Origin: Mycoplasmoides pneumoniae FH
GTDB taxonomy: Bacteria; Bacillota_I; Bacilli_A; Mycoplasmatales; Mycoplasmoidaceae
Assembly (NCBI RefSeq): GCF_001272835.1
Contig: NZ_CP010546.1
Span: 392,809-424,808, forward strand
Direction: 5' to 3'
DNA length: 32,000 nt
Translations under genes and position numbers: made by a program
Shown here: positions 1 to 32,000 of the stretch, piece by piece
Layout of the letters: each line of letters begins with the position of its first letter
Numbering within the stretch: the first letter of the stretch is position 1
Notes under the pieces: generated by a model
The model's input: the letters and a program-made list of their open reading frames with translations, nothing else
Database searches by the model: none
Told to the model about the DNA's origin: nothing

Positions 1-778
1 TAGCTTTTTTAAATAAAGTGAACGCTGAAGACCAAAACGGGGATAAAAACCAGTTTGCCCAAGCAATGGCATCACTCAATAAGCAAATTAACATGTTTTA
101 CGTGTTGAATGAAATTACCAACAAGGAACACAATTTGCCAACTAAATACGGTGCTTATTCTGATCAATTAAAAAAGGTCATAAACGAAAACTTTGAAAAG
201 ATAGAAAATAAGAAAAAGGAGATAGAGGAAAAACAAAATAAAGAATTTCAGGAAAACAAGAATGGTGCATCAAATAATCAAGACACAAAGCAAGACGCAC
301 AAAAAGGTGATACCAATACCCAAAGCACTGAGTTAAAAGCTCGTCAAGCACAACAAGTGCAAAAGGATCAACAAAATGACAGTAAAGGCAATACTGCTAC
401 AAACAGTGATACTGGTAAATCGGACAATAAAACCGATACCACTGAAGATGAAAAAAACACATATAAACCCTTAACAGCTAGGGAGAAAAAACCAAAATTA
501 AGGAGCTTACTAAGGACATCTTCTTCTCTACAGCGCAGAACTATTTGTTCTTAGTGCAAGGTGGGTATAACAACAAGTTGTTTGCTGGTGGTTTACCAGA
601 GCTCCACCAACGCTTCTTGTCAGACGTAGTGGTTGATTTCTCTGAGGAAAAACTCGTTTATGAAGTACAAGGTGAACCGATTGTATCCAGTGTAGCCACC
701 ATTGTGATTACCCTATTTTTAACAGTTGTTTTATTAGCTATTGCCTTTTTCTTCTTTAAATACCGCAACGTTAAATAG
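1..778 (+). pseudogene. 3' portion of a large membrane protein, paralogous to the C-terminal half of 1748..3973. The reading frame switches at an A6 tract.
   Basis: The ORF is already open at the window edge. The frame of nt 18 ends at TAG 552-554. The frame of nt 482 is open from 482 to TAG 776-778 and encodes KELTKDIFFSTAQNYLFLVQGG...YEVQGEPIV, a hydrophobic helix and KYRNVK. This aligns with AEDAFFNTASIWLSSPFLFFENG...YYVSGEPIV, helix, QKRDIK at the end of 1748..3973. Both frames are therefore coding and are joined near A6 at 486-491. Confidence 0.6.
486..491 (+). other. A6 homopolymer at the frame junction of the first gene
   Basis: The frame-of-482 stop TAG at 479-481 and the frame-of-18 stop at 552-554 bracket the shift. 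One extra A, or a -1 slip on AAA AAA, would give ...LTAREKKTKIKELTKDIFF... Confidence 0.5.
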
Positions 779-780
779 TT

Positions 781-1761
781 ATGTCTGTTACACCAATTGT
801 TGAAGTTAAACATTTAGAAAAGGAATTTGGTTTTTGACGCAAAAACCGTATCTTAAAGGATGTGAATTTTGCCATTATGCCCGGTGAGTTCCATGCCTTT
901 ATTGGTCAAAATGGTGCGGGGAAAACTACCACCATTAAGTGTTTAATTTCATCTTATCAGCGCTTTAAGGACGAAATTAACATCGATGGCATTAGCAATA
1001 AAAACGCCAAGTCTAAGGGTGTAATTAGTTATATCCCTGAATATGCTGTGTTTCCCAAACACCTCAATACCCATGAATACCTCTACACGTTGGGTAAACT
1101 GTCAGGTTGTAGTTTGCAAACCATTAAGGAAAAGGTTGATTACTGACTAGCACGTTTTCAAATTGAACACCTCCGCTTTAAAAAGCCAAATGACTTTTCT
1201 TCTGGACAAAAGAAAAAGGTTTTATTAATCCAGGCCTTATTTAATGATCCCAAGCTGTTAATCATGGATGAGCCCACTGCTAACTTAGATCCCAAAACAC
1301 GTAATGAGTTTATGGATGTGTGTTACGAACTTAATGTACGTAACAAGATGGCGGTGTTTGTTTCATCCCATATTTTGGCTGAATTGGAAAACTATTGTGA
1401 TTCGCTCACTGTTATTCATGAAGGGCAAATTCTTTTTAATGGCAAAACAAAGAACATTGCCAAAGACAACTTTGGTTACCGTTTAAAGGTTAACCATTCC
1501 GATAGTTTACGTAAGTGATTAAAAGCACAAAAAATTGCTTACAAGTATTTCCCTGCAACCGATGACTTTCAAGTTGACTTAAAACAAGAGCAATCCAACA
1601 AATTTGCAGTTGAGCTTTACCAACAACCTGACTTTGAGGTATTTATTTTTGCACGACAAGGCAACTCGTTGCAAAACATTTACAATAACCTAATTGAGCA
1701 ATACGAGTACGATCAAGCCCAGCGTGCTGTTGCTATCCGTGAACAAGATGAAGCTGTTTAA
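781..1761 (+). CDS. ABC transporter ATP-binding protein (326 aa after joining three track ORFs across TGA 835, 1144 and 1516)
   Basis: Walker A GQNGAGKTT, signature-like FSSGQKKKV and Walker B LLIMDEPT. ATG at 781 lies 2 nt after the upstream stop. The stop is TAA 1759-1761. Confidence 0.9.
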
Positions 1762-3973
1762 AAATTGAAGCGATGTTAACAACGTTAAACAACGGCAACT
1801 TTTACTAGCTTACTTCCGTTTTATCTTAAAACAGACCGTTAAATCTTGACTTTTATGAGTTACTGCTGGACTAGTACTGTTTTTACTGGCTTTAGTGCTG
1901 TTAATCATCCCCGCTTTCACCAAACAAGATCCTTTGTTTTTGTGATCACACCCAGTGGTGCAAATGTCGAGTTTAATCATTCCTTTCATTGCTCTGTTTG
2001 CCACCATTATTACCTTTCAAGTCTTTATTAATGGTTATTACAACGGTCTAGAGATCTTATTAATTACCCGCTTTTTTACTCGCGGTCGGTTATTCTTTGC
2101 TCGCTTAGCAGTCTTGTTTATTTGGATTACTGGCACGGCATTTTTAAGTGGTCTTTTTGTTAGTTTAACTGCTACTTTAGGTGCTACATCACAAACAGTT
2201 ACTGACCTTGTTTTAAGCGTCTTTTTTGGAGTGCTTTTACTTAGTTTATTGTTTAGCTGTGTCTTGATTATTATCGCGCAGTTTTTAAACCGCACCCAAA
2301 GTATGTTGTTGTTACTGTTAGGGGTTTCCCTAGCTAGCTTTACAACCGTTATCTTGGCCTTTTCAATTAAGCCACCGAGTGAAAATCTCCGTGATAATAG
2401 TTACCAACCACTAAACCTAAGTCTCATCAGTAAGTCTAAGTCCAAGGGTGTCGAAAATGTCTTTACCATCATTGACTCTTCAAATGTATCCGATCCGCGC
2501 AATAAAAAGAAATCGATTGTAAAAACCAATCCGCAAGCGATTTGGGATGAATATGGGGAGAGTAGCTTCTTTCAAAGCCAGTATTACTGGAATGTAGGGT
2601 ATTGAATTAACAGTCTGTTTCGGTTAAACAGCCTCAGTGATTACCGCAACTTTGATGTTAACCTCTATTTTTTAAACACTAAGCTTAATTTTGACAGGGA
2701 AGTAGATACTGATAAAATGGTCGACTTTGTTAGCTTTCGCGATCAAAGACACCTTTACTTTTTAAGTTATTCCTTTTTTATCAATACCCATAACCTGCCC
2801 ACACAACCGTTACCCCGGATTCTTACTTATGACAATAACGGTGCCTTTTTAGAGAAAATAGTCCCTTCCTTTGATGACATAAAACTAGATCCACCCCGGG
2901 TCAAAAAGGTTTACAAATTCTTTAGTGACACCATTATCCAGTCCTTCCGTGATTATGAAGCGGAGGAAAAAGAAAGGCAGGAAAAGGAAGAGAAAGAAAA
3001 GGCTGAAAAGGACAATGGCAACGGCCAGGATTCCAATAAAGTTAACTCTGTCAGCACGGAGCCTAACAATAAGAATTCATCAGATGCGGATTCTAAGGAT
3101 AACAATGATTCATCCGATTCCCAAGGCAAAGACTCAAGTAAGAGTAAGCCTAAGTTTAGACCTAGGCTGCCACAATTCTTTGATCGTGTTTCCATTAACT
3201 ACAGTAAGTTTTCCAGTAGCTTTAACACACAACTAAAACACATTCATCAAGGACTTTCTACCCGTGATGAGGCCATGGAAATCTTTAAAGATAAGGTAGC
3301 GTTATTTTATGCCCTATCAATGGCTTATGACAACTTTACTTTCCAAAAGGACAGTGGCATTATTGATAACACTAGCTTAAACAAATTTAAAACAGAGTTT
3401 AACAAGAAGCAAAAAGAGCTAACTGAAAAAAACAAGCAAAAACAGGACGGTAAAGACCAAAAGAGTCAAAGAATGACACAAGGTGCTGATAAAGCAGTCA
3501 CTGTTGAGCCAAAAGCTATGCAGTCTGAAATTGGAATGACTGATCAAACTAATGACCAAAGCAGTTCGGAAACAAAGGACAGCATGGATAGTTCAGACAG
3601 TAGTGATACTGTTGATAACACTGATGAATCAGAAGATAAACAAAGTGAAGAGGAGGAAAAGTTCGACGAGGAAATTGAGAATGCCAAAAAAATGCCTAAG
3701 GCTGAAGACGCCTTTTTTAATACTGCCTCTATCTGGTTGAGCTCACCATTTCTCTTTTTTGAAAATGGTGCAAAACGCGAACAACGATACGAAATCCATT
3801 TGCTCAATTCAAACACACAGGTTAATAACGAAATAATTAAAACTAACAGCTTTTATTACGTTAGTGGTGAACCGATTGTAGGCCAAGAAGTCATTATTGC
3901 AATGGTGCTGGTGGTAACACTAGGTCTGTTAGTTGGTAGTTTCTTCGCTTACCAAAAACGCGATATTAAGTAA
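1748..3973 (+). CDS. ABC-2-type permease-like membrane protein fused to a large low-complexity acidic/Ser-rich domain and a C-terminal TM anchor (741 aa)
   Basis: ATG 1748 overlaps the ATPase stop by 14 nt. The frame is continuous through TGA codons (1766, 1847, 1856, 1943, 2603) and joins track ORFs 1955..2605 and 2717..3973. The N-terminal third is multi-pass hydrophobic. The middle is rich in E, K, S, D and N. The C-terminal helix is IIAMVLVVTLGLLVGSFFAY. Confidence 0.8.
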
Positions 3974-5023
3974 TTAGTTTTTCTGTAACGACCTAACGTA
4001 CTTCAAGGTAATTTGGTAAGCTAGTTTTAAATCCTTTTTCGCTAGTTTAACCAAAGCGGTAATATCAATGCCTTTAGCTCACTCTTCATGAACGCGCATT
4101 GGTTCTAACTTATCCGCTAAGTAGATAATCATGTCTAGTTGACTCATCTTTTGTGGTGGTACAGTGTGGTTTCAAATAGCGCTAAAAACAGCACTATTAT
4201 TTAAACCATACCAATGCTTTAAAATGTATGCACCTACATAGCTGTGTAACACCTTTCAGCTAGGGTAATCATTTACACCCGCTACTTTGGCTAATTTCTC
4301 TAATTGTGCTTGGGGTAGTTGCTTTGCTAGATCATGGTAAGCACCAGCAGTATAAGCCGTTTTACCATCGAGTTTATTTGCCACTGCTAAAGTTTTAGCT
4401 AACTGACCAACGCGCAAACAGTGTTGCATGCGCGGTTCATCTAACAGTGTTTGCAAAATGGTTTTTAGATAAATGTTGTGTTGGTGGATATAGTGCAACA
4501 CCTTAGCGGGAATTTGTCGAAATTTATGACTACCAAACATTTCACTCGATGCCAAATCTAAAGGACACTTACCCAACAGTCGGACGTTAAACTGTTGTAC
4601 CAATTGTTCATCAATTGGATAACCGAAACGTTCATAACAGACAAAACGACAAAGTTTTTGTAACTGCTCAATGTTATGTCATTTGGCCAACTCGCTTAAT
4701 TTATCACTGCCAATTAAAAAGTACAACTCAGCATTGGGAAAGCGCTGCTTAAAGTGTTGTACTGTATTGAACGAAAAACCGTTTTGCGCTTTAATGTCAA
4801 AGTTAGATACTGCCATCTGAGGCAATGCTTTTAGCGCAACCCTTAACATTGCTAAACGTGCTTGATTAGATGCTTTAATCGGTGATTTAAAAAAGGCTTT
4901 AGCAGTTGGTACAAAGTAAAGCTTTTGTGCTTTAATGGCTTGTACAGCACGCTTAGCAATGTAGATATGCGCTTGGTGGAGGGGATCAAATGCACCACCA
5001 AAGATCACTATTTTTTTTCTCAA
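3974..5023 (-). CDS. nadD: Nicotinate-nucleotide adenylyltransferase (NadD) fused to a YqeK-type HD-domain hydrolase (349 aa)
   Basis: The N-terminus IVIFGGAFDPLHQAH is the nucleotidyltransferase (H/T)xxH motif. The frame continues through TGA at 4679, 4256, 4172 and 4079 into an HD domain (RMQHCLRV...GAYHDLAK). The start is TTG at 5023, with TAA three codons upstream. The stop is TAA 3974-3976. Confidence 0.85.
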
Positions 5024-5077
5024 AGAGCTTAAATTGTTTAATTCTAACTAAAATAATCCTGATAGCTACAGCCATTT

Positions 5078-6958
5078 GTGCTGTCCAGGTCCATGGTAAA
5101 AAAGGAACTAGAAATTTACAACCTCTATACTTTTCAAATAGACCTCGATAAAAAGCTTTTATTTGAAAAAGCAGATAATCAACAGAATTACTCTAAGATT
5201 AGAGCTCGTTATTTTAAAAATTCTGCACGTAATCAACAAGCAGTTTTTCTCAATAAAAACCTGATTAAAAACACTTTTAATAAGGCACTGTTAAACTTCT
5301 CGGATTTTTTGAGTGGTAGTGGTGTAGAGAGCATTTTTAAGCAGGTCATTGATGATCAACCTGAAGTTTTAAACTACCTCAAACAGGTCAAAAAGGAAGA
5401 TAGTTGCGATGGTCACAGCGAAGCGTCACAGTTAGTATTTAATGTAGTCATTAACCCTAAAAATACGCTCGCTAACTTCTTTGAGGAATTAACCATTTAC
5501 CTCCACTTTAATGAAGAGAACAGCACAGTTGTCGGAAGCTTTTCGTTAAAGTGAAACATTAAGCGTGCCGACCTGTTTTCAGAAACGAAAAATATTGCCA
5601 TTAACAATCTGATTCACACCTTCTGTAAAAACAACTTAAACGAGGTTAGCTTTATCCAGATCATTAAATGCTTTGCTAAAACACTGATTAATAAGCAAGG
5701 ACAAATTGTGTTGGAGAGTTGTGCCTTTAAGCAAAAATGACAAAACATCGTGGAGCAAAAGTACCCTTTTTCCACGATTCACAAAAACTTAAAGATTGTC
5801 AATTCTGATTTCTTTGATGCTTTTTTTGTGATCTTGTTGTTAATTTGTCACCTCAATAATAACTTGTTGTGGTTGTGTGAAAAAACTGAGCACTTTGAAT
5901 GAAAGCTCAACAGCAAGATTAGTAATTTCAAAGAAGATAACACTGAAGTGTACTTGTCGAAAATGCTGTTGTTTTTAAAGGACTGGTACTTTGAAAACCA
6001 AGCCGTTACTAATGAAGACATTGAAAAGGTTGATGAAGTGGAAGACATTGGTAAGTTAGTGGAAAAATACAGCGCTAATCAACCACAAAAGTTGTCTTCT
6101 AATTCAACCGTTTATGTATTTGAACCAGACAAAAAACAGTGCTTTTTAAAGAATGATGACTTTTTCAACACTAACGAAGCTAAGCTGTTGTTTTTAATCA
6201 CAATGCAACCCAATGTTTTTGGTCTGGATGATACTGCCATTGCCAATGACTTAAACCTAAGGGAAATTGGTGACTTCTTTAAGGAAATTGACTTTACTGA
6301 CAGCGATGTGCTCAATGACTTTCAACAACAAAAAGAAACTTTGTTAGTACGGCGTACCTTTAACCAACTGTTGTTTATGAACAGTAATACCGATGTTTTG
6401 AGTATTGTTAACAATAAGTTCAAATCAGCGATCCATAACATTGTCTGAACGATTACTTACAGTAAGGCAATTATGCTCAAGGCATTTGATTACTCCAAGA
6501 TCTTTGAGCAAAACCGCACTAACGATCCTTCTCTCTTGCGTTCTAACCTCAACAGCATTAACCGGCTGCGGTATCTCAGTGAATACTTCCGTACCGCTTC
6601 AGTTAAGTATGACCAGCTGTACACCAAGGTAAAGGAGTACATGCAATTAGATCAGTTCTTAGTAGACATGATTAACCAGGTCAACCATGAAGATGAGATC
6701 TTTGGTAAATACAAGGAACGGGTTTATTTGAGTTTGGGAATAGTTACTGCTGTTGTCTTTGGTATTATTGAGTTCTTTAACTGTGTTTGAACGGTTTTAA
6801 CAGTCAGTCAACAAACGGCTGAAAAAAGTTTAGCTGATCCAAGAAACACGGTAATTATTGGTATTGGTACTATCCTTGTTTTAACACTGTTAATTACCAT
6901 TTTAACCTTTATGACAAGACGGCTTTACCTGTTTGAATTTAACAAGAAGCATAAATAA
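5078..6958 (+). CDS. Conserved hypothetical protein with a large soluble N-terminal region and a C-terminal 2-TM hairpin (about 626 aa; MG241/MPN337-like from memory)
   Basis: I translated a single frame by hand from 5078 to TAA 6956-6958, reading through TGA at 5552, 5738, 5900, 6446 and 6788. It joins track ORFs 5078, 5948 and 6473. The start is GTG 5078 or ATG 5093. The C-terminus is GIVTAVVFGIIEFFNCVW...VIIGIGTILVLTLLITILTF followed by a basic tail. Confidence 0.75.
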
Positions 6959-6960
6959 AG

Positions 6961-8859
6961 ATGGAATTCAATAAGTTACAACTCAGTCACTGTATTTCCT
7001 TTTACATTTCAGACGTTTCGGAAGTGTTCTTTGAAAGTATTAACCAACACCCTAGTCGTGATTTTGTCAACAACATCCTGCAAAAGATTAAGAGCACTCT
7101 CAGTGAAGAGGAATTGGAAAAGCTCAACACCATTGAGGAAGTTACTAAGGATGAGAAAATTTTGATCATGCTCAACCATGTGTTGAAGAAGATTGTTTCT
7201 AAAACGGGTAGTTCTAGCTGTGACTTATTTCAAATAGTGAAACACGACCGCTTTAACGAGCCGGTTTACATCCAAAGTGTCAATGCCTTTGAAAACAATT
7301 TGATTAACAATGAATTTGCGGAAAGGCGGTATGACTATTTAATTGAAATTAATAAACACTCTTATTTAAGGAAGTATGTCAATGCCATTCGCATCTCCTT
7401 CTTTTTAGATTTAAGGGCGCAAATCTTGTCCGGTTCCTTTACTTTGGATGTGATTAACAAACAGTTGGAACACCAAAATAAGGAAGAGTTGTTCCAAGCG
7501 ATTTACTTACGCTCCTTAATTAAGCATTTTATCTCGAACCAACCTTACCCGATTTCCTTAAATTCGTTTATTTTTGGTGATAAAAACCGTGAAAACAAGA
7601 CGGTTGAAAACGACAAGCTTAGTGTGCTTAAAAACAATTGGAATCAAATCTTCTTTTCTAAGTACTTTGATTTTGTTGCCAAAAACAAAGAAGAGCGTGT
7701 TGTCGATAACAACTGCGATGAGCTGTTTTACGCCACCATGAACACGCTCTTGATTATGTTGATCATTATTGAAGAGCTCCGGGTATACTTCAACAGTAAA
7801 GAGCCAGCCTTAATCTTAAAGCTACTAGATAACAAGGTTTCACTGCGCGAAGACCCCGACCAAAATCCAGAAACTGATTTGCATGAGTTAATTAAGTTTG
7901 CTGAAAAGAATTACCTCGAAAAGGAAAAAACAAGTCGCTGACACAAAAAACGCGTCAAAAGCTTAGAAGAGTTACTAGAAGAAATTAAACAAATTAATTT
8001 AGAGACTAAAAACGAATCGTTAGCATACCCCGATGAAATTGTGGAATTAGAGTTAGATAACGTTCACAACTTTGTCTCTACTAAACAGGTTTTTCGTCAC
8101 CAGTTAGACTTACAAACTTTACATGGTATAGTCATCAACCCTGAGCGCTATGGTATTGGCATGTGGAGTAACCACTTTGTCGATTGGGAGGAGTTTAAAG
8201 ATTTAATTGAACAGATTACTGATGCTGAAAATGGTAGTGATCTCTATGGTTTTGAAAAGGACTTGGATGAGAGCATTTGCCAAGTTAACAAGAAGTACTT
8301 AACCTTTATTAGTAGTGACAGTAGCTCTTTCTTAATTATTAAGAATGACCAAACTAAGGTTATCTCTAATTATGTCTGGGCGCAACTGTACTTTGAAACG
8401 CGCCGGTGGATTATTAATGATATTGAATACGATCTGTATGAAAAGGGGTTTGACAAGAGCCACTTTGCTAGTAACATTGCCCTTTTAGAGAGCTTGAATT
8501 TTAACTGACTCGATCCCTTTTACGGATTGACCTCAATCAAGGAGATCATGCAAAAGATTGACAGTAAGAGTAATTTAAAAACATCGATTGCCGAAATGGT
8601 CGCTAAGTTTAAACACGAACAGCGCATCTCCAAAAAGGACAATGAGCGGGTGTTGATGATCTTTGCTTATGTAGCCGCTGCGGTAGTTGGTTTTATTAAC
8701 TTTTTTTCGATGGTGTTTACCATTCTTACAGTCAGTGATCTCAATGCTGGTCTCACCCCCGCTAACATTGTTGTTATTGCAATTGCGAGCTTATTGGCCT
8801 TATTTTTAATTGTTATTGCTGTTTTATTTCGGTTTAGGTGAAAGTACATTAAGCACTAA
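6961..8859 (+). CDS. Tandem paralog of 5078..6958, with a large N-terminal region and a C-terminal 2-TM hairpin (632 aa; MG242/MPN338-like from memory)
   Basis: One frame runs from ATG 6961 to TAA 8857-8859 through TGA at 7939, 8506 and 8839. It joins track ORFs 6961, 8041 and 8527. The C-terminus ERVLMIFAYVAAAVVGFINFFSMVFTILTVS aligns with ERVYLSLGIVTAVVFGIIEFFNCVWTVLTVS of the upstream gene. Confidence 0.75.
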
Positions 8860-9533
8860 TGCAGGTTAAAGTAATTGATGAAAACAGCAATACAACCGCT
8901 GTCCTTAACTGCGCTAAAGCGAAAACGCGAGCGCTAGCTTGGTTGTGTGATACAGTACTGTTAGCGATCTTACTCGCAATTATTTACGGCATTAGTAGCA
9001 TTTTCATCAAAGAACAGTCCAGTGTGTTTTTAATTATGACGGTAAGTCAAGCAGTCTTGTGGTTGACTTACTTTGTCATTTTACCGGGTTTATGGAAGGG
9101 CAAAACGCTCTTTCGTGCTTTACTGGGTTTAAGTTTACTCATCTTTAAAAAACGCTTTTGAAACCTCTTAGTGCACGAGCTTTTTCTGTGAGTATGGTAC
9201 TCAGTTATCTTTCTAGCACTAGCAATTTACTTTTTTGTCAACAGGGATGATCCGAAGATACTGCAAGCTTTTTTTGATAACCAAAACAGCAATCTTAGCT
9301 GGATATTTGTCAAAATCTTGCTAAGTGTTATTAGTGTCTTACAACTAGTATTTGTGGTGTATTTCTGTTTCAGCTCCCAAAAGCAAGCGTTGCAAGATTT
9401 GTTATCTAAGAGTTTTATGGTGCAAAAAACAATTAAAGTAAAGGATTGTAAAAGTGAATTGAAGTCCACTAACACTATAAAAACGCACTCTGATTTACCC
9501 GGCGACATTGATTTAGAACAATTAGGTGATTAA
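8859..9533 (+). CDS. Small polytopic membrane protein, possibly RDD family (224 aa)
   Basis: ATG 8859 overlaps the upstream TAA by 1 nt. The frame is continuous through TGA 9159 and 9189 and joins track ORFs 8859 and 9318. The N-terminus RALAWLCDTVLLAILL resembles the R...D start of RDD domains. This family call is weak. Confidence 0.6.
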
Positions 9534-9536
9534 GTT

Positions 9537-11126
9537 ATGGAACATTTAAATCAGGAACAGAAAGCTGCTGTTACTTGTGATAACGGTGTTAACGTGGTGT
9601 ATTCCGGTGCTGGCACGGGTAAAACAACCGTTATTGCTGAACGCTTTGCTTACTTAGTCAATGAAAAAGGCGTTAATCCTCAAAGTATTTTGGCCTTTAC
9701 CTTCACTGATAAGGCAGCGAGTGAAATGCGCCAACGCATTATTAAGTTAATTCCACAAAAAAGCTTGCAGGATCTGCACATCTATACCTTTCACAGTTTT
9801 GCCAACAGGTTTTTGCAAAAACATGGCAAAAGTGACTTTGCCATCTTGAGAGATTCTAACCGCTTCTTTAGTGATTATGAAATGGGTGATCAACTACAAA
9901 CAGTGGTGGAAATTTATAAAAACAAAGTAGTTGATTTAGAACTTGACAACCTAGAGTATAACTCCGCTTTTAGAGATGCTTGTACAGATACTTTTAACGA
10001 GGATTTTAGTACCATCTCCAATGGTCAGTTTCGTAAACGGGCTGCGACTGCTTTACGGGCTTACCAGAACTATTTAATTACCAATAACCTATTTGATTTT
10101 AGCGATTTAATTATTGAAACTTGCCACCTTTTAAAAGGTAATAGTGAATTGTTGCAAGCATTTACCGAAAGTGTGCATTATATCTTAGTAGATGAATTTC
10201 AAGACACTAACCTAGCCCAGTACGAATTGGTAAAGTTACTAGCTACAACTCATCCTAATCTCTTTTTGGTGGGTGATAGCAACCAGATGATTTACGGTTG
10301 GCGGGGTGCTGTTGTAGAGATCTTTGAACTTTTAAAAAATGATTTTCAAACAGTCAAAGAGTTTTATACCACCCAAAACTACCGCAGCAGCCAAGCGGTG
10401 TTAGCAGTAGCGAATGATGTACTAACCGCAATTGCTAGAAAAGAGAGGAAAGCGCTCGTGTTGTTGCACTCTAGCATTGATTCTAAAGCTGTACCGGTAC
10501 ACTATAAGGCCAATTCTTTGAAAAACCAAGACCAGTGGATTATTTACCAAATGAAACAGTTGCATTTAAACAATGGTGTACCTTATGATCAGATGGCGGT
10601 GTTATTTCGTAAGAATAAACACCTTGACGCTTTTAGTCAAACAGTGCTGGAAGATGGTGATTTACCTTTAGCTAAATTAAACCTTTTAACAATTCACGCT
10701 GCCAAGGGTTTGGAATTTGAGGCAGTATTTGTTTATGGCTTGGTTGAACGCGCTTTTCCTAGTTTGCACTGGGATGGAAGTGATAAGCACAAGTTACTAG
10801 AAGAAATGAAACTGTTTTACGTAGCGATTACTCGTGCTAAACAGTTTTTATTTTTAGTTTCTGTTAGTGTGGAAAGTTTCAATGCGTATTATGAGCCGTC
10901 ACGCTTTTTAAAACTAATTGAAAAGGAACATTTGCAAACACAAAAGGCAGCGTACTTTAAAGAACAATTAAAGACACAGCCAAAACCAGTTAATTTGTAT
11001 ACAGAGACAGAAAACGCGGAAAACTTACAAAAAGCCACTGACTCTAAAAAGTGAATTATTTTAGGGGCGATTCTTTTGATAATTGTGATTATTACCGCTG
11101 TGTTAAAACTTTTTGTTGAAAATTAA
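9537..11126 (+). CDS. UvrD/PcrA-like SF1 helicase, short form without a 2B domain, with a C-terminal hydrophobic tail (529 aa)
   Basis: Motifs [49 protein letters not shown] and YVAITRAK. After TGA 11052 the frame continues as WIILGAILLIIVIITAVLKLFVEN to TAA 11124-11126. Confidence 0.85.
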
Positions 11127-11188
11127 CATTTTATCCCTTTTTTATAACAGATTACACTAATTAAAAAAACAATCTTAAACCTAGTACT

Positions 11189-13336
11189 ATGGCATTTAAC
11201 ATTAGCACTCAACTCAATAAGGAACAACGAGCCGCTGTTACCTGTGGTAAGGGTGTCAACATTGTCTATTCTGGTGCTGGTACTGGTAAGACCACCATTA
11301 TTTCCCAACGCTTTGCTTATTTATTTAACCAAAAGCGAATTAATCCTAGCAACATTTTGGCGTTAACCTATACAAGGAAAGCGGCGAGTGAGATGAAGCA
11401 GCGGATTTTGGAGCTGTTACCGGAAAAGTATCATAAGGATGTCAACATTTACACCTTCCACAGCTTTTGTAGCCGTTTTTTACGTGAAGAAGGGCAAAAA
11501 AACTTTGTGATTGATGATGACTTAAGTAACTTTCTAAAAGACTTTCTCAAAGAGAGTGAACTAAAAAGTCAAAAGGTATTACAAATTATTGACGGTTTTA
11601 AAAACGCTTACTTTGATTTTGATACCAACAGCTTAAAGGATGATGAAAGATTGGTCGAGTTGTGTGAGTTTCATTTAGACCCCCAAGAGCGTAACTTTCA
11701 ACTTTTCAAAGAAACCGCTATTGCTGCTTTTGTTGAATATGAAAAAGGTAAACAACAGAACAATAAAATTGACTTTGCTGATTTATTAATTAAAACTTGC
11801 ACTTTACTGAGCAAAGATCACAAATTATTGCGCAAGTGATCGAAAAAATTTCAGTACATTTTAGGTGATGAGTTTCAAGATACCAACCAAATTCAGTATG
11901 AACTAATTAAGATGTTGGCCAGCCATCACCAAAACCTTTTTTTAGTGGGTGACAATAACCAGATGATTTACCGCTGAAGGGGCGCGGTTAGTGACATTAT
12001 TGATTCTTTAAAAAGTGATTTTAAGGTAAGACCCGAAAACGAGTTTTACATTACCCAAAACTACCGTTGTGATCAGAACATCTTAACGGTGGCAAACTCG
12101 ATTCTAGGCACCATTTATGCCAAAGAAAACCAACCTGATTCAACTAAAGGCTTTCTTTTTTCTGCCATTAAATCAAACCGGCTTCCAGTTTATTTCCAAG
12201 CCTCTTCAGTTGAAGGCCAACATTCTTGAATTATCAATAAGATTAAGAATTTACATAAAAACCATGGCATTCAATACAAAGACATGGCTATTTTGTTTCG
12301 CACCAACAGAAACATGGATTCGATGACTGAAGCGCTTGAAGCTGATGGCAGTATTCCCCTTAAGCAAAATAAGGGTTTTTTTAAACAGTTAGAGACTTTT
12401 AAAAAGGTATTAGTGGCACTCATAACTAGGTCAAACTATGACATTAAACTAGCTTTAAAAAGTTTGCGGGTTTGACCTAATGTTTTAAATAAAAGTCTCA
12501 CTGTAAACGAGCAAGTGAATTTAGATAAAATCTTGCAAAACTTAGAGCAAGCCATTTTTTTAGATGAGCATACTCGGGGTGAGTTGACGGAAGCTGCTAA
12601 AGTTTTTACGCGTTTAATTAAGTTTGTTGAAGAACAACAGTTTGAAGCTTTATTAGCCTTTACTTTTGAGGCATTAAATACTGATCAGTTTGTCTGCAAC
12701 TTTATTTTTAGAACATTGCAAAAACTGCAAACTGAAAATAAAAACTTCACCATTACCGATTTTATTAACGAGTTAAGGTTCCAACAAGATGAGTTAAAGC
12801 AGTCCAAAGATAATGTGATTAATTTAATTACAGTGCACTCTGCTAAGGGCTTGGAATTTGAAGCTGTCTTTATTTATGGGATCAATCAAGACAACTTTCC
12901 GCTCAAATCGAAGAATCAAATAATAGATCTACAAAGAGAATTGGATGAACTACGCCTTTTTTATGTGGCCTTGACAAGGGCAAAGAAATACTTGTTTTTA
13001 CTTTCAGTTTATCAAATGAGTGGTGAAATTATTTACCCCTCTAAATTCATTCGTTTTATCAATAAAGAGGATAGACTAGAAATTGCCACCATTAACCATA
13101 AAGTTCACCAGGATGATGAATTCTTCGATTCTTCTAAAACAGAAGACTATCAAAAAAAGTATTTAACAGAAAATACGGATTTTGTTAATGGTGACTCTGT
13201 TAGCCACCGTACTTATGGTAAGGGCGTTGTTGTTGAAGTTAGAGAAGATGCAGTCTGTGTCGCTTTTAAAAACAGTAAGTACGGACAGAGGTGAATTGTT
13301 AAAAATCACCGTGATTTGGTGAAGGCTGTGTATTAG
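11189..13336 (+). CDS. pcrA: PcrA/UvrD-type ATP-dependent DNA helicase (715 aa)
   Basis: One frame joins track ORFs 11189, 12284 and 12515 through TGA at 11837, 11975, 12228, 12473 and 13292. Motifs [30 protein letters not shown] (W = TGA), [19 protein letters not shown] and YVALTRAK. The C-terminus is a PcrA-like [17 protein letters not shown]. The stop is TAG 13334-13336. Confidence 0.9.
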
Positions 13337-13476
13337 TTATGATCTGCTATTAAAAAAGAAATTGTAATAATAAAAATGAACAAGTTTTTACCAATTTAAT
13401 AACTAAAATTAAAATCCTTATTAATTGTTAGTAATAACAACTTTCAACATAACTAAATAACTAAACTCACTATATC

Positions 13477-15108
13477 ATGGAAAAGAAACGTACTGAACAA
13501 CGTAATGGCGTTGAAAAGAAGATTTGAGAAATAGCTGATAAATTAAGGGGAACCATTGATGGATGGGACTTTAAAAGCTATGTTTTAATTGGTCTTTTTT
13601 ACCGTTTTCTTTCCGAAAACCTATGCAAATATTTTAACGATTCTGAAAGAAGGAATAATCCTGATTTTAGTTACGAAAATTTAACAGATGATTATGAAGC
13701 AATTGATGCATTAAAAGATGCTGCCATTGCAAGTAAAGGCTTTTTTATTAAGCCATCTCAGCTTTTTCAAAATGTTGTTAAAAGTATTCGTGAAAATAAA
13801 AATAACGAAGATCTAAATACAACTTTGCGCGATATCTTCGATGATATTGAAAAGTCTACTGAACTAGGTGATGGAAGAAGTAAAGAATCCTTTAAAGGTC
13901 TTTTCAAAGACTTTAATGTTTCTGAGGTTAAGTTAGGTTCTACTTTAACGATCCGAACAGAGAAATTAAAAGAACTTTTAACAAGCATTGACACAATGGA
14001 GCTCGATGAATTTGAGAAAAATTCTATCGATGCATTTGGTGATGCATATGAGTTTTTAATTTCCATGTATGCACAAAATGCTGGAAAAAGTGGGGGTGAG
14101 TTTTTTACACCCCAAGATGTATCTGAACTTCTCGCTAGAATTGCGATTGGCAAAAAGGACACCGTTGATGATGTTTATGACATGGCTTGTGGCAGTGGTT
14201 CTTTACTTTTACAAGTAATTAAAGTTTTAGGTAAAGAAAAAACTTCACTGGTTAGCTATTACGGTCAGGAAATAAACCACACAACTTACAACCTTTGTCG
14301 GATGAATATGATTCTCCACAATATTGATTACGCTAATTTCAATATTATTAACGCTGATACTTTAACAACGAAGGAGTGGGAGAAGCATTACGTAAATTGC
14401 TCAAATGAAAATGGGTTTGAAGTTGTGGTTTCCAATCCACCATATTCCATTAGTTGAGCTGGTGATAAAAAATCCAATTTAGTAAGTGACGTTCGTTTTA
14501 AAGATGCAGGGACATTGGCACCTAATTCAAAAGCTGATTTAGCTTTTGTTTTACATGCTCTATATGTATTAGGTCAAGAAGGTACAGCAGCAATTGTTTG
14601 TTTCCCTGGAATCTTGTACCGTGAAGGTAAAGAGCAAACCATTAGAAAATACCTAGTTGATCAAAACTTTGTTGATGCAGTGATCCAATTACCAAGTAAT
14701 CTTTTTAGCACAACATCAATCGCTACTTCAATTCTTGTTCTCAAGAAAAATCGTGATAAAAAAGATCCCATTTTCTTCATTGATGGTTCTAACGAATTTG
14801 TTAGAGAAAAGAAGAATAACCGCTTAAGTCCAAAAAATATTGAAAAGATTGTTGATTGCTTTAATAGCAAAAAAGAAGAAGCTAATTTTGCAAAGGCGGT
14901 TGAAAGGGACAAAATTAGGGAATCTAACTACGACCTTACAGTAGGTAAATACGTAAACTCAGAGGCTGAAAAGGAAGAATTAGATATTAAGGTTTTGAAT
15001 CACTCTATTGATGAAATAGTAGATAAACAAAAAGATCTAAGAACTAAAATTAAGGATATTATTCAGGATATCAAAGTAGATTTTGACAACATTGATATTA
15101 ATAACTAG
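13477..15108 (+). CDS. hsdM: Type I restriction-modification system methyltransferase subunit HsdM (543 aa)
   Basis: ATG 13477. The N-terminus IWEIADKLRGTIDGWDFKSYVLIGLFYRFLSENL is typical of HsdM. The AdoMet motif is DMACGSGSLL and the catalytic NPPY lies at 14434-14445. TGA codons fall at 13525 and 14455. The stop is TAG 15106-15108. Confidence 0.95.
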
Positions 15109-15177
15109 TTGATAATAAAGCAATTCTTTGTTAATTTACAAGAATTTAAAAACTAATAAATTAATTTCATTATTGTT

Positions 15178-16299
15178 GTGCAAATTAAAACTTACAAAAT
15201 CAAGGATATTTGCGAGATCTCAAGAGGCAAAGCAATTACTAAAAAATACATTAAGGATAATCCTGGTCAATATCCGGTTTATTCATCTACTACTGCTAAT
15301 AACGGTGAAATTGGCAGAATAAAGGATTACGATCTTGATGGCGAATACGTTACCTGAACTACAGATGGTATATATGCAGGTACTGTTTTTTATCGTAACG
15401 AAAAGTTTAATGCTTCTCAGCACTGCGGTGTTTTAAAACTTAAAAATAACGAAATAAGTGCTAAGTTTTTAACTTATGCATTAGGAATGGAGGCTCCTAA
15501 ATTTGTTAATAATGCTTGTCCTATTCCTAACCTCAATTTATCAAGAACTGAGGAAATTGAATTAGATTTCCCACCCTTGCAAATTCAGCAGAAAATTGCT
15601 ACTATCTTAGATACTTTTACCGAGCTAAGCGCCGAGCTAAGAGAGCGAAAGAAGCAGTATGCCTTCTATCGCGATTATCTGCTCAACCAAGAAAATATCC
15701 GAAAAATTTACGGAGCAAATATACCTTTCGAAACTTTTCAAGTAAAGGATATTTGTGAAATTAGAAGAGGTCGAGCGATAACTAAAGCGTATATTAGGAA
15801 TAATCCTGGAGAAAATCCAGTTTATTCCGCAGCTACCACAAATGATGGTGAGTTAGGACGTATTAAAGATTGCGATTTTGATGGTGAATACATCACTTGA
15901 ACTACAAATGGTTATGCTGGAGTAGTTTTTTATCGTAATGGCAAGTTTAATGCATCACAAGATTGCGGTGTTTTAAAGGTTAAAAATAAAAAAATCTGCA
16001 CCAAATTCCTATCCTTTTTATTAAAGATAGAAGCACCAAAATTCGTTCATAATCTAGCTTCAAGACCAAAACTAAGCCAAAAAGTAATGGCTGAAATTGA
16101 ACTCTCTTTTCCACCTCTAGAAATTCAAGAAAAGATTGCTGATATTCTCTTTGCCTTTGAAAAACTTTGCAATGATTTAGTAGAAGGTATTCCTGCCGAA
16201 ATTGAATTGCGTAAAAAGCAATTGGATTACTATCAGAATTTCTTATTTAATTGAGTGCAAGAACAAAAGAAGAACTCACTTTCTACTAATCTAAATTAA
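15178..16299 (+). CDS. hsdS: Type I R-M specificity subunit HsdS, Type IC-like, made of two homologous halves (373 aa)
   Basis: The start is GTG 15178, the first start codon after TAA 15157. The frame passes through TGA at 15355, 15898 and 16252 to TAA 16297-16299. Each half has a target-recognition domain (KDICEI.RG.AITK...GEY.TWTT) followed by a conserved helix (FPPLQIQQKIATILDTFTEL / FPPLEIQEKIADILFAFEKL and RKKQYAFYRDYLL / RKKQLDYYQNFLF). Confidence 0.9.
15622..15645 (+). repeat. Imperfect 12-nt tandem (gagctaagcgcc / gagctaagagag) in the central conserved helix of hsdS
   Basis: Read directly from the sequence. It encodes ELSA-ELRE within TELSAELRERKKQY, at the position of the TAEL-type repeats of Type IC HsdS proteins. 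Confidence 0.6.
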
Positions 16300-16318
16300 A
16301 GGTTATTTCTTAACCTTT
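16298..16318 (+). terminator. Weak hairpin immediately after the hsdS stop codon
   Basis: aaaggtta (16298-16305) pairs with taaccttt (16311-16318) around the loop tttct. The stem is AT-rich and has no clean U-run, so support is low. Confidence 0.25.
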
Positions 16319-16507
16319 GAGAGTTTCTTTAATTAAAAAAGAAATTTCTTAATTTTGTTGACATTTCTAATTAAGCCGTTCAATTTATTTAGTGTAAAGA
16401 GCGCATATGCATTACACATATAAATTGAAAATCGGGCACTTGTTAAATTTAGCTCAATTCTTATACAAAATTGAACGTTTTAGTTATTTTTTAGATTCTC
16501 CAAAGAA

Positions 16508-16513
16508 AGGAGG
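16508..16513 (+). promoter_or_regulatory. Canonical Shine-Dalgarno AGGAGG, 8 nt upstream of ATG 16522
   Basis: aaaggagggattttttATG, read directly. Most other genes in the window lack an obvious SD and are translationally coupled by overlaps instead. Confidence 0.6.
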
Positions 16514-16521
16514 GATTTTTT

Positions 16522-17172
16522 ATGCCTAAAATTATTTCTAAACGAGAATTCAACATTCTTAGAAAAACAAAAGAAGAAATCTTTTCTCAAATTGTTTACA
16601 CTAAGAAGAGAAACGGTCTGCACAAGGCTGCCAAAGAATATTACTTCAAGGACAAAGACTTTACAATAATAGAAGATCAACAGGATCGACCTGATAAACC
16701 TGAGGAACTGGACACACCGGATATTCCAAAGCCACCAAAACCTCCCAAGGGTCCTGATCAACCCGAGGAACCAGGCCAACCAGGTGGTCCCGATGATCCT
16801 AATTCAGGAAATAAAAAGATGCCAAAGCCAGACGAATTTGTAACCCACAGACAACTTCAAGAATTTAAGAAGGATCTTTTAGTGGAACTTCACGAAATCT
16901 TTCCTACAAAACCTGAATTAAAACGGGTTGAAGAAAAAGTTGATGTTCTGTTTGAACTTCAAAAAGCTCAGGGTGAACAAATAAGAATCCAAGGTGAACA
17001 AATCAAAGAACTGAAAGTGGAGCAAAAAGCCCAGGGCGAAACCCTACAGCTAATCTTGCAAACACTACAAAAGATGAACGATCGTCTGGATAAGATCGAA
17101 GGTAAAATGGACAAAATGGAAAGTAGAATGGATAAAATGGAAACTCGCTTAGACAAACTAGAGTCCAAATAA
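16522..17172 (+). CDS. DUF16-family coiled-coil protein (216 aa; MPN344-like from memory)
   Basis: Uninterrupted ORF with no TGA codons. It has a basic N-terminus, a Pro-rich segment (16687-16800, [39 protein letters not shown]), then heptad coiled coil ending [28 protein letters not shown]. Confidence 0.8.
17086..17169 (+). repeat. Four tandem 21-nt (heptad) units at the 3' end of the DUF16 gene
   Basis: ctggataagatcgaaggtaaa / atggacaaaatggaaagtaga / atggataaaatggaaactcgc / ttagacaaactagagtccaaa, read directly. Confidence 0.7.
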
Positions 17173-17211
17173 ATCTAATTGAAATAAGAATAACAGCAGT
17201 TAATTTTTAGG

Positions 17212-17226
17212 TTAGCACGTTGCTAA
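17212..17226 (+). terminator. Candidate small hairpin plus T-rich tail downstream of the DUF16 gene
   Basis: ttagca-cgt-tgctaa followed by tttatt. The stem is only 6 bp and the loop is tight, so support is low. Confidence 0.25.
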
Positions 17227-17354
17227 TTTATTCATAAAAGAAGAACTATTATTAGTTATTTATTCAGCTTCTTCAGTGGTCTTTAAAGAAATATTAGTAT
17301 TTAATAAAAAAATTTATTGTTGTTAAAGTTTAAACTCTAGTATTTCTTATTTAT

Positions 17355-17392
17355 CATTAAGTTATTTAATTAACATTAAGTTATTTAATTAA
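17355..17392 (+). repeat. Perfect 19-bp tandem duplication (cattaagttatttaattaa x2), 22 nt upstream of the hsdR ATG
   Basis: Copy 1 spans 17355-17373 and copy 2 spans 17374-17392. They are identical base for base and are followed by the partial echo cttatttaacttaat. Confidence 0.9.
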
Positions 17393-17413
17393 CTTATTTA
17401 ACTTAATCTTCAC

Positions 17414-20400
17414 ATGGAAAAACTGGATTTTTTAAAGATAAAAAAAGATTGAACTGTACCAGTTGAATATCAACCTAGTGATCAAAAAATAGAGTGACAA
17501 TCTTCAAGAAAAATAGTTCAAAATTTAAAAAACAAACTTTTATCCTTGGGTTATGAAGATATTAGCAAGGGTTTTGACGAAATTCCTAAATTCTTAGAGA
17601 AAAATTTAAGAAATCAACTTAGCTTATTAAACGATTTTCAATTTTCCGATAGAGAGTGATCAGATTTTTTAAATAACTTTATTTTTCAATTAGGTGACGG
17701 CAAAAAAGGAAGAATTGAAAAAATCCAAAAAGGTGAGCTTTATGAACTAAAAGATGAAAATGACAGAATCATTAAAAATGTTCGTTTAGTAAATAAAAGA
17801 GAACTATCTAAAAATAAATTGCAATTTATTTGCCAAGATGAAAGGAATGAGGTTATTATATTCATCAATGGCCTTCCTTTTGTTTTAATAAGTATCTTTG
17901 AATTTAATTCACCACTTCAATCAAGCTTTCAAGCATGAAAAATTATTAATTCCCTAATAGATGACGAAAAATTTAAAAAGTTTTCCGATTACTTGCACCT
18001 TTTTGTTTGAACAAACGCAAAGGAAACAAGATACTGCTCAATAACAACATGGGATAACCTTAAAGAAAAAAGGAAATCAGTAAGAGGATTGTCAAACTCT
18101 TCTTTTAAAAGTTTGATGAGATGAAGTGACTCTGAAAACAATAAAATCGACTATATTGAAGACTTTGCAACTCATTTTTTAAACAAAAACGCCTTATTAA
18201 ACGTTATTTGTAAATTTTGTGTGTTCAGGTCAAATAGTGATCTTTGAGTTATGCGTCCTTACCAAATATGCGCAACTGAAAGAATTTTAGAAAAAATAAA
18301 AGAAGACAATAGGAACAGTAAAAACTCTAAAAATGCAAGTAAGGGCGGCTGTATTTGACACTCAACCGGAAGTGGTAAAACACTAACTTCTTTTAAAGCT
18401 GTTCAATTGGCTAGTGAAATAGACTTTGTTGATAAAGTCCTTTTCGTTGTTGACAGGAAAGACTTGGACAACCAAACGATCGAAGAATATGAAAAGTTTC
18501 AAGCGGGTTCTGTTAGCGAAACTGAGAACACAAATGATCTTAAAGAAAAGATATTAGACGATAGTACCGCCACACGTGCAATTGTTACTACTATTCATAA
18601 ACTTAAGAGGTTAATAGATCAGAGAAGTAAGCTTAAAGACGAAGATCTTAAAAAGAAAAACATCGTTCTTATATTCGATGAATGTCATCGATCTCAATTT
18701 GGAAAAATGAAACAAGAAATCGATGAGTTTTTTTAAAATGGGATTTTATTTGGCTTTACTGGAACGCCTATTTTTGAAAGTGAATATTCAGACAAGAATC
18801 AAACTCTAGAGAACCAGCAAAAGACAACTAGAAGTAAATTTGGTGAAATTATTCATACCTATACAATGTCTGATGCTTTGGATGACGAAAATGTACTTTG
18901 TTTTAGGTATAAGAGTTATTACATTAAAGATGATGGAAGCCGAATTGATACATTAAATGAAGAGAGAATTAAGCATATTGTTGATTTCACTTTAGATAAA
19001 TATCTAGATGCAACACAAAATACTCCGAAATTTGATAATTTTGAAAATCCTGTAAAAGAAGGGTTTAATTCGATTTTTGCCTGTGAGAGTAAAGAAGCAG
19101 CAATCGAATACTATAAAGAATTCAAAAAACAAATTGAACAAAAGAAGCTACCAATTAAAATTGCAAGCATTATAGCGCAAACGAAGGTAGTGATGAACAA
19201 GAAATTAGTGTAAAAGGTCTTGATAAATCCTCAAAGAGTTTTCTAAGTCAAATCATTTCTGATTACAACGAAACCTTTCAAACAAACTTTAGCATTAACA
19301 ATCTAGATGAATATTACAAAAATGTTTCTGATAGATTAAAGCCAAAAAAGACAAAAAATTTAGATGGTGAAAATAAAAACACAAATGGCTGAGAAATCGA
19401 CATTTTAATTGTTGTTAACATGTTCTTAACTGGTTTTGATGCACCAACCCTTAATACACTTTGAGTAGATAAGAATTTAAGCGAACACACTTTAATCCAA
19501 GCTTTTTCAAGAACTAATAGATGTTTTGGAGAAACTAAAAAATTCGGAAACATTTTTAGCTTTAGAGATATAAGAGAAAACTTCGATCAAGCTCTAAAAA
19601 TGTACGCAGACAAGCGTGGTCTTAAGGATATAAGATCCAACATGGTTATGCGAGAATTTGAGGAAGTTTTTGAAAAATTCAAAGATTGAACCGAGAAAAT
19701 AAAACAAAAATACCCAAATCCAGATGAAATTCTTAATTTAGAAAAAGAAGAAAAGTGAGATTTTTCTGATCTTTTTGGTGAATTTCTTGGAGATTACAGA
19801 ACTGTAAAAAGCTATCATGAATTCGACAAAGACAACCCTTATCTTCCAAGTGATGAATTCAATAAATATTTTGCTGCGTTTTCTCAAATTCAAGAAGAAA
19901 TAAGGAAAGAAAAGGCAGAGAAAAAAGCGCTAGAAGTACAAGAAGAAGATTTATCAAATGAAGTACGAAAAGAACCGCAAATCTTTTCTTGAGAATATGG
20001 TGAGGGTATTCAAGCCAATTTAGATTACATTTTTCATCTAATTAAGGATCTCTATAATTGTGATAATGAGCAAGATAGACAAAAAGTATTAGACAAAATT
20101 AAGACTGCAATTAGAACAAATCCAGAGATTCAAGTGAATGAAGATATTCTTAATGAATTTATAGAGGACTTAGGGAAGTCGTTCGAGAAAGAAAAACTTG
20201 AAGAAGTTTGAAAAACAGAAGGTAAATTACGTGAGTGTTTAAAGGATTTCTGTAAAAAGAAGGAAGAAAGCAATAAGAAAAAAATTATTAATGACTTTTT
20301 AGTTAAAGGAGTTTTCCTTGTTGAATGAGTAGCTGATAAACAACTAAATACAGCTAAAAAGAAAGGTGAATACAGTCCTTCTTGATCTGATACAGAAAAA

Positions 20401-20550
20401 TTAATTTGAAAAGAAAAATCAACCAATCTTCCAACTATGACAGAAAAAGATGAAGATGGCAATTTCAAGTGAAGAAAATTAATTACAGATATCTCGGAAG
20501 CTTTTAAAAATCACTTCGAAAGATTTATCCGCTTTGTTGAAATTAGATAG
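17414..20550 (+). pseudogene. hsdR: Type I R-M restriction subunit HsdR, disrupted by an in-frame TAA and a 1-nt frameshift (intact length would be about 1045 aa)
   Basis: Fragment 1 (17414..18736) has MRPYQ, HSTGSGKTLT and FDECHRSQ, then EFF-TAA. The same frame continues as NGILFGFTGTPIF (helicase motif III) to TAA 19211-19213. The next frame is open from 19159 and carries ANEGSDEQ...DYNETFQTNFS...[29 protein letters not shown]...QAFSRTNR through to TAG 20548-20550. I translated all three segments by hand and found only TGA (Trp) codons inside them. Confidence 0.9.
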
Positions 20551-20595
20551 TTTTAAATTATTATCTATAAATCAGGTTTTCAACCATAGATTACT

Positions 20596-20730
20596 ATGGA
20601 AAAGAAAAATAAAAAAAATACTGCAACCGTTCCCACCAAAGAACAATTGGATGGCATGTTTAAATCTCTTGAAAAAGAAGAGAACTATGATGTCTTTGTT
20701 CAAGTCATAAAAGCTTTAGGTAAGATGTAG
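20596..20730 (+). CDS. Small ORF (44 aa), candidate partner or antitoxin of the downstream Doc-like gene
   Basis: It runs from ATG 20596 to TAG 20728-20730 and encodes MEKKNKKNTATVPTKEQLDGMFKSLEKEENYDVFVQVIKALGKM. The stop lies 2 nt before GTG 20733. I recognise no homology, so support comes only from position and coupling. Confidence 0.3.
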   Translation: MEKKNKKNTATVPTKEQLDGMFKSLEKEENYDVFVQVIKALGKM

Positions 20731-20732
20731 TT

Positions 20733-21467
20733 GTGCGTGAAATAAACGTTTATTATTTAAGCAACGACTCAAAAAGTGATAAAGACGATATCGATTATTT
20801 AATAGAAGAACTTTTAGTTGAAGGTTCTCGTTTTAAAAATAGTCTTGTTACGTTTTTAGAAAAAGAAAAAGACTGCCAATCTTGCATTTGTTTATTTAAA
20901 TCTAAGCTTTCTTCTTCATTCGAAATAAGAGTCAAATTTAATGAATTAAATTTAGATGCAAGTGATGAAAAAACTAAGGAATTTTTAAGATACATAGTTA
21001 GTAAATCAATAAACAATGCAAAATTCCTATCTTCTGAAGACTTTGATGACAAAAAAGAAGACGAAATTCTAAGCATCATTGAGAATACCTTTAATAGTTA
21101 TTGCTACAAAAGCGATTTACTAAGTCCAAGTTTGTATTGTAAAGAAGGCCGCTTGAACATAATTGATTTAATTAACGATATTTTTTGCAAGGTTTTAACT
21201 TTTCATAAATTGTCGAACGGAAATAAAAGACTAGCTACAGCCTTATTAGTTAATTTTCTTTACACTTTTGGATATTATTTCAAATGAACAATACCTCTTA
21301 AAAAAGAGGAATACTTTAAGTATGCTCACATGATCAAAAACTTTGTAGTTAGTTTTGAAGAACATAAAAGAGAAAACAGGGATGAATTTCTAGCAAAGCA
21401 AACAAAGAAATTTATCATGGACAACATCCTTTTAGCTCTCAATTTTTGAGAGACTAAATTAAATTAG
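20733..21467 (+). CDS. Fic/DOC-fold protein with a Doc-type active-site motif (244 aa)
   Basis: GTG 20733. The frame continues through TGA 21285 and 21447 to TAG 21465-21467. Motif HKLSNGNKRLATALLVNFLYTFG at 21204 onward matches the Doc signature Hx(F/L)x(D/N)(A/G)NKRxA (phage P1 Doc: HIFNDANKRTALNSALLFLRRNG). It does not match the AMPylating Fic motif HxFx(D/E)GNGR. Confidence 0.7.
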
Positions 21468-21504
21468 TTTTTCTAAAAAACAACAATTAGCTAAGAAAAG
21501 TTAT

Positions 21505-21999
21505 ATGGACAAAAATGCCTTAAGAAAACAAATTCTGCAAAAAAGAATGGCATTAAGTACCATTGAAAAAAGTCACTTAGATCAAAAGATTAATCAAAAA
21601 TTAGTTGCTTTTTTAACTCCTAAGCCATGCATTAAAACAATTGCACTTTATGAACCCATTAAAAATGAGGTTACTTTTGTTGACTTCTTCTTTGAGTTTT
21701 TAAAGATTAACCAAATAAGAGCTGTTTACCCCAAGGTAATAAGTGATACCGAAATTATCTTTATTGATCAGGAGACAAATACATTCGAACCTAATCAAAT
21801 AGACTGCTTCCTAATACCATTGGTAGGCTTTAATAAAGACAATTACCGTCTAGGCTTTGGCAAGGGCTATTATGACCGTTATTTAATGCAATTAACTAGA
21901 CAACAACCTAAAATAGGAATAGCGTACAGTTTCCAAAAAGGTGATTTTTTAGCCGATCCTTGGGATGTACAACTAGACTTAATTATTAATGATGAATAG
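21505..21999 (+). CDS. 5-formyltetrahydrofolate cyclo-ligase family protein (164 aa)
   Basis: The N-terminus KNALRKQILQKR is typical, and the C-terminal PLVGFNKDNYRLGFGKGYYDRYL matches the family motif. The stop overlaps the next start by 11 nt. Confidence 0.85.
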   Translation: MDKNALRKQILQKRMALSTIEKSHLDQKINQKLVAFLTPKPCIKTIALYEPIKNEVTFVDFFFEFLKINQIRAVYPKVISDTEIIFIDQETNTFEPNQIDCFLIPLVGFNKDNYRLGFGKGYYDRYLMQLTRQQPKIGIAYSFQKGDFLADPWDVQLDLIINDE

Positions 22000-22834
22000 C
22001 ATTAAATTCATTTTCCTAGGTGACGTCTATGGCAAGGCCGGACGTAATATTATTAAGAATAATCTAGCCCAACTCAAATCAAAGTATCAAGCTGATTTAG
22101 TCATTGTTAATGCCGAAAATACGACTCACGGTAAAGGACTTAGTTTAAAGCACTATGAGTTTCTAAAAGAGGCAGGCGTTAATTACATTACTATGGGTAA
22201 TCATACCTGGTTTCAGAAGCTAGATTTAGCTGTTGTAATTAATAAAAAGGACTTAGTGCGTCCTTTAAACTTAGACACCAGTTTTGCTTTTCATAACTTA
22301 GGGCAAGGTAGTCTTGTATTTGAATTTAATAAAGCAAAGATTAGGATAACTAATTTACTGGGTACTAGTGTGCCCTTACCCTTTAAAACAACTAATCCCT
22401 TTAAAGTTTTAAAAGAACTAATTTTAAAGCGCGATTGTGATCTTCATATAGTTGATTTTCACGCTGAAACCACCAGTGAAAAAAACGCCTTTTGCATGGC
22501 TTTTGATGGTTATGTCACAACCATTTTCGGCACCCACACCCACGTGCCTAGTGCTGATTTAAGAATCACCCCCAAAGGTAGTGCTTACATTACCGATGTC
22601 GGGATGTGTGGTCCGGGATTTGGTAGTGTTATTGGTGCTAACCCCGAACAGTCGATCAGACTCTTTTGTGCTGGTAGCAGAGAACACTTTGAGGTATCTA
22701 AATGCGGAGCACAACTCAATGGTGTCTTCTTTGAGGTTGATGTAAATACAAAAAAGGTGATTAAAACAGAGGCGATTAGGATTGTGGAGGACGATCCTAG
22801 ATACTTAAAACAAGACTACTTTAACCTAATTTAA
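21989..22834 (+). CDS. ymdB: YmdB-like metallophosphoesterase (TIGR00282 family, 281 aa)
   Basis: FLGDVYGKAGR, VNAENTTHGKGL, GNHTW, DFHAETTSEK and GTHTHVPSAD are the calcineurin-like metal-binding motifs in YmdB order. Confidence 0.85.
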   Translation: MMNSIKFIFLGDVYGKAGRNIIKNNLAQLKSKYQADLVIVNAENTTHGKGLSLKHYEFLKEAGVNYITMGNHTWFQKLDLAVVINKKDLVRPLNLDTSFAFHNLGQGSLVFEFNKAKIRITNLLGTSVPLPFKTTNPFKVLKELILKRDCDLHIVDFHAETTSEKNAFCMAFDGYVTTIFGTHTHVPSADLRITPKGSAYITDVGMCGPGFGSVIGANPEQSIRLFCAGSREHFEVSKCGAQLNGVFFEVDVNTKKVIKTEAIRIVEDDPRYLKQDYFNLI

Positions 22835-23545
22835 CTGGGTTACCTTATTTTCTGTTTTATTCAATAAACGGTGAATGTTTTTGCGGTGCAATCAAAACAC
22901 CGCAATTGTTAGTGGTCAATACCACAATACAAAGAAGAGAATAATGTACCAATCATTTTGGTAAGAGATCGCGTTTATTGGATTAGGCTTAAAAAAGTAA
23001 AGGTAATCTAACCAAGGCACTAGGATAATGATCGCTAAAATAAAGAAGGTAACTAAGCTAGCTAAAGAAACGTACTTGGTTATTAAAGTAACTAGCAATC
23101 ACAAAACTAAGCAAATAACAAATCACCACAGCGAAATTGCCAGCAAAGAACCGCCTGTAGTAGCGATGGCTTTACCACCTTTAAACTTAAAGTACAGTGG
23201 AAAAATATGACCAATGGTAGCTGCAAAACAACTTAAATAAGTGAGGTAATAAACCTTTTGATACTGGTTTACATTAAGGTATTGTTGTAACCAAAAGCTA
23301 AAGATTAAAAAGCTGAAAACAAACGCCAAAAACCCCTTTAAAGCATCACATAAACCAACTAAGAAGCCTATTTTCAAACCAAAAACACGGATTGAGTTAG
23401 TAGCCCCCGGATTCTTGGAGCCCAATTTCCTGACATCTTTGTTTAAGATCTTGCCAAAAACATCAGCAAACATCACTGAACCCATTAAATAGCCAATAAC
23501 AAGGCTAAAGACAATAAGTAGAGCGATGGCGCTAGCTGCGTTCAT
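22826..23545 (-). CDS. plsY: Glycerol-3-phosphate acyltransferase PlsY (239 aa)
   Basis: [13 protein letters not shown]...GYLMGSV...GSKNPGATN is the PlsY signature. The frame joins track ORFs 23123..23545 and 22916..23098 through TGA at 23123, 23099, 22916 and 22892 to TAG 22826-22828. Confidence 0.9.
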
Positions 23546-24191
23546 ATGCTTTAATAATTTTATTTAATACATGGATTACTTGACTATCAAACTGGCTTGG
23601 ATTTAACCGTGCTGTAAAGTTTTTTAGCAAGCCGTTGTAGTATTTCACTAACATTTGTTTATCAGTAAAGTTAACCAAATGCGGACCCAAGATCATTTGT
23701 TCTTCAGTTAAATACTGGGTTTGCGCCTTTGTTTTATCCACAGCTAAAACTAAGTAAATAAAACCACGTTCTTCAACTAGTGTTTCAGTGGTAATAGTTC
23801 ATTGATTAGCACTTAAAAAGCGGCGCAATTCAATGATGTTGGACTGCGGTTGGAGTACAAAGTGCTTTAAAAAGTTATTGTGCTGTGCTAGTATTTGCAT
23901 AATTTTCAACCCACCTAAACCAGCAATAACACCAACAGCAGGATCTAAGTTTAAGTTAGGTAACAGGTCAAACCCGTCACTGGTAATAAAGTGCATGTTA
24001 GTGTGATCTTTTAACAACCCTTTAGCAGCACCTAATGCATTAGCACTAATATCACTGTTAACGCCCACTAAACTAGGGTTTTGTTGAACTAGTTCACGTG
24101 CTAAATAGCCATGGCCACAACCAATGTCATAAAAGGCTTTGGGTTTTTGCTGTAAGACTAAATTAGCAATTGTGCTAATCCTTCTTTTCAT
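23532..24191 (-). CDS. trmK: Class I SAM-dependent methyltransferase, TrmK (tRNA m1A22)-like (219 aa)
   Basis: RISTIANLV....[16 protein letters not shown] resembles the TrmK/YqfN N-terminus. It joins track ORFs 23799..24191 and 23532..23741 through TGA 23799. The start overlaps the rpoD stop by 17 nt. Confidence 0.7.
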
Positions 24192-25674
24192 TTCCCCTCA
24201 TGAAGGAAAGGCTCATGTGGTTATTACGCACTGCTTGACGCAGTTTGCGAATGGCTTTGGTTTCTATTTGCCGAATCTTTTCGCGGGGAATCTTAATCTT
24301 TTGACTTACCTCATCGAGTGTTTTGGTTTCGTTGTAAGGTGGCATACCAATGCGCATCCGCACAATTAATTCTTCCTGTTCGGACAAACAGTTGTTTAAC
24401 AACTCATCAATCTTTTCGTAATTAGAACGGCTTTCGGTAAACTCATCGGGCATTTGGGCATCAGTATCACGCACAAAGTCACCGAACTGCGATTCTTCAT
24501 CGTGGCCCACTGTTTTATCTAAAGAAACAGGATCTAAGCTTAAACGTTTAATTTCAGCAATCTTTTTAACTGTAAACCCTTCAGCTTGACCACCCATTTT
24601 TTCCGCTAACTCTTCCGCGGTGGGTTCGCGTCCTAATTCTTGGTTTAAGGCACGTTCAGCTTTAGCTAAACGGTTAATAGTTTCCACCATGTGTACGGGA
24701 ATCCGAACCGTACGTGCTTGATCAGCAATAGCACGAGTAATCGCTTGTTTAATCCACCAAGTAGCATAAGTGGAAAACTTATTACCCAATGACCAGTTAA
24801 ACTTGGAAATGGCCTTTAAAAGTCCTAGGTTACCTTCCTGGATAAGGTCATTAAAATCCAATCCTCTTTCCAAGTGTTTTTTAGCAATGGAGACCACTAA
24901 CCTAAGGTTAGAGGTTACCAGTTGATTAATGGCATACTTGCGTGATTCTTCATCAGTACTGTTTAAAACTTTGGCAATTCGCTGCTCAGACTCAAAGTCC
25001 AACATCTTGGAAGAATCGAGCGAACCTAGAAAGAAACGTACGTTGTCATCAACCTTATCACGATTAGAGATGTTTTTGGTGGTTAATTCTTCAATGTCCT
25101 CGTCAATGATCGACAAGTCTTGGTTAGCACGGAACTCATGGATGTGCTCTTCCACATCATGTGGTAGTTCAATTCCCTTGTCACGCAGTTCATCCAAAAC
25201 AAAGATAATTTCATCATCTGGGAGTTCAAACTTGGACAAAACATTAACAATGTCCTTGTTGGAAAGCGAGTTATTGTCTTTCTTTTTGTTCTTTTTCTCC
25301 CACACCTCCACCAACAGGCTAATTACCTTGTTAGTATCATCATTTTCGGTATGACTCTTTAGAGAGCCTTCTAAAATATCAAACAGCTTAAGGTTGTTCT
25401 TTTCCTTTAAAGGTGCGTGTTTTGGCTTTCGACCGCGACGCTTCTTTGGTACATCACTCTCCTTGTTTTCTTGAAGCGTTTTTAAAAAGGCTACGTTTTC
25501 GTGTTTTTGTTTACGTTGTGCCTTAGTGTCAACGTAAATCATCTTTTTAAACGGACGGTTTTTACCGAGGATACGACTCTTTTTAAGTTCAGCAATGCGC
25601 TCTTCGTTAAGTGCTTGTTTTTGATTTTCAGTTTTAGGCTGAGGTTTTTTGAAATTTTTCTTTGGCGATGACAT
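24175..25674 (-). CDS. rpoD: Primary RNA polymerase sigma factor (sigma-70/SigA family, 499 aa)
   Basis: Region 2 [30 protein letters not shown]-type sequence (here ...[10 protein letters not shown]), region 3, and region 4 [28 protein letters not shown]. The stop is a true TAG at 24175-24177. Confidence 0.95.
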   Translation of the reverse strand: [499 protein letters not shown]

Positions 25675-25726
25675 TCAGTCTAGTGCGCACGCGTATACAC
25701 GCACGCCAAGTGGAATTGTACATTAT

Positions 25727-27589
25727 TTAGTGCTCAACCATGCTTTTAAAATATTTTAAAAGCTCTTTTTGTTTCACAATTAGTTGCCGAAAAAACTGTA
25801 AATCTTCCTCATAATCCTCAGGGTCATATGAGAGTGATTTGTTTAAAAAGAACTCCTTAATTTGCGCTAAAAAAGTTGTTGGAAACATTGCTTGTTGTTC
25901 CCCTAAAATACTGTTAAACACAGCCCAATCAGGCTCTTGCACCTTAGCTCAATAAAGCCGCGCTTTATCAATAAAAAGGGCAACATCAAACAACGGTGTT
26001 TGCAATGAAGCAAACAATTCATCTAAATCAGATTGCTTTAATTCGACTAAAAACTGCTTATCTAACAGTACGTAAGCGAAGATTTCAGCATGAAATACAC
26101 GTTCCTTGGTCTCCTTTCAGTTGTTTTCGACTAAAAACTCCTTGGTAATGGCAACCGGCTGCGATTCATTTCTAAAACTATTATCAACCACACCAACCAC
26201 TGATTCGTAAATCGGGGCTCTTTGGGTAAAAGTTGTAGTTTTATTAACTTTTACTTTGAGCTTTTGCTGCTGTAATTGTGTGAACAGTGTTTCCACATCA
26301 CTGTATTGCAACAATTGCTGTAATTTCTGACACAAAAAGCGGCTAAAGCTAGTGTCAGCTGTTACTTTCTGGTTTTGTGCAATAATGTCGATAACTTTAT
26401 TGACGGTAATCCGCTCATCAAAGCCCTTGGTTTTAAAGTAAGCCACTAAGTATTCCACGAGGTTTAAAACCCTGTGAGTCTTAGCTTTAACCGCATCACT
26501 ACCTTCAGCTAAAAACAACTCATCCCAGTCTTTGTAAGCGGCTTGGTTTCAATCGACCACTTCCACAATAATGCCGTGTGCGTTTAACTCTTGTAATAGC
26601 TTAAAAGTAGCATCGTGACCCGCTGTATCATTATCGAGTGCCAAGACCACTGTTTCTAGCGCTTTTAGTTGCTGTTGAAAGGCAATAATGTGGCTTTCAC
26701 TCAAGGCTAAACCCATTAAGCCCACTACATCACCAATCCCAGCGCTAGTAAGGGCAAAGACATCGAAGTAACCCTCAACTAAATACAGCTTTAGTGTGTT
26801 TTTATCAATCCGGTGGAAGTTAAATAACAATTCACTCTTCTTAAACCACTGGTGTTCTGCACTGTTTTTGTATTTAATCTTTTCCGTTTTTTGCAGTGCA
26901 CGCCCTGAAAAACCTACTGGATTACCCTTAAGGTCATGGATCGGAATCATAATCCGGCTCTTAAAGGTTGCATAATGCGTTTGTTGGTTAAAAAATCCTA
27001 AAGCTTCTGGGAATTTTTCAGTAGCAAAACAGAGCTCTGCCTTTTCAATTGCCGGGCTAATTCAGGGATAGTTTAAGAGACTGGGTAGAAAATACTGGTC
27101 TTCTAAAGTAAACGCTAAACCCAACTGAAAGCGTTCAATTACTTGAGGACTTAACTTTCGTGTTTCAGTTAAGTAAGTCAAACCCTGCTCTTTGGGCTCT
27201 AGCTTTAACCGGGTTTGATAGTAATCGACTAGGGCACTGTGTAGATCCCAATAGCGCTTTAACTTTGGGTCAACTTCCTTAAGGTGAAAGTTAACAGCGT
27301 ATTGTGAGTCAAGATTGAGAATACTAAGTGCCTTATTGAGCGCCGTTTTTCAATCTACCTGATCAATTTTTTGGATAAAAGCAATCCCATTACCGCCCAC
27401 CTGACACGAGAAACACTTAAAGATGTTCTTTGCAACTGACACCGTCATCGAGGGGTTTTGGTCAGCATGAAAGGGACAGAGTGCCACAAAGTCCTTCCCC
27501 TTCTTTTTTAGCTTAATGGCATAGTGCTCCACTATGGGAGCTATTTTGATTTGCTGTTTGAGCTGATCTAGGCTAGTGGGACTGGTCAT
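25727..27589 (-). CDS. dnaG: DNA primase DnaG (620 aa from ATG 27589)
   Basis: Zinc finger CPFHADQNPSMTVSVAKNIFKCFSCQVGG and TOPRIM region LVEGYFDV...LALDNDTAGHDA. One frame, hand-checked, joins four track ORFs through TGA at 27350, 27062, 26549, 26117 and 25949. I prefer ATG 27589 to GTG 27631 because it overlaps glyQS by only 17 nt. Confidence 0.9.
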
Positions 27590-28922
27590 CGTGTTGGGCA
27601 AACCAAGCCTTGAGCTCCTTGATTGGGACACGCACTTGCTTGAGTGAATCCCGTTCTCTGATGGTAACAGCTTGGTCTTCTAAACTTTCAAAGTCAAAGG
27701 TAATGGCAAACTTAGTGCCAATGGCATCAGCTTTACGGTACCGTTTGCCAATACTACCGGCGCTTTCAAAGCCAATCCGTCAGTGGGTTTGACTCAGCGC
27801 TTCAAATAATGTTTGTGCTGTTTCTTTGAGTTTATTGACTAAGGGCAGCACTACAATTTGTTCTGGACATAAGTGAAAGGGTAAACGTAACACTTCGCGC
27901 ATTTCCCCTTCCAACTGCTCTTGTTGATAGCTGCTAACAATCAAGGCATAAAACAAGCGCTCAATTCCCACCGAAGGCTCCACTACAGCTGGAATAAAGT
28001 GTTCGTTATTCTCTCCATCAAAGAAGTCTAAGGGCTTTTTGGCGTACTTTTGGTGTTGTTCTAAATCAAAGGTACCACGATCAGCTAAACCCCACAATTC
28101 CCTCAAGCCATGGGGAAACTGGAATAAAAAATCCACTGTTTTATTGGCATAGTGTGCTAATTCATTCTTGTCATACTCGTATTGTTTAACCAATGCTGGG
28201 TTTAATTGCAGTACCTTAAACAAAAAGTGAGCAATTGCTTGTTGTTGGCTTTCAAAAACGCTTAAACTGGCTTGAGGATTGCAGAACCACTCCATTTCAA
28301 ACTGTTCAAATTCACGAACGCGAAACAAAAAGTTTCCCGGGGTCACTTCATTGCGAAAGCTCTTACCAAACTGGGCTACGCCAAACGGTAAAGGACGCTT
28401 TTTGAGTTGTAACAGCTGTTTAAAGTTAATGAAGATGCCCTGAGCTGTTTCCGGACGAAGGTAAACCAGGCGTTTTTCGCTGTTGACAACGCCAATTTCA
28501 GTTTGGAACAAGAGGTTAAAATCGCGTACTTCTGACCAATTATTGGCCTTACAGTTAGGACAGTTGACCTGCTTTGGGTTTCACTGGGTGGCGCTTTTAA
28601 TTTGTTCATCCAAATGATCAACACGAAAACGCAACTTACAGCTCTTACAATCCACAAGAGCATCAGTGAAATTGGCTAAATGGCCACTAGCTTTTCAGAT
28701 CTGTTCGTTGAGAATAATTGGCGTGTCAATCAACAATACATCCCGCTTATTTTTAATGAAGAAGTTGTACAGTGCCGTTTTAATTTGTTGCTTTAAAACG
28801 GCACCCAACGGACCGAAGTCCCAGCTGTTGGCAAGTCCATTGTAAAGCTCACTACTTTGAAAGACAAAGCCATAGCGCTTGAGGTATTGCACATACACTT
28901 CTTGGGAATATACTTGAGCCAT
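27573..28922 (-). CDS. glyQS: Glycine--tRNA ligase, class II homodimeric type (449 aa)
   Basis: [62 protein letters not shown] and EPSVGIERL. One frame joins track ORFs 28695 and 27780 and continues through TGA 27780 to TAG 27573-27575. Confidence 0.95.
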
Positions 28923-28943
28923 AGTGTTAATTAATCTTAAAAA

Positions 28944-29672
28944 TTAGCTTTTTCATCCAAACAAGATAATCCCCACGGCAACACTAACATTGAGTGAGTT
29001 GAGCTTGGGATTCATCGGAATTTTGACCTTTAAATCAGCGTTTTTTAACAGTAGTGCATTTAAGCCCTTATCTTCATTACCTACCAGTAAAATGCGCTTG
29101 TCAAAGTCTACTTGGCGGTAATCTTTTGGCTTTAAGCGCTCATCTAATGTTGTAGCGACCGTTCAAAAGCCGTGTTTTTGCAGGGTAGTAATGGCATAAC
29201 TGAGGTTAGTAACCTGCACTAAGTTCTGGTAAAAGACAGTTCCCATACTGGTTCTAATAACGGTACTGTTAATGGGCGCCTGGTTATGCTTTTTAAAGAT
29301 AATCCCATCCACTTCAGCTGCCATACAGGTGCGCAAGATGGCGCCAAAGTTATGCAGATCTTGGATCTCATCGAGCATTACCAGGGTACTGGTGGACTTG
29401 CTGTCTGTAATTTGGATTAACTGCTCAATTGTTTTGAGCATTTGGTTAGGGTTGATTACACAAACAAATTCCTGGTGGTTAATGTGGCGAAACTGCTGGT
29501 GAAACCACTGGCTGGAGTGCATTTCATACCGCAATCCCCGTTTCTTAATTAAGCCCAACAGCTTTTGGTGCTTATCAGATAAATTGACCTTTTTAATTTG
29601 CAGTTGGTTATCTAACGCTTCCAAAAAGGCCTTACTACCAAATAAAAAACTGGTTTCTTGCATCCGCTTCAT
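28944..29672 (-). CDS. SpoU/TrmH-family RNA 2'-O-ribose methyltransferase, RlmB-like (242 aa)
   Basis: EIQDLHNFGAILRTCMAAEVDGII and, after TGA 29163, LLVGNEDKGLN...IPMNPKLNSLNVSVAVGIILF are SpoU motifs 1-3. The stop is TAA 28944-28946. Confidence 0.85.
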
Positions 29673-29674
29673 TA

Positions 29675-30988
29675 CTATAACAAACCTTTTTTAATTAGCT
29701 TTTGGCGCACTTCATCAGCCTTGTCTAACTGACCATTTTTGCGCAAACTAGCTCACTTTTTAATTAACTGTACATTGAGCTTAGTGTGGATCGACTTAAA
29801 GCCAATGCCCAAGATGTTTAAAGCTCACTCCAAATGGCTTAAATGTTCCTTTAAACCGCTCAAGTTTTGCTTGCTTACATCATGGTTAATTTGTTTGACT
29901 AACTTCCAAATGTGGGTAATGGCATTAGCAAAGTTGAGGTTATTGAGAAGTGCCTTAAACACCGGTTCAAACTGTTTGGGCGCGGGAATGGCGGATTGTT
30001 CAGAATACACAAACCAAGTGCGGCACACATTGACTGCCTTTTGGATCCTTTTAATATCACTGCAAGCTTGCTCTATTAAAGATTGGCTTAAATCCAACGG
30101 GTGGTAATAGTGTTTTTGATAGAACAATCAGCGCAAAATGCGAAAGTCATGGATTGTCAAAAAGTCAACTGCTAAAAGAAAGTTTTGCAGTGACTTGGAC
30201 ATCTTTTGGTTTTCAAACATTAAGTGGCCAATGTGCATCCAATGCTGCGTTAATGGTTTGTCATACAGTGCCATATGCATTGCGTTTTCGTTTTCATGAT
30301 GGGGAAACTTCAAATCCACCCCACCACCATGAATTGTCAACTGGTCTTTAAAGCTGTAATCAATTAAAAAGGCACACTCCACGTGTCAACCCGGCCGACC
30401 CCAACCTCACGGACTGTTTCACTTTACCCCAGCGGTCGTTTGTTTTCACAAAACAAAGTCCAGTTTATTGCGTTTGTCAGTAGCTTCATCCTCAATTGTT
30501 TCCACAACACGGTTGGCTAAAATACCATACTGGGGTAATTGGCTTACACTAAAGTACGTGTTGCCCAAAGGCGAAACGTAAGCAAAGCCCATTTGGACTA
30601 ACCGGGCAATGTAACCGGGCATTTTGTCAATTTTATCGGTGACTTGGAGGTGTTTAATCGGCAAAATGTTGAGCTTTTTCAACAAGCTTTTGTAAGCGGT
30701 GATTTGCTGTTTGCACAACTGCGCTTCACTAATTTCCTGTTGCTGCGCGATCTTGATAATCTTGTCGTCAATATCAGTGATGTTTTGGACAAACTGCACC
30801 TTGTACTGCGCTGCTTGCAACACCCTTTGTAGCACATCAAACACAATTAAGGGACGGGTATTGCCTAGGTGCAAATCATTGTAAACAGTCGGTCCACACA
30901 GATAAATGTTAATTTGCTTTTGTTCTAATACCACGCTCTGATTGCTCACCGTGTCAATGAGGGTAAATTTAGGTTCAAATTGGTTCAT
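29675..30988 (-). CDS. cysS: Cysteine--tRNA ligase (437 aa from ATG 30988)
   Basis: CGPTVYNDLHLGN (the HIGH region), WGWGRPGWHVECAF, HGGGVDLKFPHHENE and KMSKS. One frame joins track ORFs 30446, 30128 and 29825 through several TGA codons to TAG 29675-29677. Confidence 0.9.
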
Positions 30989-32000
30989 TAATAATGGGAA
31001 TATTGAGGGCTTTAGCTTGTTCAAGTTTACGAGGTGTAGCCTTAATGCCAGCTAACACAAAATCAACTTTACTAGTGACGTTATTTGTAAAACGACAATC
31101 ATACTTATTGGCGAGCAAGTTTTTAATGGTATCGCGACTAATTGGAAAGCTGCCAGTAATAACAAAACTCTTTTGAAAGTAAATGCTCGCGGTGTCAAAG
31201 TTAGTGTTGCTCTTTAAAGCATCCATTTGCACTCCAACTGCTTTAAGTGCAGCTAACAGCTGTAAGTTATTGTCATTGTGAAACCAGTTAAACAACGATT
31301 CTGCCACAGTCGGTCCCACATCAGGGAGTTCTAACAGTGTTTCCATACTGGCGGATTGTAAGGCATCGATGTTTTCAAAGTGCTTCGTTAAGCTTTTGGC
31401 TAACACTTGCCCCACATGTTTAATGCCAAGCCCAGTTAACAAGCGTGCCATCCCCTTGGTTTTGGACTGTTCGATGCTGCTGATTAGTTTATTGAACAGC
31501 ACTTCACCAATTTTAAGTTCCAAGGCTAACACCGCGGCTTTGTGCTCCTTTAAGTGGTATAAATCAACGACGCTGCGCACTAAGTTATTTTCATACAGCT
31601 TACTAATGGTCTGGATACTTAGCCCCTGGATGTCCATAGCCGTTTTGGACACAAAGTAATTAATCGCTTCAAGGTTACGCTGGTCACAACGTTCATTGGT
31701 ACAGTACTGATCTACCTCATCCTTATACTGCACTAACGGGGCTTGACATGCCGGACAGTGGGTTTGTTCGGGAATCGGTTGATTCGCTGCTGTTCTTAAC
31801 GGTAAACACACCTCCAATACCTTAGGGATAATTTCCCCCGCTTTGTAAATTATCACTGTATCGTTTAAACGAATGTCCTTCTCCTTAATGTAGTCAAAGT
31901 TATGCAGTGTGGCTGCTGATACTACTGTCCCCTCTAAGTTAACTGGATCTAACTGCGCGGTATAGTTAATCTTGCCAGTGCGTCCCACTGTTACCAAGAC
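30969..32000 (-). CDS. ligA: NAD-dependent DNA ligase LigA, C-terminal two-thirds (the 5' end lies beyond the window)
   Basis: OB-fold region, Zn finger HCPACQAPLVQYKDEVDQYCTNERC, HhH repeats (GLGIKHVG, LPDVGPTVAES) and a BRCT domain (FVITGSF...). The frame reads through TGA 30975 to TAA 30969-30971. Confidence 0.95.

Follow-up and report, generated by a model that had tools for sequence, protein, structure and literature searches.

The helicases PcrA, UvrD and Rep are textbook soluble enzymes. Canonical PcrA has four subdomains (1A, 1B, 2A and 2B) and ends in a Tudor domain, which docks RNA polymerase and UvrB. Work on an engineered Escherichia coli Rep, discussed in Estevao et al. 2013 (PMC3720892), indicates that the motor functions without 2B. 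The same paper describes a natural short form in Mycoplasmoides pneumoniae, MPN340 (PcrA-short). Its gene has 1,590 bp, contains one TGA and adjoins the gene for full-length PcrA, MPN341. According to the main text, MPN340 lacks 2B, is expressed, has an ATPase that is stimulated by ssDNA, and unwinds short duplexes in an ATP-dependent manner with a preference for 3' tails. DNA binding is weak in gel shifts, the gene is non-essential, and the authors suggested that the activity is constitutive. MPN340 thus shares with PcrA, UvrD and Rep (PDB 1pjr, 2is6 and 1uaa) motifs Q to VI, the 1A/1B/2A fold, the preference for 3' tails and the stimulation by ssDNA; it differs by the absence of 2B and Tudor, by its weak DNA binding and by a hydrophobic tail.

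We analysed this locus in a window of 32,000 nucleotides from strain FH (contig NZ_CP010546.1). The helicase pair consists of:

9537..11126, + strand: short PcrA paralogue MPN340, an SF1A helicase of 529 aa without 2B and Tudor, with a C-terminal hydrophobic helix
11189..13336, + strand: full-length PcrA MPN341, 715 aa, with 2B at about 12368-12817 and Tudor at about 13190-13333
10596..10691, + strand: junction of the 2B deletion, where motif IVa (residue 354) is followed by motif V (residue 385) after 31 residues

Under translation table 4, MPN340 comprises 529 aa, and its sole TGA, at position 11052, is W506, as had been read from the sequence before. Both paralogs are assigned to the UvrD family by Pfam (MPN340 scores 288 bits for UvrD-helicase and 106 bits for UvrD_C), while the Tudor profile PF21196, in a Pfam search of both, matches only MPN341. 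The earlier note had called the N-termini near-identical and had put the stretch that replaces 2B at about 30 residues in MPN340 and about 190 in MPN341. The N-termini are indeed alike (27 of the 34 quoted positions match), with only 46% (178/388) and 51% (43/85) identity in the two blocks in which the paralogs align. Residues 394-543 of MPN341 have no counterpart in MPN340, the alignment jumping from 393 to 544. The distance from motif IVa to motif V is 31 residues in MPN340 and 181 in MPN341, and that from motif IV to motif V is 104 and 257, respectively; the median of the latter is 274 and its minimum 230 in the 103 of 119 first-round homologs, among the matches listed, that have both motifs. 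All 11 SF1A motifs checked (Q, I, Ia-Ic, II, III, IV, IVa, V and VI) are present in MPN340.

The structural comparison gives the same picture. MPN340 matches PcrA (1pjr) in two parts, chain 10-377 and 559-649, and the gap between them (378-558) is 2B. The predicted model, built on 117 sequences, has a mean pLDDT of 86 (a fold from the single sequence alone is poor, with a pLDDT of 40). It contains two predicted RecA-like domains with the 1B insertion, and the junction is predicted to be well folded, with a helix (360-373) followed by a strand (382-385) at a pLDDT of about 96. The best Foldseek matches of the model are PcrA, UvrD and Rep (E 2.9e-36 for 1pjr). Alignment, comparison with 1pjr and motif spacing agree on the loss of 2B, which had already been published in 2013 (PMC3720892). 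The observation in the sequence is confirmed.

2B loss recurs in separate clades and is thus not unique to MPN340. Among the matches listed, a set enriched by the queries, 2B is absent from 31 of 304 other homologs having both motifs, and these form at least three clades separate from that of MPN340. The groups (P0232; P0168/P0173/P0179; P0263) have a motif IV to V spacing of 100-145 residues, similar to MPN340. A Tudor-like motif is kept in 18 of the 31 listed homologs, and a hydrophobic segment occurs in none of them (maximum 1.42). Two further proteins, P0203 and P0230, turned out to be false rows and were dropped from the 2B-less set, although both are still in the tree of 2B-less clades; second matches in three family genomes (G057, G063 and G069) are longer helicases and not 2B-less short copies.

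Natural 2B-less proteins of the UvrD/PcrA type occur in metagenomes (P0168, P0173, P0175, P0179, P0216, P0232, P0263, P0273, P0285, P0291 and P0307-P0361), in several independent clades and many with a Tudor-like end; cluster P0361 has 306 members. P0224 (1,276 aa) carries two tandem UvrD-like motors, both apparently without 2B. The Atlas contains short UvrD clusters of 451-539 aa, known by length only, and a search of plasmids for similar helicases returned distant helicases only. Tandem PcrA-like genes without Tudor motifs were also seen elsewhere, at least four within 15 kb at locus L038 (genome G010) and several at locus L035 (G017).

MPN340 had been portrayed in the earlier note as constitutively open. 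Taken as higher activity, this is not borne out by the published rates: relative rates are 49% and 100% for the short alleles and 46% and 88% for full-length PcrAs (PMC3720892). The short form needed about 4x less protein than MPN341 but resembled the M. genitalium enzyme (PMC3720892). In rate, MPN340 is therefore not clearly ahead of the full-length PcrA of mycoplasmas, which sets it apart from the engineered Rep.

The C-terminus of MPN340 is more unusual. Two features follow the motor:

10968..11045, + strand: linker joining the motor to the tail, of low model confidence and probably disordered (about residues 478-503)
11046..11123, + strand: predicted single tail-anchor helix, with K504, K505 and W506 (TGA), a core at 507-525 and a four-residue end

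In the model, pLDDT is below 50 at linker residues 488-493 and 495-502, and one disordered region of 35 residues is listed for MPN340 in PMC12323609. A final helix is predicted at 504-528. The 19 residues 507-525 have a mean hydropathy of 3.03 on the Kyte-Doolittle scale, a value attained by 22 of the 679 called ORFs of the genome; the next-best segment of MPN340 reaches 1.34, and the maximum in MPN341 is 1.01. Residues 507-523 are seventeen uncharged residues without an amphipathic pattern. The protein's only hydrophobic helix is thus the one at its very C-terminus, as is characteristic of tail-anchored proteins, and the tail is found where PcrA carries its Tudor domain. A single C-terminal segment of this kind is present in only 8 of 679 ORFs. 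One of these is the kinase PrkC, a cytoplasmic enzyme with a single C-terminal hydrophobic helix, which was recognized by its sequence in the supplement of PMC7737663. PrkC has there the same TMHMM/SignalP class as MPN340, "membrane", while MPN341 is classed "cytoplasm"; these are automatic labels.

All 15 alleles listed, out of 25 cluster members and together on about 995 contigs, carry the same tail, which says little about selection because the strains are nearly clonal. Fourteen of these alleles are full length, and one is an N-terminal fragment. The MPN340 sequence printed in the supplement of PMC7737663 differs from that of the window at three residues. Contigs from RNA runs span the tail without indels, although such contigs cannot show transcription. 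An A-run before the sole TGA opens a -1 frame of 38 codons that bypasses the tail (window 11045-11161); slippage there would, hypothetically, yield a soluble MPN340.

The tail seems to have been overlooked. The words membrane, hydrophobic, transmembrane, C-terminal and anchor are absent from the main text of PMC3720892, and the only earlier trace is the class "membrane" that was assigned automatically in a table published afterwards (PMC7737663). No report of an anchor in MPN340 or of membrane-anchored UvrD-type helicases was found, subscription journals and UniProt features aside; fractionation or imaging of MPN340 was likewise not found in the literature.

Several published proteomic datasets bear on the location of MPN340. 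In SEC-MS (PMC4332154; rows from parts 1 and 10 of the 19 parts of Table S6), the protein was seen only in the first fraction (1,543 kDa) in both runs and never near 60 kDa. This signal is weak because it rests on 1 and 2 peptides. In part 10, proteins confined to the first fraction were 4 of 29 in run A (MPN338, MPN339, MPN340 and MPN358) and 1 of 29 in run B, which is MPN340 itself. All four from run A have hydrophobic segments (MPN358 was matched by gene order). In this dataset, most soluble enzymes have their peak close to the mass of the enzyme itself, yet the apparently soluble MPN016 was also confined to the first fraction in one run, and aggregates would give the same picture as a membrane protein. 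Upon FtsH depletion, the level of MPN340 goes up by 0.50 log2 (adjusted p 4e-7) and that of its mRNA goes down; this is under the two-fold cut-off of the authors and about half of the rise of PrkC (0.98 log2) (PMC7737663). A double depletion did not repeat the rise (-0.13, not significant). Lon depletion had no effect on MPN340, whereas MPN341 is a candidate Lon substrate (PMC7737663). When extracts prepared with Triton were run on nucleic-acid columns, MPN340 came off at unusual salt (PMC6721554). The peptides mapped in PMC7990945 lie within residues 14-91 only, and the cleavage sites among the entries listed there are at residues 14 and 68, with none before the tail.

In a soluble MPN340, the helix might instead pack against the motor, a partner or further copies of the protein, or serve as a degron. 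Such a reading would account for the MBP fusions, which contained the tail and were purified soluble (PMC3720892), for the FtsH effect that was not reproduced, for the GO plasma-membrane column, which is 0 for MPN340 (PMC12323609), and for the void elution, which may reflect an oligomer or an aggregate. It fits poorly with an uncharged, non-amphipathic segment that follows a disordered linker, and a cytoplasmic degron is at odds with a half-life of 13.7 h and the lack of a Lon effect (PMC7737663). We consider it quite improbable. The tail anchor proposed in the earlier note thus has good support from the sequence and weak support from proteomics. Insertion of the tail into the membrane, with the motor on the cytoplasmic side as predicted from the two lysines just before the tail, is in our judgement quite likely. 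MPN340 is a known enzyme with a tail that is probably membrane-anchored, and that it is both active and anchored is likely.

A donor of the tail elsewhere in the genome was searched by tblastn, blastp and blastn, with no significant match. One candidate lies in the neighboring gene:

11045..11125, + strand: possible, no more than suggestive, vestige of Tudor-coding DNA, matching 38/81 bases of MPN341 13169-13249 at a one-base shift of frame

Measured from the last helicase helix, the tail begins after 52 codons and the Tudor motif of the two full-length proteins after 51. Read in +1, the Tudor DNA of MPN341 gives an open frame of 61 codons (window 13182-13367) that is hydrophobic (2.58, against 3.03 for the tail). 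Open +1 frames with a value of 2.2 or more occur at only 2 of the 679 ORF ends and in 2 of the 44 Tudors of the family. Of 1.63 million positions in the genome, 460 equal the 38/81-base match. When the matches to the two full-length genes are added up, the tail site comes first among 1,652 positions in MPN340. Eight tests found the same register, the tail ranking 2nd to 28th of 292 transmembrane segments, in a comparison whose register was picked after being seen. Other tests are less favorable. Pfam found no Tudor in the shifted frame, and family matrices ranked the tail 32nd to 51st against transmembrane controls. Depending on the scoring scheme, 0, 4, 28 or 99 of 291 controls were as good in local alignment, in which the Tudor DNA of the M. 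genitalium-type genome (G107) aligns with the tail in a different register. In a frameshift-aware protein test, 18, 141 and 142 of 291 controls were as good. With statistics this mixed, a tail derived from former Tudor DNA through a shift of frame is close to an even call, leaning slightly against.

The gene pair appears to be old. In a tree of 17 rows with the 2B columns removed, MPN340 is sister to MPN341 plus the PcrA of G107 (support 99/98), and alternative placements are rejected (p-AU 0.019 and 0.012), although long branches may bias the placement. According to this topology, the pcrA duplication predates the split separating M. pneumoniae from M. genitalium, with the copy lost in the latter. 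In G107, the upstream gene for an RDD-family protein ends 5 bases before pcrA, and the short copy is cleanly gone. In a family of 135 genomes, 133 were matched, and the only full-length match among those listed is in the genome of the window; 55 helicase ORFs were extracted from the family loci. Among the matches listed, the short copy with its tail was seen only here. A hydrophobic segment of 2.2 or more occurs in 0 of 408 other homologs among the matches listed and in 0 of the 55 locus helicases (each homolog search scored about 8,000 candidates and listed the best 120-150).

The tail might insert and still be an unselected by-product, e.g., of a frameshift, with MPN340 being a dispensable spare, the location of which is irrelevant. 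The gene is dispensable, with 864 transposon insertions (PMC4332154), it was lost in G107, its tail was found in no second species among the matches listed from the 135 family genomes or among the 408 homologs, and the shifted frame of the Tudor DNA is hydrophobic already. A mere spare would hardly have retained all motifs at a divergence as deep as 46% identity, nor would it be expected to be full length in 14 of 15 listed alleles or about 10x more abundant than MPN341 (28.2 vs 2.7 copies per cell; PMC12323609); also, the hydropathy of the tail exceeds that of the shifted frame of its sister. We regard this explanation as unlikely.

The gene upstream of the helicases is conserved in position:

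8859..9533, + strand: RDD-family membrane protein MPN339, with four hydrophobic segments and a C-terminal LPG motif (9495-9503); conserved upstream neighbor of pcrA

An RDD gene is directly upstream of pcrA at 41 of 43 Tudor-bearing family loci and, in two other families, in all four genomes (one with a gap of 375 bases), that is, at 45 of 47 loci of relatives from three mycoplasma families (loci L002-L060). In 35 of the 41 members of the family, the cytoplasmic tail of the RDD protein carries the LPG motif. A literature search turned up no paper on the RDD-pcrA pair. MPN339 is a fitness/essential gene while MPN340 and MPN341 are not (PMC4332154), so that the main job of MPN339 cannot be only to hold PcrA; the gene order possibly results from operon inertia. 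A scan for promoters and terminators remained at chance level. It is tempting to speculate that a one-base frameshift turned Tudor into a transmembrane anchor and created a membrane-integral SF1A helicase beside the RDD protein, which would point to a hitherto unrecognized part played by PcrA in membrane-side DNA processing in mycoplasmas; we consider this doubtful. Further upstream (window 5078-6958 and 6961-8859), two adjacent genes, also present in G107, code for proteins of 626 and 632 aa without a Pfam match and with two C-terminal hydrophobic segments each, a layout which we take to resemble CorA-type transporters.

A type I restriction-modification cluster with a lower-GC look follows pcrA (window 13477-20550). 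Its restriction subunit is split into three ORFs (17414-18736, 18866-19213 and 19420-20550), and the cluster is missing at this place in G107. The earlier note had suggested uptake, segregation or defence as roles for MPN340. A helicase acting with this cluster in membrane defence or DNA entry, similar to Gabija, would be consistent with the gene order and its absence in G107, and with GajB, likewise a compact UvrD-like helicase, the profiles of which match MPN340. The same profiles match MPN341 equally, however, the tree groups MPN340 with housekeeping PcrA, and the restriction gene is in pieces. In sequence, GajB itself gives a weak match (123 residues, E about 1e-13). GajB retains 2B and has a GajA partner (PMC10781630), and MPN340 has neither, being flanked by the RDD and PcrA genes and not by a nuclease; an assignment as GajB was thus rejected. 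The proposed roles find no support here, also because MPN340 is non-essential, and involvement in defence or DNA entry is very remote.

For the membrane-anchored helicase, the following scenario may be drawn. After an old tandem duplication, one pcrA copy retained the complete ATP-driven 1A/1B/2A motor, shed 2B and Tudor, and acquired a C-terminal helix, probably transmembrane, at the end of a flexible linker; most likely, this places the motor on the inner membrane face. Without 2B, which provides duplex grip and regulation, and without Tudor, MPN340 would be cut off from the repair partners of MPN341. It would act as an unregulated ssDNA translocase that clears membrane-located DNA of short hybrids or of proteins such as RecA. 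Canonical repair would fall to MPN341, which is scarce and probably degraded by Lon. This role (isolation from repair partners, unregulated stripping at the membrane and canonical repair left to MPN341) is a guess, with the odds somewhat against it.

Half of the finding on MPN340, the loss of 2B, is published; the anchor is an unreported and testable variant. If true, it would place DNA unwinding at the membrane in a much-studied minimal cell, and the biochemistry of 2013 would have been done with a membrane protein in the absence of a membrane. A frameshift origin, if true, would be a clean case of a new location arising from the re-reading of an old domain. With several clades that lack 2B in nature, there is material for asking what purpose 2B serves.

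Follow-up and report, generated by a model that had tools for sequence, protein, structure and literature searches.

The window, by which we mean the whole 32,000-nucleotide stretch of DNA analysed here, comes from Mycoplasmoides (Mycoplasma) pneumoniae and carries a 44-aa gene followed directly by the gene of a 244-aa Doc-family protein. Our data suggest that these two genes probably form a chromosomal module of the two-gene toxin-antitoxin (TA) type at the 3' end of a degenerate Type I restriction-modification (R-M) locus. The toxin gene is intact in the FH-like lineage, and the 44-aa gene encodes a conserved, translated partner that is unrelated to Phd. The locus is already known: it has been in print since 2015 and its larger product is named as a Doc-family toxin in GenBank. 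Since Lluch-Senar et al. 2015, Burgos et al. 2020 and GenBank all describe the locus, the core of the finding was known already. What is new relative to the published papers is modest, namely a family that extends across the Mollicutes, its N-terminal domain, the variable position of the partner and the defence-island context.

A small gene and a Doc-like gene at the end of a Type I R-M locus

M. pneumoniae uses genetic code 4, in which TGA encodes Trp. Because TGA is read as Trp here, ORF calling with table 11 truncates the larger ORF to 184 aa. The genes and sites of the locus are as follows.

13477-15108, + strand: hsdM of the Type I locus, 543 aa, intact
15178-16299, + strand: hsdS of the same Type I locus as hsdM, 373 aa, intact
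17414-18736, 18866-19213 and 19420-20550, + strand: hsdR in three ORFs (440, 115 and 376 aa), directly 5' of the pair
20537-20564, + strand: promoter-like site, TTGAAA, 16-nt spacer, TATTAT, matching the consensus at 10/12 positions
20596-20730, + strand: 44-aa ORF that ends in a TAG stop (20728-20730); it appears in the literature as MPN347a, 'putative antitoxin'
20733-21467, + strand: 244-aa ORF that starts with GTG and contains two TGA codons in frame, read as W186 and W239 under table 4; intact allele of the Doc-family protein, identical to the FH-type ADK87115.1

Upstream of the pair lie hsdM, hsdS, a gene for a DUF16 protein and the split hsdR, and downstream lie MTHFS, ymdB and plsY. 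The hsdR fragments were compared by tblastn with the intact 1061-aa HsdR of a relative locus (L016), and the last of them (19420-20550) matched Pfam EcoR124_C at E=2e-38. The corresponding genes MPN345-347 have been published as a nonfunctional hsdR (PMC4537597). GC content is 0.27-0.32 over 17-22 kb of the window, compared with 0.36-0.43 in the flanks. The original prediction placed the pair in an AT-rich block at the 3' end of a Type I R-M locus in decay, and this is correct. The two ORFs of the pair are in different frames and are separated by 2 nt, and the ORF coordinates thus confirm the claim that the smaller stops 2 nt before the Doc-like start. The GTG start of the larger ORF is supported by its relatives, whose own start coincides with it and reads M-[KR]-x-I-x-[IV]-[FY]-Y.

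The 244-aa protein and the Doc branch of the Fic fold

The protein was predicted to be of the Doc subtype of the Fic fold, with a Doc-type motif from nt 21204 onward. When read directly in the sequence, H158 of the motif is indeed encoded at nt 21204. The features of the protein are as follows.

20733-20957, + strand: N-terminal alpha/beta domain, about aa 1-75, with strands 2-8, 39-44, 50-55 and 63-71 and a helix at 16-28
20967-21434, + strand: predicted all-helical Doc/Fic-type catalytic domain, about aa 79-234, from DOC_P1 and Pfam Fic alignments and AF2 helices
21204-21230, + strand: active-site motif H158-K-L-S-N-G-N-K-R166 (HKLSNGNKR), the Doc-type NKR variant

Profile searches with the 244-aa protein gave a match to NCBIfam TIGR01550 DOC_P1 over aa 104-205 at E=2.4e-8 (34.2 bits, cut-off 38.65) and one to Pfam Fic (PF02661) over aa 109-176 at E=0.04. 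Taken alone the protein therefore falls below the curated cut-offs of both families, and a search of PDB sequences returned no match. When 1.84 billion representatives were searched exhaustively with HMMER, 85 relatives emerged, mostly of 200-250 aa and aligned over nearly their full length. At the level of this family, DOC_P1 was matched by 35/35 members at E<1e-3 (best 1.2e-17). The expected Pfam Fic match was not reached by the single protein (15.2 bits against a cut-off of 24), but it was found for 21/35 family members. In the 35-member alignment H158, G163, N164, K165, R166 and G180 are invariant. The family profile also matched the Fic domains of Bartonella Bep proteins (E=9.8e-6) and, at E=0.0067, E. 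faecalis Doc (9VZC).

The published Doc motif is HXFX(D/N)(A/G)NKR, in which Lys replaces the second Gly of the Fic motif (PMC13034048). The 244-aa protein has this motif, with Leu at the Phe position. Because all 35 family members match DOC_P1 and the motif fits, we regard the protein as a divergent member of the Doc branch rather than as a non-member, and the predicted subtype stands. Judged by sequence, it belongs to a Doc-branch Fic-fold family that is restricted to Mollicutes and has the kinase-type motif HxLxNGNKR. Word-indexed protein searches returned only the M. pneumoniae cluster, or six proteins when a profile was used.

The AF2 model of the 244-aa protein (pLDDT 92.2, pTM 0.91) has two domains. 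The best interpretable Foldseek matches of the catalytic domain were the Fic domains of Bep and VbhT, with probabilities of 0.6-0.9 and E>=0.1. Foldseek searches of PDB and BFVD with the N-terminal domain gave nothing significant, and the domain matched no known fold. Both the alignment and AF2 indicate that this alpha/beta domain is conserved across the Mollicutes family. The original prediction had set apart about 155 unassigned N-terminal residues as unusual; an extra region is present, but it is a conserved domain of the family and not a peculiarity of one gene.

By analogy with the Doc proteins of P1 and E. faecalis, the 244-aa protein would phosphorylate EF-Tu with ATP and so halt translation. 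The small peptide would neutralise it, as in Phd-Doc, through a C-terminal helix docked on the Doc domain. In solved Phd complexes the C-terminal helix of about 28 residues is sufficient for neutralisation on its own (PMC13034048). Proteolysis by Lon, again by analogy, would release the toxin.

The 44-aa ORF encodes a conserved partner

An HMM built only from the upstream peptides of other species (leave-one-out) matched the 44-aa peptide at E=1.1e-8, and among 4,534 six-frame segments it was the sole significant match outside the training set. Since it is found by a model of other species' peptides, the 44-aa ORF is more than a chance ORF. The peptide family is conserved in Mollicutes and has the C-terminus ...V-I-K-A-L-G-K-x; compare ...SLEKEENYDVFVQVIKALGKM of the window with ...NLEKEEGYENFVEVIKALGKK of L017. 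An upstream ORF of 37-48 aa lies beside the Doc-like gene in L004, L005, L006, L016, L017, L018, L020 and L023. L018 has two in tandem, giving nine upstream copies in eight relative loci, and the ORF of L004 is 66 aa long when read from an earlier ATG. The gap between peptide and Doc-like gene in these eight loci is 0-21 nt, except in L017, where it is 233 nt. On the small ORF dN/dS ratios ranged from 0.3 to 1.6, over only 28 codons with synonymous sites saturated.

Neither the 44-aa peptide nor the nine-member alignment had a match in Pfam, NCBIfam, PADLOC, PHROGs or PDB. We conclude from this that the peptide is not Phd/YefM or RelB, and it does not fit Phd/YefM or any other known antitoxin family with an N-terminal DNA-binding domain. 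At 37-48 aa the peptides are too short to hold such a domain, so any autoregulation must work differently.

The published record of the locus comes from strain M129, whose coordinates minus 394565 give those of the window (checked on the MPN348 start codon, 416070 = 21505). The locus was described by Lluch-Senar et al. 2015 as a 'putative toxin-antitoxin operon' (Fig S4 and Table S2 of PMC4332154). MPN347a (M129 415161-415295) is listed as 'New ORF (putative antitoxin)' and its product was found by mass spectrometry (MS) (PMC4332154). The published primers for cloning MPN347a match the window from 20596 on and up to 20730. The operon in Fig S4 consists of MPN347a, detected by MS, an undetected ORF labelled 'HP?', MPN348a as 'the putative doc toxin' and an antisense RNA, and an RNA-seq operon has been published for the locus (PMC4332154). 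In hundreds of assemblies the 44-aa product is deposited as 'hypothetical protein', and the GenBank name of the 244-aa protein is 'type II toxin-antitoxin system death-on-curing family toxin'. Conservation across species, detection by MS and the published label together bear out the two-gene toxin-antitoxin layout that had been proposed from the window (PMC4332154).

The M129 transcription start site (TSS) of MPN347a, 415133, corresponds to window position 20568, which is 4 nt past the TATTAT -10 box. A consensus scan found no more promoter-like sites in this region than in shuffled sequence; the site given above is backed solely by its agreement with the published M129 TSS.

Transposon insertions in MPN347a number 46 at a read threshold of 7 but only 1 at a threshold of 41, and the call for the gene changes from NE to E (PMC4332154). 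At the same thresholds insertions fall from 196 to 63 in the toxin fragment MPN348a, which tolerates them, and from 584 to 167 in MPN347 (PMC4332154). Mutants lacking the small protein therefore arise yet stay rare. This rarity fits an antitoxin role, in which loss of the antitoxin is costly. The 'essential' call concerns a target of 108 bp, and the outward promoter of the transposon could also account for it through polar effects. In addition, Burgos et al. 2020 reported MPN347b, the N-terminal fragment of the toxin, and 'a putative TA system' among the Lon substrates of M129 (PMC7737663).

The partner is found upstream, downstream or fused

A partner was found in 17/19 loci, the exceptions being L007 and the pseudogenised L008. 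In six loci (L009, L010, L011, L014, L021 and L022) an ORF of 39-61 aa lies directly downstream of the Doc-like gene, and the proteins P0043 and P0049 have a C-terminal extension in place of a separate partner. The AF2 model of the natural fusion P0049 gives the tail a pLDDT of 48-77, which is of moderate confidence. Full-length HMMs failed to join the upstream, downstream and fused peptides (E of about 1). We then trained a position weight matrix (PWM) solely on the C-terminal 10 residues of the upstream peptides and tested it on the held-out C-termini of the downstream and fused ones. Against a background of 4,843 C-termini, all nine held-out ones ranked within the best 0.02-3.6% by this matrix, and eight ranked within the best 0.4%. 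Over the nine the rank test gave a Fisher p of about 3e-16, a value that may carry some selection bias, as the test peptides were picked by adjacency and the motif had already been seen beforehand. These sequence comparisons indicate that a terminal motif, hydrophobic-x-x-L-[G/A/S]-K-x, goes with the Doc-like genes whether it is encoded upstream, downstream or in a fusion.

The position of the partner also bears on a very improbable reading, in which the 44-aa and 244-aa ORFs are the two halves of one ancestral protein split by a frameshift. Their spacing of 2 nt in different frames, next to an hsdR that is itself broken by frameshifts, would suit it. Relatives nevertheless begin at the M-[KR]-x-I... 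position of the 244-aa ORF, the peptide has an ORF of its own with start and stop at nine upstream and six downstream loci, and where it is fused it sits at the C-terminus of the enzyme and not at the N-terminus. On the shared start, the separate ORFs and the C-terminal fusions we rejected this reading.

It is also improbable, in our judgement, that the protein is a non-toxic regulatory Fic/Doc enzyme whose N-terminal domain recognises the target and for which the peptide is a cofactor or regulatory subunit. Such an enzyme would account for the conserved extra N-terminal domain, which classical Doc lacks, for a peptide without classical antitoxin features, and for the fusion of the partner motif in P0043 and P0049, which is reminiscent of the way in which housekeeping Fic proteins are regulated within one molecule. 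The motif, however, is of the kinase-toxin type, and the gene is patchy, often broken and linked to defence islands, as is typical of selfish or defence modules rather than of housekeeping regulators.

Returning to the toxin-antitoxin-type module, we tentatively suggest that the partner of about 40 aa may represent an undescribed minimal class of Doc antitoxin, consisting of one neutralising helix without a DNA-binding domain, flexible in position, and standing beside a putative Doc kinase of two domains that is restricted to Mollicutes. In these minimal bacteria the module would then belong to restriction/defence islands, where it might back up R-M by abortive infection.

An intact Doc allele in FH-type strains and a nonsense allele in most isolates

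Alignment of the window to the M129 genome (U00089.2) showed a G>T change at 20922, which turns Glu64 into a stop (E64*).

20922-20924, + strand: polymorphic codon 64, GAA (Glu) here and TAA (stop) in M129 and most isolates

We found this difference independently; the TAA stop of M129 and the GAA of FH had been remarked on in Fig S4 of the earlier study (PMC4332154). We counted 424 contigs with the 63-aa nonsense product and 146 with the intact 244-aa protein, the latter in two variants (80 and 66), so that about 3/4 of M. pneumoniae contigs carry the nonsense allele. M129 keeps a C-terminal fragment of 111 aa (MPN348a) that includes the motif and has its own TSS. Doc-like genes are broken in L004 and L008 as well. 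Since the toxin gene is cut by E64* in M129 and in about 3/4 of the contigs, the module can be dispensed with and, like hsdR, is in decay. With the toxin broken in most isolates, it has no required function in M. pneumoniae.

These alleles raise the question of whether the pair is a decaying remnant without present function. It would have come in with the AT-rich R-M island, activity may be gone from the intact allele too, and the peptide would be harmless or otherwise used. We consider this somewhat unlikely. The excess of nonsense over intact contigs, E64* in M129, the fragmented hsdR next door, the broken genes of L004 and L008 and the failure of the 244-aa protein to reach the curated family cut-offs all speak for it. 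Yet the intact allele retains every invariant catalytic residue and its AF2 model is confident throughout. The peptide is moreover translated, and mutants with insertions in its gene are depleted in M129 too, which still has the motif-bearing 111-aa fragment.

Most relatives with usable flanks lie in restriction/defence surroundings

Restriction or defence genes were found within about 6 kb in 11/15 loci with usable flanks. The neighbours are as follows.

Window, L005, L009 and L016: Type I genes (intact hsdM/S/R in L009, from Mycoplasma sp. 6243; hsdR in L016 and L005)
L008: D12 methyltransferase and HNH
L011 and L022: GmrSD
L006: AAA_15/21
L010: Schlafen/AlbA_2
L018: HNH_2 and DUF4011 helicase
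L019: Type III R-M and AAA_13/AAA_15

Among the loci without such genes are L014, which lies between rpoB and ruvX, and L012, which has a CARDS-like toxin gene as its neighbour. As to the suggested survey of co-occurrence with hsd loci, restriction or defence neighbours in general were present at 11/15 and Type I hsd genes themselves at only 4/15. The neighbours support residence of the family in defence islands, and they point weakly to a possible specific functional tie to Type I R-M of the kind seen for the guardian PrrC.

In such an arrangement the module would be a restriction-linked abortive-infection system or 'R-M guardian', in which the peptide and/or the Hsd complex restrains the Doc-like kinase, and the kinase is freed, shutting down translation, when a phage or mobile element disables restriction. 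This we think unlikely, though not strongly so, and it extends the reading as a toxin-antitoxin-type module rather than excluding it. Type I genes adjoin the gene in the window and, independently, in the three relatives L009, L016 and L005, and further relatives lie beside Type II or III R-M, GmrSD, HNH or AAA_13/15/21 genes. There are also weak PADLOC matches to candidate defence families (PDC-S23, E=0.0027), and PrrC in the EcoprrI locus offers a precedent for translation shutdown (PMC12707154). PrrC resembles the present case in that a putative translation-targeting toxin is encoded within or beside hsd genes, there of a Type IC R-M locus (PMC12707154). It is, however, an unrelated protein with a different activity and is held by the Hsd complex and not by a peptide. 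The link to hsd is looser here, with Type I genes at no more than 4 of the 15 informative loci, and the gene lies variously on the same strand as hsd, convergent to it or upstream of it, which argues against fixed operonic coupling. Some members have housekeeping surroundings, as in L014, and M. pneumoniae itself is without known phage and has a dead hsdR.

The toxin-antitoxin-type module, as we prefer to read it, would most likely be kept in a restriction/defence island for a role in addiction or abortive infection.

Comparison with known systems

The closest published counterpart is the M129 locus MPN347a/'HP?' (MPN347b)/MPN348a, which has the same genes and the same Doc label. The toxin is split there, whereas the window holds the intact FH-type allele as a single 244-aa ORF. 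With Phd-Doc of phage P1 and E. faecalis (9VZC) the pair shares the Doc-type motif and a small, tightly coupled upstream partner gene. Classical Doc is only about 126-139 aa long and has no N-terminal alpha/beta domain, in contrast to the 244-aa protein with such a domain found here. The partner likewise departs from Phd, being about 40 aa long, without a DNA-binding domain and without detectable similarity to Phd/YefM.

Outside Doc, the best structural and profile matches are to the class I Fic systems VbhT-VbhA, FicT-FicA and Bep1-BiaA, which also have a very small partner, there a helical antitoxin. In the Fic classification attributed to Engel et al. (2012), the inhibitory element is reportedly either a separate protein or a part of the enzyme. 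The separate or built-in inhibitors of class I, II and III Fic proteins thus parallel the upstream, downstream and fused partners described here. Fic enzymes of classes I-III have a GNGR motif, AMPylate their targets and are inhibited by a helix with (S/T)xxxE(G/N). The peptide contains ...S-L-E-K-E-E-N-Y..., which fits that inhibitory motif only with a shift of one residue and is a lead rather than evidence.

A Fic-fold toxin module is functional in another mycoplasma, M. mycoides subsp. capri, where the pair TA752/3 is of the Fic/RelB type (PMC8562856). It differs from the Doc family described here and consists of an AMPylase-type Fic protein of 190 aa and a 90-aa antitoxin of the RelB family (PMC8562856). 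The view in the original prediction that TA modules are scarce in mycoplasmas is accordingly dated, functional TA systems having been demonstrated there (PMC8562856).

As a rediscovery of a published annotation, the locus itself has little discovery value, and the wider picture of the family has modest value. The FH-type intact allele and the M129-type E64* allele form a natural on/off pair for work on a Doc kinase in a near-minimal cell. The intact toxin could be a candidate kill-switch part for mycoplasma chassis, as has been proposed for other mycoplasma toxins (PMC8562856). The very short, position-flexible partner peptide could serve as a simple model of how Fic/Doc enzymes are inhibited. 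For the Mollicutes as a whole, the family suggests that even genome-reduced members retain toxin modules inside their restriction/defence islands.

Decay of hsdR and length variation of hsdS

We found that the N-terminal hsdR fragment of the degenerate Type I restriction-modification locus (17414-18736) is a single ORF of 440 aa, as compared with positions 2681-4004 of L002, a locus in another genome. In the reference strain M129 the same region is broken into two pieces of 69 and 206 aa; the corresponding fragment of a further strain is 305 aa long. Because the N-terminal fragment is unbroken here, versus the two pieces in M129, hsdR of the window lineage is less decayed than that of the reference strain, and the same is true of the Doc gene.

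The specificity gene also differs among strains, and three further genes lie in or beside the locus.

9537-11126, UvrD/PcrA-like helicase, 529 aa, tandem paralog just upstream of the hsd locus
11189-13336, UvrD/PcrA-like helicase, 715 aa, tandem paralog just upstream of the hsd locus
15178-16299, hsdS, 373 aa
16522-17172, DUF16 protein, 216 aa, between hsdS and hsdR

HsdS is 373 aa in the window versus 433 aa in M129 and 417 or 413 aa in other M. pneumoniae genomes, the lengths differing by multiples of 4 aa. The 12-nt unit CCGAGCTAAGCG occurs only once in the window, within hsdS (15620-15631), and no tandem array was found. This length variation is the hsdS tandem-repeat (AELS) polymorphism already published (PMC4537597; PMC8836594). 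The two helicases have near-identical N-termini. The DUF16 protein is conserved in all strains; one segment of it is rich in Pro, its C-terminal part carries a heptad-like repeat, and TRF detected a 21-nt repeat in its gene (17087-17143).

Partners of Doc-like genes in other genomes

At L018, a locus from another genome, the small partner gene is present twice in tandem (1595-1717 and 2001-2123) upstream of one Doc-like gene. The copies encode 40 aa each with 5 substitutions between them, which looks like a duplication of the putative antitoxin gene. The Mycoplasma leonicaptivi locus (L007) contains two divergent Doc-like paralogs, 2071-2826 (-) and 5686-6360 (+), separated by an 854-aa gene; for neither was a recognisable partner peptide found. 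At a further locus, L012, the Doc-like protein with a fused partner (P0049) is encoded tail-to-tail with a CARDS-toxin-like ADP-ribosyltransferase of 595 aa (3694-4482 and 4495-6282) that matches Pfam Pertussis_S1 and CARDS_D3.

Antisense signals at the Doc pair

Three signals were observed on the strand opposite the pair, the promoter-like sites by sequence scan.

20624-20649, minus strand, terminator-like hairpin (11-bp stem and T-run) within the small ORF
21442-21414, minus strand, promoter-like site
21301-21274, minus strand, promoter-like site

Lluch-Senar 2015 (PMC4332154) reported a transcript, ncMPN322, that is antisense to the toxin gene and whose position converts to 20910-21465. This antisense RNA could provide a second, RNA-level control of the putative toxin.
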